Made by a program: the position numbers and the translations under genes. The notes beneath the pieces were generated by a model. It saw only the letters and a program-made list of their open reading frames with translations. It was not told where the DNA came from and ran no database searches. From IMG/VR virus record IMGVR_UViG_3300025889_000073, positions 107,729-171,728 of that record: a DNA stretch of 64,000 nucleotides. One strand, written 5' to 3'. Positions 1 to 64,000 of the stretch are shown here, in pieces; the first letter of the stretch is position 1, and each line of letters opens with the position of its first letter. Source of the stretch: a virus.

Positions 1-2
1 TA

Positions 3-3000
3 GCTACTGTTGATTTTAACTCGGCAGAACAGAAAACAAAAACACTTGTTACTGCCAATACAACAGTTGTTGGACCAGGAACTTCTTATTCTGTAGGAGG
101 TTCAACTGTTTATCCTGACGATGGACAAATAGCAATACCCACACCAAATAAAATTCCAGGAAGTTCAGACAGTTTGTATACATCTGATATTTTTAAATTG
201 GAAGGAAAATTTCAAGAAGAATATGGATATTTTTCCACAATTACAGGCGGAATTACAAAACGCAGTTCATTTAGAGTTATCGATTCTTTAAATATATCTA
301 ATCCAGTTTCAAATGCAGATTTGTCTGACACTTCTAAAGACATTACAGATAGATATATTTTAAATGATGGTCAAAGAGATGAATATTATGACCACGGTTC
401 AATTACATTGAGACCTGGTTTTCCTCCACCAACAGGACAAATATTGGTATTATTTAATTATTTTGACCACGGTAGTGGTACAACAGGTTATTTTAATTTA
501 GATTCCTATAATCAAAACACTTCTTTAGATTCAGTAGAATCAGTAAGATACGCTAAGATTCCTTTGTTTAGAAGTCCAACTTCAGGAAAAACATACAAGT
601 TAAGAGATTGTATTGATTTTAGACCTAGAAGAACAGATAGAGACACAAGTATACCTAATTTCGAATTGACTGGTATATCTATACCCAAGTCTGGTGAATC
701 TTTGGATTGTGATTATTCTTATTATTTACCTAGAATAGACAGAATCGTTATTCGAGATGATTTGAAATTTGATGTTATTAGAGGAATACCTGCTATAACT
801 CCTCAAACACCAAACGAGCCACCAAACGCAATGACATTGTATACGTTGAGTGTTTTTCCATTTACATTTTTTCCAACAGTTGATACTCAAGTTAAATATG
901 TCGAAAATAAACGATATACGATGCGTGACATTGGTAAGTTAGAAAAGCGTATTAGTAATTTGGAATATTATACATCTTTAAATACTTTAGAAAAATCTAC
1001 TCAAGACTTAACGGTTTTGGATAGTAACGGATTAGAAAGATTTAAAAATGGTATTTTAGTTGATGCTTTTAGAGGACACCAAGTTGGTGACGTTACTAAT
1101 TTAGATTACAAATGTTCAATTAATGCTAAAGGTGGAGAATTAAGGCCTTCGTTTACACAAAAGGGTTATAATTTTCAAGTCAATACTTCAATAAGTACTG
1201 TAACGACACATTCTGGTGTTATTTCTTCACCAGCTTACACAATTCAACCTTTAATAGAACAGAATATAGCCTCAAAGAGTTTATCTGTTAATCCTTTCAC
1301 ACTCAATAATTATATTGGCACAATTAAATTTTGGCCTGCTGGAGATTTTTGGATTGATACAGAGACTAGGCCAGATGTTTTAATTAATTTAGATGGCGAA
1401 AATGATGCTTGGGAAGCAATTGGTGCTGCATTTGAAGATTTACGGCCAGCTGGTTTTGAACAGAATTGGGATCCTTGGAGTGCAAATTTTGCTGGTAAAT
1501 ATCAAGAAGACACCGTAACTACAACACAAGATTATTCAGAAGGTTATTTAGATTATCAAGACACAATTGAAACTACTTATGGTATTCAATATTATTCTAG
1601 AGAAAGAACTGGTACACAAAACACTATTGTTCCCGAAAGAGTATATGCTGATATTGGTAGAAGGCAAGTAGATTTGAGTGTCATACCTTATATTAGAGAA
1701 CAATACATTTACGCTAAAGTTACTGGATTAAAACCTAACATTTATCATTACATTTATGGTGAACAAGGTGATGATGATGACACAAAATATTTTGAACATC
1801 CTTCGGTTGCTTGGTTATATGATGTTAATGGTATTTTTAATGATAAGTATGGAATTTTTGAAGAAGTGACATCCAGTAGTGGAGGAACGGCAAGGGTCAT
1901 GAAAGCTTCAACAAGAAGTTGGTCATTGGAAAGTCCATTCATATATCTTTCTGATGTTAGAGGTGATTGGAATCTAAATGACACAATTACTGGTTCTGTT
2001 AGTGGAAGTACTGCAAAAATTGATGTTATGTTTTGGAATAATGGTAACGTCATTTCTTCTGGTGCTAACACATTAGAGATGGGTTCAGGTGCTCCATACG
2101 ATGACCTTTATGTTGATGTTCCAGCCGAATATGCAGGATTAACATTCAATTCTGGTTCCAAAACTTTAGAAGATGCAAAAACCGTTAATGAATTTTATAA
2201 CGTAAGAATTATTTCGGGTACAGGTATTGGTCAACAAAGAACAATTACTGCATATAATGGAACAACAAAAGTTGCGACATTAGATTCCAATTGGGATGTT
2301 CAACCTGATAGCACTTCTAGATGGTCGGTCGGTAGATTGCAATCGGATGACCACGGTGAATGCCACGGCAGATGGTTTTTACCAAATTATTCACCCACAA
2401 CATATGATAACGGTAGACGATATTTAACAGGAACTAGATTAATCAGATTCACAGATTCTTATTTAAATAATCCTTTAGCTTGTTCATCTATGGCAGAAGA
2501 AAATTGGATTGCTCAAGGTGTTTTGAATACTGTTGAAAATGTAACAGTTTCTGTTCGTGTACCAACAATTGTACCTGTGCAAATTTATGACCTGGAAGAA
2601 AATTATACATACGAATCTTCGGTTGTTGATACTGAAGTTGTGGGTACAGTTTTAGTTAAAGATCGTACTCCGCCGCCTCCATCAGCAGGTAGTGGATGTA
2701 AAATTATCTGTGCTCAAATGTCCGATTTAGGATTTTTCTCGCCTGAAATCAATGATGCGGACCAAAGATTTGGCAGAAGATTACAAAGAAGATTTCCAAG
2801 AATTTATAATGGATACGTTTATTGGGCAAAAACTATTGTTGATTGGAACAAAGGAAAAGGTCCAAATCTGTATCTTTGGGACATGAAAGATAATGGTGAA
2901 ATGCAAAAAAATATTTCTTTGTATATGACACAGGAGTTAGCAAGACCTTGGTCGCAAGAAATGGCCAAATTGGAAGGAGTTAAAACAAACACCTCGATTA

Positions 3001-3209
3001 CAGGTAAATTTATATTCTGGTTTGGTTTCTTAATCTCTGCTCTTGTCGGTTTATTTAAGCCTGATATAACAAAATCGGATTCTAAACTAAAAGGTTATAC
3101 AATTTTGACCATTATGTTGACAATGTTTACCGCAATTAAATTTGTCAAGTTAATCGGTAAACCATTTGGTTTTTTAAAAAATTTAAAACAAAAATTAATT
3201 AGGAATTAA
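3..3209 (+). CDS. VrlC/DUF4815-like large virion structural protein, N-terminal part (5' end lies outside the window)
   Basis: The frame is open from base 3. Motifs DGQRDEYYDHG, LRDCIDFRP, YYLPRIDRI, NKRYTMRDIGKLEKRISNLEYYTSLN and RFKNGILVDAF are typical of VrlC-like structural proteins of T4-like environmental phages. It ends in an extra CKIIC domain with hydrophobic helices. Confidence 0.8.
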   Translation, partial: ATVDFNSAEQKTKTLVTANTTVVGPGTSYSVGGSTVYPDDGQIAIPTPNKIPGSSDSLYTSDIFKLEGKFQEEYGYFSTITGGITKRSSFRVIDSLNISNPVSNADLSDTSKDITDRYILNDGQRDEYYDHGSITLRPGFPPPTGQILVLFNYFDHGSGTTGYFNLDSYNQNTSLDSVESVRYAKIPLFRSPTSGKTYKLRDCIDFRPRRTDRDTSIPNFELTGISIPKSGESLDCDYSYYLPRIDRIVIRDDLKFDVIRGIPAITPQTPNEPPNAMTLYTLSVFPFTFFPTVDTQVKYVENKRYTMRDIGKLEKRISNLEYYTSLNTLEKSTQDLTVLDSNGLERFKNGILVDAFRGHQVGDVTNLDYKCSINAKGGELRPSFTQKGYNFQVNTSISTVTTHSGVISSPAYTIQPLIEQNIASKSLSVNPFTLNNYIGTIKFWPAGDFWIDTETRPDVLINLDGENDAWEAIGAAFEDLRPAGFEQNWDPWSANFAGKYQEDTVTTTQDYSEGYLDYQDTIETTYGIQYYSRERTGTQNTIVPERVYADIGRRQVDLSVIPYIREQYIYAKVTGLKPNIYHYIYGEQGDDDDTKYFEHPSVAWLYDVNGIFNDKYGIFEEVTSSSGGTARVMKASTRSWSLESPFIYLSDVRGDWNLNDTITGSVSGSTAKIDVMFWNNGNVISSGANTLEMGSGAPYDDLYVDVPAEYAGLTFNSGSKTLEDAKTVNEFYNVRIISGTGIGQQRTITAYNGTTKVATLDSNWDVQPDSTSRWSVGRLQSDDHGECHGRWFLPNYSPTTYDNGRRYLTGTRLIRFTDSYLNNPLACSSMAEENWIAQGVLNTVENVTVSVRVPTIVPVQIYDLEENYTYESSVVDTEVVGTVLVKDRTPPPPSAGSGCKIICAQMSDLGFFSPEINDADQRFGRRLQRRFPRIYNGYVYWAKTIVDWNKGKGPNLYLWDMKDNGEMQKNISLYMTQELARPWSQEMAKLEGVKTNTSITGKFIFWFGFLISALVGLFKPDITKSDSKLKGYTILTIMLTMFTAIKFVKLIGKPFGFLKNLKQKLIRN

Positions 3210-3210
3210 T

Positions 3211-4746
3211 ATGGCCGGATTTATTGACCCAGTAGCGCAAACATTTTTTGTTGATGCAGGACTTCATCGTAAAGGTGTTTATGTGCATAGTGTTGATTTG
3301 GTGTTTTATAGAAAAGACACCACAACTTATCAACCTTTTAAACTACAATTAAGACCTACAGTTAATGGTTATCCACATTCTTCTATGATACACAGTAGTG
3401 CTTCTTTAGGTGAAGTTTCTTTGTTGCCTGAAGATATTAATATCGTAGATTTGGAGACTACAGTTCCCAATTTGAATAATTCGAATCATTATACTAGATT
3501 TGTATTTGGAGCTCCTGTACACTTATTACCTGGTGAACACGCTATAGTGATGTATACAAATTCAGATAATTATTCGGTGTATGTTTCCGAAATTGGAGAT
3601 GTTAGATTAGGCGATACAACAGGAAGAAGAATTGATAAACAGCCTTATGTTGGTTCTTTTTTCAAATCCCAAAACGGTTCAACGTATACAGCTTCACAAG
3701 AAATTGACTTAATGTTTAGAGTTAATTTTTGTCAATTTTCAAATGTTCAAAAAGTTCTTTATGCTGACAATGTTTTTCCAGAAGCTAATTTAGAATATGA
3801 TATTGTAAAATTAACTTCACGAGATTTAAGTTTTCAAAATACCAGTATAAGTTATTCTTATTTGGGTACATCAAATACAACTTTGACATTAGGTTCCACT
3901 TACGATGATATCATTTTAGAAAAAGATGATTATTTAAATGAACGTAATATAGTATTAAATGACAAGCTTTCATTTCGAATTAAAGCTTTAATGAGTACAG
4001 AAGACCCAGATGTTGCTCCAATTGTTGATGTTGAAGGATTAGGACTCATTTCAACAAAATATCATATCAATGATTGTGGATTGCAAGCGTCTAATTTTTC
4101 CATTACAAATCCTGGTTCTGGTTATTCAGCTAATGTTAATTTAACTATTACAGGTTTAAATGGCCAAGGTTCTGGAGCTGTTGCTAAAGGTGTATACAAT
4201 TCCGTAACAGGAAAAATTGATAGTGTTGAAGTAACCAATCCTGGAAGTGGATATGTTGATGGTATAACAGTAACTCCGGCATCAGGTTCTGCTACGTTTT
4301 ATATTGAATCAGAATTAGATAATAAAGGTGGCCCAGCTTTGGCTAGATACATTACAAGAAATGTAACTTTAAATGATGGTTTTGATGCTAATTATATTAG
4401 AGTTATATTAGATGGTTATCAACCTCAAGACTCTACAATAGAAGTGTATTATAGAGTTTTAGCTGATGAGGATCCAACATTTTTTACAGATAGACCTTAT
4501 GTTAGAATGAGAAATGTTCAACAAGGCAATGAAAATTTATTAAATTCTACAAGAGCTTCTATTCCAGGACAATTTATAGAATATCTGTTTATACCTGAAA
4601 CCGATGACACTTCTTATATTAGTAATCAAAATGGTATTTTATATAATACATTCAAAACATTTTCTATTAAAATTGTTATGAGAACTGCAAATCCTGCTCG
4701 AACTCCTATAATTAAAAACTTGAGAGTATTGGCATTAGCACCATGA
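3211..4746 (+). CDS. VrlC-like structural protein, C-terminal part encoded as a separate gene
   Basis: It begins with DPVAQTFFVD, contains QPYVGSFFKSQNGSTY..SQEIDLMF and ends F.IKIVM....ARTPIIKNLRVLAL. These are the usual C-terminal half of the same family. Confidence 0.8.
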   Translation: MAGFIDPVAQTFFVDAGLHRKGVYVHSVDLVFYRKDTTTYQPFKLQLRPTVNGYPHSSMIHSSASLGEVSLLPEDINIVDLETTVPNLNNSNHYTRFVFGAPVHLLPGEHAIVMYTNSDNYSVYVSEIGDVRLGDTTGRRIDKQPYVGSFFKSQNGSTYTASQEIDLMFRVNFCQFSNVQKVLYADNVFPEANLEYDIVKLTSRDLSFQNTSISYSYLGTSNTTLTLGSTYDDIILEKDDYLNERNIVLNDKLSFRIKALMSTEDPDVAPIVDVEGLGLISTKYHINDCGLQASNFSITNPGSGYSANVNLTITGLNGQGSGAVAKGVYNSVTGKIDSVEVTNPGSGYVDGITVTPASGSATFYIESELDNKGGPALARYITRNVTLNDGFDANYIRVILDGYQPQDSTIEVYYRVLADEDPTFFTDRPYVRMRNVQQGNENLLNSTRASIPGQFIEYLFIPETDDTSYISNQNGILYNTFKTFSIKIVMRTANPARTPIIKNLRVLALAP

Positions 4747-4985
4747 GTACCGTAGATAATACAATTGTTGTACAAACAGAAGATAAAAATCTTTTAAGAG
4801 ATACTAACTCTAAAGGATTGTTGTTTAATAATAAAGCAGAATTGCAAAAATATCAATCTAGAAAAAACTTTATGGCCAGTATTAAACAAGAGAAAATGCA
4901 AGAGAATTCTAGAATACAAAAATTAGAAAATGAAATGAGTGAAATTAAAAACTTACTTCTTCAACTAATAGAAAAAGAGAAATAA
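4743..4985 (+). CDS. small conserved coiled-coil protein following the VrlC-like gene
   Basis: LLRDTNSKGLL and LENEMSEIKNLLLQL patterns; ATGA overlap with the upstream stop. Confidence 0.65.
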   Translation: MSTVDNTIVVQTEDKNLLRDTNSKGLLFNNKAELQKYQSRKNFMASIKQEKMQENSRIQKLENEMSEIKNLLLQLIEKEK

Positions 4986-5315
4986 ATGGCCGGATATTCA
5001 GAACTTACGATAGAACAAGGAGCCACGTTTTCTACTGATATCACAATAAGTGAACCATCAGGAGACCCTATAAATTTGTCTGATTACACAGCTTCTTCTC
5101 AAATGAGAAAATCTTATTATTCAAATACTGCGGTTTCTTTAAACGCAACAGTTTCAAACCCCACTTCTGGAATAGTTACAATTGGATTAACTGCGGCTCA
5201 ATCGGCAAATGTTAATCCAGGAAGATATGTTTATGATGTAATTATTACTCGAAATTCTAATGTTACCAGAGTGGTTGAGGGTATTATAACGGTGTTGCCA
5301 TCAGTAACGAGGTAA
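4986..5315 (+). CDS. small beta-sandwich virion/baseplate-associated protein
   Basis: LTIEQGATF..., SQMRKSYYS, GRYVYDV and TRVVEGIITV.PSVT motifs, common in T4-like structural regions. Confidence 0.7.
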   Translation: MAGYSELTIEQGATFSTDITISEPSGDPINLSDYTASSQMRKSYYSNTAVSLNATVSNPTSGIVTIGLTAAQSANVNPGRYVYDVIITRNSNVTRVVEGIITVLPSVTR

Positions 5316-5318
5316 AAA

Positions 5319-5570
5319 ATGCCTATAAATGTTACAATAAACACGACATCGAACCAACAAGTTCAATTAAAACCGCCTCCGAAGACTCAGGTTACTGTTT
5401 CGAACGCTAGACAACAATATGAACTGAACGATTTAGTTGACGTTGATACGAGTGGTTCCGACAACGGAGAAGTCTTACAGTTCGATTCGGCAAATAATAA
5501 ATACATCATAGCGGAACCAACAAATTTAAACTCAAATAACATTACCAACGTAAATGGCGGTCTTTTTTAA
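5319..5570 (+). CDS. small virion-associated hypothetical protein
   Basis: LNDLVDVD....NGEVLQFDSANNKY fibre-type repeat; C-terminal NGGLF. Confidence 0.55.
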   Translation: MPINVTINTTSNQQVQLKPPPKTQVTVSNARQQYELNDLVDVDTSGSDNGEVLQFDSANNKYIIAEPTNLNSNNITNVNGGLF

Positions 5571-5582
5571 TAGGAAATAAAA

Positions 5583-7214
5583 ATGGCAAACACAGTAATT
5601 CAGTTAAAATGGTCGGAGGTAACAAACACTCCAACAACACTAAATGTCGCTGAACCTGCTTATTCAAATATTTCCAATAAACTGTTTATTGGATTATCAG
5701 ATTCTAGTGTAATTGCCATTGGTGGTAAACATTATACAGACATTATTGATGCGGCTACTGCACAAGACACAGGAGATACCTTAGTTTTAAGGGATGCAGA
5801 TGGTTCTTTTAGTGCAAATATAATTACTGCTAATGGTATTACCGCTAATATAACCGGTTCAGCAGATTCTCTAACAACACCTAGATGGTTTAATATCAAT
5901 GGTGATGTTGACGATTCAAATACAAGTTTTAATGGCACGGCTAATGTTGACATAACCTTAGAATTAAAGAATACTGGTGTTACTGCTGGTGATTATGGTG
6001 GATCTTCAAACATTCCTGTTTTTAATGTCGATGAAGACGGTCGAATTGTTTCTGCTGCCAATGTTAGTATCACAACATCTTTAGGTATTGCGGCTAATAC
6101 TGGAACCGATAGTATTGCTCTTGCTACCGATACACTCACCTTTGAAGGTTTAGATGGTGTTGTTACTGAAATTGATGCTACTGCAAATAAAGTTAAGTTC
6201 AACGTTGACAGTACAGTTATCAGAACATCTGGCGGACAAACAATTGGTGGTGATTTAGCAATTACAGGTAATCTTGTAATTAGTGGTGAAACAATCACAC
6301 AAGATGTATCAACAATAAGAACAGAAGATGCTTTGATAGAAATGGCAGCAAACAATGCTGCTGATGCTGTTGATATTGGTTTCTTTGGTCAATACAATGA
6401 TGGTGTTGACAAATATACAGCTTTCTATCGAGATGCTTCCGATTCTGGCAATTACAAATTATTGGTTAATGGCACAGAAAAACCACTTGCGGCTAATACT
6501 GTAAATGCTACTGCTTTCGCAGTAGGAACTTTGGTTGCAAATATAACTGGAGGAACAGTTTCAGGTTTAACTTCTGACATTTCAGTTTCCGATGGTGGTA
6601 CTGGCGCAAGTTCATTTACTGCTGGTCAAATGCTTGTTGGTGATGGAACAAATGCTCTACAGTCATTAGCTAATACAGGCACCGCAGGAACATATGCTAA
6701 TGCATCACACGTTCCTGTAATTACAACAGACGATTATGGTCGTGTTTCTGGTGTGACGCCCACAGCAATTTCTATTGATGCAGCTGCAATTTCTAGTGGC
6801 ACATTACCGATCAGCCGTGGTGGTACAAACCAAACATCATTTACTTCTGACCAATTAGTAACCTTTGATGGTACATCTTTAGCATCTAGAGCAAATGTAT
6901 CTCAAACAGCTACGGGTTTGTTGGGTGAAGCAAATACAATTACTTCTCTTTCTTTCGATGGTATAACTGGTGGTATTACCGCTTATACTTCAGACTTAAT
7001 ATCAATTGGTGCCGCTCAAGTTACTTCAGGTACTTTAATTGTTGAAAGAGGAGGTACAGGAGCATCTTCGTTTACTGCTAATGGTGTTGTTATTTCTGGA
7101 ACTACTTCAACCAGTGCTCTTAGCACTTTAACTTCATCAACGGAAGGTCATGTTTTACAAATAAATGCGTCAGGATTACCAACATTTGCACATTTGCAAG
7201 GTGGAACATTCTAA
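5583..7214 (+). CDS. tail-fibre-like protein with Mtd-N-like N-terminal domain
   Basis: N-terminus IQLKWS...TPTTLNVAEPAYS...KLFIG. Repeated GGTGASSFT and VD.DGRI/TDDYGRV fibre motifs; C-terminal GGTF. Confidence 0.7.
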   Translation: MANTVIQLKWSEVTNTPTTLNVAEPAYSNISNKLFIGLSDSSVIAIGGKHYTDIIDAATAQDTGDTLVLRDADGSFSANIITANGITANITGSADSLTTPRWFNINGDVDDSNTSFNGTANVDITLELKNTGVTAGDYGGSSNIPVFNVDEDGRIVSAANVSITTSLGIAANTGTDSIALATDTLTFEGLDGVVTEIDATANKVKFNVDSTVIRTSGGQTIGGDLAITGNLVISGETITQDVSTIRTEDALIEMAANNAADAVDIGFFGQYNDGVDKYTAFYRDASDSGNYKLLVNGTEKPLAANTVNATAFAVGTLVANITGGTVSGLTSDISVSDGGTGASSFTAGQMLVGDGTNALQSLANTGTAGTYANASHVPVITTDDYGRVSGVTPTAISIDAAAISSGTLPISRGGTNQTSFTSDQLVTFDGTSLASRANVSQTATGLLGEANTITSLSFDGITGGITAYTSDLISIGAAQVTSGTLIVERGGTGASSFTANGVVISGTTSTSALSTLTSSTEGHVLQINASGLPTFAHLQGGTF

Positions 7215-7237
7215 ATTTAAAATGAAAAGGAAATATT

Positions 7238-7738
7238 ATGAGTGCAGAGTTTTCAAACAAATACCAGGAGATTTTATTTGACAATTTTATATCGATTGTT
7301 AAACAAAATTTAATGTTTCAAACTCAAATACAGTTAACGGAAATTGCTGTAAAAGAGCGTGATGAATTGAAAGAAAAATATGATAAAACTTTAAAAGATT
7401 TTAATGAAGCAAAAAATGAAATTGCTCATTTAAAACCTTTTAAAAATAAAGTAGTTGACAATAATACAAATTTAGAAGACACTAAAAGAATTCAAGGCGC
7501 TTTAAACGATTCAATGAAAAAAATTAATGTCTTAAAAGAACAATTTGAAGAATTGAAAAAGTATACTACTGTTTTAGAATCTTTAATTCCTCCAACAAAA
7601 TTGAAAAAAATAAAACCTGTAGTTGAAAAACAAAAAAGTGAAGTTGTGATAGATACAATTAAAACTCAATCTCAACAACCTCAAGAAGTTTTGGTAGAAA
7701 CACAAGAACCAAAACTTGATAATATAAGTACATTTTAA
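7238..7738 (+). CDS. coiled-coil hypothetical protein (possible fibre assembly factor)
   Basis: Good SD (AAGGA), heptad-rich K/E composition, position between fibre genes. Confidence 0.5.
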   Translation: MSAEFSNKYQEILFDNFISIVKQNLMFQTQIQLTEIAVKERDELKEKYDKTLKDFNEAKNEIAHLKPFKNKVVDNNTNLEDTKRIQGALNDSMKKINVLKEQFEELKKYTTVLESLIPPTKLKKIKPVVEKQKSEVVIDTIKTQSQQPQEVLVETQEPKLDNISTF

Positions 7739-8421
7739 TGTCTAATACAATAATTCAGTTAAAATACTCTACAGAAACAGGAAATGTTCCTGTTGATTTG
7801 GCTAATGGTGAATTAGCTATAAATCATGCTGATGGTAAATTATTTTTCTTAGGTCAAGGCGGTGTTACCTATACAGATATATATTCTGGTCCAGGTGGAT
7901 TAGATACTGAAATCCAATTTAATGATTCGGGTATATTAAATGGTAATTCGGGTTTAACATTTGATAAAACAACAGCAACATTAACTGTTGGAACTACAAA
8001 TGTAACTGGAAGAATAGAAGCTTCTTATACTCATGCAAATGGAGCTTTTGATAAAGCAAATGATGTTGGTACATTTTCTCAATCTGCTTATGATGCGGCC
8101 AATGCAGCACTAGGTGCAACATCAACACCTTTCACAGCAAATAGTTACTATTACAATGGGACAGGTTCGACAAGCGTTTTCTATTCACCTTTAGATGAAA
8201 TTTTATCGGCAAATAATACAATGGTCACACTAGACGGATTGATACAAGTTCCGGGTTTACATTATGTAACATCTGCTAATGCAGTATCTTTTTACTCCAC
8301 ACCAACACTAAATACTGTTATCGAAATCAGAACACTACAAAATTTAGCTTCTGGTGTTGAAGACCAAGTCGGTGCTTCTCAATCAGAATCTATTGCTTAT
8401 GCAATAGCTCTTGGGGGTTAA
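7738..8421 (+). CDS. tail-fibre-like protein with Mtd-N-like domain
   Basis: IQLKYS...VPVDLANGELAINHADGKLF, IQFNDSG...G, VTLDGLIQVP; C-terminal AYAIALG. Confidence 0.65.
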   Translation: MSNTIIQLKYSTETGNVPVDLANGELAINHADGKLFFLGQGGVTYTDIYSGPGGLDTEIQFNDSGILNGNSGLTFDKTTATLTVGTTNVTGRIEASYTHANGAFDKANDVGTFSQSAYDAANAALGATSTPFTANSYYYNGTGSTSVFYSPLDEILSANNTMVTLDGLIQVPGLHYVTSANAVSFYSTPTLNTVIEIRTLQNLASGVEDQVGASQSESIAYAIALGG

Positions 8422-8429
8422 TAGGAAAA

Positions 8430-11400
8430 ATGGCAAAACAACTAATACATGATTATACATTTACACCTTCTGCAAATACGGTTGTAATTAATTCCGTAGT
8501 AAAAGAAGAACGATTATTATTGATTACCAATGTAAATAGTGGCATACCAATTTATTTGTTTAGTGACCCCGCAAAAAAATACAATTCAGTTACCCATGAT
8601 TATGAAGCTGAAACGACAACGGTTGTTTTAGAATACAACTGTACTGCAATGACGGATAGTGACCCATTGCAAATCTTTATCGAATCGGATGCAGCAACAA
8701 TGGAAATGTCTGATACATTTCTTGATGCTGTTTCTAAAATCCGTGTTTCTACTCCAGAAAACTTAATTGATACCGACTTTGAATACGGATTGCAATCAAC
8801 AAAATGGGAAACATTAGAACGTGTCAAAAATATTCCAACATTTTTCAGTAGAACTGGAGATGATAGTTTAGTTATAACGGGAATGACCACTATTTCTGGT
8901 AGTGATGTTGTCACAGTATCTACTGAAGTTGAACATAATTTTGCTAAAGGTTATCCAGTACTTGTTGTAGGTTCAAAAAATATTACTTGTGATGGTGGAT
9001 TTGTAGTTACTAATATTTTGAATTTAAATTCTTTTCAATACAAAGCAAAAGGTATACAAAATTTCACAGGTTCCATTCTAGATACCTATACGCAAGTTTT
9101 TCCAGCAAACAAATACCAAGGCACAGAATTTAAATTAGATAATATTAATTCTATTGTAACTGATGAAGCTGCTGGCGGTTCAAAATTAACAGTTACAACT
9201 GCTTTTCCTACAGCTTTTGCAAATAACACAAGTTTCTTTTTAACAAATAGTGTCAGTACATTAGAAGAAAGAATTGATGCGGCCAATGCTGTTGTTTTTG
9301 ATAATTTTGATTCATTAAGTATTTCGTCATATACATCAAATGTTTCAGGTTCAGTTGTTGGAAGCGCTAAAGGTTTAATAGACGTTGATGATTATATTGC
9401 AAGAGAAGCATTCTATTTTGATATGGCTGATGTTACTTTTAGTGGTTCTCCAAACTATACCTTAACTTTTCCTTACAAACATGGATTTGCTGATAAAACT
9501 TATGTTGTTTGGAATCCTGGCGCTGGTGAAACTTTATATGGAACCGATTCAGGATATTGGAACACAAATTTTGGCGGTGGCCAGATGTGGGCTGGATATG
9601 GTTATGTTCTTAGGAGAGTTGATGATTATACGTTTTGGTTGGAAAGAGGATGGAATAACACAAATCGAATAGCAGTAACACAACCTACAATACCTTCATA
9701 TAACAATAGTACAACTAGAAGTTGTTTTATGAGAGGTTATTGGTTGGAGTATCACGGTTACTTTTACAGTAATTATAGTATTTTTAATGGATATTACGAA
9801 TGGCAAGTCTCCGGCCAAGCAAGTAAAGATCCAGCCTTGACTGTAGGAGGTTCAAACGCTACTCCTTGTGCTTTTTATAACATAAATCCTTATTTTACTC
9901 ACCAATACACTTGGTCTGGAATGAATATTAGTGGTATGGGCACAACCAATGGTTATATTTCCGGTCAATATCTCTATAACCTCCGAGACCCCTATGATAA
10001 TTACTATCGGTATTCTCCTTTTATCTATTATCCTTATGGATATATCCGTCAAGGATCCTATCTTCAAAATGGATTTTATCAATATCGATACTATTATACT
10101 TGGTCGGCTGCATCCGGATCCAGTCCAGTAACTTTTGGTGCTGGGAGTCCTTATTTTATTATGGTTCCATTAGTATTAAATACAAACAGAAATACTTTTT
10201 ATTTGGAAAACCATGGTTTGTCAACAGATGACCAGGTTAAAATGTCATATAGTGTTTCTGGATTAAGTCCAATTCAAAATAGAGTTAGTATCGTAACAAA
10301 CAATACTGAATATCCAATAGAATATGTTGACACAAATAGATTTAGATTAAAAAGTGATACAGGTACAATACTTCAACTTCAATCTCCAGGTTCAAACGGA
10401 ACATTTACTTTTACATCTAATGTTGCAAATACATTATCTGACACAATTTATATACAAAATAGTTTATTAAGTGATAATACAGCTGTTATCTATAATGCAA
10501 ATGGAAATTCTGATTTAGGAGGACTGTCAAACAATTCAACTTACTATGTTTTCCAAAAACAAAACAATAGATTTAGATTGACTTCTACAGAAGGTGGTTT
10601 GGTTGGAAGTCCCTTAACAGTTTATCACAGCAGTTCAAATTATTCATTTGATTATATTTACACAGGTACTCATGGAAAAACTTCTGCAAATAATGGAGAT
10701 TTAGCAATATATACAGCTACAACTCCAATTGGCGGTTTAAAAAATGGAAATTATTATTATGTAAGATACTATGATACAACTAGATTTACGTTGCACAGGT
10801 CTTATGCTGGTGCTGTAAACAATACAGACAAAATTAACTTAGCATATCCTTTTACTGGTACTGGTCAATTACAATTTACATCAGTTGTTGATTTTTCTGC
10901 CGCAGGTACAGGAGAACATTTATTAACTGCAACAGAATTTGGTGCTGCAGATGGTGTTTATAAAATAACAAATGATGTTTCTTCAAATACATTTGAGTTA
11001 TTAACAAATTCCACAATTAAATCTAGAGATTATCAATTAGCAATTAGTACACTTGGTATGATTCCAGAGTTTAATGCAATTCGAGTTCCAGGCCATGGTT
11101 TCACACAAAAAACTCTTATTACATATGAAACAACAGGAACAGCAATAAATGGTTTAAACAATGCAGCTTCCTATTATACATACGTTTTAGGTCCAGATTG
11201 GTTCTCACTTGCAAATACTGTTTCTGATATTGATACTGGTAATATAGTTCAATTTGATACTTCTGGTGCTAGTGGAACACATAGAATTTATACGAATTCT
11301 GTTTCTGGTGAAAAAGCTGGAAAAGGAACCATAACTGTATCAGCAACAGAAAAAGTGATTACTGGAACAAACACAAACTTCACTTCAGTATTTACTTCAG

Positions 11401-13787
11401 GTGATGATTTTGTAATTTATTATCCACCAGATACAACAACAATTTCCGTAACAGCAAACAATTTAAATGAAACATTTACATATAGTGGTTCACACGGATA
11501 TAGTGATGGTGATATAGTTAAGATTAGTTGGACTGGTACTGCAATTACAGGAATAAATCCTGATGTTTTCTATTATCTAAATCAATCATCAACCACTTTG
11601 CCGTTGCAAGAATTCACATTACACCCAACATATAGTGATGCTATATCAGGAACAAATGTTATTACTTTTTCTTCAAACGGGTCCGGAGTTCAAAGTACCA
11701 AATATTCCGATGTTGGTACAAGATATGTTGATAAAATTGATTTTGTTAATGGCCAAACGCAAGTGTCATTGGAAAATGAAATTGTTGATTCTGCAACAGA
11801 TGTAGAATATGCGATTCCTTCTGGTTTATTAATTCGTGCAGATGGATTTGCATTACATAGACCATATGATGGCGGTGTTGAATTGATTCCGTCATCTAAT
11901 CCTGACGGAAATATGGTAAGACAAACAAGAAAATATTTCCGTTATCAATCTGGTAAAGGCATACAAGTTAGTTTAGCTGTTAATTTTAGTCCGACTACTC
12001 CAATTGATACTTTAACTAGAAGTGGAACAACAGCAACGATTACAACAAGATACCCACATCGACTTACTGCTGGTTTAAATGTTGTCGTTTCTGGTGCAAC
12101 TACTGCTAGTGCAAATAATTATTGGAATGGTGAATTTACAATTGACACAACTACAGATTATGATTTTACGTTTACTTTACCTGGAACTCCTGATGAAACT
12201 ACTGCTGGAGGTTTAATTGAATTTTATGTAAAATCTTGGCAAAATAGTTTGTTGCGTTGTGGTTTATTTGATGACCAAAATGGATTGTTCTATGAGTATG
12301 ATGGACAAGCTTTGTATGCGGTAAGACGAAGTTCAACAACACAAATTAGTGGAACTTCTTCTGTAACATATAAGAGTTCTTTAATTGTAGGAACAAATAC
12401 AAAATATTCTTCACAACTATCAGCAGGTGAAAGAATCGTAATTAAAGGACAAACATATTTAATTACACAAATTGATAGTGATACTCAAATGTATGTTTTA
12501 CCAAGTTATACTGGTTCAACATTAGGTGGTGCAATCATCACAAAGATTATTGACACTAGAGTACCACAGTCACAATGGAATATTGACAAGGCTGATGGAA
12601 CAGGACCAACAGGATTCTCATTAGATATACATAAGATTCAAATGGCTTATATTGATTATTCTTGGTACGGTGCAGGTAAAGTCAGATTTGGATTTAAAGA
12701 CCAAGACGGTATAGCAAGATATTTCCATCAGTTTGTACACGGAAATAAACAAACTGAAGCTTATATGCGTTCAGGTAATTTACCTTCCAGGTATGAGTTA
12801 TTGAATATTGGAGAACCAACATATGTTCCGGCTTTAGCCCATTGGGGAACATCTGTTATTATGGATGGTAGATTCGATGACGATAAGGCATACGTTTTTA
12901 CCGCTTCGAGTACTCCGTTTAACTTATCTGGTTCTGTCACACTTGATTTAACTGCAAGAGTAGAAACAACAAGTTATTATTATAATATATCCGGTAATCA
13001 ATTAAAAACTATTGGATACGCATTAGATACAACATCAAACACTTTGTTCAATGGTATTTCTGATGGCTTGGTAATAAGTGGTACTGGATTACAAGCTGGA
13101 ACAAAGACTAGCAATCCATATAATTCAACTATCACTCCATATCAGCCGTATTTGGGGGCAATTTATTCTTCAATAGGTTATAGTTCCAGAACCACCAGAA
13201 ACTTAATTGTTTTGGATAGACAACCTACCGGCACGGCAGCTAATGGCACATATACAATAACATATCCGACAACACAAACCGTTACGGGTGTTATACCATT
13301 GATTTCAATTCGATTGGCTCCTAGTGTTGATACCGGTTCACCAGGATTATTAGGTGAAAGAGAAATTATTAACCGGATGCAATTGATTTTATCGAGTGTT
13401 GGTATTCTCTCAACACACACAGTTGAAGTTCAATTGGTATTGAATGGAACTTTAAGTACTAATACTTGGCAACGAGTTAACAGTCCAAGTTTGAGTCAGT
13501 TGTTGTATCATAGTAATAAAGATACAATTTATGGTGGTGCTATTGCATATTCATTCCGAGCGCAAGGTGGTACAGGAACAACAGGTCGTACACCTTCGTT
13601 AACGCAACAAGACCTCGGTGAAGTTGCAACATTAGGTAATTCAATACTTGGTGGTAACGGTACTTTCCCAGATGGTCCAGACGTTTTGACTGTAACTGCT
13701 AGATTGATTGAAGATGCCTCGACAGTTTCCAGTACAAATCCATTTGAAATTACCGGCCGTATTTCTTGGTCAGAGAGTCAGGCATAA
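8430..13787 (+). CDS. large virion structural protein (1785 aa)
   Basis: KIRVSTPENLIDTDFEYGLQSTKWE, HRPYDGGV, RQTRKYFRYQSGKG, YSWYGAGKVRFG, AYMRSGNLP and C-terminal FPDGPD..W.ESQA. Repeated HG(F/L)..GD...Y beta modules. Confidence 0.75.
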   Translation: MAKQLIHDYTFTPSANTVVINSVVKEERLLLITNVNSGIPIYLFSDPAKKYNSVTHDYEAETTTVVLEYNCTAMTDSDPLQIFIESDAATMEMSDTFLDAVSKIRVSTPENLIDTDFEYGLQSTKWETLERVKNIPTFFSRTGDDSLVITGMTTISGSDVVTVSTEVEHNFAKGYPVLVVGSKNITCDGGFVVTNILNLNSFQYKAKGIQNFTGSILDTYTQVFPANKYQGTEFKLDNINSIVTDEAAGGSKLTVTTAFPTAFANNTSFFLTNSVSTLEERIDAANAVVFDNFDSLSISSYTSNVSGSVVGSAKGLIDVDDYIAREAFYFDMADVTFSGSPNYTLTFPYKHGFADKTYVVWNPGAGETLYGTDSGYWNTNFGGGQMWAGYGYVLRRVDDYTFWLERGWNNTNRIAVTQPTIPSYNNSTTRSCFMRGYWLEYHGYFYSNYSIFNGYYEWQVSGQASKDPALTVGGSNATPCAFYNINPYFTHQYTWSGMNISGMGTTNGYISGQYLYNLRDPYDNYYRYSPFIYYPYGYIRQGSYLQNGFYQYRYYYTWSAASGSSPVTFGAGSPYFIMVPLVLNTNRNTFYLENHGLSTDDQVKMSYSVSGLSPIQNRVSIVTNNTEYPIEYVDTNRFRLKSDTGTILQLQSPGSNGTFTFTSNVANTLSDTIYIQNSLLSDNTAVIYNANGNSDLGGLSNNSTYYVFQKQNNRFRLTSTEGGLVGSPLTVYHSSSNYSFDYIYTGTHGKTSANNGDLAIYTATTPIGGLKNGNYYYVRYYDTTRFTLHRSYAGAVNNTDKINLAYPFTGTGQLQFTSVVDFSAAGTGEHLLTATEFGAADGVYKITNDVSSNTFELLTNSTIKSRDYQLAISTLGMIPEFNAIRVPGHGFTQKTLITYETTGTAINGLNNAASYYTYVLGPDWFSLANTVSDIDTGNIVQFDTSGASGTHRIYTNSVSGEKAGKGTITVSATEKVITGTNTNFTSVFTSGDDFVIYYPPDTTTISVTANNLNETFTYSGSHGYSDGDIVKISWTGTAITGINPDVFYYLNQSSTTLPLQEFTLHPTYSDAISGTNVITFSSNGSGVQSTKYSDVGTRYVDKIDFVNGQTQVSLENEIVDSATDVEYAIPSGLLIRADGFALHRPYDGGVELIPSSNPDGNMVRQTRKYFRYQSGKGIQVSLAVNFSPTTPIDTLTRSGTTATITTRYPHRLTAGLNVVVSGATTASANNYWNGEFTIDTTTDYDFTFTLPGTPDETTAGGLIEFYVKSWQNSLLRCGLFDDQNGLFYEYDGQALYAVRRSSTTQISGTSSVTYKSSLIVGTNTKYSSQLSAGERIVIKGQTYLITQIDSDTQMYVLPSYTGSTLGGAIITKIIDTRVPQSQWNIDKADGTGPTGFSLDIHKIQMAYIDYSWYGAGKVRFGFKDQDGIARYFHQFVHGNKQTEAYMRSGNLPSRYELLNIGEPTYVPALAHWGTSVIMDGRFDDDKAYVFTASSTPFNLSGSVTLDLTARVETTSYYYNISGNQLKTIGYALDTTSNTLFNGISDGLVISGTGLQAGTKTSNPYNSTITPYQPYLGAIYSSIGYSSRTTRNLIVLDRQPTGTAANGTYTITYPTTQTVTGVIPLISIRLAPSVDTGSPGLLGEREIINRMQLILSSVGILSTHTVEVQLVLNGTLSTNTWQRVNSPSLSQLLYHSNKDTIYGGAIAYSFRAQGGTGTTGRTPSLTQQDLGEVATLGNSILGGNGTFPDGPDVLTVTARLIEDASTVSSTNPFEITGRISWSESQA

Positions 13788-15529
13788 TGGCATATCAAAA
13801 AGTTTCACCCGAATATATCGAAACACAAGGCTCTTTAGCTGGAGATATATTAACTTCGAACGGTTCGAATACATATTGGACAACACCTGATTATGTTTCG
13901 TCTTCAGCTGGAGGATGGATTTTAGGTGATATATTCATCAATAGTGGAACAGATTCGAATTCAAATAGTACAGGAGCTTTAAAAGTTGCTGGTGGTATTG
14001 GTGTTAGTGGAAATGTATTTGCCAATTCAGTTGAAGTTTTAGAACAAATTGATTTAACACCCAACGACCATAGAGATTATAAAGAAGGTCGTTTATTTTA
14101 TGACTCGGAACATAAGACATTAAATTATTATAATGATGTTAATGCTGGATTTCCTATTGAACTTGGTGAAAATGTTTTAATACGAATTTTTAATTCAACA
14201 AATGCTCAAATAAACATAGGCGCTCCTGTAACACTTTCAGGACTCACTACAGAAGGTGTACCAAAAGGAGTTTTAGCTGATGCTTCCACACCAACACTAT
14301 ATAACTTTTCTGGATTAGCTGGTCATAATATCGCTAACGGAACATACGGATATGTTGTTGCAGCCGGTATTGTTAGAGGCATGGACACTTCATCCTTAAC
14401 TGAAGGTGGTCGAGCATTCGTTGGCTTTGCAACACCAGGTACTATTGTACAACCATCACCAAGTTATCCAAATTATCCTATGTGTATTGGTTATGTTGCA
14501 AAATCTGATGCAGTAAATGGTATATTTGTTGTTGAGCAACAGAATCACTCCGTAAATTCTTTTAGAGTTTTAAATGACGCTAGAGTTGATGGCACACTAA
14601 CAGCTGCAAATTTAGAAATTTTAGGAACACAAACTACTGTTGCTGTCAATAATCTTGAAGTTGTAGATACTTTTATTTATTTGGGCGGTGGTGATTCAAT
14701 CACATCACCTAATGTTACTGGTGTTAATGGTTTAAATGACTTATCTTTTAAAGGACATTACGAAGGTTCTGGTACAATACAATTTTATGTTGAAATAGAT
14801 GGAACATCACCCGATACATTTAAATGGTCTTATAATGATTTTGTTACTACAGAAGCATCAGCACAAACAATAACAGGTCTTACTCAAACACTATCAAACG
14901 GCATTTCAGTTTTGTTTGAAGCAACTTCAGGACATACGTTGGGTGATAAATGGTGGGGTGAAGGTTCTCCAATCAACACAGATATTGGTACAGTAGGCAA
15001 TAGAAACGATAGTGCTATTGGAGGTCCTGGTTATACTCACATTGGTTGGTTCTTTGATGTAACAGATAATAAATTTAAATTTTTTGATAGATATGATGAC
15101 GAACCAGAAGGCACAATTGACCCAACATCAGGCACAGCAAATTGGCATTTAGCTAATTTGGAATTTGGAACAACAAATACAATAACTTCAAATACTACAA
15201 CATCCAATAGTCGAGTTTTAAACACAGGAACATTAACAGCAACAGATACAAGTTATTTCACATCTGGTGCCAATTCAACATCAAATATTACAGGTGCAGT
15301 TGTTGTAACTGGAGGATTAGGTGTATCAGGAAATGTCTATTGTGCAGGAGAATTGGTTATAGAAGGTTCGGCAAATGGTGATATATCCGGAGTAGATAAT
15401 ATATATGCTAACAATGCTTATTTTAGTCTTGCTAACACAACAACCTTAGCATTTTCTGATGGTTCACAACAAACTTCTGCTGGACTTAGCAAAGGCTTTT
15501 CAGTAGCATTTACTTTTTTAATATTTTAA
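13787..15529 (+). CDS. tail-fibre/virion protein
   Basis: ATG at 13787 overlaps the previous TAA. Two copies of S.STGA..V.GG.GVSGNV fibre motif; hydrophobic C-terminus. Confidence 0.65.
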   Translation: MAYQKVSPEYIETQGSLAGDILTSNGSNTYWTTPDYVSSSAGGWILGDIFINSGTDSNSNSTGALKVAGGIGVSGNVFANSVEVLEQIDLTPNDHRDYKEGRLFYDSEHKTLNYYNDVNAGFPIELGENVLIRIFNSTNAQINIGAPVTLSGLTTEGVPKGVLADASTPTLYNFSGLAGHNIANGTYGYVVAAGIVRGMDTSSLTEGGRAFVGFATPGTIVQPSPSYPNYPMCIGYVAKSDAVNGIFVVEQQNHSVNSFRVLNDARVDGTLTAANLEILGTQTTVAVNNLEVVDTFIYLGGGDSITSPNVTGVNGLNDLSFKGHYEGSGTIQFYVEIDGTSPDTFKWSYNDFVTTEASAQTITGLTQTLSNGISVLFEATSGHTLGDKWWGEGSPINTDIGTVGNRNDSAIGGPGYTHIGWFFDVTDNKFKFFDRYDDEPEGTIDPTSGTANWHLANLEFGTTNTITSNTTTSNSRVLNTGTLTATDTSYFTSGANSTSNITGAVVVTGGLGVSGNVYCAGELVIEGSANGDISGVDNIYANNAYFSLANTTTLAFSDGSQQTSAGLSKGFSVAFTFLIF

Positions 15530-15550
15530 ATTATAGATTAAGAGAAAAAT

Positions 15551-15910
15551 ATGGCAAATCCAAATTTACTTAACATGACTGGAATGTACGGTGAAACTGC
15601 CGTAGCACAACTTACAACAGGCACAACAAGTTTGGTGACAAATGCTTCAGCATCTGGTACATTGGTTAAGATAAACAGTTTAATTGTTTCCAATGTGGAT
15701 GGAACAAATGCAGCAGACGTAAACGCATGGATATTAAGAAGTGCTGTTGCTTACAATATTGCTTCAACAATTTCTGTTCCGGCCGATGCAACTCTTGTTT
15801 TAATTTCAAAAGACACTTCAATTTATTTACAAGAAAACGACACTTTGCAATTGTCTGCTGGTACGTCTGGTGACTTAGAAGTTGTTTGTAGTTATGAAGT
15901 TATATCATAA
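15551..15910 (+). CDS. small conserved virion protein
   Basis: MANPN...KINSLIVSNVDGTNAAD...ISVPADATLV..SYE pattern, frequent beside fibre genes. Confidence 0.6.
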   Translation: MANPNLLNMTGMYGETAVAQLTTGTTSLVTNASASGTLVKINSLIVSNVDGTNAADVNAWILRSAVAYNIASTISVPADATLVLISKDTSIYLQENDTLQLSAGTSGDLEVVCSYEVIS

Positions 15911-15921
15911 GGTAATTAACC

Positions 15922-17061
15922 ATGGCAGGTTATTATACCTATAATGGAGGCCTAATAGGTACAGGTCAAATATCAGAAGTTGCAGGTGTTCATGATTTAA
16001 GAAGAAATTTACTTACACCACCAGGTGCTTTTTATACATTTTCTACCCACACATTTACTACTGCTGGAAATGATACGAGTAGAAATGGACCAACTTTAAG
16101 TGAGGTACAAACATCTTATAGTAGTGAAATATGGACTTCAGATAGTAGTTTTTTGAATGTGTATTCAGGAGTACAACTTTGGAAAGTACCCGCAACAGCA
16201 AATTACGACATAACAGCAGCTGGAGCACGGGGTGGTAGTGGTATAAATGGTACTTCCTATACTTCTGCTGGTAGTGGTAGAATAGTTAGTGGCAGAGTTT
16301 CTTTAATAGCAGGCGATGTTATAGCAATTATCGTTGGAGCTATTGGTAATGAAAGAGGTGGCGGCGGCGGAAGTTTTGTTTGGTATTGGGGAAATCCCAT
16401 AAGTTCTGGTCCAGGTACTCAAAATTTAATTATAGCTGCTGGCGGCGGAGGAGGAGGAGGCGCTTGGCCATCATCAGGAAATTGGGCTGATGCTCCGCAA
16501 TCAGAATCAGCAGTATCTTGGTTTGCATTAACTCCGACAACTTATGTAACATATAACTCACCTCCAACTAATGGCGGTTCTGGTGAACAAAGAGACAATA
16601 CTGTTAATTATTGGGATGGCTGTCCTGGCGCAGGATGGAACGAAGACGGAGTAGTACAGACAACTGCGCCAACAGCGTATTATACTACATGGGGAGAAAC
16701 AGCTGATACTTCTAATAGTACTATTATGGGAGCGCTATCACCAAAATCACCAGTTTCGCCTGGAAGAGGTGGAATAGCTTGGTTTAATAGTGCTGGAGGA
16801 AACCCCGATGGAAGTGGCGCAGGTGGATTTGGTGGAGGAGGAACTATGGGAGGAGACAATGCATCCGCCTCTGGAGTTGGCGGCGGTGGCGGAGGTTATA
16901 GTGGCGGATGTCAAGGCGGCAACAATGGCGCCAGCAGCGCCGGCGGCCGTGCTCAAGGAGGCGGCGCCGGCAGTTACTTAAATTCATCTCCTTACCTAAC
17001 TAATAAAACTTGGGGGTCTACTAATAGTGGTGCGGGTTACGTTACAATTACAAAAGTCTGA
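15922..17061 (+). CDS. glycine-rich (polyglycine-bundle-type) virion/fibre-tip protein
   Basis: YTFSTHTFT...GPTL N-terminus, GVQLWKVPAT, IIAAGGGGGGG, GGFGGGG, and C-terminal GAGYVTITK. Confidence 0.7.
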   Translation: MAGYYTYNGGLIGTGQISEVAGVHDLRRNLLTPPGAFYTFSTHTFTTAGNDTSRNGPTLSEVQTSYSSEIWTSDSSFLNVYSGVQLWKVPATANYDITAAGARGGSGINGTSYTSAGSGRIVSGRVSLIAGDVIAIIVGAIGNERGGGGGSFVWYWGNPISSGPGTQNLIIAAGGGGGGGAWPSSGNWADAPQSESAVSWFALTPTTYVTYNSPPTNGGSGEQRDNTVNYWDGCPGAGWNEDGVVQTTAPTAYYTTWGETADTSNSTIMGALSPKSPVSPGRGGIAWFNSAGGNPDGSGAGGFGGGGTMGGDNASASGVGGGGGGYSGGCQGGNNGASSAGGRAQGGGAGSYLNSSPYLTNKTWGSTNSGAGYVTITKV

Positions 17062-17069
17062 TAATTAAA

Positions 17070-19112
17070 ATGAAAAGAAATAGTAATTTTATAACTTCAC
17101 AAAAATTAGATGTTACTAAAACATTTTATTCTGGTATACACGACACATTTGATAATTATAATTTTAGAAAAGATGATTCATGGCCAGAACCTAGAAAAAT
17201 AACAAGTGTAAATAATGCTACAGATAGTTATTCTTCAGCTGGAAATTATACCAGTAGTAGCAATTATGGTTTTCAAGGCCGAACTTTTCGATGGCAAGTT
17301 TATTTTACTGGTTTTATTCCAGGAGATTATATATGGTTAGTAACAAATGACGCACAGAATTCTTTTACCGCCTCTGATTTTACAGACAATTCACTCACAT
17401 CAAAGATTCAATTAAGTTCTACAGATATAACAAATGGCTATGTGTATTTTTATAAAACTTTAAGTTCAACTACTGTAGATGGTGTACAAGAAGGTTTTCG
17501 TGTATATTGGTATTATGGTGATGTGTCTACTTATTTTGGAGATTTCTTGTGGTATAGTGGTATTTTTTACATTCGAACTCCATCGGCCACTTTTGATACA
17601 AGCACTTATAGTTTAAATGAAGGTAGTACTGTAACACCTACAATATACACTAACTATGTAGCAGATAACTTGGTATTGTATTGGCGAGTTTTATATGGTT
17701 CTGGATTAACAGCAGAAGATTTTACAACTCAACCTTCGTTAACACAGTTGCAACTTGGTAGCAGCGGTTCTTATGGATTTAATCAATCTTGGTACACTCT
17801 TGACGTATCTCCTGGTTACTATACACCTAATCAAACATGGACAGCAAATTCTGACTTTTTAACAGAAGGGACAGAAACAATAACTATGTATTTGAGATGG
17901 TTAACTTCATCCGGACCAATATTACACACAGCAACTATTAACGTAAATGACACCTCTCAAAATGTACTTGCAACGATTTCTGAAAGTACAACTTCAATAG
18001 ATGAAGGTAGTAATGTTGTATTTACAATAGATACTTCTTCTTCAGCAACAACAGTTCCAGACGGAACAGTTTTAAATTGGGATTTAGAAAACATATCAAC
18101 TACGACTGGATATTGGAACAACACCGATATTATAGAAGGATTTGCAAATACAGTTTCTATTGTAAGTAACACAGCAACAGTAACAATAACAGCAAATACT
18201 GATGCATTTACAGAAGGTTCGGAATCTTTTAGACTTAGATTAAAAGATACTTACGGAACATACATAGCAAACAGTAATACTGTCACAATCAATGACACAT
18301 CGACTGGAACAGCAGAAACACTACAAGTTGTTGCTGGCCAAGCTGAATATACAACTCCTGGATCATATTCTTGGACAGCACCAAACGGTGTAACAAATGT
18401 TTCCGTAGTATGCATAGGTGCTGGGGCTGCTGGGGTCAACTCTGCTGGTGGCGCTCGAGGCGGCGGTGGCGGCGGGCTGGGTTGGAAAAATAATATACCA
18501 GTCGTACCCGGTAATTCTTATACCGTTGAAGTAGGCGCAGGCACTAGCTCAACCGGCACAGCGACTACTGCTGGGAGTAGTTATTTTATAAGCCTTGCAA
18601 CTGTTGCTGGTTATGGTGGAACAAGTACATCAGGTGCAGCAGCTACTTATGTTGGTGATGGCGGTGGTAATGGTGGTATAGGTGGAGTAGGAGCTTCTGG
18701 CTATGAGTCTGGCGGTGGTGGTGCTGGTGGATATAGCGGCGCTGGCGGCAATGGCGGTTGGTACCCATCGCCGGCGGCCACGGACGGTTCAGGTGGCGGT
18801 GGCGGCGGCGGAGGATATGGTAATCTTACAGGCGGCGGCGGTGGAGGAACAGGAATATACGGCGAAGGAACGAATGGCTCAGCAGGCGCTAGCACAACAG
18901 GCTCTTATGGTACCGGCGGCGGCGGAGGTTCAGGTGGTGTAGATGGTAACACCGGTGCTAGCCCTGTTTACGGAGGGAATTATGGTGGTGGGTCGTATGG
19001 TAGATTTGGTAACGGCGGTACGTCAGTTGGAGCGGGAGGAGCTGTTCGTATCATATGGGGTGACGGACTTATTAGTAGGTCCTTTCCTTCAACCAATACT
19101 GGAGACGTTTAA
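17070..19112 (+). CDS. virion protein with Calx-beta/Ig-like repeats and a C-terminal glycine-rich domain
   Basis: Repeats of SxNEG...D.FTEGxE.F..TINDTS, then YTTPGSYSWTAP.GVTNVSVVCIG, GGGLGWKNNIPV and GAVRIIWG...RSFPSTNTGD. Confidence 0.7.
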   Translation: MKRNSNFITSQKLDVTKTFYSGIHDTFDNYNFRKDDSWPEPRKITSVNNATDSYSSAGNYTSSSNYGFQGRTFRWQVYFTGFIPGDYIWLVTNDAQNSFTASDFTDNSLTSKIQLSSTDITNGYVYFYKTLSSTTVDGVQEGFRVYWYYGDVSTYFGDFLWYSGIFYIRTPSATFDTSTYSLNEGSTVTPTIYTNYVADNLVLYWRVLYGSGLTAEDFTTQPSLTQLQLGSSGSYGFNQSWYTLDVSPGYYTPNQTWTANSDFLTEGTETITMYLRWLTSSGPILHTATINVNDTSQNVLATISESTTSIDEGSNVVFTIDTSSSATTVPDGTVLNWDLENISTTTGYWNNTDIIEGFANTVSIVSNTATVTITANTDAFTEGSESFRLRLKDTYGTYIANSNTVTINDTSTGTAETLQVVAGQAEYTTPGSYSWTAPNGVTNVSVVCIGAGAAGVNSAGGARGGGGGGLGWKNNIPVVPGNSYTVEVGAGTSSTGTATTAGSSYFISLATVAGYGGTSTSGAAATYVGDGGGNGGIGGVGASGYESGGGGAGGYSGAGGNGGWYPSPAATDGSGGGGGGGGYGNLTGGGGGGTGIYGEGTNGSAGASTTGSYGTGGGGGSGGVDGNTGASPVYGGNYGGGSYGRFGNGGTSVGAGGAVRIIWGDGLISRSFPSTNTGDV

Positions 19113-19141
19113 TATATAATATATAAACATTTGGAGTTATT

Positions 19142-20911
19142 ATGCACGACCTTGATTTGATGTTACAATACCAATTTGTTGGTAAAAATAAAGAAGCCCG
19201 TGAAATATCGGACAGAATGGAAGAATTAGGACCGAAAAGAGTTACTGATTCTTTTGGTAATAATACAAGTGATATTTGGTTGAGACACAAATATAATAGA
19301 GGATGGTTTTTATTACAAGAAGGTAATTACCAAGAAGGTTCACAATGTTTAGACGCAGGAAGATTTTTGGGTGTTTATGGTTCATCTCCACTACCAACGA
19401 AATCTCCAATTTTTAATCCTAAAGAAAACAATTTAAAAGATAAAAAAATTGTCATCAATCTTGAAGGTGGTTTTGGTGATGAAATTATACACGTTAGATT
19501 TGCAAAATCGTACAAGGATGCTGGCGCAAGTCAAGTGATTGTTGTTTGTTCTTCAGGTTTAAAAGATGTATTTTCAAGAATTGATGGTGTAGACCAAGTT
19601 GTTTCTAGAAAAGAATTTGATGATACGATTGAACATGATTATTGGATTCCAGGTTTCAGTTCGGGTTGGGTAGCTGGTCACACTTTTGAAAATTTTCCAA
19701 ATCAACAATACATTTATCCACTTGATGAATATGTGAATAAATGGGAAAATAAAATGCCCAAAAATGAAAAGGTGAAAATTGGAATAAGATGGGCAGGTAA
19801 TCCTAAATTTGAACATCAACAATTCAGAAAGTTTCCAGTTGATTTTATAACCAATTTAAAAAAATATAATGAACTAGAACTCTATAGTTTTCAAAAAGAC
19901 CACAATACAATTGATTTACCGGATTCAATTGTAGATTTACAACATGAACTTGAAACTTGGGATGATACAATTGGTGCATTAAAACAATTAGATTTATTAA
20001 TTACATCTTGTACATCTTTGGCACATTTAGCTGGTGCATTGGGTATAAAAACTTGGGTTGTTGTCCCTATTTTACCTTATCATCCTTGGGCATGGAAATC
20101 ACCCGAATCAACAAAATCTCCTTATTATCAAACAGTAAAAATTTTTAGACAAGAAGAATATAGGAAATGGAACACAACTTGGCAAAAATTATATTCTGAA
20201 CTAGAAGAAGAATACAGTTTAAAAAATGTAGATTTACCCAATTGTGATAAAGAATACAAAAAAATAAATCTTGGATGTGGTTTAGAGCAATATCAGGATT
20301 GTATCAATGTTGATAAAGAAGAAATTCTACAACCAGATGTTGTATTTGATTTAAATGAAAAAAAATGGCCTTGGAAAGACGATGAGTTTTCTTTTATTTC
20401 GGCAAAAAATATTTTACAGTATTTAAATAATCCAGAAGATACTATAAAAGAAATGTATAGAATAAGTGAAAATGGAGCTTTATGGGAAATTAAAGTGCCT
20501 GATCCAGCTGCTTATACTTCAGATAGTGAAATCAATTCCACAAGAAAATTTGGTTTAGAATATTTTGAAAATTTTGACCAAAGAAAGTTAATGGATAATA
20601 AAATAGTAAAAGGTTATATAGATAATCTATTTGCATATAAAGAAAAAATTGATTTCGAAATTGTTGATGTTTCTTTTGAATATCATCCAGAAATTATAAG
20701 AAAAATGAATTCTGGAGTTATTCAGTTGGAACACGTTATGGAAATGCAAAGAACTTTGAGAAATATTAATTTATATACAACAATTTTAATACAAGTAAAT
20801 AAGATACCTAGATATAAAGATGAAGAATTTGAAAATAAACTTAAAGATATAATTCAAAAAAAAGGTAAAAATCTTCAGTTTGGTATTGGAGTTAATAAAA
20901 TTTTAAATTAA
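19142..20911 (+). CDS. fusion of a TPR-like/GT9-like (GT-B) glycosyltransferase and a class I SAM methyltransferase-like domain
   Basis: EGGFGDEIIHVRF, IGIRWAGNP and LDLLITSCTSLAHLAGALG are GT9-like. KINLGCG...NVD...PDVVFDLN...WPW..KEMYRI..GA.WEIKVP is methyltransferase-11-like. Confidence 0.75.
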   Translation: MHDLDLMLQYQFVGKNKEAREISDRMEELGPKRVTDSFGNNTSDIWLRHKYNRGWFLLQEGNYQEGSQCLDAGRFLGVYGSSPLPTKSPIFNPKENNLKDKKIVINLEGGFGDEIIHVRFAKSYKDAGASQVIVVCSSGLKDVFSRIDGVDQVVSRKEFDDTIEHDYWIPGFSSGWVAGHTFENFPNQQYIYPLDEYVNKWENKMPKNEKVKIGIRWAGNPKFEHQQFRKFPVDFITNLKKYNELELYSFQKDHNTIDLPDSIVDLQHELETWDDTIGALKQLDLLITSCTSLAHLAGALGIKTWVVVPILPYHPWAWKSPESTKSPYYQTVKIFRQEEYRKWNTTWQKLYSELEEEYSLKNVDLPNCDKEYKKINLGCGLEQYQDCINVDKEEILQPDVVFDLNEKKWPWKDDEFSFISAKNILQYLNNPEDTIKEMYRISENGALWEIKVPDPAAYTSDSEINSTRKFGLEYFENFDQRKLMDNKIVKGYIDNLFAYKEKIDFEIVDVSFEYHPEIIRKMNSGVIQLEHVMEMQRTLRNINLYTTILIQVNKIPRYKDEEFENKLKDIIQKKGKNLQFGIGVNKILN

Positions 20912-20913
20912 TT

Positions 20914-21615
20914 ATGGAAACATTATTTTATTCTTACGATAGAGAAATTGAAAACTCTTATATTATAACCTTAAAAGGTAACGAAAATTCAGAAAGATTA
21001 TCGAAACAATGTCAAGAATCTTGTGATAAAGTTGGCCAAAGATATAAAATATGGGAAGCATATAATGGAATAGAAAACAAAATTGTTGTTCCAGAACATA
21101 TGAAAAATAGTGATTTTATGAAACTATTAAAAGTTTCTGACCACTATCTTACACGGGGTGAAGTTGCTTGTGCATTGAGTCATATTAGTCTTTGGGTTCA
21201 TTGTGTTAAACTTGATAGGCCAATTGTAATATTTGAACACGATGCTGTTTTATTAAAAGCTTTTGAACACCACAATTTTTATAATTCTATTGTGTTTTTA
21301 GGTAGTGCAGAGTGGGTAGAAAAAAACTGGCCAGTGACTCCTATTCCACCACACGGTACTGATGGCCATAATAAACATTTTATTTGTAGAGCTCATGCAT
21401 ATTCCATTGACCCACCAATTGCAAAAAATTTATTATCTCATGTTTTAAAAATGGGTATTTGTGACCCACTAGATATAATGATGAGGGCAGATTTGTTTAA
21501 TATAAGTCACGAAGGAGTTTATGCTTATGACAAATCTGAACCAAAAAATACAACGATTATGTCTAGACCTAGTGAAGGTAGAACGACCAAAAGAAATGAC
21601 CGCCTGATGTATTGA
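20914..21615 (+). CDS. glycosyltransferase family 25-like protein
   Basis: GEVACALSHISLW and IVIFEHDA motifs, plus AHAYSI.P..AK.LL. Confidence 0.75.
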   Translation: METLFYSYDREIENSYIITLKGNENSERLSKQCQESCDKVGQRYKIWEAYNGIENKIVVPEHMKNSDFMKLLKVSDHYLTRGEVACALSHISLWVHCVKLDRPIVIFEHDAVLLKAFEHHNFYNSIVFLGSAEWVEKNWPVTPIPPHGTDGHNKHFICRAHAYSIDPPIAKNLLSHVLKMGICDPLDIMMRADLFNISHEGVYAYDKSEPKNTTIMSRPSEGRTTKRNDRLMY

Positions 21616-21630
21616 CGTTTTTGGTAAAGC

Positions 21631-21637
21631 ATAAATA
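21631..21637 (+). promoter_or_regulatory. T4-type late promoter (ATAAATA) upstream of gp13
   Basis: Match to the gp55-dependent TATAAATA core, 26 nt before the gp13 start. Confidence 0.55.
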
Positions 21638-21663
21638 CTCAGATAACCATAGGGAGTTTATTC

Positions 21664-22617
21664 ATGGCCATTAGCACTAGGTCTCAATTTAAAGACTATT
21701 GTTTAAGAAGATTAGGCCATCCGGTCATACAAATCAATGTAGATGATGACCAGGTGGAAGACCGTATTGATGATGCACTTCAATTTTTTCACGATTACCA
21801 TTTTGATGGATGTGAAAAAATCTACATGAAACACCAATTTACACAAGAAGATATTGATAGAAGATGGATTTATTGTCCTGATGCTGTTCTTTTTGTTACT
21901 GGTGTTATGCCTTTTGACGATTCAAATTCTTCTATCAATATGTTCGATTTAAGATATCAGCTTAGATTACATGACCTCTATGACTTCACATCGGTTTCTT
22001 ATGTTTCTTATGAGATTACCATGCAACACATTCGCACTTTGAATTTGTTGTTTTCTGGTACACCACAATTTAGATTTAATCGTCACCAAAATAAAGTATT
22101 TTTAGACATTGATTGGGAAAGAGATGCTCAATTAGGTAAATATGTTGTTATTGAGTGTTATAGAAAATTAGAACCAACATCAATAACTTTAACAGGCACC
22201 ATTACTGGCACAGTTTCTTCTAATACATTAACCGGCACATCAACAGTTTTTGACCAAGAAATTATTGAGAACGACTTTATTACATTATCTGACGGTCAAC
22301 AAGTTCAAGTTCGTAAAATCAATTCACCTACTGAAATAGAAATATCAAATGCTTTAAGTTCTGATGTAACTGCAAATACTATGGTTAAAGCAGGCGTGTC
22401 TGATGTTTGGGAAGATAGATTTTTAAAGAGATATGCAACAGCTCTAATCAAATATCAATGGGGTACCAATCTATCTAAGTTTGCTGGTATTCAAATGCCA
22501 GGTGGTGTGACTTTAGATGGTCCGAGAATTATGGAAGAAGCAAGAACAGAAATTGATAAAGTCGAAGAAGAAATGCAATCATACAATGTTTTACCCAACG
22601 ACTTCATAATGGGATAA
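21664..22617 (+). CDS. gp13: neck protein gp13
   Basis: YCLRRLGHPVIQINVDDDQVEDRIDDALQ and YATALIKYQWGTNLSKF..MPGGVTLDG; synteny. Confidence 0.92.
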   Translation: MAISTRSQFKDYCLRRLGHPVIQINVDDDQVEDRIDDALQFFHDYHFDGCEKIYMKHQFTQEDIDRRWIYCPDAVLFVTGVMPFDDSNSSINMFDLRYQLRLHDLYDFTSVSYVSYEITMQHIRTLNLLFSGTPQFRFNRHQNKVFLDIDWERDAQLGKYVVIECYRKLEPTSITLTGTITGTVSSNTLTGTSTVFDQEIIENDFITLSDGQQVQVRKINSPTEIEISNALSSDVTANTMVKAGVSDVWEDRFLKRYATALIKYQWGTNLSKFAGIQMPGGVTLDGPRIMEEARTEIDKVEEEMQSYNVLPNDFIMG

Positions 22618-22620
22618 ACA

Positions 22621-23523
22621 ATGCCTACTAATTTCTATTTCAATAATTTTCCAGCCAACCATGTAACGCAAGAACAACTTCTTGTCGAAGATTTGGTCAT
22701 TGAATCCATGCAAATTCATGGAATGGATGTGTTTTATCTTCCTAGAACAACAAGAGACCAAGTAGATTATCTTTATGGAGAAGATACACTCAAACAATAT
22801 GTATCCGCATATCCTATTGAAATGTATTTGGAAAATGTTACTGGTATGGATGGAGAAGGAGATTTTGTTTCTAAATTTGGTTTAGAAATTAGAGATGAAG
22901 TTTCTTTATTAGTTTCTCGCCGTAGATTTGCATATCAAGTTGGTCAAAACATAATTAGACCTAGAGAAGGTGATTTGATTTATATACCATTAGTAGAAAA
23001 CTTTTTTGAAATTACTTTTGTTGAACACGAAAACGACCAGGCTATGTTTTATACATTGGGTCGTGGCCGTGGTGGTAATGTTTATGTTTATTCACTAAAA
23101 ATGAAACAGTTTGTGTTCTCAAATGAATTGATATCAACAGGAATAAGTGAGATTGATGAACAAATTCGTGACAATTATTCTAGAACAAGATTAACTGTGG
23201 ATACTGGTGGTAGTGGAAACTATAAACAAGATGAAATTATTTACCAAGGAACAGATTTGGCCAATGCTACAGCAACAGCTGTTGTACATACTTGGGATTA
23301 CCATACTAAAGCATTAGACATTTATCGGGTGATTGGTACTTTTGCTGGGTCATCGTCAATCATTGGCGACGAAAGTGGCGCAATTTGGACACAAACAGGT
23401 GCAGCTGACGATACTGTATTTGATAATAATGTGTTTGAGGACATTGTTGACAATACCAGAATTGAAACGGAAGCGGATTCAATAATCGACTTTTCAGAAA
23501 TTAACCCATTTGGTGAACCATAA
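22621..23523 (+). CDS. gp14: neck protein gp14
   Basis: EQLLVEDLVIES, YLPRT, SKFGLEIRDE, RPREGDLIY and C-terminal DFSEINPFG. Confidence 0.92.
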   Translation: MPTNFYFNNFPANHVTQEQLLVEDLVIESMQIHGMDVFYLPRTTRDQVDYLYGEDTLKQYVSAYPIEMYLENVTGMDGEGDFVSKFGLEIRDEVSLLVSRRRFAYQVGQNIIRPREGDLIYIPLVENFFEITFVEHENDQAMFYTLGRGRGGNVYVYSLKMKQFVFSNELISTGISEIDEQIRDNYSRTRLTVDTGGSGNYKQDEIIYQGTDLANATATAVVHTWDYHTKALDIYRVIGTFAGSSSIIGDESGAIWTQTGAADDTVFDNNVFEDIVDNTRIETEADSIIDFSEINPFGEP

Positions 23524-24566
23524 TGTTAGGCAAAAACCATTTTTATAACCGAACAATAAGAAAAGTCGTTGTGGCTTTTGGTACTATTTTCAATGATATC
23601 TATTTGCAAAGATATTCGAAAGATGGTAATACTGCATACGAAAAATTTAAAGTACCTCTTTCTTATGGGTCCAAAGAAAAATATATCACACGAATTACAT
23701 CAGACCCGAATTTAACAAAATCTGTCAATACATTGGTGCCTAGAATTTCTTTTGAGTTGACAGGTTTTAATTATGATAGTTCCAGAAAACAAATAAGTTC
23801 ATTAAGAAATTTTGCAAAAGATTCTACCACAGGAGCTTTGGCAACACAATATGTACCTGTTCCTTATGATTTTACATTTTCGTTATCCATTTATGTACGA
23901 AACACAGAAGATGGTACACAAATTATAGAACAAATTTTGCCTTTTTTTACACCAGATTTTAGTGTAACGGTTGATTTTATACCTGATATGAATCAGAAAT
24001 ATGACATACCTATCATACTGAATTCAGTATCAACATCAACCGATTATGAAGGCGACATGATGACAACTCGCTTAATAACATGGGATTTGGAATTTACGGT
24101 CAAAGGTTATATCTGGCCAGCAGTAATTAATCCTTCTGGTTTAATTGGCGATTCTTATGCCAATACAAGTGCTCCTGGTGGAGTTTCTTATGGCAGAGTT
24201 ATTACCAATCTATATGAAGAAACTCAAAACAAATCAGCACAAAAAGTTGTTGTTGATTATGCAAATGGAAACAATTACTTTTCAACTTCAGAAACAATTA
24301 GAGTTGAAAGTAAAGGAATAACTGGAAAAATAATTTATTTTAGTAATAGTAGTAGTGGCATATTAATTGCTGGTGAGTTGAATCAGCTTTTGGAAGTTGG
24401 TGATATAGTGCGTGGCGATTATACTGGTGCTAAATATACCATAACATCACTGGATAGTTCTCCAGTAAAATCAGTATCAATAATCACAACGACAGTACCT
24501 GAAGATTCTGATCCAGATGATGAATTTGGATTTGCAGAAACTATTAATGAATGGCCAAATGCATGA
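23523..24566 (+). CDS. gp15: tail terminator/sheath stabiliser gp15
   Basis: FYNRTIRKVVVAFGTIFN, KVPLSYG, PRISFE and QIIEQILPFFTP. Confidence 0.92.
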   Translation: MLGKNHFYNRTIRKVVVAFGTIFNDIYLQRYSKDGNTAYEKFKVPLSYGSKEKYITRITSDPNLTKSVNTLVPRISFELTGFNYDSSRKQISSLRNFAKDSTTGALATQYVPVPYDFTFSLSIYVRNTEDGTQIIEQILPFFTPDFSVTVDFIPDMNQKYDIPIILNSVSTSTDYEGDMMTTRLITWDLEFTVKGYIWPAVINPSGLIGDSYANTSAPGGVSYGRVITNLYEETQNKSAQKVVVDYANGNNYFSTSETIRVESKGITGKIIYFSNSSSGILIAGELNQLLEVGDIVRGDYTGAKYTITSLDSSPVKSVSIITTTVPEDSDPDDEFGFAETINEWPNA

Positions 24567-24970
24567 TGGAAAAATTAAACAAAAACTTATCCGAAGCTTT
24601 AGAATTGGAACCAATCAAGTTTGGTTCTGACGAAAACTTACCTGTTTATTCAAATAAACAAGAACCTATACAAGACGATTCCGAATTCGCCAGACACAAC
24701 ATTCGTGAATTGATTGAAAAGGGTAATGTTGCGATTGATAATCTCCTACACGTTGCTAAAGAATCTGAACACCCTAGAGCTTATGAAGTCGCAGCAGGTT
24801 TAATTAAAAATTTATCTGACTTAAACAAAGATTTGTTAGAGGTACAGAAAAGAAAACAAGATTTAACTGGTGAAAAACAAAGTAAAAATATGAATATTGA
24901 TAAAGCTGTGTTTGTTGGTTCCACTTCAGAATTGGTAAAATTTTTAAAAAACAATAAAGGACAAGAATAA
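24563..24970 (+). CDS. gp16: terminase small subunit gp16
   Basis: ESEHPRAYEV and AVFVGSTSEL motifs; ATGA overlap with the gp15 stop. Confidence 0.92.
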   Translation: MMEKLNKNLSEALELEPIKFGSDENLPVYSNKQEPIQDDSEFARHNIRELIEKGNVAIDNLLHVAKESEHPRAYEVAAGLIKNLSDLNKDLLEVQKRKQDLTGEKQSKNMNIDKAVFVGSTSELVKFLKNNKGQE

Positions 24971-25404
24971 TGGAACGATTGATTCAACAGTTAAAGGTTA
25001 TATTGGGTACAAATTTTAGTTTGTATTTTAAATCACACAGCTTCCATTGGAATGTGGAAGGTGCTGATTTTGTACAGTACCACACTTATCTTGGTGATTT
25101 TTACGAAAAAGTTTTTGATAACACCGATATTCTTGCTGAAAAAATTCGAATGTTGGATTCATATGCACCAACAGGACTCTCTCGTATGATTGAATTATCA
25201 GCAATAGAAGAAACAGAATCGATTCCTGACGCATTAGGTATGTTTAATGAATTAAAGTCTGATAATGATAAGATGATTGTACAAATTAAAGCTGGTATAG
25301 TTTTGGCAGACCAAGAAAACGAATCTGCGGTTTCAAATTACTTACAAGAACTTTTAGACCAACACCAGAAACACGCATGGTTTTTCCGTAGTATAACGAA
25401 ATGA
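24970..25404 (+). CDS. dps: Dps (DNA-binding ferritin-like) protein
   Basis: HWNVEG..F..H..L..FY......D..AE.IR ferroxidase-centre signature and C-terminal H.KHAWF.RS. Confidence 0.88.
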   Translation: MERLIQQLKVILGTNFSLYFKSHSFHWNVEGADFVQYHTYLGDFYEKVFDNTDILAEKIRMLDSYAPTGLSRMIELSAIEETESIPDALGMFNELKSDNDKMIVQIKAGIVLADQENESAVSNYLQELLDQHQKHAWFFRSITK

Positions 25405-27026
25405 CAGAAGGCGGTTATCTTGGTAATGACCGACTAAAAAAAGTTGGTGTTGAAATATCATATACCGAAGAACAAGTCAAAGAAATTATAAAATGTTCTG
25501 AAGACCCGGTATATTTTATTAAAAACTATGTTCAGATCGTACACGTTGATAGAGGTTTAATACCTTTTGATATGTGGCCGTTTCAAGAAGAAATGGTCAA
25601 AGATTTCCATGAAAATCGTTTTTCAATTTGTAAGATGCCTCGGCAGGTTGGTAAAACGACTACGACAGTTGGTTATATGTTGTGGTGTGTTTTATTCCAA
25701 GATGAATACACGATTGCAATTTTGGCCAACAAAGGCGCCTTAGCTCAAGAAATACTTTCACGTTTACAGAAAGCTTATGAATATTTACCACTTTGGTTAC
25801 AACAAGGTATCATTACTTGGAACAAAAGAAGTGTTGAACTGGAAAACGGTTCAAAAATTTATGCTTATGCAACATCCGCAGCTGGTGTTCGTGGTGGCAC
25901 ATACAACTTAATATTTTTAGACGAATTTGCTTTCGTGCCTAAGAATATGGCAGACGATTTCTTTACGTCTACTTACCCTGTTATTTCTTCTGGTCAAACG
26001 ACAAAAGTTATCATTGTTTCAACCCCTTATGGTCTAAACCACTTTTATAAGATGTGGGTCGATGCGTCTGAAAGTCGTTCTCTTTACAAGCCAATTGAAG
26101 TTCATTGGTCGCAAGTTCCTGGCCGTGATGCTAAATGGCGTGAAGAAACCATAAGAAATACCAGTGAAGAACAGTTTCGCCAAGAATTTGAGACTGAGTT
26201 CATTGGTTCATCGGCAACTTTAATATCTGGTGCTAAATTAAGAAGTCTGGCATTTTTTAATCCTTTATCTTCCGATGATAATTTAGACATTTATGAACAA
26301 CCCAAACCCGGACATTTGTATATCTGTACGGTGGATTGTTCAGAAGGTGTTGAACAGGATTATTCAACTATAAATGTTCTTGATGTTTCCCAAACTCCAT
26401 ATAAACAAGTTGCTAAATACCGAAACAATAAATTACCATTATTGTTTTTTCCAACAATCATTTACTCGATTGCAAATAGATTCAATGAAGCGTTTGTTTT
26501 AATTGAGACAAATAATGTTGGCCAACAAGTTGTAGATATATTACACTATGACTTAGAATACGAAAATGTTTATAAAATTGACCATCATCACATAAAAGGA
26601 CAAACAATATCGGGTGGATTCAAACGAGCGGCCAGTTTTGGTATTAAAACCACCAAATCAGTTAAAAAAATTGGTTGTGCAAACCTCAAAACTCTAATAG
26701 AAACTGACAAATTAATCATTAATGATTTTGACACTATTGCAGAACTGAACACATTTACAAGAATCCGAGATACATACCAAGCAGAAGAAGGTAATAACGA
26801 TGACTTAGTAATGGGTTTAGTACTGTTTGCATGGCTAACCGCACAGTCATACTTCAGAGATTCTACGAATATTGACATTCGTAGAGTACTTATAGAAGAA
26901 TATAATATGGCCGAAGAAGAAAATATCACTCCTGTAGGTTTTATCGAAGATGGACGAAAAGAAGAAATTATAAATGATGGATATGACATTTGGACTGAAA
27001 GAGGTTATCCATCTTCAATTTTATAA
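25401..27026 (+). CDS. gp17: terminase large subunit gp17
   Basis: PRQVGKTT Walker A, IFLDEFAF Walker B, STPYG, and nuclease motifs VDCSEG and NDDLVM. Confidence 0.97.
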   Translation: MTEGGYLGNDRLKKVGVEISYTEEQVKEIIKCSEDPVYFIKNYVQIVHVDRGLIPFDMWPFQEEMVKDFHENRFSICKMPRQVGKTTTTVGYMLWCVLFQDEYTIAILANKGALAQEILSRLQKAYEYLPLWLQQGIITWNKRSVELENGSKIYAYATSAAGVRGGTYNLIFLDEFAFVPKNMADDFFTSTYPVISSGQTTKVIIVSTPYGLNHFYKMWVDASESRSLYKPIEVHWSQVPGRDAKWREETIRNTSEEQFRQEFETEFIGSSATLISGAKLRSLAFFNPLSSDDNLDIYEQPKPGHLYICTVDCSEGVEQDYSTINVLDVSQTPYKQVAKYRNNKLPLLFFPTIIYSIANRFNEAFVLIETNNVGQQVVDILHYDLEYENVYKIDHHHIKGQTISGGFKRAASFGIKTTKSVKKIGCANLKTLIETDKLIINDFDTIAELNTFTRIRDTYQAEEGNNDDLVMGLVLFAWLTAQSYFRDSTNIDIRRVLIEEYNMAEEENITPVGFIEDGRKEEIINDGYDIWTERGYPSSIL

Positions 27027-27030
27027 AACA

Positions 27031-27037
27031 CTAAATA
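27031..27037 (+). promoter_or_regulatory. late promoter (CTAAATA) upstream of gp18
   Basis: TAAATA core in the intergenic region before the sheath gene. Confidence 0.55.
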
Positions 27038-27087
27038 GTATATCAAGAAATCTTAAATTGACCCTGTAAAAACATAAGGAGAAATCC

Positions 27088-28773
27088 ATGGCATTCCAAT
27101 TATCACCTGGGGTAAACGTATCTGAGATTGACCTCACTACGGTTGTCCCCGCAGTCGCCACTTCAACTGGCGCAATTGCTGGAAATTTTGCATGGGGTCC
27201 AGTCAATGAAATAGTTACCATTTCTGACGAGGTTCGCCTAGCAGACACATTTGGTAAACCTAATGAAGATAATTATGAACACTGGTTCTCAGCATCAAAC
27301 TTCCTATCATATTCTAATAATTTAAAAGTTGTTCGAGCTGCCGGCTCCGGAGCATTAAATGCTGGTTCCAATTCAACCGGAGTACTTGTCGGTAATGATG
27401 ATGAATATTCAAGTGCTACACTCACTCTAGTCACCCACGGCGAATGGATTGCAAGATTTCCTGGTGAACTAGGCAATTCACTTAGTGTTGAGATGGTAGA
27501 CAGCAACACAATTACCACCTTGGCCAATAGTGGTCTGGACAAATTTGTTCCTTCTGCTGCACCTGGAACATCTACTTGGGTAAATGCACAAGGAGGTTCG
27601 GATGATGAACTGCACGTTATTGTAATTGATGCTCAAGGCAAATTTACTGGTGTGGCAGGACAAGTTTTAGAAACATTCCTTTATGTCTCTAAAGCTTCTG
27701 ATGCTAAAGATGATTATGGTAATACAAATTATTACGCTCAAGTCATAAACAATAGGTCGAAATATATCCGTTGGGCTGCCCACACAGATTTGACGACGGC
27801 CGCCGAAAGTTGGGGAAATACAGCTGCCAATGTAACATTTGCTAACCTGACTTCAAATGTTACATCAATATTAAATGGTGGTGCTGATGGTACTTACAGT
27901 TCTGGAAATACTGTAACAGGTTTAGGTTTGTTTGCATCGGCTGAAGCTGTTGACGTTTCGTTGTTAATTGGTGGTCCTGCCGATTCGACTGTTGTTAGTG
28001 AACTACACGATATTGTCGAATCCAGAAAAGATTGTCTTGCTTTCATTTCACCAGAAAAAGCTGATGTTGTAAACAATGCTGGTTCTGAAGCAACAGACGC
28101 TATTGCATATCGTGATGGCTTAACATCATCTTCTTTTTTGGTGATGGATTCAAATTGGAAATATCAATACGACAAGTACAACGACAAGTATCGTTGGATT
28201 CCTTGTAACGCTGATGTTGCTGGTGCTTGTGCAAGAACAGACCAGCAACGTGACCCATGGTACTCGCCAGGTGGTTTAAATCGAGGTATACTTAAAAATG
28301 TTATTAAGTTGGCATGGAATCCAAATCAAGCCGACCGTGATAACCTCTACCAAAAAGGTATCAACCCAATAGTTTCTTTTGCTGGTGAAGGTACAGTTCT
28401 GTTTGGTGACAAAACAATGTTGTCTAAGCCTTCTGCATTTGACCGCATTAATGTTCGCCGGCTGTTTATTGTACTTGAGAAAGCAATTTCCCGTGCTGCA
28501 CGGTACTCAATGTTTGAATTTAATGACCAATTCACAAGAGCACAGTTTGTAAATTTGGTCGAACCATTCTTGCGTGATGTACAAGGCCGCCGTGGTATTA
28601 CCGACTTCCGTGTTGTTTGTGACGAATCCAATAATACTGGACAAGTTATTGACCGTAACGAATTTGTTGGTGATATCTACATTAAGCCCGCACGTTCTAT
28701 TAACTTTATCCAACTCAACTTTGTTGCGGTTCGCACAGGCGTATCGTTTAATGAAGTTGTAGGACAGTTCTAA
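27088..28773 (+). CDS. gp18: tail sheath protein gp18
   Basis: SPGVNVSEIDL, PWYSPGG.NRG, FDRINVRRLF and IYIKPARSINFI. Confidence 0.97.
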   Translation: MAFQLSPGVNVSEIDLTTVVPAVATSTGAIAGNFAWGPVNEIVTISDEVRLADTFGKPNEDNYEHWFSASNFLSYSNNLKVVRAAGSGALNAGSNSTGVLVGNDDEYSSATLTLVTHGEWIARFPGELGNSLSVEMVDSNTITTLANSGLDKFVPSAAPGTSTWVNAQGGSDDELHVIVIDAQGKFTGVAGQVLETFLYVSKASDAKDDYGNTNYYAQVINNRSKYIRWAAHTDLTTAAESWGNTAANVTFANLTSNVTSILNGGADGTYSSGNTVTGLGLFASAEAVDVSLLIGGPADSTVVSELHDIVESRKDCLAFISPEKADVVNNAGSEATDAIAYRDGLTSSSFLVMDSNWKYQYDKYNDKYRWIPCNADVAGACARTDQQRDPWYSPGGLNRGILKNVIKLAWNPNQADRDNLYQKGINPIVSFAGEGTVLFGDKTMLSKPSAFDRINVRRLFIVLEKAISRAARYSMFEFNDQFTRAQFVNLVEPFLRDVQGRRGITDFRVVCDESNNTGQVIDRNEFVGDIYIKPARSINFIQLNFVAVRTGVSFNEVVGQF

Positions 28774-28798
28774 ATATAAGAGAAACAGGAGAAAATAA

Positions 28799-29344
28799 AT
28801 GGCATTAAATATTAACGAATTTAGAAGCCAAATGACTGGTGACGGTGCCCGTCCCAATCTATTTGAAGTTTCTATGCCGTTTCCTGGGTTCTCAGCACCA
28901 GGAACAGCACAATCAAAATTAACTTTCCAATGTAAGACGGCTCAATTGCCTGGCGCCACAATTGGTGTGGTGCCTGTACAGTATTTTGGACGTGAGTTAA
29001 AGTTTGCAGGTAACAGAACATTCGCTGACTGGACAATCACAGTTATTAATGATGAAGATTTTGTCATTCGTAACGCCTTTGAGCGTTGGATGAATGGAAT
29101 CAATTCACACAATTTGAATGTTCGTAACCCAGCTGCTTTATCTCCGTTAGGATATACTGTTGATGGAGAAGTCACACAATTTGGTAAACAAGGCGACACC
29201 TTGAAAAAATACAAATTTGTTGGTTTATTTCCAACAGATTTGACACCGATTGATGTTGACTGGGGTTCAAATGATACAATTGAGGAGTTTTCTGTAACTC
29301 TGACGTATCAATGGTGGGAATCCGTAGCCGATAATGTGGTTTAA
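28799..29344 (+). CDS. gp19: tail tube protein gp19
   Basis: GARPNLFEV, GRELKFAGNRTF..WTITVINDEDF, IEEFSVT..YQWW. Confidence 0.97.
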   Translation: MALNINEFRSQMTGDGARPNLFEVSMPFPGFSAPGTAQSKLTFQCKTAQLPGATIGVVPVQYFGRELKFAGNRTFADWTITVINDEDFVIRNAFERWMNGINSHNLNVRNPAALSPLGYTVDGEVTQFGKQGDTLKKYKFVGLFPTDLTPIDVDWGSNDTIEEFSVTLTYQWWESVADNVV

Positions 29345-29376
29345 ATATTGGGGGGATTTTTCCCCAATATTATTTT
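29344..29376 (+). terminator. stem-loop after gp19
   Basis: AATATTGGGGG / TCCCCAATATT inverted repeat followed by ATTTT. Confidence 0.6.
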
Positions 29377-29390
29377 AGGATGATAAACAT

Positions 29391-31031
29391 ATGGCAATAA
29401 AACTTTTTGGTTTTACTTTAGGACAAAAGGACGTTGTTCAGCAACAACCGGCTGAGCAACCTTCTTTTGCGCTTCCTAATGAGGCTTTAGATGATGGCGC
29501 AGTAACCGTAACACAAAATGCTTATTACGGTACATATGTAGATTTAGAAGGTTCCATTCGAAATGAATTGGAACTTATTACTCGTTACAGAGAAATGGCT
29601 AATCATCCAGAATTGGAACAAGCCATTGATGATATTGTAAATGAAGCTATTACACACGATGAATCCGGTAGAACGGTAGATATTGTATTAGATAAATTAA
29701 AACAACCAGAATCAATTAAGAAAAAAATTACAGAAGAATTTGAAAATGTTCTTCGTATGTTAAATTTTGGTAATCTTTCTGATGATTTGTTTAAGCGTTG
29801 GTATATTGATGGTAGAATTTATTTCCATGCTGTGGTAGATGAATCTAAACCAAAAGAAGGTATTAAAGAACTTCGTTACATTGACCCACGGAAAATTCGC
29901 AAGGTTCGTGAAATCAAAAAAGACCGAGATCCAAAAACCGGCGCAAACATAATCAAATCAATTGCTGAATATTATGTTTATTCCGACAAAGGAACAACAA
30001 CACAAAATTATTCTGCACAAGTAAACTCAGGTTTAAGAATTGCAACCGATTCGGTTATTAATATTAACTCTGGTTTGATGGATGCAAAGAATACTTTTGT
30101 AATTTCTTATCTACACAAAGCAATTAAGCCACTCAATCAATTGCGTATGATTGAGGACGCAGTAGTTATTTACCGAATATCAAGAGCACCAGAACGCCGT
30201 ATTTTTTACATTGACGTTGGTAACTTACCAAAAGGTAAAGCAGAACAATACTTGCGTGATGTAATGGTCAAGTATCGTAACAAGATGGTTTATGATGCTT
30301 CTACTGGTGAACTCAGAGATGACCGCAAGCATATGTCAATGCTTGAAGATTTCTGGTTACCACGCCGTGAAGGTGGTAAAGGTACAGAGATTACAACTCT
30401 ACCAGCTGGTCAAAACCTTGGTGAGTTAGAAGATGTTAAGTATTTTCAAAAGAAACTTCTTCAATCTTTGAATGTACCTATTTCACGTTTAGAACCACAA
30501 CAAGGCGGCATGATTGGCCTTGGACGTGTTTCTGAAGTTACAAGAGATGAAGTTAAGTTTGCAAAGTTTATCCAAAGATTACGCAATAAATTCTCTCAAA
30601 TTTTTGACGACGCATTGGGCACTCAATTAGTATTAAAAGGTATTTGTACTAAAGAGGAGTGGGAAGAATTTAAAGAAAAAATTTATTATGATTATAAAAA
30701 GGATAATAATTTTACCGAAATGCGTGAAGCTGAATTGCTTCGTGAAAGATTGAATCTATTAGGTACAGTTGACCCGTATATTGGTCGTTATTATTCTGCC
30801 AGCTGGGTCAAAAAGAATGTTTTACAAATGACAGATGACGATATTAAACGTCTGAAAAAAGAAATTGATGAAGAAGAAAAAGAAGGAACAGGTGGTCCTA
30901 CTTTACAACAAGGACAAGAACCGCCGGCTTCACCTGAAGAATATCCACCAGCAGACAATACTGGAGAAGTTGAATCACCAACTCCTCAATTGGATGCTGA
31001 GACAGAACGGTATTCTACCAGGTTAAACTAA
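29391..31031 (+). CDS. gp20: portal protein gp20
   Basis: YLHKAIKPLNQLRMIEDAVVIYRISRAPERRIFYIDVGNLPK and EDFWLPRREGGKGTEITTLP. Confidence 0.98.
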   Translation: MAIKLFGFTLGQKDVVQQQPAEQPSFALPNEALDDGAVTVTQNAYYGTYVDLEGSIRNELELITRYREMANHPELEQAIDDIVNEAITHDESGRTVDIVLDKLKQPESIKKKITEEFENVLRMLNFGNLSDDLFKRWYIDGRIYFHAVVDESKPKEGIKELRYIDPRKIRKVREIKKDRDPKTGANIIKSIAEYYVYSDKGTTTQNYSAQVNSGLRIATDSVININSGLMDAKNTFVISYLHKAIKPLNQLRMIEDAVVIYRISRAPERRIFYIDVGNLPKGKAEQYLRDVMVKYRNKMVYDASTGELRDDRKHMSMLEDFWLPRREGGKGTEITTLPAGQNLGELEDVKYFQKKLLQSLNVPISRLEPQQGGMIGLGRVSEVTRDEVKFAKFIQRLRNKFSQIFDDALGTQLVLKGICTKEEWEEFKEKIYYDYKKDNNFTEMREAELLRERLNLLGTVDPYIGRYYSASWVKKNVLQMTDDDIKRLKKEIDEEEKEGTGGPTLQQGQEPPASPEEYPPADNTGEVESPTPQLDAETERYSTRLN

Positions 31032-31051
31032 ATAATTAACGAGGAAAAATT

Positions 31052-31270
31052 ATGGACACACAAAAATTCATACAAAATGTTGCTGACGGCGAATCAACAA
31101 AAGCTAAAGAGACATTAGAGAATCTTTTAGCTTCTAAAGCTTTTGATTCTTTAGATGCAAGAAAACAACAGATTGCTAAAACAATTTATAACGGTGGGCA
31201 AACAGAAGTCGAGTCTGAAATTGAAGTTCAAGACACAGAAGATACTCCTTTAGAAACAGAAGAAGAATGA
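31052..31270 (+). CDS. prohead core protein (gp67-like)
   Basis: Small acidic protein right after the portal gene; preceded by CTAAATA (31028-31034) and GAGGA. Confidence 0.6.
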   Translation: MDTQKFIQNVADGESTKAKETLENLLASKAFDSLDARKQQIAKTIYNGGQTEVESEIEVQDTEDTPLETEEE

Positions 31271-32001
31271 AATCATTAGAAGATTTTAAAAATACTTTAG
31301 AAGAAGAAAAATCAGACTACTCTAAGTTTGATGTGTTAGTTCGTGCTGGGCTTGCTAACAAAGCTCAGCTTGCTCGTATACACCGTGTTTTGGATAAAAT
31401 GACGGAAGACCGGCCACAATTTAATAATGCCGATAAAATGATTGTGCAGAATTTGTTCAATAAGATGGTCGACTTACTATCCAATAATAAACAAATTTTT
31501 CAAAAAACTAGACAAGCAGTTAGAGAAGAATCCGAAGAAGAATTTGAAAATGCAATTCAAATTTCTGAAGAAACCCCAGACTTACCTAAGGACCCACCTT
31601 TCGTTTTGGTGTTAAAAAGAAAAGCTATAAGACTTTTTCCAAACAAAGTTAAAATGGCTTTGTATTACAACCAAAAATTAGACAAGTATTTTTCAATACC
31701 TTACGGACCAAATGTTTCTGCTGGCCCGTTGCAAGCAGAAGAAGCCGAAGAAGAACAAGTTACGATTGTAGAAGCGGTAATGGACCAATTACATAAGATT
31801 GTAGGCAAGAAGCAAGCGAATACAGTTAAGTTTGCCAACGGCCAAACTAGGAAGGTGGACCACTTCACTGCTTCTGCAATCACTCAAGTACACAATGCCC
31901 TCAATGATGAAAACAAAAAGAAGTTTGCAGATATGGTTCATAAATCACCTGCACACTTAGCTAAAGCATCAGACTTTGCTTTTAGTAGGGCTAAAAAATG
32001 A
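31267..32001 (+). CDS. putative internal head/prohead core protein
   Basis: Position between gp20 and gp21; several acidic xEE stretches resembling gp21 cleavage sites. Confidence 0.5.
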   Translation: MKSLEDFKNTLEEEKSDYSKFDVLVRAGLANKAQLARIHRVLDKMTEDRPQFNNADKMIVQNLFNKMVDLLSNNKQIFQKTRQAVREESEEEFENAIQISEETPDLPKDPPFVLVLKRKAIRLFPNKVKMALYYNQKLDKYFSIPYGPNVSAGPLQAEEAEEEQVTIVEAVMDQLHKIVGKKQANTVKFANGQTRKVDHFTASAITQVHNALNDENKKKFADMVHKSPAHLAKASDFAFSRAKK

Positions 32002-32435
32002 CATTCTTAGATTGTATTTTAGAGAACAAACTAAGTGAGGCAAAAGATAAAATTATCGAGCGTCTAAATAATATTGCGGCAAAAAAATTAGAAGAAGCAA
32101 AAAAATATATTGCTTCTGATATGTATGAAGAAGTTGAGATAGATGAGGCTGCAAACCGCAACATTATTAAGATGGGTAGAATCAGTAAGATTCGCCGTAG
32201 GATTCGAAGAAATGCAAAAGGTCGTATTGTTGTTCAAAAGAATCGCAGACGGTCAGGTATTAAAGGATATAGAATTTCAGGTAATACAGTAAAACGTATT
32301 CCTGCCACAGAAAGATTAAGAAAGGCACGTTTATTAAAACGGTCATGGAAAACAACTAGAAGAGCTAAATTGCGCCGGTCATTGTTAAAAAGGAAGATGT
32401 CAATGCGTAGGCGCTCATCAATGGGACTAAGATAA
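31998..32435 (+). CDS. prohead core protein gp68-like, with Arg/Lys-rich C-terminus
   Basis: Acidic N-terminus followed by a highly basic ...KRKMSMRRRSSMGL tail; synteny. Confidence 0.7.
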   Translation: MTFLDCILENKLSEAKDKIIERLNNIAAKKLEEAKKYIASDMYEEVEIDEAANRNIIKMGRISKIRRRIRRNAKGRIVVQKNRRRSGIKGYRISGNTVKRIPATERLRKARLLKRSWKTTRRAKLRRSLLKRKMSMRRRSSMGLR

Positions 32436-32436
32436 A

Positions 32437-32802
32437 ATGGCATATGAAATTATAAACAACAAAAGAAGTAAATCGGTAATTCGAGTTACTGGTACTGGCG
32501 ATACTGCAATAAATTTATTAATGTTAGCCGCTGATAATACAGAAACCATTCAATCAGCCTCAATTACAAGTGTACTGAGTTCTTCAAACGGAATTTGGTC
32601 TGTTTATCGTGGTGATGATAATACTGGTGTTTTAATTTTAGAATTGCCAGATGCTGTTGATTGGCCATTAACAACTCATGATATATCATTGGGTAATACA
32701 TCAACAGCAAATGTTTTCATTAATAATAGTGGCGCAAACGGAACTTTAATTTTAACTGTGAGTAAACAAGCTACTTACAACCCGCCGCAGACAGGAATGT
32801 AA
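32437..32802 (+). CDS. hypothetical head-region protein
   Basis: Intact ORF between the gp68-like gene and gp21. Confidence 0.5.
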   Translation: MAYEIINNKRSKSVIRVTGTGDTAINLLMLAADNTETIQSASITSVLSSSNGIWSVYRGDDNTGVLILELPDAVDWPLTTHDISLGNTSTANVFINNSGANGTLILTVSKQATYNPPQTGM

Positions 32803-32803
32803 A

Positions 32804-33454
32804 ATGAAACTCATTAGAGAAACAGTAGAAGAAGTAAAGTACCTAACAGAAACCACCGAAAAAGGTGGTAAAAAGCTTTATATTGAAGGTACTTTTCTTG
32901 TTGGTGATACAGTCAACAAAAACAATCGAATGTATAAAATGAATACTCTCAGAACTGAGGTTGAGAGATATCAAGATGAATTCATTAAGACAAATCGTGC
33001 TCTTGGTGAATTAGGTCATCCGGATACACCCACAATCAACCTTGAAAGAGTTTCACACAAGATTGTTTCATTGAGTGAGGATGGCAATACTTTTTATGGT
33101 AAAGCTTTAATTCTTGATACACCTTATGGCAATATCGTCAAAAACTTTATTGACAATGATGTTAATTTAGGTGTTTCTTCAAGAGCTCTTGGCTCTTTGC
33201 AACAAACTAAAGAAGGTTATAACTTGGTTCAAGATGACCTTCGCCTTGCTACAGCAGCTGATATTGTTGCTGACCCCTCTGCCCCAGGCGCTTTCGTTAA
33301 TGGTATCATGGAGAATAAAGAGTGGATGTTCGTAGATGGTAAGTTTGTTGAATCGGACTTTGACCATGCAAAAAAACAAATTCGAACAGCTTCTAAACAA
33401 CAAATTGAAGAAGTTGCTCTAAAATTATTCGAAAATTACCTACGAAAACTTTAA
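32804..33454 (+). CDS. gp21: prohead protease gp21
   Basis: ALGELGHP, GVSSRALGS and DIVADPSAP.AFV. Confidence 0.97.
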   Translation: MKLIRETVEEVKYLTETTEKGGKKLYIEGTFLVGDTVNKNNRMYKMNTLRTEVERYQDEFIKTNRALGELGHPDTPTINLERVSHKIVSLSEDGNTFYGKALILDTPYGNIVKNFIDNDVNLGVSSRALGSLQQTKEGYNLVQDDLRLATAADIVADPSAPGAFVNGIMENKEWMFVDGKFVESDFDHAKKQIRTASKQQIEEVALKLFENYLRKL

Positions 33455-33457
33455 AAT

Positions 33458-33465
33458 TATAAATA
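33458..33465 (+). promoter_or_regulatory. late promoter TATAAATA upstream of gp22/gp23
   Basis: Exact T4 late consensus. Confidence 0.75.
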
Positions 33466-33487
33466 CAAAATAATAAGGAGAATCCTA

Positions 33488-34504
33488 ATGGCTCAAAATA
33501 AACTAATGGAAGCGGCTGCAGAAGTTCTTGCTGGTAGCAAAGCAAAAGCAGCATCTATGCCTCCGCAAAAATTAGATGGCGAAGTTGTAGACGTTGGTGG
33601 TCCTACACCACAAAATGCGAAACCCGATGATGATTCGCATAAAATGGATGTGACCAAAGCAGCGAAGAAAGCTACGGCACCGTCCACCAAACCCTCTGAT
33701 GCTTCCGCTAAAATGGAAGAAGTCGAAGAGCAAGAAGAAGTTATTGCTGAAGAAGAGCAAGTTGAGCAAGAAAAACTCGACTTATCTGAAGACATTGATG
33801 CTTTGTTTGCTGACGATAAAAACATTTCGGAAGAATTCAAATCTAAAGTCACAACTATTTTTGAAGCCCGAGTTACTGACCGTATTTCTCAAATCCAAGA
33901 ACAAATGGAAGAAAAATATGCTAGTCAATTAGAAGAATCGGTTGAAGAAATCAAAAAAGACCTTACAGAAAAGGTTGATGATTACCTCAACTATGTTGTT
34001 GAACAATGGATGTCGGAAAATGAAATTGCTATCGAATCTAGCCTCCGTTCTGAATTGACGGAAGAATTCATTACTGGCCTCCGTAATCTGTTCGCAGAAC
34101 ATTATATTGATGTACCTGCTGAAAAAGTTGACCTTGTTGATGAACTTGCTAGTAAAGTTGAAGAACTTGAAGGCAAACTCGATGAGGAAATTGAGCGAGG
34201 CATGAGTTTCGCTAAAGCTCTTGTTGAATCACGCAAGGGTGAAATTGTTAGAGATGTAACGGAAGGTCTTACAGACACTCAAGTTGAAAAAATCAAATCG
34301 CTTGCAGAGAGCGTTGAATTCTCCACAGAGGACGAATACAAAGAAAAACTTGAGACAATCCGTGAAAACTATTTCCCCACAAATGTGAAGAAAGCTGACG
34401 AGCAACAACTGCATGAGCAGGTAGAAGATGCTGAAGAACAAAAAGTCATTCATGACCCAATGGTTGCCGCAGTATCACAAGCTATTTCGAAAACTAAAAA
34501 ATAA
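33488..34504 (+). CDS. gp22: prohead scaffold protein gp22
   Basis: SEEFKSK..TIFEA, KVDDYLNYVVEQWM.EN..AIE and LF.EHYIDVP. Confidence 0.95.
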   Translation: MAQNKLMEAAAEVLAGSKAKAASMPPQKLDGEVVDVGGPTPQNAKPDDDSHKMDVTKAAKKATAPSTKPSDASAKMEEVEEQEEVIAEEEQVEQEKLDLSEDIDALFADDKNISEEFKSKVTTIFEARVTDRISQIQEQMEEKYASQLEESVEEIKKDLTEKVDDYLNYVVEQWMSENEIAIESSLRSELTEEFITGLRNLFAEHYIDVPAEKVDLVDELASKVEELEGKLDEEIERGMSFAKALVESRKGEIVRDVTEGLTDTQVEKIKSLAESVEFSTEDEYKEKLETIRENYFPTNVKKADEQQLHEQVEDAEEQKVIHDPMVAAVSQAISKTKK

Positions 34505-34526
34505 TAAAAACTAAGGAGACTTAAAA

Positions 34527-35837
34527 ATGTATTTGTCCGAATCTTTACAAAAGAAATGGGAAGGCGTTCTGGACCATCCAGACCTGGCTCCCATTAAAGA
34601 CCCCTATCGTAAGGCGGTTACCGCTGTTGTTTTGGAAAACCAAGCAACAGAAATGAGAAAAGCTGGCATGATTAATGAAGCTTCACCCACAAACTCGGCC
34701 GGTGACGGTGGTTTTACTGGTGGTGCTACAGCTACAGGTCCTGTTGCTGGTTTCGACCCTATCCTCATTTCGCTGGTTCGCCGTTCGTTGCCGAATCTGA
34801 TTGCGTATGATGTCTGCGGCGTTCAGCCGATGACAGGTCCTACCGGTCTGATTTTTGCAATGCGTTCTACCTATGGTACAGACCGTAGTGGTACTGAAGC
34901 CTTTTACAATGAGGCTAACACAGGCCATTCGGGTATTGGTGGCGCACAAGCTGCTCTTGGCGTTGGTGCTGCTGCATCGAACACCTTCTTGAGCAACGCT
35001 TCGGCTGTTGCTGGTTATTCCACTTCTGCTGGTGAGGACAATCCTTTCCGTGAGATGGGTTTCTCGATTGAGAAAGTTACCGTTACTGCAAATACCCGTG
35101 CTCTGAAGGCCGAGTATTCGATGGAACTTGCTCAAGACCTGAAAGCTGTTCATGGTCTGGATGCAGAAACAGAACTCAGCAACATTCTTTCTTCGGAAAT
35201 TCTTGCTGAAATCAACCGTGAAGTTATCCGTAACATTTATGGTACGGCTGTTACCGGTGCTCAAATCGGTACGACAACTGAAGGTACGTTTGACCTCGAC
35301 ACCGATTCGAACGGCCGTTGGATGGTTGAAAAAGTCAAAGGTCTGGCTTTCCAGATTGAGCGTGAAGCTAACGCTATCGCCAAAGAAACCCGTAGAGGGA
35401 AAGGTAACATCATGATTTGTTCGTCTGATGTTGCTTCTGCTCTCGCTATGGCAGGCATTCTCGACTACAATTCGGCTCTGGCTTCGAATGTTAACTTGAC
35501 CGTTGACGATACTGGCAATACTTTTGCTGGCACGTTGTTTGGTCGTGTTAAAGTTTACATTGACCCGTATTTCACTGCTACGAATTCTAACGAATTTGCT
35601 GTTGTTGGTTATAAGGGTAGCAATGCTTATGACTCTGGTCTGTTCTATTGCCCATACGTTCCTCTGCAAATGGTTCGTGCGGTTGATACGACAACCTTCC
35701 AGCCAAAAATTGGTTTCAAAACCCGTTACGGCATGGTTGCAAATCCTTTTGCACAAGGTACAGTCAAGGGTGAAGGCGCTCGTACAGTTCTTACGAACAA
35801 GTACTATCGTGCTTTCAAGGTTGCAAACTTGATGTAA
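34527..35837 (+). CDS. gp23: major capsid protein gp23
   Basis: LIAYDVCGVQPMTGPTGLIFAMR, RALKAEYS.ELAQDLKAVHGLDAE and FQPKIGFKTRYG. Confidence 0.99.
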   Translation: MYLSESLQKKWEGVLDHPDLAPIKDPYRKAVTAVVLENQATEMRKAGMINEASPTNSAGDGGFTGGATATGPVAGFDPILISLVRRSLPNLIAYDVCGVQPMTGPTGLIFAMRSTYGTDRSGTEAFYNEANTGHSGIGGAQAALGVGAAASNTFLSNASAVAGYSTSAGEDNPFREMGFSIEKVTVTANTRALKAEYSMELAQDLKAVHGLDAETELSNILSSEILAEINREVIRNIYGTAVTGAQIGTTTEGTFDLDTDSNGRWMVEKVKGLAFQIEREANAIAKETRRGKGNIMICSSDVASALAMAGILDYNSALASNVNLTVDDTGNTFAGTLFGRVKVYIDPYFTATNSNEFAVVGYKGSNAYDSGLFYCPYVPLQMVRAVDTTTFQPKIGFKTRYGMVANPFAQGTVKGEGARTVLTNKYYRAFKVANLM

Positions 35838-35878
35838 TCTTTACAGTCTCAATAATATATAACAATAAATGAGACTTT

Positions 35879-35909
35879 AAGACCCACCAGAAATGGTGGG
35901 TCTTTTTTT
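35879..35909 (+). terminator. Rho-independent terminator after gp23
   Basis: GACCCACCA-GAAA-TGGTGGGTC followed by a run of T. Confidence 0.9.
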
Positions 35910-35925
35910 ACGCCTAAATAATACT

Positions 35926-36465
35926 ATGTCAGCATTAACTAGAAACCCTACAAATCCAAATTTTCTACAAAGCAACAAATATCAGTTGAACTTTAGTAGA
36001 TTACCTAACTTGCAATACTTTTGCCAATCGGTAAGTGTGCCTGGCATTTCATTGTCAGAAGCTGTAATTAATACACCTTTTGTTGATTTATATTCTCCAG
36101 GTGAAAAAGCTATATACGATTTAATTAATGTGACATTTATGATTGATGAAGAAATGAAATCGTGGATTGAAGTACACGATTGGATTAGAGCAATGACTTT
36201 TCCTAAAGAATATGAAGAATATAAAAATTTGAAATCCATAAGTCAAATTTCTGCTATAAAAGCAAACAAATTTCCTCAATTTTCTGATGCAACTCTAACA
36301 GTATTATCATCTTCAAACAAACCATATTATTCATTTAAATTTCATAATATTTTTCCAACAACTTTATCCACTTTTGTTATGAGTACACAAGATAGTCCGG
36401 ACACTATTATGACTGCCGATGCAACATTTCGGTATGAATACTACGACATTGAAAAATTGTTTTAA
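35926..36465 (+). CDS. gp3: tail tube terminator/completion protein gp3
   Basis: NPNFLQ...YFCQSVSVPGISL, F.IDEEMKSW.EVHDW, FSDATL and F.FHNIFPTTLS. True start placed at 35926, after the terminator and CTAAATA (35914-35920). Confidence 0.88.
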   Translation: MSALTRNPTNPNFLQSNKYQLNFSRLPNLQYFCQSVSVPGISLSEAVINTPFVDLYSPGEKAIYDLINVTFMIDEEMKSWIEVHDWIRAMTFPKEYEEYKNLKSISQISAIKANKFPQFSDATLTVLSSSNKPYYSFKFHNIFPTTLSTFVMSTQDSPDTIMTADATFRYEYYDIEKLF

Positions 36466-36471
36466 AATAGC

Positions 36472-36500
36472 TTGACAAAAGGTTGCGAATAGTGTAACCT
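36472..36500 (+). promoter_or_regulatory. sigma70-type promoter upstream of uvsY
   Basis: TTGACA-17 nt-TAACCT. Confidence 0.55.
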
Positions 36501-36518
36501 AATGTTTGGAGGTATATT

Positions 36519-36950
36519 ATGAAAATTGATGAAGTGCTTGAGATGTGGTCCAAAGATGCCGAGGTTGATAGAACAGAACCAGGCAAAGAACTACTAAAAA
36601 TTCCCAAATTACACAGTAAGTATCTGAACATACTTTCCCAACATCGTTTACTCTCCAAACAGGCAGAGTTTAAATATAACACAATGAAAAAACTTAAATG
36701 GGAATATTACACAGGTAAGTTAGATGAGGATACATTAAGTAAGTATGGATGGGAACCATTTCCTTACACCCTCAAATCCGAAATGAATACATATTTAGAG
36801 AGTGATGAAGATATTAATAAATTTATGGCACAAAAAGTAATGTATGATGAAATTGTGGACATCTGTACTTCTATACTCAAAGAACTAAACAGTCGCACAT
36901 TCCAATTGCGTGACTTCATATCATGGGAAAAATTTATACAAGGTGTTTGA
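36519..36950 (+). CDS. uvsY: recombination mediator UvsY
   Basis: KIPKLHSKYL, WEYYTGK and C-terminal IxWEKF..G; precedes uvsW. Confidence 0.9.
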   Translation: MKIDEVLEMWSKDAEVDRTEPGKELLKIPKLHSKYLNILSQHRLLSKQAEFKYNTMKKLKWEYYTGKLDEDTLSKYGWEPFPYTLKSEMNTYLESDEDINKFMAQKVMYDEIVDICTSILKELNSRTFQLRDFISWEKFIQGV

Positions 36951-38412
36951 TTTAATAATTTCTAAACAAGATGAAGCTTTCATCAAAATTAATTGTGATA
37001 AAGGCATAGGCCAAGAACTTTCGCAATACTTTACCTTTTTCGTTCCTGGTTATCAGTTTATGCCTGCCTATAAAAATAGGTTATGGGACGGAAAAATAAG
37101 ATTATTCGACCAAAGAACAAATACCACATATCACGGCTTAATTACCTACATACAAAAATTTTGTGAAGAACGTGATTATCAATTATTAGTAGACCCAGAA
37201 ATAGAATTAAAACAAGAATTTTCTGGCCTAGAAGCCACAAACTTCATCAAAAAACTAAAATTACCACATGAGGTTCGTGAATATCAATTTAAAGCTTTCT
37301 TACAAGCAGTCAGAAACAAAAGACTTTTATTATTATCACCAACCGCTTCAGGTAAGTCTCTTATATTATATCTTATAGTGAGATATTTACAATCATCTAA
37401 ATTTCAAAAAGGTCTATTAATTGTTCCTACAACTTCGCTTGTTGAACAGATGTATAAAGATTTCGAGAGTTACGGTTATCAATCCGATAAATTTTGTCAC
37501 CGCCAATACTCAGGCAAAGAAAAACACACAAACAAGTTTCTTACCATCACAACATGGCAATCAATTTATAAAAACCCTAAGGAATATTTTGAACAGTTTA
37601 ACTTTGTTCTTGGTGATGAAGCACACCAGTTTAAAGCTAAATCGTTGACAACCATTCTTTCAGGTTGCACAAATGCGAAATATAGAATAGGTTGTACAGG
37701 TACATTAGATGGTACACAAACACATCGATTGGTACTAGAAGGTTTATTTGGTGCAGTCTATAAGGCAACAACAACATCGGAACTAATAGAAAACAAACAG
37801 TTGGCCGATTTTAATATTAAGTGCTTGATACTTAAATATAATGATGGAATATGTAAGATGGTTAAAAACTGGAAGTATCAGGAAGAAATAGACTACATAG
37901 TAAAGAATAAAGAAAGAAATGATTTTATAAAAAATTTAGTCTTGTCACTTAAAGGCAATACACTTATTCTATTTCAATTTGTAGAAAAACATGGCAAAGA
38001 CTTACACGCACTCATCAAAGAACACGCCGGTAAAAGACACGTTTTCTTTGTCTTTGGAGGAACAGATGTTGAAGTTAGGGAGTCGGTTCGTGCAATTACT
38101 GAAAAAGAACAAGACGCAATTATTGTGGCATCTTATGGCACTTTTAGTACTGGCGTTAACATTCGAAACTTACACAATATCGTCTTTGCCTCTCCTTCTA
38201 AATCTAGGATTCGGAATTTGCAGTCCATTGGTAGGGGTTTACGGATAGGTGATAACAAAGAGAAAGCTACATTATTTGATATTGCAGATGACTTCCGTAT
38301 AGGCAAATATGTTAATTATACCTTGAAACATTTCATAGAACGTGTTAAAATATACGATGAAGAAAAGTTCAACTATAAATTTTACAACATAGAGTTAAAA
38401 AATGGAAACTAA
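36943..38412 (+). CDS. uvsW: UvsW SF2 helicase
   Basis: WDGKIRLF, SPTASGKS, GDEAH, TGTLDG and QSIGRGLR. Probable GTG start at 36943. Confidence 0.95.
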   Translation: MFDLIISKQDEAFIKINCDKGIGQELSQYFTFFVPGYQFMPAYKNRLWDGKIRLFDQRTNTTYHGLITYIQKFCEERDYQLLVDPEIELKQEFSGLEATNFIKKLKLPHEVREYQFKAFLQAVRNKRLLLLSPTASGKSLILYLIVRYLQSSKFQKGLLIVPTTSLVEQMYKDFESYGYQSDKFCHRQYSGKEKHTNKFLTITTWQSIYKNPKEYFEQFNFVLGDEAHQFKAKSLTTILSGCTNAKYRIGCTGTLDGTQTHRLVLEGLFGAVYKATTTSELIENKQLADFNIKCLILKYNDGICKMVKNWKYQEEIDYIVKNKERNDFIKNLVLSLKGNTLILFQFVEKHGKDLHALIKEHAGKRHVFFVFGGTDVEVRESVRAITEKEQDAIIVASYGTFSTGVNIRNLHNIVFASPSKSRIRNLQSIGRGLRIGDNKEKATLFDIADDFRIGKYVNYTLKHFIERVKIYDEEKFNYKFYNIELKNGN

Positions 38413-38812
38413 TACTAACATAAAAATTGTAAGACTACAAAGTGGTGAAGATATCATTGCAAATTATTTTGTTGATGATGAAAACGGTACAATTATGTTA
38501 GACAATCCTATGCACATTATTTTTAAAAGAAATAATAATGGCCAAACAGTTATGATGATGATGCCTTGGTTGCCAATTGAAATAATTAAACAAAATCATG
38601 CTATCATTGACATGGCAGATATATTAACAATAATCGACCCTAAAGAAAATTTAATCACACATTACGGTAATACTGTAATAGAAATTATGGAAAAAATGTC
38701 AACAAAAGAAATGGAAGAAGAACTAGATGATGAAGATTACGATGATGAAAAACTCGACTTAGAAAACCTTATGGAAATAATGTATCAGAAAAGGAAATCT
38801 AATCTACATTAA
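38402..38812 (+). CDS. conserved hypothetical (Sm-like fold) protein between uvsW and gp55
   Basis: IKIVRLQSGEDIIA...PW motif; synteny. Confidence 0.7.
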   Translation: METNTNIKIVRLQSGEDIIANYFVDDENGTIMLDNPMHIIFKRNNNGQTVMMMMPWLPIEIIKQNHAIIDMADILTIIDPKENLITHYGNTVIEIMEKMSTKEMEEELDDEDYDDEKLDLENLMEIMYQKRKSNLH

Positions 38813-38890
38813 ATTTTTTATTTTCAAATGGGACACCGAGACTGTAACATCTTGTCAAGCCCTTTGTCAACACTTAAACAGGTAATAATT

Positions 38891-39424
38891 ATGGCTAAAT
38901 CAAATCATTATATCAACAATGCAGATTTTTTGACTGCTCTTATAGAGTATAAAAAGGCCTGTAAACAGGCAGAAAAAGATAGTTTGGAGGAACCAAATAT
39001 TCCGAATTATATCGGTGAATGTTTTTATAAAATTGCAGAACACCTTTCCCGTAAACCAAATTTTGTTTCTTATTCTTTCCGAGATGAAATGATTTCAGAC
39101 GGTATAGAAAATTGTCTAATGTACTTCCGTAATTTTAACCCGGATAAAAGTAAAAATCCATTTGCTTATTTTACTCAAATCATATATTATGCTTTTCTCC
39201 GCAGAATTATGAAAGAGAAGAAACAACTCTATGTGAAATACAAGGCAACAGAACAATACGGCATCATTGATGAATTTGAAATGTTTGAAGATGCTGAAGG
39301 TAATATTAGGCAATTCGAACTATATGAAAACATTTCGGAATTTATACAAAACTTTGAGGAAAATAAACGCAAGAAAAAAGAAGGTAAGGTAAAAGGTATT
39401 GAAAAATTTATTGGAGATATTTAA
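38891..39424 (+). CDS. gp55: late-transcription sigma factor gp55
   Basis: HYINNADF, YIGECF.KIA..LS.KPNF..Y and NPFAYFTQIIYYAFLRRI.KEKKQ. Confidence 0.97.
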   Translation: MAKSNHYINNADFLTALIEYKKACKQAEKDSLEEPNIPNYIGECFYKIAEHLSRKPNFVSYSFRDEMISDGIENCLMYFRNFNPDKSKNPFAYFTQIIYYAFLRRIMKEKKQLYVKYKATEQYGIIDEFEMFEDAEGNIRQFELYENISEFIQNFEENKRKKKEGKVKGIEKFIGDI

Positions 39425-39425
39425 T

Positions 39426-39602
39426 ATGCAAAAACAAAAAATTGAACATCACATTGAACGACTGAAAGAAAAACACAAAGACTTAGAGTTGGATTTAATG
39501 GAAGCTCACGCACAATGGAACGATACTCTTGCCGCACAAATTAAAAAAGAAAAGTTAAAATTAAAAGACGAAATTGAAAAACTTAAAACACAGATATCAT
39601 GA
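39426..39602 (+). CDS. DUF465/YdcH-like small coiled-coil protein
   Basis: L.EKH..L.....IKKEKLKLKDEI pattern. Confidence 0.65.
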   Translation: MQKQKIEHHIERLKEKHKDLELDLMEAHAQWNDTLAAQIKKEKLKLKDEIEKLKTQIS

Positions 39603-40672
39603 AAATATGTATACTTGGTGACACTCACTTCGGTGCTCGAGGGGATTCTTTAGACTTTCACAAATACTTCCAAAAATTTTACGATGATGTTTTGTTTCCT
39701 TATCTTTTGGAAAATAAAATTGATGTTGTCATGCAAATGGGAGATTTATTTGATAGGCGAAAGTTTGTCAACTTTAACTCACTTTATCTTTCCCGTAAAT
39801 ATTTCTTTGACAAACTACAAGAAAATAATATTCAATTGTATACTTTGGTCGGTAACCATGATGTTGCCTTTAAGAACACACTTGAGGTAAATTCACCATC
39901 GTTATTGTTGAACGAATACAAGAATATTTTCCTTGTAGAACAATTTTGGACGGAAGATTTTGATGGTGTCAAAATTGATATTGTGCCTTGGATTTGTGAT
40001 GAAAATCAAAAAGAAATTTTCGATAAAATGAAGGCATCCAAATCTCAAATTTGTTTTGGGCATTTTGAGATTGCGGGTTTTGAGATGGACAAAGGCAATA
40101 TTTGTGACCATGGGCTTGACAAAAAGGCCTTGGACAAGTATGATGTCGTATTGTCTGGACATTTTCATCATAAATCAACTGATGGTAATATTACTTATGT
40201 TGGTACTCCTTATGAAATGACATGGGCAGACTATAATGACCCGAAAGGTTTTCATATTTTTGATACCGACACCAGAGAATTGGAGTTCATAAAAAACCCA
40301 TTCACAATGTTCAATAAAATATTGTATGATGACAATGCTTCGGATTTTGAACAATGGAAAAATTATAACTATGCTGATAAAAAGAACACTTACGTCAAAG
40401 TTGTAGTTATAAACAAACAGAATCCTTTCTTGTTTGATTTTGTTATTGATAATTTGTACAAGGCAGGAATTTCCGACTTATCTATTGTGGAAGATTTTAA
40501 TGACTTGTATCTGATTGATGACCAAGACATTGTTGACCAGGCAGAAGATACTATGACCATCTTGTCTAAGTATATTGATAACTTAACACTTGATGTTGAA
40601 CCTGATAAATTGAAAACTTTGATGAGAGAACTTTATGTTGAAGCACTTAATGTTTCAGAAGTGGCTGAATGA
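39599..40672 (+). CDS. gp47: recombination endonuclease subunit gp47 (Mre11/SbcD-like)
   Basis: GDTHFG, GDLFDRRK, GNHD and SGHFH phosphoesterase motifs. Confidence 0.96.
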   Translation: MKICILGDTHFGARGDSLDFHKYFQKFYDDVLFPYLLENKIDVVMQMGDLFDRRKFVNFNSLYLSRKYFFDKLQENNIQLYTLVGNHDVAFKNTLEVNSPSLLLNEYKNIFLVEQFWTEDFDGVKIDIVPWICDENQKEIFDKMKASKSQICFGHFEIAGFEMDKGNICDHGLDKKALDKYDVVLSGHFHHKSTDGNITYVGTPYEMTWADYNDPKGFHIFDTDTRELEFIKNPFTMFNKILYDDNASDFEQWKNYNYADKKNTYVKVVVINKQNPFLFDFVIDNLYKAGISDLSIVEDFNDLYLIDDQDIVDQAEDTMTILSKYIDNLTLDVEPDKLKTLMRELYVEALNVSEVAE

Positions 40673-42381
40673 TTTTATTTGAAAATATACGATGGAAAAA
40701 TTTATTAAGTACCGGTAATTATTTCACAGAGATTTCTCTGTCTAATAATGCAAACACTTTAATCGTAGGTGAAAATGGTTCTGGAAAAAGCACGATGCTT
40801 GATGCATTGTGTTTTGCTTTGTTTGGCAAACCATTTCGTGATATTAATAAACCACAGTTACTAAATTCCATCAATGGAAAAGATTGTGTTGTTGAAGTTA
40901 AGTTCAAAATTGGCAACAACAACTATAATATCATTCGAGGTATCAAACCTAACATATTTGAAATATACTGCAATGGTGATTTACTAAATCAAGATGCTGC
41001 ATCCAGAGACTACCAGGAACACTTGGAGAAGTTCATCCTTAAAATGAACTACAAATCTTTCACTCAGATAGTTATTCTTGGTTCGGCATCTTTTACACCC
41101 TTTATGCAATTGAAGGCAGCTGACCGTAGGGAAATTATTGAAGACCTTCTTGATATACAAATCTTTTCTACAATGAATGGCTTGGTTAAAGAACGATTAT
41201 CAAATAATAAAGACTTAACAACTACCAAAAAACATGAGATAGATTTAACTCAACAGAAATATGATATGCAGAAAAAGCATATTGATAATCTGAAACAAAA
41301 CAATGATGATAAGGTGAATCAATATGTTGTTGAAATAGACAACAATAATGCCATAGTTAATTCTTTGTTGTCCAATGTTGCAATACTTACGACACAAACA
41401 GAAGAACTACAGAAAATTGTAAGTAATAAAATTGACACCGAAAACAAGGTCAAAAAAATTACAAAGTTTGAATCTCAAATAGAAAGTAACCTATCCAAGT
41501 TTAGAAAAGATATTGGGTTTTTTCAAACACATGATAATTGTCCAACTTGCCGGCAGGCCATCGAAGAAGGTTTTAAAGAAGAAGAACTAAACAATTTGAA
41601 CAATAAAGTTTCTGAATGTGAACATGGTTTATCTGAACTTGAAAAGAAACTGTTGGTAGAACAAAACAAATTAAATGACATATCAGAAAAACAAAAAGAA
41701 CTCAATCAGAAACAAGTAGAAATTGCCACTATTAATACTACAATCACCGAAACAAATAAGATGATTGCTAGGTTGAATAGGTTGGTTGAAGAACTTAAAG
41801 ACACAAAGCAATTTACCGATAAAGAAGAACAAGAATTAAACATCATTAATGATACATTAAATGACTTAAAGCAACATTTACGCACTCTTATAGATGAAAA
41901 AACATATTATGAAGTCGCATCAACATTGTTGCGTGATAATGGTATTAAAACAAAGATTGTCAAACAGTATTTACCTGTTATCAATAAATTAGTCAACAAG
42001 TATTTGGCTTCTTTGGACTTTTTTGTAAACTTCAACCTTGATGAATCATTTAAAGAAACGATTAAATCTAGACATAGAGACGAGTTTAGTTATCATAATT
42101 TTTCTGAAGGTGAAAAACAACGCATTGATATGGCATTGATGTTAACTTGGCGGTCTATTGCAAAACTTAGAAATTCTGCCAACACAAATCTTTTAATACT
42201 TGATGAGACATTTGATTCTTCACTTGATACTAACGGCACGGAAGAATTGATGAAGATACTTCATATGTTAGAAGGTGTAAACCTGTTTGTCATTTCACAT
42301 AAAGGTGATATATTACAGGATAAATTTTTAAATGTTATTAGATTTTCAAAAGAAAAGAATTTTTCGAGGATAGTAAAATGA
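40669..42381 (+). CDS. gp46: recombination ATPase gp46 (Rad50/SbcC-like)
   Basis: GENGSGKST, CPTC zinc hook, FSEGEK signature and LILDE. Confidence 0.97.
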   Translation: MILFENIRWKNLLSTGNYFTEISLSNNANTLIVGENGSGKSTMLDALCFALFGKPFRDINKPQLLNSINGKDCVVEVKFKIGNNNYNIIRGIKPNIFEIYCNGDLLNQDAASRDYQEHLEKFILKMNYKSFTQIVILGSASFTPFMQLKAADRREIIEDLLDIQIFSTMNGLVKERLSNNKDLTTTKKHEIDLTQQKYDMQKKHIDNLKQNNDDKVNQYVVEIDNNNAIVNSLLSNVAILTTQTEELQKIVSNKIDTENKVKKITKFESQIESNLSKFRKDIGFFQTHDNCPTCRQAIEEGFKEEELNNLNNKVSECEHGLSELEKKLLVEQNKLNDISEKQKELNQKQVEIATINTTITETNKMIARLNRLVEELKDTKQFTDKEEQELNIINDTLNDLKQHLRTLIDEKTYYEVASTLLRDNGIKTKIVKQYLPVINKLVNKYLASLDFFVNFNLDESFKETIKSRHRDEFSYHNFSEGEKQRIDMALMLTWRSIAKLRNSANTNLLILDETFDSSLDTNGTEELMKILHMLEGVNLFVISHKGDILQDKFLNVIRFSKEKNFSRIVK

Positions 42382-42959
42382 GTGATATATTAACAATTGA
42401 TACTTCAAAAGATTTGTATACTAATTCTAAACCATTAGAACCTTTGCCTCTGTTTGATGATAATCATCCTTATCTATCTAAAGTTATGCCTGATTACGAT
42501 ACTACGGCACTACCTAATACGAAAATGACAAACTTGGTACAACAATTGAAGATGACTATGAAACGATATGGCGGCATAGGGTTATCTGCCAATCAATGTG
42601 GTGTTATTGAAAGAATCTTTGTAATTGGCCATGAAGATTTCTCTTTGACTTGTATTAACCCAAAAGTTGTTGAACTTTCGGAAGACTTGGCAAGTCAGAG
42701 TGAAGGTTGCCTCAGCTACCCAGGTTTATATCTTAAAATAAAAAGACCGTCTTGGATTGTAGGTGAATTTACCACAGAAGAAGGCAAGACTGAACGTATG
42801 AGAATGGAAGGTGTAACTGCTAGATGTTTCCTACATGAACTGGACCACATGGACGGTAAAAAGTTTGTTGAACTTGTTGGTCCTGCAACACTAATGACGG
42901 CTAAAAGAAAACAAGAAAAGATGATGAAGAAATTTGTTAGAAAGCAAAAGAAAAAATAA
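42378..42959 (+). CDS. def: peptide deformylase
   Basis: GIGLSANQ, EGCLS and HELDH motifs. Confidence 0.95.
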   Translation: MSDILTIDTSKDLYTNSKPLEPLPLFDDNHPYLSKVMPDYDTTALPNTKMTNLVQQLKMTMKRYGGIGLSANQCGVIERIFVIGHEDFSLTCINPKVVELSEDLASQSEGCLSYPGLYLKIKRPSWIVGEFTTEEGKTERMRMEGVTARCFLHELDHMDGKKFVELVGPATLMTAKRKQEKMMKKFVRKQKKK

Positions 42960-44233
42960 TGTCATATTCATTCGACCCTAAAGACGATGTAGAAACACAA
43001 TGGCAGAAATGGCAAGATTCCGGCCTTGAGTTTGAAAACATTGATACTGATAAACTTCGTGAGAAAACTATTGAAGAACTCACTTATGTTTCTCAAATGG
43101 ATGTCCGTGAATACACACTATTCCAAAAGTGGTGTGAAGTACAAGACAAATACCCTTCTGTTGTTGTAAATGATTTGTGGGAAGGTGAAAGACTTGTACT
43201 GAAAGATGAAAGTCAACGGCGTGATATTGAAGAAGTGAAAACTAATATTTGGATGCCACAAGACCCAGAAGAATATTTGGCATTAGAACCTGAACTGGTC
43301 TATGCCAACAAACAAGATGATTTGCCTGAATTGTGGAACTGTATTCGTACATTCTCATCCACAATGAAGAACAATGCCAATATTGGGCGTAATCTAAACT
43401 TTATTGTAAAAGATAAAATTACAAAGAAGTATCTTGGTGTTATTTGTATTTCATCTGATTTCTTAGACTTAACACCGAGAGACAAGTACATTGGTTGGGA
43501 CAGAGAACTCAAAACCAAGAAGATGATTAATCATAGTGCCATTGGTTCTACAATTGTGCCTTTGCAACCACTTGGTTTTAATTATGTTGGTGGTAAGTTA
43601 CTTGCTCTATTGTGTCTATCTGATGACGTACAAGAAAAGTGGAAAGAATTGTATGGTGATATACTTGCAGCTGTCACCACAACATCTCTTTATGGTAAGA
43701 CCAAGGCTGGTGGGTTATCACAATACGATAACTTAGATTATTGGCAGTCTATGGGTTTCACAGCAGGTTCTGTCTCATTCGAACCACTAAAAGAAACACG
43801 ATACATGATTCGGGAATGGCTGAAAACAAATCACACTAGAAAATACTTTGATTGGTATGTTGCAAAGAAACCATCAGGTCAACCACATAAGCGTGACCAT
43901 AAGAATCGTTCACTTCAATTTGTTTACTCTCAATTAAATATACCAAAAGAATTAATCAAATCAGAACACGCTCGGGGAATTTATTGGTCGCCACTTTATG
44001 CAGAAACCTGTGAGTTTCTCCGAGGCGAACATGATGGCAAAAATATGAAAAAGTGTTTTGAATCTAGTGTAAATGACCTAAGTAATATATGGAAACAGAA
44101 GCACGCCAAGCCAAGAATCAAACAATTGGTTAAAAAAGGCAGAGTTTCACATGAAACCTTGTTCTACGACAATTTGGCAATTATGAATTGGGAACAGGTG
44201 AAAGAACAATATTTGCCACAAGTCGGCCGATAA
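42959..44233 (+). CDS. DUF4338/DruA-like protein (Mom/GNAT-related), paralogue 1
   Basis: GRNLNFIV.D, L.PRDKYIGW, VPLQPLGFNYVGGKLLALL and TTTSLYG...SQYD. Confidence 0.75.
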   Translation: MSYSFDPKDDVETQWQKWQDSGLEFENIDTDKLREKTIEELTYVSQMDVREYTLFQKWCEVQDKYPSVVVNDLWEGERLVLKDESQRRDIEEVKTNIWMPQDPEEYLALEPELVYANKQDDLPELWNCIRTFSSTMKNNANIGRNLNFIVKDKITKKYLGVICISSDFLDLTPRDKYIGWDRELKTKKMINHSAIGSTIVPLQPLGFNYVGGKLLALLCLSDDVQEKWKELYGDILAAVTTTSLYGKTKAGGLSQYDNLDYWQSMGFTAGSVSFEPLKETRYMIREWLKTNHTRKYFDWYVAKKPSGQPHKRDHKNRSLQFVYSQLNIPKELIKSEHARGIYWSPLYAETCEFLRGEHDGKNMKKCFESSVNDLSNIWKQKHAKPRIKQLVKKGRVSHETLFYDNLAIMNWEQVKEQYLPQVGR

Positions 44234-44256
44234 TTTGTTATAATATATCTTTAAAT

Positions 44257-44330
44257 GCGGATGTAGTTCAATGGTAGAACGGCAGCCTTCCAAGCTTCAT
44301 ATGTGGGTTCGATTCCCTCCATCCGCTCCA
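44257..44330 (+). tRNA. tRNA-Gly(TCC)
   Basis: GCGGATG/CATCCGC acceptor stem, GTTC/GAAC D stem, loop CTTCCAA, GGTTCGATTCC T arm and encoded CCA. One mismatch each in the anticodon and T stems. Confidence 0.88.
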
Positions 44331-44402
44331 TTAATACTAAAGTATTAAAAGTGAGTACTCACTAACTTATGTTGTTAAAATGCAACAAAAGTCAAAAAAC
44401 GC

Positions 44403-44431
44403 TTGACACCTCACTCAAAATGGATTATAAT
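44403..44431 (+). promoter_or_regulatory. consensus sigma70 (early) promoter for the CobT-like gene
   Basis: TTGACA-17 nt-TATAAT, with an A-rich upstream tract. Confidence 0.85.
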
Positions 44432-44459
44432 ACCACCATAAATTGGTAAAGGATTTATT

Positions 44460-46808
44460 ATGACATTTACGGTTCAACAAAAAACGGCACTAGCCAAACT
44501 AATGGCAACCGAGAACCTAACGGTTGAACACCAAAAAATTCAAACCGCAAAATTTGACCCTATTAAACGGGTACTTTATTTGCCAATTTGGCAAGATATG
44601 AATGGTTTTATGTATGACCTTTTGACCGGCCATGAAGTTGGCCATGCTTTGTATACTCCTGCCGAAGGCTGGCATGATGTTGCTTCTGATACATCCAAAG
44701 GTCGTTATTATAAAAACTTTTTAAATGTTGTTGAGGACGCTCGAATTGAGAAAAAAGTCCAGCGTAAATATCCTGGTCTCCGTCCTTCCTTCATTAAAGC
44801 TTATAATGAATTAATGAATCGTGATTTCTTTGGTATTAAAAATAAAGAAATCGATGGTCTGCCTTTTATTGACCGTCTAAACATTTTCACCAAATCGCAA
44901 TATAGTGCTTCTTGGATTTCTTTTAGTGCTCAGGAAGAATTAATTATCGAGCGTATCAAAACACTTGAAACTTGGGATGATGTACTAAAATTAACCCAAC
45001 AAATTTATGATTACTCTAAGGAAGAGCAATCAGAAATGTTTGAGGAAGTATATAACGATTTTGATTTCGATGATAACAATTATGATTATGATTCCGATGA
45101 ATATGATAATTATGATGATTATGGTGATTCAACTGAAACGGAAGACTTAAACGACAATTTTCAAAACAAAAATTCTGACAAACCAGAAGATAATGATGAA
45201 AATGATAATGATGATGTTTCCAGTGATGAAAATTCGGAAAACACGGAAGATGATACAACCGGAAAAATAAATCGTTTTAAAGATTCTAATCCTTATGATG
45301 GCCAATTTCAACCTCGGTGTCAAACTGATGAAACTTTCCGTCAAAAAGAATCAATTCTGCTTAATGAAAAATCAAAAGAATATGTTTATATACAAATTCC
45401 AAAACCTAAATTGGAAAAAATTATAACTCCATGGAAACGTGTTCAGGAACAAATGACTAAACACTATGAAACTGAAATATCAGAATACGGTCTTTATACT
45501 AAAGAGGATGTCAATTCTTGGGTAAAAGATTTTAAAAACAAAAATGAGCGTTATGTTGGTTTGCTTGCAAAAGAATTTGAAATGCGTAAAGCCGCCAAAG
45601 CGTTTAGTAAATTAAAAATTTCTGATACTGGTGATATCGATATTAATAAATTGGCATCATATAAATTTGATGATAATATTTTCCGTAAAGTTATGAGGGT
45701 GCCAAAAGGCAAATCTCACGGACTTGTACTATTGTTAGATAAATCTGGTTCTATGGGTGATAACATGGCCGGTTCTATCGAACAAATATTGGTGCTTTCT
45801 TTGTTTTGTCGCAAAGTGAGTATTCCTTTTGTTGTTTATGGTTTTGGTAATTCAACAGAAGCATTGGCTTGTGATTTAGGTTGTGACATGAGTGACCGAA
45901 CAAAATTGGTTGATTACTGGAATACCTTTGAAACAAATGAAGGAACTCTCTCCCTTGATGGTGTTCGTTTGCGTGAATATTTAAATTCATCTATGACAAA
46001 TGCTGAGTTTTCTATGGCTTTGCGTAATATGATTTGTTTGCAATCTGCTTTCGAACGCCGTTATTCAAATTATTATAGTGGCCGCCGAGCTTATGCAATT
46101 CCTCTATCGGAAGAAATGTCCAACACTCCACTTACTGAAGCTATTGTTGCAACAGCATCAATCATGAAAGATTTCAAACGTAAACATAATTTAGACCTTA
46201 CAAGTTTGGTTATTGTCCACGATGGTGATGCTGATTGGGTTCGTTGTTATAATACTATCATTACAAGCAAAGACGGTGAAAGTAGATTATCCCGTGAACA
46301 ATTTAATACAGAATCCCAAAATGTGATTTTGTGTGACCGTAAAAATAAATATGAAAAGAAATTGAAATGGTTGTTTCAAAAAAATAATATAATGTATGAT
46401 GTTTTAGATTGGTTCAAATCAACCACAGGTTCAAAAGTTTTTGGTTTCTTTTTGACTGGTTCTAAAACATCACACATAAAAAATTCCATTTATCATCGTT
46501 ACCATTTTGAAGATGGAAGTGATTTGCAACAAATTAGGAACCGAAGCTTTTATTCTTTTGATGACAAACTGAAACAATTGGTCAAACAAATGAAAAAAGA
46601 TAAGTTTCTTTCCAGTAAACCACAAGGATATGATAATTTTTTCCTGATTACTGGTGGCGATGACTTGAAAACTGAACAGGAAGAAATTGATGTTGGTGAA
46701 GGTAAAGTTACTTCTGCTAAATTGACAAAAGCTTTTATGAAATTCAATAAGAAAAAATCAATTAACCGTGTTTTGGTATCTAAATTCATTGAAGGAATGT
46801 CTACCTAA
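44460..46808 (+). CDS. CobT-like protein: zincin-like N-domain, acidic linker and vWA domain
   Basis: HEVGHAL and NVVEDARIE; Asp-rich linker; MIDAS LDKSGSM, NTPL and HDGD. Adjacent to a MoxR/CobS ATPase. Confidence 0.85.
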   Translation: MTFTVQQKTALAKLMATENLTVEHQKIQTAKFDPIKRVLYLPIWQDMNGFMYDLLTGHEVGHALYTPAEGWHDVASDTSKGRYYKNFLNVVEDARIEKKVQRKYPGLRPSFIKAYNELMNRDFFGIKNKEIDGLPFIDRLNIFTKSQYSASWISFSAQEELIIERIKTLETWDDVLKLTQQIYDYSKEEQSEMFEEVYNDFDFDDNNYDYDSDEYDNYDDYGDSTETEDLNDNFQNKNSDKPEDNDENDNDDVSSDENSENTEDDTTGKINRFKDSNPYDGQFQPRCQTDETFRQKESILLNEKSKEYVYIQIPKPKLEKIITPWKRVQEQMTKHYETEISEYGLYTKEDVNSWVKDFKNKNERYVGLLAKEFEMRKAAKAFSKLKISDTGDIDINKLASYKFDDNIFRKVMRVPKGKSHGLVLLLDKSGSMGDNMAGSIEQILVLSLFCRKVSIPFVVYGFGNSTEALACDLGCDMSDRTKLVDYWNTFETNEGTLSLDGVRLREYLNSSMTNAEFSMALRNMICLQSAFERRYSNYYSGRRAYAIPLSEEMSNTPLTEAIVATASIMKDFKRKHNLDLTSLVIVHDGDADWVRCYNTIITSKDGESRLSREQFNTESQNVILCDRKNKYEKKLKWLFQKNNIMYDVLDWFKSTTGSKVFGFFLTGSKTSHIKNSIYHRYHFEDGSDLQQIRNRSFYSFDDKLKQLVKQMKKDKFLSSKPQGYDNFFLITGGDDLKTEQEEIDVGEGKVTSAKLTKAFMKFNKKKSINRVLVSKFIEGMST

Positions 46809-46835
46809 ATTGTTGTTTTTGTGCGACACAGCTGG

Positions 46836-46864
46836 TTGCCAAACCTATCCGGTTGTGTTATAAT
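46836..46864 (+). promoter_or_regulatory. sigma70-type promoter for the cobS-like gene
   Basis: TTGCCA-17 nt-TATAAT with TG extended -10. Confidence 0.75.
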
Positions 46865-46897
46865 TCTTTATAAATTGTGAAAAAGGAAATTTTTATT

Positions 46898-48073
46898 ATG
46901 GCAAAGCGTTCTGAAATCCGTGAAAAATTCATCAATGCCTTGGCTGCGACTGGCCAAGATACCGTTACGGTCGATGAAATTAAAACTATTTGTTCGCAAA
47001 TTGATATTGCTCACCCCTACTGGTTTACTAATGACACCTCAAATCGTGTAAAACGTGGTACATATAAAGTGCCTGGTGTTACTGGTGTTGCTTTACAAGC
47101 GCAAGTGATTCCTATGACAAAACCTGTTGAGAAATCTTCTAACAAAATTGTAAATGTTCAAACTGAATTGGAAGAAACCAATTTGGTTCCTACGTCATAT
47201 ACTAACTATGTTCCATTTGGCAACTTTGATGATGTTTTGTCAATCGTTAAATCGATGCGTTTCTTTCCCGTTTTTGTTTCTGGCCATTCTGGTAACGGCA
47301 AGACCATGTCAATTGAACAGGCCTGTGCCAAGGCCAAACGTAAATTTGTTTGCGTTTCTATGACACCAGAAACCGATGAGAGTGACCTTCTTGGTAATTA
47401 TGTACTAATCGATGGTAATATGGAATGGCGTGATGGTCCTGTGACTACTGCTGCTCGCCAAGGCGCTGTCCTTTGTATTGATGAAATCGATTATGGTGCT
47501 CAGAACCTGTCCTCATTGCAACGGGTGCTTGAAGGCAAACCCTTTATGCTTAAGAAAAAAGGTGAATTGATTACACCTGCACCTGGTTTCACCGTGTTTG
47601 CTACTGCCAACACCAAAGGTAAAGGTTCGGATGATGGTCGTTATATGTTCACCAATGTTCTCAACGAAGCTTTTCTTGAGCGTTTTCGTACCACGATGGA
47701 ACAGGAGTTTCCGCCCGTAACTATTGAACGTAAAATCATTAAAAAAGAATTGGCCTCTGCTGGCCGTGAAGATGATGATTTTGCTGAAAAACTTGTAACA
47801 TGGGCTGATGTTATTCGCAAAACATTCGCCGATGGCGGTTGCGATGAGGTGATTTCTACTCGGCGCTTGGTTCATATTGTTGAAACTTATGGTATCTTTG
47901 GTGATAAAATCAAAGCACTTACCTTGTGTTTGAACCGTTTTGACGATGACACCAAGGCATCATTTGTTGATTTATATACCAAAGTTGATGCTGGTGCTTC
48001 TGCCGAACAAATTCTAACGGAACAACCAGAACAAACAGAAACTGGTGTAGGTGATAATGATATCCCGTTTTAA
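46898..48073 (+). CDS. cobS: CobS/MoxR-like AAA+ ATPase
   Basis: GHSGNGKT, LCIDEID, ATANTKGKGSDDGR, NEAFLERF and ISTRRL. Confidence 0.9.
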   Translation: MAKRSEIREKFINALAATGQDTVTVDEIKTICSQIDIAHPYWFTNDTSNRVKRGTYKVPGVTGVALQAQVIPMTKPVEKSSNKIVNVQTELEETNLVPTSYTNYVPFGNFDDVLSIVKSMRFFPVFVSGHSGNGKTMSIEQACAKAKRKFVCVSMTPETDESDLLGNYVLIDGNMEWRDGPVTTAARQGAVLCIDEIDYGAQNLSSLQRVLEGKPFMLKKKGELITPAPGFTVFATANTKGKGSDDGRYMFTNVLNEAFLERFRTTMEQEFPPVTIERKIIKKELASAGREDDDFAEKLVTWADVIRKTFADGGCDEVISTRRLVHIVETYGIFGDKIKALTLCLNRFDDDTKASFVDLYTKVDAGASAEQILTEQPEQTETGVGDNDIPF

Positions 48074-48091
48074 TCTCTGCCTGTATAAGTA

Positions 48092-48120
48092 TTGACATTC
48101 CATACTTAATACAATATAAT
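48092..48120 (+). promoter_or_regulatory. consensus sigma70 promoter for the winged-HTH gene
   Basis: TTGACA-17 nt-TATAAT. The -35 sits inside an imperfect inverted repeat (TGTATAAGTAT / ATACTTAATACA). Confidence 0.85.
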
Positions 48121-48126
48121 CAACGA

Positions 48127-48172
48127 ATTGCAGGGACGGGCCGCCTCTGTAATATTTTCCCAAGTGCGGCCC
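48127..48172 (+). ncRNA. putative H-type pseudoknot 5' leader RNA
   Basis: S1: ATTGCAGGG(48127-35) pairs with CTCTGTAAT(48145-53). S2: GGGCCGC(48138-44) pairs with GCGGCCC(48166-72). Confidence 0.6.
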
Positions 48173-48194
48173 ATTTTCTATAAGGAAATTTGTA

Positions 48195-48467
48195 ATGTCT
48201 GTTAAAGCTAAAGTTCTAGCGTATCTTTCGAAAGATTCGGAGTATAATACTCTAACCGCAAATAAAATGCGTTCCGTTTTCGGCGCAAAAAACCCCTCGG
48301 CCGTCATTGACGAGCTGCGTAAAGAGGGTCATGCTATTTACTTGAATAGCCGTACCAATGCAAGTGGCGAGAAAGTTTCTTTCTACCGTCTTGGTACTCC
48401 AACCAAGCGTATGATTGCTGCTGGTATCGCAGCCCTGCGTAATTCAGGTGTTCGTGCTTTTGCCTAA
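48195..48467 (+). CDS. small winged-HTH nucleic-acid-binding protein
   Basis: KVLAYL...LTA..M...FG..NPSAVI.ELRKEGHAIY...YRLG pattern; own promoter, SD (TAAGGA) and terminator. Confidence 0.75.
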   Translation: MSVKAKVLAYLSKDSEYNTLTANKMRSVFGAKNPSAVIDELRKEGHAIYLNSRTNASGEKVSFYRLGTPTKRMIAAGIAALRNSGVRAFA

Positions 48468-48485
48468 ATAATCTAAAAGCCGTTT

Positions 48486-48523
48486 AAGAGAGAGGATATA
48501 TAATTATGTCCTCTCTCTTTTTT
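48486..48523 (+). terminator. Rho-independent terminator
   Basis: AAGAGAGAGGATATA / TATGTCCTCTCTCTT followed by TTTT. Confidence 0.85.
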
Positions 48524-48537
48524 ACTATGGATTAATT

Positions 48538-49356
48538 ATGGAAATACAAATCAAAGTCGATGAACTGAAAAAAAGTAAAGTTTTTATTGCCACCCCTATG
48601 TACGGCGGCATGGCCAATGGCCTCTATATTAAATCGTGTTTAGACCTACAAAACACTCTCAACCGTTATGGTGTTGAAAGTAAATTCTCCTTCTTGTTCA
48701 ATGAGTCACTAATCACAAGGGCTCGAAATTATCTTGTTGATGAGTTCCTTAGGACAGAAGGTTATACACATTTATTGTTTATCGATTCTGATATTCATTT
48801 TTCTCCACAAGACATTTTGGCACTACTTGCCTTAGATAAGGATGTTATTGGTGGACCTTATCCTAAAAAAGCTATCAATTGGAAAAATGTTGCTGAAGCA
48901 TTAAGGAAAAATCCTGATATGGAACCAGGCGAATTAGAACAATTGGTAGGAGAATATGTTTTCAATGTGGTCAGAGGTACTAAACAATTTTCTGTTACTG
49001 AACCGTTAGAAGTTATGGAAATTGGAACAGGTTTCATGTTAGTAAAACGTGAAGTGTTTAATAAGATGGCAGAAGCCTATCCCATGATTCACTATAAACC
49101 AGACCACCAAGGTCAGGCCAATTTTGACGGGTCACGTTACATTCATGCTTACTTTGATACTGTGATTGATTCTAAAGATTCTATTACAGGCGGCGGTTCT
49201 GACCGTTATCTGAGTGAAGATTATATGTTCTGCCAGATGTGGAGAAAAATTGGTGGTAAAGTTTGGCTATGTCCTTGGATGAAAACACAACACGTTGGTA
49301 CCTATGCTTTTACAGGTAATATGCCAGCGGTAGCTAATTTTACAGGTAAACTGTAA
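48538..49356 (+). CDS. GT-A-fold (GT2-like) glycosyltransferase-like protein
   Basis: IATPMYGG, ESLITRARN, LFIDSDI (DxD), GTGFML and LSEDYMFC..W. Confidence 0.75.
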   Translation: MEIQIKVDELKKSKVFIATPMYGGMANGLYIKSCLDLQNTLNRYGVESKFSFLFNESLITRARNYLVDEFLRTEGYTHLLFIDSDIHFSPQDILALLALDKDVIGGPYPKKAINWKNVAEALRKNPDMEPGELEQLVGEYVFNVVRGTKQFSVTEPLEVMEIGTGFMLVKREVFNKMAEAYPMIHYKPDHQGQANFDGSRYIHAYFDTVIDSKDSITGGGSDRYLSEDYMFCQMWRKIGGKVWLCPWMKTQHVGTYAFTGNMPAVANFTGKL

Positions 49357-49448
49357 ATAAACAGAGGGTAAAACCTCTGCAAAATCTTGGTAAAACAAGT
49401 GCATTTGGTAAAACAAATGTTAAACATAAGACAATAAAGGGGTAAAAC
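49339..49448 (+). repeat. array of G-GTAAA(A)-C motifs; four lie in hairpin loops and the fifth abuts the start codon
   Basis: TTTACAG-GTAAA-CTGTAAA; CAGAGG-GTAAAA-CCTCTG; CTTG-GTAAAA-CAAG; CATTTG-GTAAAA-CAAATG; then GGTAAAAC-T-ATG. Confidence 0.85.
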
Positions 49449-49449
49449 T

Positions 49450-50583
49450 ATGTCAATTTTAAAAATTAAACCGTATGGCGAATTTACGGAAGAACATCGC
49501 CAAATCGTGGAAAATAATTTGAGAAAAGATGTATTCCACGAATTCTATACGAATTCATCTTACAAATCATTGAAATTTAAAGGAACACACTTAGTTCCTG
49601 AATCTGTAATCAATCGTGATGGTGAAGGCAGTTCACAATCAACCAGATATAATGGATTAAATCCGAAATATTCTGAATTGAAATCTGGTATTTTAGAGAC
49701 CGGTTGGCAGTTGTATCAACGTCCAATTTCTCTTAAAGAAACTAAAGATAAAAAGTATATTTTTCTGGATGGCCGAACAAAAGATAAAATTTTAACGGAA
49801 GTTAAATTTAAAAATCGGATTGTTAATATATACGAAATTGATGAATCTGAGGAAGAATATTTTAATGTAGCCTTGAACAATGGTGTGGATAACCCACCTG
49901 CTGGTTTAATGTTACAGGAAGATGTTGTCGGGATTATGTTGCGCCAAATTAAAAATGGTTACTTACAAAATGACCCCGATGAAATTTTAAAAGCAGTTAA
50001 TCTAGCCTGTGGTAATGGTAAATTTTCATCAAACAAACGTGATGAAATCCGTTGGCAAGTTTATCATCGTGAACTGAATATTCAAAACACAAACTTACTT
50101 CCAAAGTCCTGGGCTAATGCTGGTGAAGTTAATTTGTGGTTACAAACACACAATTATATAAACAACAACAAAGTTTTGTATTTGCCATATTCTTCAACAT
50201 CTGCACCGAAAGCACTTGTAGCAGCTGCAAGCAAATCGCAACAAAATCCAAATAAAGAAATTAGAGTGGTTATTTACATACGAAATTTCTTAGGTGTTGA
50301 TTTGGAAAAATTCTATATCAAATCAATGTTGAAATTTAAAAATGAATGGTATAGGTTCCTTAATGAGTTTGGCCAAGCATATTTCGATAACAAGAATCCT
50401 TTAGACACAAAGGTTAAGTTATATGGTTGTGTTCCATCCAATATTGAAGGTTTATGTGAAGATATGAATAACATGATTATCTTTAACAAAAACGACCAAA
50501 AGATTGATGAGAATTATATTCTTTCAAATTCTTTAGACATTGATTCGTTTGTGGAAGAAGATGATGAGGAAGAAATGGTATGA
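49450..50583 (+). CDS. hypothetical protein with a ParB/Srx-like N-terminal domain
   Basis: QSTR...YSELKSGILETGW....PI......KYIFLDGRTK..IL resembles the ParB-N pattern Q.R...L..SI...G...PI.....GxxR. Acidic C-terminal tail. Confidence 0.55.
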   Translation: MSILKIKPYGEFTEEHRQIVENNLRKDVFHEFYTNSSYKSLKFKGTHLVPESVINRDGEGSSQSTRYNGLNPKYSELKSGILETGWQLYQRPISLKETKDKKYIFLDGRTKDKILTEVKFKNRIVNIYEIDESEEEYFNVALNNGVDNPPAGLMLQEDVVGIMLRQIKNGYLQNDPDEILKAVNLACGNGKFSSNKRDEIRWQVYHRELNIQNTNLLPKSWANAGEVNLWLQTHNYINNNKVLYLPYSSTSAPKALVAAASKSQQNPNKEIRVVIYIRNFLGVDLEKFYIKSMLKFKNEWYRFLNEFGQAYFDNKNPLDTKVKLYGCVPSNIEGLCEDMNNMIIFNKNDQKIDENYILSNSLDIDSFVEEDDEEEMV

Positions 50584-50858
50584 TTGATTACAAATATAGT
50601 GAGGATAGAATCTTAAAAGAATTACAGTCTTATGTAGATTCTACTTACAACGAACACTACTCACAAAATAAATTTCAGGCAACTGAGTTTATTATGGATA
50701 GTGGCCACGGCGAAGGGTTCTGTATTGGTAATATTATGAAATATGCTCAACGATACGGTAAAAAAGATGGATACAATAGAAAAGACTTGCTTAAAGTTTT
50801 ACACTATGGTATAATGGCTCTTCACAATCATGATTTGAAAAAGGATAATAGATTATGA
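50580..50858 (+). CDS. DUF3310-like protein
   Basis: HY.....Q..EFI......GFCIGNIMKY..RYGKK.G..KDLLK..HY. Confidence 0.8.
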   Translation: MIDYKYSEDRILKELQSYVDSTYNEHYSQNKFQATEFIMDSGHGEGFCIGNIMKYAQRYGKKDGYNRKDLLKVLHYGIMALHNHDLKKDNRL

Positions 50859-51535
50859 AATTTTCGAGTGAAACAATTGGTATTTTAAAAAACTTTGGTA
50901 ATATTAACCAAGGCATCATGTTTAAAAAAGGTAAGACACTTAAAACTGTTTCGCCACATAAAAACATTTTGACTCATGCTGAGATTCAGGAAGATATTCC
51001 TACTGACTTTGGTGTTTATGATTTGCCACATTTCCTCTCGACCATGTCGGCATTTAAAGATGTTCCAAGTCTGGAGTTTGAAGAAAAACAAATGTTTATT
51101 GTTGGACCACAAGGTGACAAATTCACCTATCGTTTTTGTGAACCAACAATGATTGTTCTTCCGCCTGAAAAAGAATTGGTCATGCCTGACCCAGAAGTTA
51201 AGTTTGAAATTTCTAATGATAACTTTGACAAATTCATGCGAGCTGCAAACATTCTATCGTCACCACAAATTGCAATCAAATCGGATGGCCAAAATGTGAA
51301 TATTGTTTCTTTGGATATGCAAAACGACTCTGCACATACCTATTCACTTAATGTTTCTGAAGGTAATGGTGATACCTATCAGATTGTATTTAAAACTGAA
51401 AACTTCAGTAAAATACTTTCTGGTACTTATGAATTTTCTTATTCGTCTAAGGGTGTTTCACACTTTAAAAATAAGAATCTTAATTTGAAATACTGGGTGA
51501 CGAGTGAAGCTGGTTCCAGTTTCACCAAAGGTTAA
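50855..51535 (+). CDS. gp45: sliding clamp gp45
   Basis: ILKNF.NIN.GI, FGVYDL..FL and FK.EN...GTY; precedes gp44. Confidence 0.92.
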   Translation: MKFSSETIGILKNFGNINQGIMFKKGKTLKTVSPHKNILTHAEIQEDIPTDFGVYDLPHFLSTMSAFKDVPSLEFEEKQMFIVGPQGDKFTYRFCEPTMIVLPPEKELVMPDPEVKFEISNDNFDKFMRAANILSSPQIAIKSDGQNVNIVSLDMQNDSAHTYSLNVSEGNGDTYQIVFKTENFSKILSGTYEFSYSSKGVSHFKNKNLNLKYWVTSEAGSSFTKG

Positions 51536-51564
51536 TTTTATTATGTTTTTTGTGAGGAGTTCCT

Positions 51565-52497
51565 ATGGAACATTTGTTATGGACAGAGAAGTATCGGCCT
51601 CAGACGGTGGAAGATTGTATTCTTCCTGACCGTCTGAAAAAGCCGTTTCAAGAATATGTAGACCAAAAAAATATACCAAACTTTTTATTGAGTGGCGGCG
51701 CCGGTGTCGGTAAGACAACCGTTGCTAAAGCAATGTGTGAAGAAATTGGTTGCGATTATATGGTCATCAATGGTTCTGATGAATCTGGCATTGATACTTT
51801 TAGGATGAAGATTAAGAACTATGCTTCTTCAATGTCTCTTGCTGGTGGCCGAAAAGTCATCATCATTGACGAAGCTGATTATCTAAACCCAAATTCAACA
51901 CAACCAGCTTTGCGTAATGCGATTGAAGAATTCGCAAGCAATTGTTCGTTCATTTTCACCTGTAATTACAAGAATCGAATCATTGAACCACTCCACTCTC
52001 GGTGTGCAGTAATTGATTTTGGTTTGAGAAATGGTGAAAAACAAAAGATGGCCTCTGCGTTTTTCAAGCGTATTCAGTCTATTTTGCAAAGTGAAAAAAT
52101 CGACTTTGAAGACAAGGTTCTTGCTGAGTTGGTGAAGAAACACTTTCCAGATTTTCGGAGAGTGATTAATGAGTTACAGCGTTACAGTCAATTTGGTTCT
52201 ATTGATACTGGTATCTTGGCACAAATCGCCGATATATCACTATCTGAAATTATAAAGAGCCTCAAAGAGAAAGATTTCGGTTCTGTTCGTAAATGGGTTG
52301 CTACACATGAAGTAGACCCAAATACACTTTACCGTAAACTTTATGATGCAATGTATGATTCGCTGAAACCCCAATCTATCCCTCAAGCGGTTGTTATTCT
52401 TGCTGACTACCAGTATAAGACGGCTTTTGTTGCTGACCAAGAAATTAATACAGTTGCTTGTTTGACTGAGTTGATGGTGAATTGTGAATTTGTATGA
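51565..52497 (+). CDS. gp44: clamp loader ATPase subunit gp44
   Basis: WTEKYRP, GGAGVGKTT, IIDEAD, SRC and FPDFRR. Confidence 0.97.
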   Translation: MEHLLWTEKYRPQTVEDCILPDRLKKPFQEYVDQKNIPNFLLSGGAGVGKTTVAKAMCEEIGCDYMVINGSDESGIDTFRMKIKNYASSMSLAGGRKVIIIDEADYLNPNSTQPALRNAIEEFASNCSFIFTCNYKNRIIEPLHSRCAVIDFGLRNGEKQKMASAFFKRIQSILQSEKIDFEDKVLAELVKKHFPDFRRVINELQRYSQFGSIDTGILAQIADISLSEIIKSLKEKDFGSVRKWVATHEVDPNTLYRKLYDAMYDSLKPQSIPQAVVILADYQYKTAFVADQEINTVACLTELMVNCEFV

Positions 52498-52787
52498 TAG
52501 ATTCGATTTTCAGACCTACTATAGAATGGATTAAAGATGACTGGCGTAGTAATTCGTTTAGATTTATTATTGAAGTGTTTGCTTGGGCTATTAGCATTGG
52601 CTGTAGTATTACCATGGCTCTCACCGTTCCTAACCCACCCCTTATTGTCTTATACCCTATTTGGATTTTGGGTTGTAGTATGTACGCTTGGGCTGCCTAT
52701 ACTCGCCGCAGTTTTGGTATGCTCGCTAATTATCTACTACTTGTCACCATTGACACCACAGGACTAATTAGGATGTTGTTGCAATGA
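52494..52787 (+). CDS. small membrane protein (about 3 TM helices) between the clamp-loader genes
   Basis: Three hydrophobic stretches; ATGA overlaps at both ends. Confidence 0.6.
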   Translation: MIDSIFRPTIEWIKDDWRSNSFRFIIEVFAWAISIGCSITMALTVPNPPLIVLYPIWILGCSMYAWAAYTRRSFGMLANYLLLVTIDTTGLIRMLLQ

Positions 52788-53173
52788 GTGGACCTTTTGA
52801 TTATGTAAATTCAATACTACAAAATAAGAAACAGTTAATTGTTGATGAGTTGACTGAACGTGAATATATACCATTTTTAACAAATAGGAGTTTGTCGTAC
52901 CATAAAGATTGTGTTTTATTTGCAAATGAGGTCAATATGAGACACCATTTGGATAAAAAGTTACAATTTGATTTTCTTATAAATATAATCAGGGCTCAGA
53001 AAAGACCCTTTGCGAAGTGGATAAAAGCTGAAAAGAGTGAAGATTTAGAATGTATAAAGACTGTCTTTAAATTCTCAGATTCTAAAGCAAAAGAAGCTTT
53101 ACGTCTACTAAACGAGAAACAAATCCAACAATTAAAAGAACAAACCGATACGGGTGGATTAAGGAAAAAATAA
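52784..53173 (+). CDS. gp62: clamp loader small subunit gp62
   Basis: PFDYVNSI, Y.PFL.NRSLSY..D, LQFDFLIN..R..KR.F.KW and C-terminal GG. Confidence 0.92.
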   Translation: MSGPFDYVNSILQNKKQLIVDELTEREYIPFLTNRSLSYHKDCVLFANEVNMRHHLDKKLQFDFLINIIRAQKRPFAKWIKAEKSEDLECIKTVFKFSDSKAKEALRLLNEKQIQQLKEQTDTGGLRKK

Positions 53174-53174
53174 T

Positions 53175-53576
53175 ATGGTGGACTTAAACAATTTTATTGA
53201 AGTGGGTCTAAAGGAACAAGATGATTTTTTAAAAATTCGTGAAACATTAACTAGAATAGGAGTATCTTCCAGGCGAGAAAAGGTTTTGTATCAATCTTGC
53301 CACATTTTACATAAACAAGGAAGATACTATATCGTACACTTTAAAGAATTATTTGGTTTAGATGGTAAACCTTCAAACTTATCCGAAAATGACATACAAA
53401 GACGTAATGCAATTGCAAAATTACTTGAAGATTGGGGATTACTTAAAATTCTAAACCATGAAAGAATTGGTAATAATGTTGCCCCATTACACCAAGTTAA
53501 AATTATTTCTTTTAAAGAAAAAGAGGAATGGGAATTGGTTACTAAATACAATATTGGTAAAAAGTCTAACGAATAA
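53175..53576 (+). CDS. regA: translational repressor RegA
   Basis: DDFLKIRETLTRIG and LYQSCHILHKQGRYYIVHFKELF.LDG. Confidence 0.97.
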   Translation: MVDLNNFIEVGLKEQDDFLKIRETLTRIGVSSRREKVLYQSCHILHKQGRYYIVHFKELFGLDGKPSNLSENDIQRRNAIAKLLEDWGLLKILNHERIGNNVAPLHQVKIISFKEKEEWELVTKYNIGKKSNE

Positions 53577-53589
53577 CCTTTTGGAGTTT

Positions 53590-53778
53590 ATGATGAAAAA
53601 AGTGAAAGACAAATTGATAAAACTGAAAAACAAATATAGTAATGAAATTGTGTTTACCCGAAACTACAATGAGGTAGTTAAGGAAAACAATATGGAATTT
53701 ATCCGTGTATATAATGAAAACAATCCTCAAAGAACCTTTCTTGTTAACCGGGATGCTTTCACTATTGTGGATAAATAA
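53590..53778 (+). CDS. small hypothetical protein
   Basis: GGAG SD followed by ATG at 53590; fills the regA-hsp20 gap. Confidence 0.55.
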   Translation: MMKKVKDKLIKLKNKYSNEIVFTRNYNEVVKENNMEFIRVYNENNPQRTFLVNRDAFTIVDK

Positions 53779-53781
53779 AAT

Positions 53782-53828
53782 TGTGGTGCCTTATGGGCCA
53801 CATATTTTGTAACCTCGCTTAAAAGGAG
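53782..53828 (+). promoter_or_regulatory. ROSE-like RNA thermometer leader of hsp20
   Basis: 5' hairpin TGTGG..CCACA, then CTCGCT-TAAA-AGGAG, which pairs the SD with a bulged G. Confidence 0.55.
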
Positions 53829-53835
53829 AAAAACT

Positions 53836-54318
53836 ATGGTAACACGACTTTCTTTTGGTCCTTTACATCACTCAACACTTGGATTCGACCGATTCTTTGA
53901 TGAAGTTGAAAAGATGTTGAATGTTGATGTGACAAAGACCGTTTCAAACTTCCCACCACACAATATTATTAAACTTGATGAGTCTCGTTATGTCGTTGAG
54001 TTGGCCGTTGCTGGCTTCTCAAAGGATGAAATTGATATTTCTGTTGATGAAAACGTATTGACCGTGAAAGGTGTGAAGGACGAAAAAGAAACATCTGTCG
54101 AATACCTACATAAAGGTATTGGAACACGTTCATTCACAAAAACTCTTACAATTGCTGACACAATCGAAGTAAAAGGTGCAGAGTTTAAGGATGGTATTCT
54201 ACGCATTGGTTTGGAGAATATTATTCCTGAACACAAGAAACCTCGCAAGATTGAAATTGGAAACAATTTGAAAGAGTTCACACCTCAATTGCTGCAGGAA
54301 GAAAAACTCGCAGCATAA
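53836..54318 (+). CDS. hsp20: small heat-shock protein Hsp20 (IbpA-like)
   Basis: GFDRFF, FPPHNI, LAVAGF, YLHKGI..RSF, DGIL.I.L and IPEHKKPRKIEI. Confidence 0.95.
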   Translation: MVTRLSFGPLHHSTLGFDRFFDEVEKMLNVDVTKTVSNFPPHNIIKLDESRYVVELAVAGFSKDEIDISVDENVLTVKGVKDEKETSVEYLHKGIGTRSFTKTLTIADTIEVKGAEFKDGILRIGLENIIPEHKKPRKIEIGNNLKEFTPQLLQEEKLAA

Positions 54319-54322
54319 ACCT

Positions 54323-54345
54323 TGGGGCTTCGGCCCCATTTTATT
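54323..54345 (+). terminator. C(UUCG)G tetraloop hairpin/terminator after hsp20
   Basis: TGGGGC-TTCG-GCCCCA followed by TTTTATT. Confidence 0.8.
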
Positions 54346-54792
54346 ATGATGAAAATTAAATTTCAAAAAGCACATATGGATGTGGCAGAAGTTTATTCAA
54401 AATTATCTTCTGCTGAAAGACTTCAAGTTGGATGTGTCATTGTAAAAGATAATACCATCATTGGTATTGGTTACAATGGTATGCCTTCTGGATGGTCCAA
54501 TGTCTGTGAGATGGAGGTTCCAGATACAACTTCAGGTTTTAATGGAACTTCCACAAAGTCTGTAACAAGACCAGAAGTACTTCATGCAGAATCAAATGCC
54601 ATTGCTAAGGTGGCCAGGTCGACAAACTCAACAGATGGTGCTAGTATGTTTATTACTCATGCTCCTTGTATAGATTGCGCTAAAATGATTTACCAGGCAG
54701 GAATATCTTCCGTGTATTACAGAGAATCATATCGGAATGATGACGGTTTAAATTTTTTAAAGCGATGTGACGTAAGTGTATTAAAACTATAA
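54346..54792 (+). CDS. dCMP deaminase
   Basis: VGCVIV, GYNG.P, HAESNAI and PCIDC zinc motifs. Confidence 0.92.
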   Translation: MMKIKFQKAHMDVAEVYSKLSSAERLQVGCVIVKDNTIIGIGYNGMPSGWSNVCEMEVPDTTSGFNGTSTKSVTRPEVLHAESNAIAKVARSTNSTDGASMFITHAPCIDCAKMIYQAGISSVYYRESYRNDDGLNFLKRCDVSVLKL

Positions 54793-54804
54793 AGGAACAA
54801 TTTT

Positions 54805-55266
54805 ATGTTAGTCTTACCTGATGAATTGGTAGTAAAGCCAATAGGTTTTACTTGTTCAACATTTGATTTACTTCATGCTGGACACATTCTAATGTTAGCT
54901 GAAGCAAAAAAACTCTGTGATTATTTAATTGTAGGACTTCAAAGTGACCCATCGATTGACAGGCCTAATGAAAAAAATAAGCCTGTTCAATCAATCGTTG
55001 AGAGATATGTACAGTTAGAGGCAGTAAAATTTGTAGATGAAATTATCGTTTACAATACAGAGAAAGACTTAGAAGATTTGTTGATGTTTTTACCAATTAA
55101 TGTTCGTATTATTGGTGAAGAATATGAAGGCAAAGAATTCACAGGAAAAGAAATTTGTGAAGACAGGGGTATAAAGATTTTTTACAACTCCCGTAAACAC
55201 CGTTTCAGTTCTTCTGAGCTGCGCCAACGTACATATCATTCTGAATTGCTAAAGGAGAAATTCTAA
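54805..55266 (+). CDS. cytidylyltransferase (TagD-like)
   Basis: FDLLHAGH (HxGH) and SSSELR motifs. Confidence 0.88.
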   Translation: MLVLPDELVVKPIGFTCSTFDLLHAGHILMLAEAKKLCDYLIVGLQSDPSIDRPNEKNKPVQSIVERYVQLEAVKFVDEIIVYNTEKDLEDLLMFLPINVRIIGEEYEGKEFTGKEICEDRGIKIFYNSRKHRFSSSELRQRTYHSELLKEKF

Positions 55267-55637
55267 TGTGTAAAGTTTTTACCGATGTGCAGATGTTTAT
55301 GTCTGCTGCAGGTCAATCTATCAACAAAAATAATCCAGAACAATCTGATTTATATTCTAAACTTATCACAGAAGAATATTCTGAATTCTGTGAAGCATTT
55401 CAACAAGATGATGAGGTTGAAATGGCAGATGCTTGTTTTGATATGATTTGGGTTATTGTTGGTTTTATGGCATCAAAAGGTTGGGATTGTAATGCCATTT
55501 GGGATGAAGGTACAAAGTCTAACCTTGCCAAAATTGACAAAGAAACCGGTAAGGTTTTAAAACGTGAAGACGGCAAAGTGATGAAACCAGAAGGTTGGCA
55601 ACCACCAAACTTTGGTAAATTTGTTGAAAAGATTTGA
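55266..55637 (+). CDS. MazG-like/all-alpha NTP pyrophosphohydrolase
   Basis: LI.EE..E......D.VE.ADA..D, SNLAK and REDGKVMKP.GW.PP. Confidence 0.85.
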   Translation: MCKVFTDVQMFMSAAGQSINKNNPEQSDLYSKLITEEYSEFCEAFQQDDEVEMADACFDMIWVIVGFMASKGWDCNAIWDEGTKSNLAKIDKETGKVLKREDGKVMKPEGWQPPNFGKFVEKI

Positions 55638-55662
55638 CATATATAAAATTTTCAGATATAAT
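55634..55662 (+). promoter_or_regulatory. consensus sigma70 promoter
   Basis: TTGACA-17 nt-TATAAT. Confidence 0.8.
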
Positions 55663-55688
55663 ATTTGTATATTTTTTGAGGACTAAAA

Positions 55689-55913
55689 ATGAACATTCGT
55701 GAAGTTGCTAAGAAACTGGCCGTAGAGTACAAGATGCCTAAGGCCGAAAAATATAGTTTGGCCCTAAGGGAGTTTGATAAAATGGTTGAGGTTCTTGGAT
55801 TCGTTCAAGACCCTAATTACAACATGGCCGACTTTGAAGGCCGTGAAATGCTTTTCCCAAAACGCTGGGTTACCATCGGCGTGTTGCCTGAGGAGACAAC
55901 AATAAATGTATAA
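55689..55913 (+). CDS. hypothetical protein
   Basis: GAGGA SD, downstream of a strong promoter. Confidence 0.6.
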   Translation: MNIREVAKKLAVEYKMPKAEKYSLALREFDKMVEVLGFVQDPNYNMADFEGREMLFPKRWVTIGVLPEETTINV

Positions 55914-56076
55914 TTTGTTTTATATAAATCCTGAAAGTTTTATGGTGCATACTGAGAACTTTCAAACCTTCAAAGAAGTCTCCGATTTCGGTCTAACACT
56001 AGAAGAAGGTTCTATATTAGAAATTACAAACGACACTCCTTTGAAATTATCTGAACCTCCTATTGAAAATGATTAA
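55906..56076 (+). CDS. small hypothetical protein (56 aa, below the ORF-track cut-off)
   Basis: MYNLFYINPESF...PPIEND; GAGGAG SD; overlaps both neighbours and fills the gap exactly. Confidence 0.55.
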   Translation: MYNLFYINPESFMVHTENFQTFKEVSDFGLTLEEGSILEITNDTPLKLSEPPIEND

Positions 56077-56377
56077 ACTTATCACCTTTAAAACAAATCA
56101 AACCATTCTAGCCGAAGTTGTGCGTGAATCGCAAAGTGGTATTATGGTAAAAACTCCTGTACAAGTCGTAAGTATGCCAAATCAAAACGGCCCAATGGAA
56201 GCTTCACAACTTGCTTTCATGCCTTTTCTGGAATATTCTGAAGAATTTAAGACCGGAATTCAATTTAACCTTGATGACGTTCTAACAATCAATACACCAG
56301 TTCGTGAATTGGAAAATCAGTATAATCAAATATTTGGGAGTGGTATTCAAATTGCCTCGTCCATTCCAAAAATGTGA
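56069..56377 (+). CDS. conserved hypothetical (Sm-like) protein upstream of gp43
   Basis: IKLITFKTNQTILAEV...PF...Y.QIFGSGI pattern; synteny. Confidence 0.65.
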   Translation: MIKLITFKTNQTILAEVVRESQSGIMVKTPVQVVSMPNQNGPMEASQLAFMPFLEYSEEFKTGIQFNLDDVLTINTPVRELENQYNQIFGSGIQIASSIPKM

Positions 56378-56389
56378 TATAATGATTGA

Positions 56390-58924
56390 ATGACTAATTA
56401 TTACACCAACGTACAAGTTTACGGTAACAACATTCTTTTCCGTGGCGTAAATAACGGTCGGCGATTTGGTAAAAAAATACCATACTCGCCGACTTTGTTT
56501 TTACCATCTAAAAAACCAACAGACTTTAAAAGTTTGCATGGTGATTTTTTAGAGCCTAAAAAGTTTAAAACTATTCGTGAAACAAGAGATTTCATTAAGA
56601 AATACGAAGAAGTTGAAAACTTTAAAATATATGGTAATGCTAGTTTTGAATATGCCTTCATCTCCGAACACCAAAAAGGTATGATAGAGTGGGACATAAA
56701 TCAACTTGATATAGCAATCATCGATATTGAGGTTGGTTCTGAAAATGGTTTCCCAGATCCAATTGATGCAAATGAGCCAATTACTGCAATTTCTATCCGA
56801 AAACTTAATGGTGAGATGGTTGTTTATGGTTGTGGAGAATTTCAAAATTATCGTGATGATATAAACTATATTCGTTGTAAAGATGAATGGACACTCTGTA
56901 AAACATTTTTAGAAGATTGGAAAGATAATCATCCAGATGTTATTTCTGGATGGAACGTAAAGTTTTTCGATATACCATATTTGGTTAATCGATTTAAACG
57001 TATTCTTGGAGAAGAATATGTCAACAAACTTTCACCGTGGGATATCATATATACCCGTGAAAAAGTTATTAGAGGTAAAAAACAAATTGCTTATGATTTG
57101 TTAGGCATATCTTGTTTAGATTTTATTGAATTATATAAATGGTATGCGCCTGGTGGTAAATCGCAAGAATCATATCGTTTGGACAATATCGCTTATGTAG
57201 AACTTGGAGAAAATAAATTATCATATGAAGAATTCGATAACCTACACCAACTGTATAAACTCAACTATCAAAAATTTATTGAGTATAACATCAAAGATGT
57301 GGAACTTGTCGTTAAACTGGAAGAAAAGTTAAAATTAATTGAATTAGCTTTGACTCTTGCCTACGATACAAAGACAAACTATGAAGATGTCTTTGCTCAA
57401 ACTCGTATGTGGGATTCTCTAATCTATTCTTATCTGATTAACAAAGGGACTGTTGTACCGCCAAAAAAGATTAAAGCAAAAGATTCTGCTTTTGAAGGTG
57501 CTTACGTCAAAGAACCTCAAGTAGGATTACATCCATGGGTCGCATCATTTGATTTGAATTCTTTGTATCCACATTTGATGATGCAATACAATTTATCTCC
57601 TGAAACATTAATAGAACCAAAAGACTATACACAAAATATGCGTGATATAGTTTCTTCTGGTGTTTCGGTTGATAAACTATTAACAAAACAAATAGACACT
57701 TCCGGGCTGGTTGACGTTACAATGACACCAAACGGTCAATTTTTCAGAACTGACATACAAGGTTTTATTCCTAAAATGTTGGAAGAAATGTATGAAGACC
57801 GAAAAAAGTTTAAAAAGATGATGTTAAAATGTCAACAAGACATTCAAAATGAAGAAGACACACATAAGAAAAGGGAGTTGGAAAATCTAATTGCTAGGTA
57901 TAACAACCTTCAACTTGCAAAAAAGGTTTCGTTGAATTCTGCTTATGGTGCAATGGGTTCACAATATTTCCGTTTTTATGATTTGAGGCAAGCTCTTGCT
58001 GTTACATTGGCTGGCCAATTATCCATTAAGTGGATTGAAAATAAGTTAAATTCTTATTTAAATACTTTATTAAAAACACAGGATGATTATGTTATTGCAT
58101 CAGATACAGATTCAATTTATCTTAAACTTGAACCTCTCGTAAAATCGGTGTTTCAGAAAGAAACAGAAACTTCTAAAATTATATCCTTTATGGATAAAGT
58201 CTGTGAAGATAAAATTCAACCGTTTATCGACAAGAGTTATTCTGAGCTTGCAGAGTATGTTCATGCGTATGCACAAAAGATGCAAATGAAACGTGAAGCT
58301 TTGGCTGACAAAGGTATTTGGACTGCCAAGAAGCGTTACATTTTAAATGTATATAATAATGAAGGTGTTGTATATAAAAAACCTAAACTAAAAGTTATGG
58401 GTCTTGAAATGATTAAATCATCCACACCTTCTGCGGTGCGTGAAAAAATGCGTGAGTTGATTGAATTGATGATGACTGCAAAAGAAACCGAGATACAAGA
58501 CTTCATATCAAATTTTCGAAGTGAATTCAAAAAGTTACCTGTAGAAGAAATATCTTTTCCTAGAGGTTTGAATGGTCTCAATGATTATTCCGATTCTGCG
58601 ACTTTATATAAAAAAGGCACACCTATTCATGTTAAAGGTGCAATCATTTATAATTTCAATTTGAAAAAATTGGAGTTGACAAATAAATATCCTTCCATCC
58701 AAGAAGGTGAGAAGTTGAAGTTTACTTATCTCAAAATGCCAAATCCTTTTAAAGATTCAGTAATCTCTTACCCAACTAGATTGCCTAGAGAATTCAATTT
58801 GCAGGAATATATTGATTATGACCTACAATTTGAAAAGTCCTTTTTAGAACCTGTAAAAGTTATTTTAGATTGTATTGGTTGGAAGGTAGAAAAAACATTT
58901 TCTTTGGAAAGTTTTTTTGAATGA
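56390..58924 (+). CDS. gp43: family B DNA polymerase gp43
   Basis: DIEV exonuclease I, SFDLNSLYP, K..LNS.YG, SDTDS and KKRY; C-terminal clamp-binding SLESFF. Confidence 0.98.
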   Translation: MTNYYTNVQVYGNNILFRGVNNGRRFGKKIPYSPTLFLPSKKPTDFKSLHGDFLEPKKFKTIRETRDFIKKYEEVENFKIYGNASFEYAFISEHQKGMIEWDINQLDIAIIDIEVGSENGFPDPIDANEPITAISIRKLNGEMVVYGCGEFQNYRDDINYIRCKDEWTLCKTFLEDWKDNHPDVISGWNVKFFDIPYLVNRFKRILGEEYVNKLSPWDIIYTREKVIRGKKQIAYDLLGISCLDFIELYKWYAPGGKSQESYRLDNIAYVELGENKLSYEEFDNLHQLYKLNYQKFIEYNIKDVELVVKLEEKLKLIELALTLAYDTKTNYEDVFAQTRMWDSLIYSYLINKGTVVPPKKIKAKDSAFEGAYVKEPQVGLHPWVASFDLNSLYPHLMMQYNLSPETLIEPKDYTQNMRDIVSSGVSVDKLLTKQIDTSGLVDVTMTPNGQFFRTDIQGFIPKMLEEMYEDRKKFKKMMLKCQQDIQNEEDTHKKRELENLIARYNNLQLAKKVSLNSAYGAMGSQYFRFYDLRQALAVTLAGQLSIKWIENKLNSYLNTLLKTQDDYVIASDTDSIYLKLEPLVKSVFQKETETSKIISFMDKVCEDKIQPFIDKSYSELAEYVHAYAQKMQMKREALADKGIWTAKKRYILNVYNNEGVVYKKPKLKVMGLEMIKSSTPSAVREKMRELIELMMTAKETEIQDFISNFRSEFKKLPVEEISFPRGLNGLNDYSDSATLYKKGTPIHVKGAIIYNFNLKKLELTNKYPSIQEGEKLKFTYLKMPNPFKDSVISYPTRLPREFNLQEYIDYDLQFEKSFLEPVKVILDCIGWKVEKTFSLESFFE

Positions 58925-59727
58925 AATATTGTTTGGTCATTAAAGAGATAAACAAGTTTGACGCTGTTGAATTTGTCCAAGAATATCATTATTCGAAAGT
59001 GATGCCTAAACTAACAAAACATTATTTGGGTATATTCAATGATGACGCACTCGTTGGTGTTTTAACTCTAGGATGGGGAACTCAACCACTTCAAACAATA
59101 AAAAAATTATTTCCAAATTGTCAAACAAAAGATTACTATGAAATAGGTAAAATGTGTATGCATCCCGATATGCCAAGAAATTCAGAGTCACAAATGCTCT
59201 CTGCTGTCATAAAATGGATGAAGAACAATTTACCTACAGTTAAATATTTGTATACATGGGCTGATGGTATTGTAGGTAAACCTGGTTATGTTTATCAAGC
59301 GGCCAACTTTTATTATGGAGGATTTATTTGGACTGATGTTTACATTGGACCAGATGGTGAAAAAATACATCCGAGAACTGCTAAAGGTTTGTGTATAGAA
59401 AATGGTAAACGGTTGGGTCGAGATAAAGTTTTTTGGTTAACGTTTGACTTTATGCAAGATAAAGGAATCAAAAGAATCAAAGGCAAACAGTTTAGATACA
59501 TAATGCCTTTGACGAAAGAAATAAGAAATCGTTTGAATAAAGATTCTACGGTCAATTGGAACACAAATTATCCTAAACACTCAGACTTGTTATGGAAAGA
59601 AATGACAGGTGTTGGCCAATATTCAGAAACCACAATGATACCACAATTTGACTTGGGTGTAGTGAACTTAAATAGAAAGAATGTGTTTTCAAACGCAAGG
59701 AAGAATACTTTAGAAAATTTCTTTTAA
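58921..59727 (+). CDS. Mom-like (GNAT-fold) DNA adenine-modification protein
   Basis: FV.EYHYS, E...MC....PRNSES..LS and TWAD....PGYVYQAANF.Y.G resemble the Mu Mom family. C-terminal TLENFF. Confidence 0.75.
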   Translation: MKYCLVIKEINKFDAVEFVQEYHYSKVMPKLTKHYLGIFNDDALVGVLTLGWGTQPLQTIKKLFPNCQTKDYYEIGKMCMHPDMPRNSESQMLSAVIKWMKNNLPTVKYLYTWADGIVGKPGYVYQAANFYYGGFIWTDVYIGPDGEKIHPRTAKGLCIENGKRLGRDKVFWLTFDFMQDKGIKRIKGKQFRYIMPLTKEIRNRLNKDSTVNWNTNYPKHSDLLWKEMTGVGQYSETTMIPQFDLGVVNLNRKNVFSNARKNTLENFF

Positions 59728-59728
59728 C

Positions 59729-60550
59729 ATGACACAAGTAATACTTCCATTCTTAACAGCAATAGCACTATCAACAATTGCTGCTTTTTATTCGGTCATA
59801 GGTTTAGCACAAATATTTCCAGGTTCATTTTGGCCAATCGTTATTATGGGTGGTGTATTAGAAGTTGCTAAACTTGTGACTGTTTCTTGGTTGTATAATA
59901 ATTGGAAAGAAACAGTAATATTAATGAGGTATTACTTCATTACTGCTGTGATATTTCTTATGTTGATTACTTCAATGGGTATCTTTGGTTATTTGTCAAA
60001 GGCACACCTAGAAACAAATATAGTTGTTGGTGCCAATAGTGTTGAAATAAAGATATTAGAACAACAAGAAAAAATATCTAAAGAAAGGTTAGATTACTTG
60101 TTGTTAAAAGCAGGCAATGACCCAACTAAAATAGCTAGAGCAACGAACAACGCAATTATGGAAACTCAGGCAGAATTAAAACGCCTAGCGGAACAAAAGT
60201 TGCCGTTGTTAAAGGAAGAAAACGCTTTGCTGGCAGAAGTTGGTCCAATCAAATACATCGCCGAAGCTTTGTATGATAAAGAAGACCCAAACTTCATAGA
60301 TAAAGCTGTACGCATTGTTATTTTAGTTATCATTGTGGTATTTGACCCACTTGCTGTATTGTTACTTATTGCCGCAAACCAAACATATCGAAAGATAAAA
60401 ACAGTAGTGGAAGAACCACCTAAAAAGGCAACAAAGAATAGAAAGCTTGACAAGAAACCTAGTCCTAGTTTAGAATCATTCTTTGATAGTAATGCACATG
60501 AACTTGTACCAAAAAAAGAAATACTTAAAATTGATGGAGAAATAAAATGA
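59729..60550 (+). CDS. membrane protein with coiled coil
   Basis: Three N-terminal and one C-terminal hydrophobic helices (SMGIFGYLSKAH, EVGPIKYIAE, VFDPLAVLLLIAAN) flanking a heptad region. Confidence 0.7.
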   Translation: MTQVILPFLTAIALSTIAAFYSVIGLAQIFPGSFWPIVIMGGVLEVAKLVTVSWLYNNWKETVILMRYYFITAVIFLMLITSMGIFGYLSKAHLETNIVVGANSVEIKILEQQEKISKERLDYLLLKAGNDPTKIARATNNAIMETQAELKRLAEQKLPLLKEENALLAEVGPIKYIAEALYDKEDPNFIDKAVRIVILVIIVVFDPLAVLLLIAANQTYRKIKTVVEEPPKKATKNRKLDKKPSPSLESFFDSNAHELVPKKEILKIDGEIK

Positions 60551-61593
60551 GTTTGCTCGATAAATTGAAAAAGAATTCAACAATTAAAGATTCGGCTATT
60601 CTTACCAAATCTAAATTTTTTACCGAGAAAGATATAATTCAAACTGATGTGCCTATGGTAAACGTGGCGTTATCAGGTAGTTTAGATGGAGGTTTGACGC
60701 CAGGTTTAACAATGCTTGCTGGTCCATCTAAGCATTTTAAGACAGCGTTTGCTTTGTTGATGGCTTCTGCCTATCAAAAGAAATATCCTGAGGCTGTCGT
60801 GTTATTTTATGATTCAGAATTTGGCACACCGACCAAATACTTTGAAACATTTAATATCAATATGGATAATGTGTTGCATACTCCAATTACTGATGTTGAA
60901 CAATTGAAGTTTGATGTTATGAAACAACTACAGGAACTGGAAAAAGATGACCGTGTAATTATTGTAATTGACTCAATTGGTAACTTGGCATCTAAGAAAG
61001 AAGTTGAAGATGCGTTGAATGAAAAGTCGGTTGCTGATATGTCACGAGCAAAACAAATGAAATCTTTGTTCCGCATGGTGACACCACACCTGACCATTAA
61101 AGATATTCCAATGGTTGTTGTCAATCACACTTACAAAGAAATTGGTATGTTTCCTAAAGATATTGTTGGTGGTGGTACAGGCAGTTACTATTCTGCTGAC
61201 ACAATTTGGATTCTTGGTCGCCAACAAGAAAAAACTGGAACTGAAATCACAGGTTACAACTTTATCATCAACGTAGAGAAGTCACGTTATGTGCGTGAGA
61301 AGTCTAAGATTCCAGTTACAGTATCATTCGAAGGTGGTATTCAGAAGTATTCTGGTTTGCTTGATGTTGCAATGGAAGGTGGTTTTGTACAAAAGCCATC
61401 GAATGGTTGGTATGCTAAAGTTGACCAAACGACAGGTGAGTTAGGTCAAAAGTATCGTGAAGCAGATACTAATACCAAAGAATTTTGGAATGAACTTTTA
61501 ACAAATGGGAAGTTTTCAGAATTTGTCACTAAAAAATATTCTGTAACTTACAATTCAATCATTGAACAGGAACAGGAAAATGAAATGGTTTGA
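60547..61593 (+). CDS. uvsX: RecA-like recombinase UvsX
   Basis: AGPSKHFKT, FYDSEFG, DSIGNLAS and DMSRAK. Confidence 0.97.
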   Translation: MSLLDKLKKNSTIKDSAILTKSKFFTEKDIIQTDVPMVNVALSGSLDGGLTPGLTMLAGPSKHFKTAFALLMASAYQKKYPEAVVLFYDSEFGTPTKYFETFNINMDNVLHTPITDVEQLKFDVMKQLQELEKDDRVIIVIDSIGNLASKKEVEDALNEKSVADMSRAKQMKSLFRMVTPHLTIKDIPMVVVNHTYKEIGMFPKDIVGGGTGSYYSADTIWILGRQQEKTGTEITGYNFIINVEKSRYVREKSKIPVTVSFEGGIQKYSGLLDVAMEGGFVQKPSNGWYAKVDQTTGELGQKYREADTNTKEFWNELLTNGKFSEFVTKKYSVTYNSIIEQEQENEMV

Positions 61594-61954
61594 AAAGGAA
61601 CAAAAGACCTTAACAAAGGGTGTTGATTTTGATTTGATTGATACCAGAAATTCAGATGATGCAATCATAAGAACATCGGTTAAAATTTTATCTGGTAAAT
61701 ATAAAGACATCGTTTATCACTATGGTAAAGTAGGTATTAAAGAAAATTCTGACACACCCATTGTAAAATACCAATATGTAATAACAAAAGAAGGTAAATT
61801 TGATGTGAAAAAGTTGCATACCGATAAAAAATTCATTAAACTAATGGGTGACATATTGGTAGAAATATTTGACAAACACTTAGACCTGAATTCAATGAAA
61901 GAAAATGATGACCCGACTGGAATCAACGATACTGAAGAATCTCATTTACAATGA
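61580..61954 (+). CDS. gp40-like protein between uvsX and gp41
   Basis: Synteny; G.Y..IVY.YGKV...F...MGDILV pattern. Confidence 0.55.
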   Translation: MKWFEKEQKTLTKGVDFDLIDTRNSDDAIIRTSVKILSGKYKDIVYHYGKVGIKENSDTPIVKYQYVITKEGKFDVKKLHTDKKFIKLMGDILVEIFDKHLDLNSMKENDDPTGINDTEESHLQ

Positions 61955-63311
61955 AGAATACACTAGAAAAGTAATACCCTTTATTCAACAAAATTATTTT
62001 TCGGAAAATACTGACAAAATTCTTTTTAAAGAAATTTTTGACTTTGTAGATAAGTATAAAAATTTACCAACATATGAAGCTCTAGTAATTAATTTTACGG
62101 AGAAGAAAAACTTAACAGAATCAGAAGTTAGAACTGCAATAGAATCTTTAAATGAAATTAAAGAAAATAAGGATGATACTGTTGAGTTAGCTTGGCTTGT
62201 AGAACAAACAGAAAAGTTCTGTCAAGATAGAGCAATTTATAATGCAATCATGGAATCTGTCTCCATCTTGGATGATAGGACCAAAAAGTCAAAAGGTGAA
62301 ATACCAAAACTTTTATCTGATGCTCTTGGTGTTTCCTTTGATGCAAATGTAGGACACGATTACATACAAGATTTTGAAGACCGTTATGATTTCTATCATA
62401 GAGTTGAATCAAGGATAAGATTTGACTTGGATATGTTTAATAAAATCACCAAAGGCGGTTTACCTAAGAAAACTTTGAACATTGCTCTTGCTGGCACCGG
62501 TGTTGGTAAGTCCTTGTTTATGTGTCACGTTGCTTCTTCAGCACTTTCACAAGGATTGAATGTTTTGTATATCACCATGGAAATGGCTGAAGAAAAAATT
62601 GCTGAACGTATTGATGCTAATTTGTTGAACATCGATTTGAATGAACTACAAAGTATTTCCCGTGAGGATTATGAAAGAAAATTTTCACATTTAAAGAATA
62701 AGACTCAAGGTAAATTAATCATCAAAGAATACCCAACGGCAGCTGCCAGCACATTACACTTCAGAGCTCTACTAAATGAACTCCAATTAAAGAAGTCTTT
62801 CAAACCAGATATTGTTTTTATAGATTATTTAAATATCTGTGCATCATCAAGAATTAAACCTGGAGGTGCTGTTAACAGTTATACCTATGTTAAATCTATC
62901 GCCGAAGAACTTAGAGGATTGGCTGTTGAACATGATGTGCCAATTATTTCAGCTACACAAACAACTAGGTCTGGTTATACCAACTCTGACCCAGGCCTTG
63001 AAGATACATCAGAATCATTTGGTCTGCCGGCAACTGCTGACTTTATGTTTGCTCTTGTCACCAATGAAGATTTAGAACAACTAAACCAAATTCTAGTCAA
63101 ACAGTTGAAGAATCGATATTCTGACCCAACACACTATAAAAGATTCGTTATTGGTATAGACAAAGCTAAAATGAGATTATATGATGTTGAACAGATAGCA
63201 CAAATTGATTTGGTCGATTCTGGCCAAGAAGATATACCAGATAAACCATTAAACACTTTTGGAAATCGTGAAACTAAATTTAATAAAAATTTTAGTAACT
63301 TGAAAGTATGA
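61905..63311 (+). CDS. gp41: replicative helicase gp41
   Basis: AGTGVGKS, YITMEMAE, FIDYLNI, SATQTTR and KQLKNRY. Confidence 0.97.
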   Translation: MMTRLESTILKNLIYNEEYTRKVIPFIQQNYFSENTDKILFKEIFDFVDKYKNLPTYEALVINFTEKKNLTESEVRTAIESLNEIKENKDDTVELAWLVEQTEKFCQDRAIYNAIMESVSILDDRTKKSKGEIPKLLSDALGVSFDANVGHDYIQDFEDRYDFYHRVESRIRFDLDMFNKITKGGLPKKTLNIALAGTGVGKSLFMCHVASSALSQGLNVLYITMEMAEEKIAERIDANLLNIDLNELQSISREDYERKFSHLKNKTQGKLIIKEYPTAAASTLHFRALLNELQLKKSFKPDIVFIDYLNICASSRIKPGGAVNSYTYVKSIAEELRGLAVEHDVPIISATQTTRSGYTNSDPGLEDTSESFGLPATADFMFALVTNEDLEQLNQILVKQLKNRYSDPTHYKRFVIGIDKAKMRLYDVEQIAQIDLVDSGQEDIPDKPLNTFGNRETKFNKNFSNLKV

Positions 63312-64000
63312 AGTTAAACACAGAACAGGCAATTAAATGTGCCAACATTTTTTCAAATTATTTCGATAAGTTTGGTCGAATTGATGAATACATGAGGGAA
63401 CAAAAACTGATAGCAATGGCTGAAAGGCCATTTGTTTTGCCTGGTATGGGACCAGAAGAAGATTTATTTTCTGATTTCCATATTTCACCTGCTGACATGG
63501 AATTTGAAATTATTGAATTACCCCAAGACAGATGGGACACTTACCTCGATATGATTTCTTCCCATTCAAATATGACCAGTATTCCCGGTAGATGTTTAAG
63601 ATTGGCAGTTTTGGAGAAAAAGACAGGAAAGTGGTGTGGTTTCATTCGATTAGGCTCACCAGTCATCAACTGTAAGCCAAGAAATGAAATGCTTGGACAA
63701 GTCTTTACGCAAGTCCAAGGCGGTGCCCAATTGTTCAATCAATGTGCAATTATGGGTTTTGTTATTGTACCAGCACAACCTTTTGGGTTTAATTACCTTG
63801 GCGGTAAATTACTTGCGGCAATCTGCACATCACATGAAGTTCGGCAAATGATGGATGCGAAATATAAAATGACAACTTGCCTATTTGAGACTACCAGTTT
63901 ATATGGTAGTTCTAAGGCAGTATCACAATATGACGGTATGAAACCTCTGATTCGTTTCAAAGGACTAACTGATAGTGATTTTTTACCTATGTTGCATGGT
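63308..64000 (+). CDS. DUF4338/DruA-like protein, paralogue 2 (runs off the window end)
   Basis: Manual translation from ATG 63308 gives PGRCLRLAV.E, GFIRLGSPVIN.KPRN, VPAQPFGFNYLGGKLLAAIC and ETTSLYG..SQYDG. Confidence 0.75.
   Translation, partial: MKLNTEQAIKCANIFSNYFDKFGRIDEYMREQKLIAMAERPFVLPGMGPEEDLFSDFHISPADMEFEIIELPQDRWDTYLDMISSHSNMTSIPGRCLRLAVLEKKTGKWCGFIRLGSPVINCKPRNEMLGQVFTQVQGGAQLFNQCAIMGFVIVPAQPFGFNYLGGKLLAAICTSHEVRQMMDAKYKMTTCLFETTSLYGSSKAVSQYDGMKPLIRFKGLTDSDFLPMLHG

Follow-up and report, generated by a model that had tools for sequence, protein, structure and literature searches.

A covariation-supported pseudoknot at the predicted 5' end of the mRNA for a putative winged-helix protein in T4-like phages

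What kind of element occupies the predicted 5' end of the transcript of a small basic protein gene in a T4-like phage, and what does it do there? The locus belongs to a complete 171.7-kb record of an uncultured aquatic T4-like phage in IMG/VR (IMGVR_UViG_3300025889_000073; genome GC ~35%), from which we analysed a stretch of 64,000 nucleotides, positions 107,729 to 171,728 of the record, hereafter called the window; coordinates below are those of the window. The genome encodes cobT-like, cobS, gp45, gp44, regA and gp32 proteins, and no psbA was found in it. Leader pseudoknots that serve a single phage gene are textbook knowledge from T4 gene 32, which is autoregulated through a leader pseudoknot and whose leader also stabilises its mRNA, yet very few families of this kind are known.

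Layout of the cassette and its product

The locus comprises the following features:

48092..48120, + strand: sigma-70-type early promoter, TTGACA-17-TATAAT (12/12), with the start predicted at ~48127
48127..48135, + strand: 5' arm of stem S1, AUUGCAGGG, starting at the predicted +1
48136..48137, + strand: loop L1, AC, crossing the deep groove of S2
48138..48144, + strand: 5' arm of stem S2, GGGCCGC, adjoining the S1 3' arm with 0 nt between
48145..48153, + strand: 3' arm of S1, CUCUGUAAU
48154..48165, + strand: loop L3, AUUUUCCCAAGU, 12 nt, U-rich, crossing the shallow groove of S1
48166..48172, + strand: 3' arm of S2, GCGGCCC
48173..48194, + strand: U-rich unstructured spacer with the Shine-Dalgarno sequence (SD; AAGGA, 48182-86), up to the start codon
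48195..48467, + strand: gene for a 90-aa basic protein, predicted winged helix of the HTH_39 family with an extra C-terminal helix; ATG at 48195
48486..48525, + strand: intrinsic terminator with a 15-bp stem, a 4-nt loop and a T run (hairpin itself 48486-48519)

The promoter, with TTGACA at 48092-97, a 17-nt spacer and TATAAT at 48115-20, is one of three perfect matches to TTGACA-17-TATAAT in the 64-kb window, where 0.14 would be expected. S1 begins 6 nt after the -10 hexamer and has nine pairs, including two G-U pairs, whereas S2 has seven perfect, G/C-rich pairs that would stack directly on S1; together with the loops they make up the first 46 bases of the predicted mRNA, with a GC content of 0.54. 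The sequence-only reading of this DNA had proposed just such a self-contained unit of promoter, leader, winged-HTH gene and terminator, and all four were located where it had placed them, down to the perfect promoter with its start near 48127, the 9-bp S1 with two G-U pairs at the predicted +1, the perfect complementarity of GGGCCGC to 48166-72 and the H-type geometry with loops of 2 and 12 nt and no base between the stems. Only the gap from the pseudoknot to the SD had to be corrected, from 8 to 9 nt.

The layout is shared by relatives from IMG/VR, whose leaders were collected as the DNA upstream of metagenomic homologues of the 90-aa protein. A promoter matching at least 10 of the 12 consensus positions is retained in 62 of 68 distinct relatives, the -10 hexamer lying mostly 8-9 nt from S1, and S1 starts mostly at +1 to +3, ~0-3 nt from the predicted start in nearly all of them; taking the start as predicted from the -10 hexamer, pairing begins no more than ~4 nt from the 5' end. 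On the other side of the gene, a hairpin of 13-15 bp followed by a T run (-11 to -23 kcal/mol) stands ~50 nt past the stop codon in all 97 relatives with enough downstream sequence. The next gene of the phage begins at 48538, only 13 nt beyond the terminator, and has no promoter of its own. The pseudoknot thus belongs to a conserved monocistronic cassette of promoter, RNA, gene and terminator, which almost every contig has between cobS and the same GT-like gene, with the same co-directional genes always downstream. The mRNA of this gene is singled out within the phage, because the leaders behind 22 other near-consensus promoters are mostly short or unstructured, and for this reason we rejected the idea that 5' structure is a general trait of its early mRNAs.

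The product of the gene is most probably a winged helix, as the sequence-only reading had suggested, and belongs to the HTH_39 family. The protein of the window itself scores 16 bits against PF14090 (HTH_39), below the cut-off of 21.3, and 58 of the 68 aligned family members match this profile, with a best E value of 1.5e-10. In the AlphaFold (AF2) model (pLDDT 83.7) the secondary structure runs H-E-H-H-E-E-H, a winged helix extended by one more helix at the C terminus. VIA-align ranked winged-helix regulators highest, with Z up to 8.4, and the model resembles Stf76, NiaR, NolR and transcription factors of the MarR/ArsR type; similar Z values were also reached with the RNA- or Z-DNA-binding winged helices SelB and Z-alpha. 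Foldseek found nothing in the PDB at E <= 0.001. The net charge counted from the translation is ~+9. The protein falls into 562 clusters and has hundreds of metagenomic relatives, which supplied ~70-90 distinct leaders; the metagenomes concerned are freshwater, estuarine and marine.

Comparative evidence for the fold

Taken by itself, the window sequence makes only a suggestive case for a pseudoknot, because comparable 9+7 patterns arise by chance: a naive scan of the whole genome returned 13 H-type patterns of 9+7 bp, all the others being AU/GU-rich. The nested fold of the leader is unremarkable (z = -1.3), and GGGCCGC matches only at the two arms of S2, yet 9 of 100 shuffles give at least two matches.

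The case is carried instead by the relatives, whose leaders were aligned in two ways. When 52 distinct leaders were aligned with MAFFT, blind to structure, 94.6% of the pair cells hold standard pairs and 14 of the 16 pairs have changed on both sides, values that were attained in none of 500 shuffles; sliding the partners by 1-3 columns reduced pairing to 34-46%. The second alignment, of 69 distinct leaders, was built with a covariance model that knew S2 only, S1 being aligned by sequence alone, and here S1 is 95.6% paired with compensatory change in 7 of 9 pairs, and S2 93.5% paired with compensatory change in 5 of 7 (both stems, ~95% and 12 of 16; slid controls, 35-48%). The exchanges replace whole arms, as in S2 (GGGCCGC/GCGGCCC, GAAUCGC/GCGAUUC, GGUCUC/GAGACC and GAUUCAC/GUGAAUC) and in S1 (GCAGGG/CUCUGU, UGAGAG/CUCUCA, GAGUG/CACUC, UAAGGU/ACCUUA and CCGGAAG/CUUCCG), and, mapped on the protein tree, every variable pair went through 6-22 changes of state. 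The geometry is kept as well, with a zero-nt junction between the stems in nearly all leaders, an S2 of 6-8 bp, an S1 of 5-11 bp, and loops that are always long enough to span S2 (L1, 1-6 nt) and S1 (L3, 9-18 nt). We consider this comparative evidence decisive for the fold, and by geometry and covariation the leader is a classical H-type pseudoknot, with the proviso that stems forming simultaneously and stems forming in alternation would give the same signal.

The mismatches also tell which strand folds. G-U pairs outnumber A-C mismatches by 52 to 3 and therefore it is the sense-strand RNA that folds, not duplex DNA or the antisense strand. An inverted-repeat operator in double-stranded DNA, bound by a dimeric regulator, would suit the place of the S1 repeat just past a promoter, where repressors commonly bind, and 9+7 patterns do arise by chance in this genome; the strand-asymmetric wobble pattern would not arise from a DNA palindrome, however, the two repeats are interleaved, the S2 half-sites lie a variable 24-40 nt apart, and the extensive compensatory change speaks against both a DNA site and coincidence. 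We therefore rejected the DNA palindrome, and regard the two explanations together as the least credible of those considered here.

Four pairs at the helical junction stand out from this variation. A8-U28 and G9-C27 in S1 are each kept in 67 of the 69 leaders, and C22-G61 and C24-G59 in S2 in 68 and 69, respectively, while their neighbours covary freely. These fixed pairs suggest sequence-specific recognition, which we would place at the junction because the variable loops cannot supply it. Since ~70-90 different related phages keep the pseudoknot by compensatory mutations, it is to be regarded as a real RNA control element, and we hold it to be very probably a genuine cis-acting RNA that acts on its own transcript. 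The general claim of the sequence-only reading, a cis-regulatory leader RNA at the predicted +1, is thereby borne out by the covariation of both stems, not least by that of S2, on which it had made itself depend, and by the retention of promoter and terminator among relatives; its description of the element as GC-rich holds for this genome and fails for the relatives, in which the GC content of the leader is 0.27-0.43.

Variation, distribution and identity of the element

Outside the stems little is conserved. L1 is variable and A/U-rich, L3 is 50% U with no conserved sequence and in one leader (L018) has taken up a mini-hairpin, and the spacer that follows the pseudoknot is 65% U and 25% A. 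The distance from the end of the pseudoknot to the AUG ranges from 16 to 30 nt (mode 20), and the spacing of the pseudoknot to the promoter is tighter than that to the SD.

Two covariance models match a single copy in the 171.7-kb genome, by which a regulon of further copies was rejected. Scanning IMG/VR with a pattern of the S1/S2 junction returned 118 matches, of which 76 have the full architecture and the remaining 42 are unrelated hairpins; all 76 precede this gene, including two cut by the end of the contig. The pseudoknot is retained down to ~50% protein identity (leaders L089-L112, and L169-L242 with 81-aa forms of the protein). At about the same distance (~50-55% protein identity) a sister clade, L123-L130, has no pseudoknot and carries a 5-bp hairpin with a GNRA tetraloop exactly at +1. 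The pseudoknot is likewise absent in the pelagiphage HTVC008M, the Methylophilales phage Melnitz and the Stenotrophomonas phage DLP_6, whose proteins are 39-45% identical; simple 5' hairpins of other kinds are present in Melnitz, DLP_6 and the leader L252, and in HTVC008M the homologue is coupled to a phage S21 gene and lacks a separate leader. What these leaders share most widely is thus stable structure right at the 5' end, the pseudoknot being the elaborate form found in one large clade.

The element was not recognised as a member of a described family. The comparison with Rfam that had been proposed along with the sequence-only reading was carried out, and no family of Rfam 15 reached its gathering score. 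The DUF2815 RNA (RF03084) aligned with the window leader end to end (AGGG..ACG, hairpin, SD, AUG) at 25.4 bits, against a gathering score of 41.2, and the gene downstream is HTH_39 here and not DUF2815, an Enc34-type SSB. Twenty relatives gave nothing with this family at E <= 1 and searches with two 121-nt leaders nothing at E <= 10, so that with none of 22 relatives matching, the alignment was rejected as chance. We found no paper describing the element, which may be contained in a 2023 catalogue of ~8,500 anonymous candidate RNAs from IMG/VR (PMC10690425), and Rfam holds no model of this abundant, covariation-supported leader family.

Small size, H-type topology and a position in the 5' leader are traits that the element shares with the compact pseudoknot riboswitches for small molecules (preQ1, SAM-II/V, fluoride and guanidine-III). 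These have conserved unpaired nucleotides in the ligand pocket, which are absent here, L1 and L3 varying in sequence and length and L3 even accepting a hairpin; there is no Rfam match, the gene downstream is regulator-like and neither metabolic nor concerned with transport, and no alternative pairing with the ribosome binding site (RBS) is conserved. Variable loops and a non-metabolic gene make a riboswitch very improbable in our view. Of the three functions that the sequence-only reading had left side by side, the riboswitch is thus given up, which leaves the autoregulatory operator and the 5' stabiliser under consideration. Two ways of masking the RBS were discarded as well. The nested minimum free energy fold of the window pairs the 5' arm of S1 with the region from SD to AUG, and a switch of this kind was rejected because the pairing is not conserved among 50 leaders (mean z = +0.32); an anti-SD in L3 (UUUCC in the window, CUCU in the leader L001) is, by eye, absent from most relatives.

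Possible functions of the leader pseudoknot

By analogy with the leader of T4 gene 32, our preferred reading, to which we assign a probability of roughly one in three, is an autogenous translational operator with a second role in protecting the 5' end. Transcription from the consensus early promoter would yield an mRNA that opens with the compact H-type pseudoknot (9-bp S1, 2-nt L1, 7-bp S2 and 12-nt L3), followed by a U-rich single-stranded tract and the RBS of the strongly basic 90-aa winged-helix protein. Once accumulated, this protein would bind the near-invariant helical junction of its own leader, the putative target consisting of two pairs at the top of S1 (A-U and G-C) and of the S2 end formed by C-G/G-C/C-G, and would then keep the 30S subunit from loading on the U-rich/SD tract that begins within 4-21 nt. 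The folded end may in addition shield the message from 5'-end-dependent decay, because it leaves at most ~2 bases unpaired. Binding of the protein to its leader, if it occurs, would mean that both the RNA-protein recognition pair and the autogenous circuit are new.

Several observations are in keeping with such an operator. Both stems covary in the structure-blind and in the half-blind alignment, with 6-22 changes per pair, and the fixed junction pairs lie amid covarying neighbours; the lack of a spacer between the stems and the lengths of the loops fit the sterics of an H-type fold, and the wobble pattern points to folding of the sense RNA. The genome holds one copy of the element, which is strictly associated with one gene (76/76 in IMG/VR), whose predicted product has a basic nucleic-acid-binding fold, and the other early leaders of the phage are short and unstructured. 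The 30S footprint on mRNA is established, and by this measure the pseudoknot, ending 16-30 nt before the AUG, reaches the 5' edge of the region that the subunit would cover. Autogenous operators built on leader structures are well known, from T4 gp32, gp43 and RegA to E. coli S15 and S4. On the other hand, the protein looks like an ordinary winged helix that binds double-stranded DNA, its best fold matches being transcription factors, and RNA binding by winged helices is rare in bacteria and phages. Plain hairpins replace the pseudoknot in the sister clade, Melnitz, DLP_6 and L252, and the HTVC008M homologue is leaderless; the spacing is tighter to the promoter than to the SD, and no alternative pairing with the translation-initiation region is conserved.

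The comparison with the gene 32 leaders of T4, T2 and T6 runs both ways. In both cases an H-type pseudoknot stands at the 5' end of the leader in a T4-type phage, an unstructured U/A-rich tract (here 65% U and 25% A) and the RBS follow it, and the product encoded downstream binds nucleic acid, which is predicted from the fold in our case. The product here is an HTH_39 winged helix and not an SSB, however, sequence similarity between the leaders is absent, the spacer of only 4-21 nt is too short for cooperative spreading, and the phage has its own gene 32 elsewhere, away from the pseudoknot cassette (G000 67045-67923), with a different leader. What is new is a T4-type phage leader pseudoknot before a new kind of gene, one for a predicted HTH_39 winged helix, a fold that is not normally considered to read RNA.

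A more tentative explanation, though a serious one, dispenses with a protein partner and takes the element for a pure 5' stabiliser, in which the paired first nucleotides keep off RppH, RNase E with its 5'-end sensing, or a 5'-3' exonuclease, and together with the strong 3' terminator hairpin give a long-lived, insulated, monocistronic early mRNA. According to the rule of Emory, Bouvet and Belasco, a 5'-terminal stem-loop stabilises only if no more than 4 bases are unpaired, and S1 lies ~0-3 nt from the predicted start in nearly all relatives, much as the stem-loops of the E. coli ompA type lie no more than a few bases from the 5' terminus. As in those stabilisers, pairing seems to matter more than sequence and the fold is interchangeable with simple hairpins in relatives: unrelated ones, including those with GNRA tetraloops, occupy the same site in sister clades and homologues, so that the kind of structure changes and its position does not. 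Stable structure at the 5' end as the widest conserved theme would fit a stabiliser better, as would the unconstrained loops, the 65% U spacer, a typical RNase E target in need of protection, and the 13-15-bp terminator hairpin of 97/97 relatives. The reading is weakened by the retention of S2 and of the zero-nt junction through many independent compensatory changes, because a hairpin would suffice, and by the four junction pairs fixed in sequence. The described 5' stabilisers are plain hairpins, we know of no pseudoknot described as acting solely in this way in bacteria, and the other early mRNAs of the phage are mostly without 5' structure. Antitermination, which we think unlikely, would make the cassette a counterpart of lambda PL-nutL-N-tL1 or HK022 put: RNA polymerase would be modified by the nascent pseudoknot, with or without the protein bound to it, and would then pass the strong terminator into a promoter-poor replication block of GT-like, ParB-like, gp45, gp44, gp62 and regA genes. 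The resemblance to the lambda and HK022 arrangements lies in the order of early promoter, RNA element at +1, small basic gene, strong conserved terminator and, 13 nt on, a gene with no promoter; on the + strand no sigma-70 match of at least 11/12 was found from 48525 to 55634, and the next + strand terminator is at 54323. The cassette is always upstream of the same co-directional genes, the homologues of HTVC008M and Melnitz being located upstream of the gp45-gp44 module, and the 5-bp GNRA hairpin at the same site in the sister clade is boxB-like. AsiA and MotA had no match in the phage, in searches made without a positive control, and if antitermination were true it would provide the 'delayed-early/middle' control that is missing from T4-like phages without MotA/AsiA. 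More broadly, an RNA acting on RNA polymerase would bear on how MotA-less T4-like phages time their replication genes. The proposal is drawn from the architecture of the cassette, however, and the genes downstream could also be transcribed from weaker or non-sigma-70 promoters. There is no boxA/boxB and no two-hairpin put structure, and neither in sequence nor in structure does the leader match nut, put or EAR; it was matched by no Rfam family, in a library that may or may not include nut/put models. Lambda N is an arginine-rich peptide and not a winged helix, and the hairpin behind the Melnitz gene lacks a T run.

Slightly less likely again, in our estimate, is a docking site for some other trans-acting factor, be it ribosomal protein S1 or the 30S subunit at a standby site or translational enhancer, RegA or gp32. 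A U-rich tract next to structure is the classical S1/standby design and is what the leader has beside its pseudoknot; the genome has both regA and gene 32, and the operator of T4 gene 32 likewise combines a pseudoknot with an A/U-rich tract. A general factor should have several targets, however, whereas this element is single-copy and serves one gene, and nothing similar to the pseudoknot is seen in the gene 32 leader of this phage.

Late transcription was also considered as a source of expression for the genes downstream of the cassette and was rejected, since the canonical T4 late promoter TATAAATA is scarce in the window, with 2 matches to TATAAATA against ~8 expected. Whatever the function of its RNA, the unit is, with a 46-nt leader, a 90-aa gene and a strong terminator, a compact natural expression cassette.

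Boundaries of the winged-helix cassette

In several relatives that carry a homologous winged-helix gene (records L242, L064, L072 and L028), a hairpin spans the promoter region, as exemplified by AAGACCC-TTGACCAA-GGGTCTT; its 3' arm leads into a T run, after which comes TATAAT. Because this hairpin spans the promoter, the terminator of the upstream gene, cobS, overlaps the cassette -35/-10 in these relatives, and this arrangement is predicted to insulate the cassette on both sides. No promoter-spanning hairpin of this type is present in the window.

The following features lie at the 3' end of the cassette and beyond it:

48486-48519 (equivalent site in L001-L250), terminator hairpin, compared across relatives
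48527-48535, three-codon mini-ORF (ATG GAT TAA) that follows the terminator T run and precedes the ATG (48538) of the GT-like gene
48538-54340, block of genes in one orientation, about 5.8 kb long (GT-like, ParB-like, DUF3310, gp45, gp44 ... regA)

Relatives share a conserved apex sequence in the terminator hairpin (GAUAUAUA..(A/G)GUAUC), whereas the lower stem of the hairpin shows covariation. The terminator 5' arm consists only of purines (GA-rich), as does the 5' arm of the first pseudoknot stem at the predicted +1 (48127-48135). A TATAAT is found at 48499-48504, within the terminator loop region of the window, with no -35 16-18 nt upstream of it. Immediately 3' of the terminator T run, many relatives carry TTTTATGG.

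The replication-gene block is bounded by two + strand terminators, at 48486 and 54323. No sigma-70 promoter match of at least 11/12 was detected within 48538-54340, the top matches being 10/12, at 50821 and 52960.

Leaders of the sister clade and of gene 32

Two further leaders were inspected:

Exactly at +1 of the homologous gene in L123-L130 (IMG/VR; sister clade of the winged-helix protein), 5-bp GNRA-tetraloop hairpin
66990-67044 of the whole phage genome (= L132 1310-1362), gene 32 leader

The sister-clade hairpin, whose variants include UACUC-GCAA-GAGUA, CUCUC-GAAA-GAGA and CCC-GAAA-GGG, has a covarying stem and a conserved loop class, and is similar to boxB-type hairpins. A pseudoknot of the winged-helix-leader type is absent from the gene 32 leader (66990-67044). 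In that leader, 2.5 direct tandem copies of AUACUCCGUUU lie immediately 5' of the SD.

The locus of Pelagibacter phage HTVC008M

Two regions of the HTVC008M record (L086) contain potential RNA structures:

2080-2125, phage S21 gene leader, GCAGGAGCGUUACCUGCCAUCCGCUCC, directly upstream of the SD
2675-2760, three consecutive hairpins with CUCGUAAAU or CUCUUUAAAAA in their loops, downstream of the winged-helix homologue

The S21 leader can fold into either of two hairpins that exclude each other, GCAGG/CCUGC or GGAGCG/CGCUCC, and it may serve as a switch for the gene pair that encodes phage S21 and the winged-helix protein. The three downstream hairpins are reminiscent of the GUAAAA-loop hairpins found upstream of the ParB-like gene at 49357-49450 of the window.

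What the first reader, a model, noticed from the sequence alone, without database searches (positions are those of the whole stretch)
49339..50583. Array of hairpins with a shared GTAAAA loop leading into an orphan ParB-like gene: possible RNA-protein or iteron-protein system
Seen: five G-GTAAA(A)-C motifs lie within 110 nt. Four are loops of perfect stems with different sequences (7, 6, 4 and 6 bp), all closed by G-C, so loop and structure are conserved while the stems vary. Loop starts are at 49346, 49368, 49390, 49408 and 49442 (spacing 22, 22, 18, 34). The fifth copy lies between the SD-like AAGGGG and the ATG. The downstream 377-aa protein has a ParB/Srx-like N-terminus (DGRTK), and the unit sits just before the clamp operon. 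Inference: varying stems argue for recognition as single-stranded RNA or DNA hairpins. The protein may bind its own leader (autorepression, or a repeat-RNA antitoxin/sponge arrangement reminiscent of CsrB or type III TA), or the array may be a parS/origin-like loading site. I know of no described system matching this layout.
Basis: partly seen in the sequence, partly recalled or inferred. Interest (0 to 1): 0.82.

Follow-up and report, generated by a model that had tools for sequence, protein, structure and literature searches.

The report
Conserved hairpin leader of phage ParB-like gene
Three small hairpins that share the loop GTAAAA but have unrelated stems form a conserved leader in front of a new ParB-fold gene family of uncultured T4-type phages; the leader most likely acts as folded RNA that controls the gene, perhaps by binding the gene's own protein, but no binding has been shown.

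Summary
At 49362-49419 three perfect hairpins (6, 4 and 6 bp) carry the loop GTAAAA. The 171.7-kb genome has 259 GTAAAA sites, and these three are the only ones with a stem of 4 bp or more (Fisher p 1.4e-6).

Its stem is not kept in most relatives. The fifth copy, on the RBS, occurs only in the closest relatives.

Homologues of the 377-aa ORF (25-90% identity) carry 1-5 hairpins with (G/A/T)TAAAA-type loops and different stems directly upstream. This holds in three gene orders and also behind their own sigma-70-type promoters. Related phages without the gene have no such hairpins.

The protein has a ParB/Srx N-domain fold (Z 9.6) but no Pfam match, and the genome encodes no ParA. The family has 306 clusters, all from uncultured phages.

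Best reading (0.4): an RNA operator array in the mRNA leader for autogenous post-transcriptional control. Rivals are a protein-independent or other-factor RNA element (0.3) and a DNA-level loading site (0.2). Type III TA and CsrB-like readings are not supported.

The scan also noted this same stretch in another window, and a comparable array beside a phage parB on other DNA.

The parts
49339..49357 (+). Hairpin 1, TTTACAG[GTAAA]CTGTAAA. It overlaps the last five codons and the TAA stop of the upstream gene. Doubtful member of the array.
   Evidence: The stem is absent in L001, L003, L014, L017 and L045. Where it forms, the loop differs.
49362..49379 (+). Hairpin 2, CAGAGG[GTAAAA]CCTCTG. First conserved operator-like hairpin, with an SD-like 5' arm and an anti-SD-like 3' arm.
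   Evidence: Best hit of model R1 in the genome (27.4 bits). Orthologous hairpins in L002, L014, L016, L017 and L032 have compensated stems.
49386..49399 (+). Hairpin 3, CTTG[GTAAAA]CAAG.
   Evidence: The identical hairpin is found in L001, L002 and L033.
49402..49419 (+). Hairpin 4, CATTTG[GTAAAA]CAAATG, with one more G-U pair at 49401/49420.
   Evidence: Second-best R1 hit in the genome (24.3 bits). Also present in L002.
49436..49449 (+). Ribosome-binding region AAAGGGG with an embedded fifth GTAAAAC copy. It can form at most 2 bp.
   Evidence: Only L001 and L002 share this copy. Many other relatives instead have a weak SD-sequestering mini-hairpin, CYTT[(T)AAA(A)]AAGG.
49450..50583 (+). 377-aa ORF (P0001). 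It has a ParB/Srx-fold N-domain (about residues 38-150, invariant LDGRTKD at 106-112), a helical middle domain, an alpha/beta C-domain (242-327) and a disordered acidic tail.
48538..49356 (+). Upstream gene: glycosyltransferase-like protein, 272 aa, phrog_1574. Its stop codon lies in hairpin 1. Context only.
50580..51535 (+). Downstream DUF3310 gene (50580-50858) and gp45 sliding clamp (50855-51535). Their reading frames overlap the preceding stop codons. Context only.

Best explanation
The three GTAAAA-loop hairpins, with a weak copy at the ribosome-binding site, are a cis-regulatory element of the mRNA leader of a new ParB/Srx-fold gene family in pelagimyophage-like T4-type phages.

Proposed mechanism. 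The leader is transcribed and the hairpins fold in the RNA. Their identical, exposed GUAAAA loops on R-Y closing pairs are recognition sites for a protein, most simply the gene's own product. Binding to the strong upstream hairpins then helps to occupy or stabilise the weak hairpin at the Shine-Dalgarno sequence, so the protein limits its own translation. This is the logic by which T4 gp43, gp32 and RegA control their own mRNAs.

Shown: the element is real, it is conserved in structure and in loop sequence, it is linked to this gene alone, and it lies between promoter and RBS wherever a promoter can be recognised.

Inferred: that it acts as RNA. Not shown: who binds it, and the direction of the effect.
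For: 1. Exclusive linkage. GTAAAA-loop hairpins occur 15 times in 2,080 nt upstream of 13 non-redundant homologues. They occur twice in 157.9 kb elsewhere in those loci, and both of those are the Walker-A codons of gp44. Pooled Fisher p 2.7e-18.

2. In the five of six whole phage records whose leader has GTAAAA-type loops, the best hits of hairpin model R1 are the leader of this gene. In the sixth (G002, leader loop AATAAACC) the best hit lies elsewhere. The three best hits outside the leaders lie inside ORFs.

3. R1 also finds the hairpins in remote members that were not used to build it: L058 and L059, 25-32% identity. It finds none near gp45 in Melnitz, HTVC008M or S-H9-1, which lack the gene.

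4. The array moves with the gene through three gene orders: GT-gene-DUF3310-gp45, gp47-gp46-gene-pdf, and DUF3310-gene-gp45.

5. Where a sigma-70-type promoter is recognisable, the hairpins start a few nt after the -10 box and end 25-40 nt before the ATG, which places them in the 5' UTR. Four loci score 10-12 of 12 in the scripted scan (L015, L037, L023, L024). L056 and L058 read TTGACA-17-TATAAT by eye. L009, L034 and L038 reach 9 of 12, also read by eye.

6. Many leaders end in an SD-sequestering mini-hairpin with the same A-rich type of loop. L056 has a 7-bp one. This only makes sense in RNA.

7. Stems are compensated between orthologues and are unrelated between copies, while the loop is exact: 18 of about 45 leader hairpins are exactly GTAAAA.

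8. The encoded protein has a nucleic-acid-binding fold.
Against:
- ParB/Srx-fold proteins are known to bind dsDNA or nucleotides, not RNA hairpins.
- The loop does not co-vary with protein clade, so there is no co-evolution signal for a specific protein-RNA pair.
- The strong hairpins do not overlap the RBS.
- The window itself has no recognisable promoter between the upstream gene and the array, so there the element is intercistronic.
- Folding energy of the sense strand is not significantly better than that of the antisense strand (p 0.15), so RNA against ssDNA is not settled by sequence.
- The fixed orientation relative to the gene can be explained by common descent of a cassette.
Confidence: 0.4

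Rival explanations
1. The array is an RNA leader element that works without the ParB-like protein. The hairpins would protect the 5' end or the intercistronic region from RNases, set local folding so that the RBS stays open or closed, or be bound by another factor such as host proteins or the phage RegA repressor encoded at 53175-53576.
For: The element lies at the extreme 5' end of the transcript behind promoters. Some leaders mix GTAAAA loops with GAAA or GAAAA loops, which are generic stable purine loops. In the GT-gene order the first hairpin has SD-like and anti-SD-like arms. RegA is present.
Against: A purely structural role does not explain an exact hexamer loop kept from 90% down to about 25% protein identity. 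A general host or phage factor should have more targets, yet no other copy exists in six phage records. RegA is known to bind unstructured AU-rich RNA at start codons, not hairpin loops (my own knowledge).
Confidence: 0.3
2. The array is a DNA-level site for the ParB-like protein: a loading, operator or centromere-like site analogous to parS, OB or NBS, read as hairpins on transiently single-stranded DNA or as the GTAAAA core in duplex DNA.
For: The protein has a ParB N-domain and a helical domain that superposes on ParB-N plus HTH-bearing relatives. ParB-family genes usually sit next to clustered cognate sites. The array lies in the replication and recombination gene block, and most family members carry a clamp-binding-like LxxFF tail. 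The strand-asymmetry test does not exclude DNA.
Against: The arms are not conserved, so no half-site exists for an HTH dimer. Stems of 4-8 bp are too short to extrude as cruciforms (established knowledge). The array always lies between promoter and RBS, and SD-sequestering copies exist. There is no ParA. Cumulative GC skew shows no turning point at the locus.
Confidence: 0.2
3. The array is a processive antitermination signal of the nut or rrn-leader type: boxB-like hairpins with G...A purine loops just after a promoter, which make RNA polymerase read through the long replication operon.
For: The position is promoter-proximal. Some loops (GAAAA, GTAAA) resemble the lambda boxB pentaloops. The leaders of L027 and L056 carry GTCTCTTTAA, which is close to rrn boxA GCTCTTTAA. 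An earlier scan note on another phage parB-adjacent hairpin array named nut sites as closest.
Against: There is no boxA-like sequence in the window or in most leaders. There are several tandem copies instead of one. The array follows the ParB-like gene, not the clamp operon: it is absent before gp45 in phages without the gene. No terminator lies between the ORF and gp45.
Confidence: 0.07

Closest known systems
Autogenous translational operators of T4-type replication genes: the gene 43 operator hairpin bound by the DNA polymerase, the gene 32 leader, and RegA targets (my own knowledge; Andrake 1988, Tuerk and Gold 1990, McPheeters 1988)
   Same: A phage replication-block gene carries structured RNA with an A-rich loop in its own leader, upstream of the SD. 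The binder proposed here is likewise a nucleic-acid-binding protein acting on its own mRNA.
   Different: Here there are 2-5 tandem hairpins with one shared hexaloop instead of a single hairpin or pseudoknot. The protein has a ParB/Srx fold. Binding is untested.
ParB-parS, KorB-OB and Noc-NBS (ParB-CTPase clamps and their sites; PMC12704722)
   Same: A ParB N-domain fold, with the gene placed beside a cluster of repeated cognate-looking sites.
   Different: Known sites are conserved dsDNA palindromes. Here the arms vary and only the loop is kept. There is no ParA, no PF02195 match, and the motif is DGRTK instead of GERR.
Orphan phage ParB homologues that activate 5mYOX thymine dioxygenases (PMC13229309)
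   Same: An orphan ParB-like protein of a lytic phage without ParA, lying in a region rich in DNA-modification-type genes (a glycosyltransferase-like gene and a Mom-like gene in the window).
   Different: No TET/JBP gene is present in this genome. No hairpin array is described for those ParBs.
Lambda N-boxB / nut sites and rrn leader antiterminators
   Same: Short promoter-proximal hairpins with purine-rich G...A loops that are recognised as RNA.
   Different: The copies are multiple, most leaders have no boxA, no N-like protein is found, and the element occurs at a single locus per genome.
CsrB/RsmZ sponges and type III toxin-antitoxin (ToxIN) repeat RNAs
   Same: Several copies of one short recognition motif lie close to one another.
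   Different: There are no GGA loops and no identical tandem repeat units. The protein is not a ToxN-type RNase or CsrA. Rfam and PADLOC give no hit.

Membership tests
ParB/Srx superfamily (ParB-CTPase fold, Pfam PF02195 ParB_N) | Sequence match to PF02195 above the gathering score | tested here: not met
   Pfam gives no hit for P0001 or for 10 remote members. PF02195 finds nothing in the genome in six frames. NCBIfam gives nothing.
ParB/Srx superfamily (ParB-CTPase fold, Pfam PF02195 ParB_N) | ParB/Srx N-terminal domain fold | tested here: met
   The AF2 model has pLDDT 79.8. Structural matches: pNOB8 ParB-N Z 9.6 over 156 residues, PadC Z 9.0, KorB Z 7.5, sulfiredoxin Z 6.9. Foldseek gives probability 1.0 to ParB, KorB and Noc. 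In the Atlas feature search, 28 of 30 hits are clusters that bear ParB_N.
ParB/Srx superfamily (ParB-CTPase fold, Pfam PF02195 ParB_N) | Arginine-rich NTP-binding motif (GERRxR) at the strand-to-helix junction, together with box I and box III residues | tested here: inconclusive
   The invariant LDGRTKD sits at the end of strand 103-107 and the start of helix 109-117. Q63, R66 and N143 are conserved. No residue-level superposition or nucleotide-binding test was possible.
ParABS partition systems | A ParA ATPase partner and a conserved palindromic parS site | tested here: not met
   No AAA_31 (ParA-type) match in the genome. The hairpin arms are unrelated between copies.
Type III toxin-antitoxin (ToxIN-like) | Tandem direct repeats of one RNA unit followed by a ToxN/AbiQ-type endoRNase gene | tested here: not met
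   Tandem Repeats Finder finds no tandem repeat. PADLOC gives no hit. The fold is ParB-like.
CsrB/RsmZ-type protein sponges | Multiple hairpins with GGA in the loop, and a match to an Rfam family | tested here: not met
   The loops are GTAAAA. No Rfam hit falls in the array even at E up to 10.
Autogenous translational operators (T4 gp43/gp32 type) | A structured element within the gene's own mRNA leader, between promoter and RBS | tested here: met
   Promoter, then hairpins, then SD in L015, L037, L023, L024, L056 and L058, and with weaker promoters in L009, L034 and L038.
Autogenous translational operators (T4 gp43/gp32 type) | Specific binding of the gene product to the operator, with repression of translation | not testable with these tools
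   No RNA-protein prediction or expression data were available.
nut / rrn-type antitermination leaders | A boxA sequence (GCTCTTTA-like) next to the boxB hairpin | tested here: not met
   Absent from the window and from most leaders. Only L027 and L056 carry GTCTCTTTAA.
PeSL cassettes of T4-type phages (promoter-early stem-loops) | The same stem-loop-plus-promoter sequence repeated at many intergenic sites of one genome | tested here: not met
   The hairpins occur at a single locus per genome, and they follow the promoter rather than precede it.

The most novel reading that the evidence does not exclude
A ParB-CTPase-fold protein family recognises hairpin loops (GUAAAA on variable stems) in its own mRNA leader or in single-stranded DNA. 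This would be the first structure-specific, non-duplex nucleic-acid ligand for the ParB fold. The protein would possibly be nucleotide-gated and tethered to the phage sliding clamp through a C-terminal LxxFF-acidic tail, coupling its level or activity to replication.
Probability: 0.3. Interest if true: 0.8.

Novelty: new variant of a known kind. Interest (0 to 1): 0.62.

Why it matters
- The ParB-CTPase fold is under active study as a versatile switch (PMC12704722, PMC13229309). All of its known nucleic-acid ligands are duplex DNA. A ParB-fold protein paired with a hairpin-loop array would widen that repertoire.
- The family has at least 306 clusters at 50% identity, is invisible to Pfam and PHROGs, and is absent from 50,697 cultured-phage records. 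It is therefore a sizeable blind spot in the annotation of abundant aquatic T4-type phages.
- The element is short, sharply defined and easy to test by gel shift or with reporter fusions.
- If it is a specific protein-RNA pair, the hairpin and its binder could serve as an orthogonal RNA-tagging tool in the way MS2 and PP7 do.

Tried and rejected
- Rfam scan of 48500-51000 at E up to 10: nothing in the array.
- tblastn of P0001 and of remote member P0118 against 50,697 phage records: no match.
- Profile A1 against PDB sequences: no match.
- Profile A1 against Melnitz, HTVC008M and S-H9-1: only an 11.6-bit hit in HTVC008M, taken as noise.
- PF02195 against S-H9-1: nothing. The cyanophage 'ParB/Sulfiredoxin' proteins that Foldseek ranks first in BFVD could therefore not be located, and their leaders were not examined.
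- A broad alignment, A2, was too divergent for a locus scan.
- TET/JBP partner as in PMC13229309: absent from the genome.
- Origin reading: cumulative GC skew rises monotonically with no turn at the locus.
- Strand-asymmetry test (folding energy and G-U counts, sense against antisense) on 19 leaders: not significant, p 0.15. A first attempt to count internal G-T against A-C mismatches gave too few cases.
- Anti-leader idea, that the loops pair with a complementary motif elsewhere: GGTAAAAC occurs only twice on the minus strand of the window, which is no enrichment.
- Late-promoter reading of TGTAAATA at 49351-49358: not conserved in relatives.
- Pair counts on alignment A3 (93.9% paired, 0 of 500 shuffles reach it) are partly circular, because the hairpins were chosen for having 4 or more pairs. 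I do not lean on them.
Full report
**Setting.** The window is bases 107729-171728 of a 171,728-bp virus record with 35% G+C. Its nearest cultured relatives are the pelagimyophage-type T4-like phages Melnitz and HTVC008M, and the match to them is only a short stretch at about 75% identity over the DUF3310/gp45 junction. The gene order around the finding is:

- peptidase-like gene (44460-46808)
- CobS (46877-48073)
- small ORF (48195-48467) followed by a 15-bp terminator (48486-48519)
- glycosyltransferase-like gene, phrog_1574 (48538-49356)
- the hairpin array
- the 377-aa ORF (49450-50583)
- DUF3310, gp45, gp44, a 97-aa ORF, gp62, RegA, and further on gp43 and UvsX

- Hairpins: TTTACAG[GTAAA]CTGTAAA, CAGAGG[GTAAAA]CCTCTG, CTTG[GTAAAA]CAAG and CATTTG[GTAAAA]CAAATG. 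A fifth GGTAAAAC lies between the SD and the ATG.
- RNA folding of 49320-49470 returns exactly these four hairpins, with z = -4.4.
- The genome has 259 GTAAAA sites on both strands. The only three with a stem of 4 bp or more are the three in the array. Fisher p is 1.4e-6.
- Of 416 hexaloop hairpins with stems of 5 bp or more in the genome, only two have the loop GTAAAA, and both are in the array.
- Hairpin 1 is different in kind. It consists of the codons F-T-G-K-L-stop of the upstream gene. That peptide end is conserved in relatives (YTGKL or YTGRL), but the stem forms in only some of them and the loop changes.
- The fifth copy is shared only by the two closest relatives.

**Is the array tied to the gene?**

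- The ORF has 42 homologue clusters at 90% clustering. They show 35-92% identity, are all 353-398 aa long, and have no Pfam domain. A profile search finds 306 representative clusters at E of 0.001 or better.
- I fetched 22 loci from viral contigs and 21 from metagenome contigs, and single contigs of remote members.
- Directly upstream of nearly every homologue lie 1-5 short hairpins whose loops are GTAAAA or close variants: ATAAAA, TTAAAA, GTAAAAA, GTAATA, CTAAACA, ATAACA. The stems have no sequence in common.
- In 13 non-redundant loci there are 15 GTAAAA-loop hairpins in the 2,080 nt upstream. There are two in the remaining 157.9 kb, and both of those are the codons V-G-K-T-T of the gp44 Walker A motif. 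Pooled against the own-genome background, p is 2.7e-18.
- Orthologous hairpins differ by double, compensating changes. Comparing the window with L002, the closing pair changes G-C to A-T and the fifth pair A-T to G-C.
- A covariance model of one hairpin (R1) finds the leader of this gene as the top hit in the own genome and in four of five other large phage records. In the fifth (G002), whose leader loop is AATAAACC, the top hit lies elsewhere. The three best hits elsewhere lie inside ORFs and look like chance.
- R1 also finds the leader hairpins of L058 and L059, remote members at about 25-32% identity that were not used to build it. It finds nothing near gp45 in Melnitz, HTVC008M or the cyanophage S-H9-1, which lack the gene.
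- The array therefore belongs to the gene and not to the clamp operon.

**Mobility of the unit.** The gene, with its array, sits in three different gene orders: after the glycosyltransferase-like gene, as in the window; directly after gp47-gp46 and before a peptide deformylase; and between DUF3310 and gp45. It lies in the plastic region between the recombination genes and the clamp genes, where Melnitz and HTVC008M carry other accessory genes.

**RNA or DNA?**

- Where the gene starts a transcription unit, a sigma-70-type promoter lies immediately upstream of the first hairpin. L037, L024, L056 and L058 read TTGACA-17-TATAAT. L023 reads TTGACT-17-TATAAT and L015 reads TTGCCT-17-TATAAT. L009, L034 and L038 have weaker versions.
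- In these loci the hairpins begin a few nucleotides after the expected start site and end 25-40 nt before the ATG, so they are 5'-UTR elements.
- Many leaders end in a weak mini-hairpin, CYTT[(T)AAA(A)]AAGG, that contains the SD. L056 has a 7-bp version, TTCTCTT[TGAA]AGGAGAA. An element of this kind only makes sense in RNA.
- In the window no promoter is recognisable, so there the array is intercistronic.
- A strand-asymmetry test on 19 leaders was not significant (p 0.15). Sequence alone therefore does not exclude single-stranded DNA.
- Recognition of duplex DNA at the arms is excluded by their lack of conservation. Stems of 4-8 bp are too short for cruciform extrusion (established knowledge).

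**The protein.**

- AlphaFold2 with the family alignment gives mean pLDDT 79.8 and pTM 0.67.
- Residues 38-210 superpose on the pNOB8 ParB N-domain (Z 9.6, 156 residues, rmsd 3.0). Residues 42-148 superpose on PadC (Z 9.0), KorB (Z 7.5) and sulfiredoxin (Z 6.9). Foldseek agrees. So do the Atlas searches by features and by shape.
- Pfam, PHROGs, NCBIfam and PADLOC are silent.
- The family signature LDGRTKD lies at the strand-to-helix junction where ParB has GERR. Q63, R66 and N143 are also conserved. A retained nucleotide pocket is plausible but was not tested.
- The genome has no ParA-type ATPase, no canonical ParB_N and no TET/JBP dioxygenase. The protein is therefore neither part of a partition system nor an obvious member of the 5mYOX-activating ParBs described in PMC13229309.
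- About 35 of the 47 closer family members carry [S/N/G]L[S/N/T]xFF[D/N/E] followed by an acidic tail. The gp43 of this genome ends in SLESFFE. In the T4 family such C-terminal peptides bind the gp45 clamp (established knowledge). The window's own protein has a variant, SLDIDSFVEE.

**Mechanism.**

- The exclusive, long-lived linkage between the hairpins and this gene, and the absence of any other copy in six genomes, argue that the factor reading the loops is the gene's own product rather than a general host or phage factor.
- The position of the hairpins, together with the SD-embedded weak copy, suggests autogenous translational control. This is the scheme used by T4 gp43, gp32 and RegA (my own knowledge).
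- I give this reading 0.4.
- The same RNA element acting alone or with another factor gets 0.3.
- A DNA-level loading or operator site for the ParB-like protein gets 0.2.
- A nut or rrn-type antitermination signal gets 0.07.
- Type III TA and CsrB-like readings fail their defining features.

**Earlier scan notes.** The same stretch was noted in an overlapping window (e1-5667996). A note on the clamp-binding-like tails of gp43, Mom and a membrane protein (e1-5668004) gave me the tail lead, and I checked those three sequences. An unrelated prophage family was reported to have four hairpins with an invariant loop next to a phage parB (e1-3489171). I did not check it, but it suggests the pairing may not be unique.

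**Verdict.** This is a real, conserved and previously undescribed cis-element coupled to a large unannotated ParB-fold family of uncultured T4-type phages. Its mechanism is open and can be tested directly.

Noticed in passing
window 56390-58924, 58921-59727, 59729-60550; family tails in P0004-P0047: gp43 ends in SLESFFE, the Mom-like protein ends in TLENFF, and a membrane ORF contains SLESFFD. Most ParB-like family members carry the same LxxFF motif followed by an acidic tail, which points to a shared sliding-clamp docking peptide.
   Followed up: partly
window 60547-61593 and 49450-50583: UvsX ends in ...EQENEMV and the ParB-like ORF ends in ...DEEEMV. These are similar acidic tails with a hydrophobic tip and could dock on a common partner.
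   Followed up: no
window 49362-49379; L002, L014, L016, L017, L032, L045, L046 leaders: In the gene order GT then ParB-like, the first hairpin always has a purine-rich SD-like 5' arm (GGAGA, GGAGG, AGAGG) and an anti-SD-like 3' arm (TCTCC, CCTCC). This could be a decoy-SD or anti-SD switch.
   Followed up: no
window 48486-48519: A 15-bp G+C-rich terminator with a T run ends 19 nt before the start of the glycosyltransferase-like gene, and no promoter lies between them. That gene and the ParB-like ORF therefore need read-through or an unrecognised promoter.
   Followed up: no
L027:480-634 and L056:60-206: The leaders of two remote family members carry GTCTCTTTAA, which is close to the rrn boxA GCTCTTTAA. 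L056 also sequesters its SD in a 7-bp hairpin.
   Followed up: no
L003:4955, L014:5592 (gp44): A GTAAAA-loop hairpin, (T)GTAG[GTAAAA]CTAC(A), lies inside gp44. It is simply the Walker A codons V-G-K-T-T, which shows that such hairpins can arise from coding constraints.
   Followed up: yes
window 42959-44233, 48195-48467, 48538-49356: The 424-aa phrog_19197 gene, the 90-aa ORF and the glycosyltransferase-like gene are found together in the related loci examined, while the ParB-like cassette changes position around them.
   Followed up: partly
BFVD hits to model mfb8e76c7e254: The closest viral structural relatives are proteins of about 345 aa from T4-like cyanophages (P-SSM3, MED4-213, S-T4, S-H9-1, P-SSM7), named ParB/Sulfiredoxin domain proteins. 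I could not locate them by sequence in S-H9-1.
   Followed up: partly
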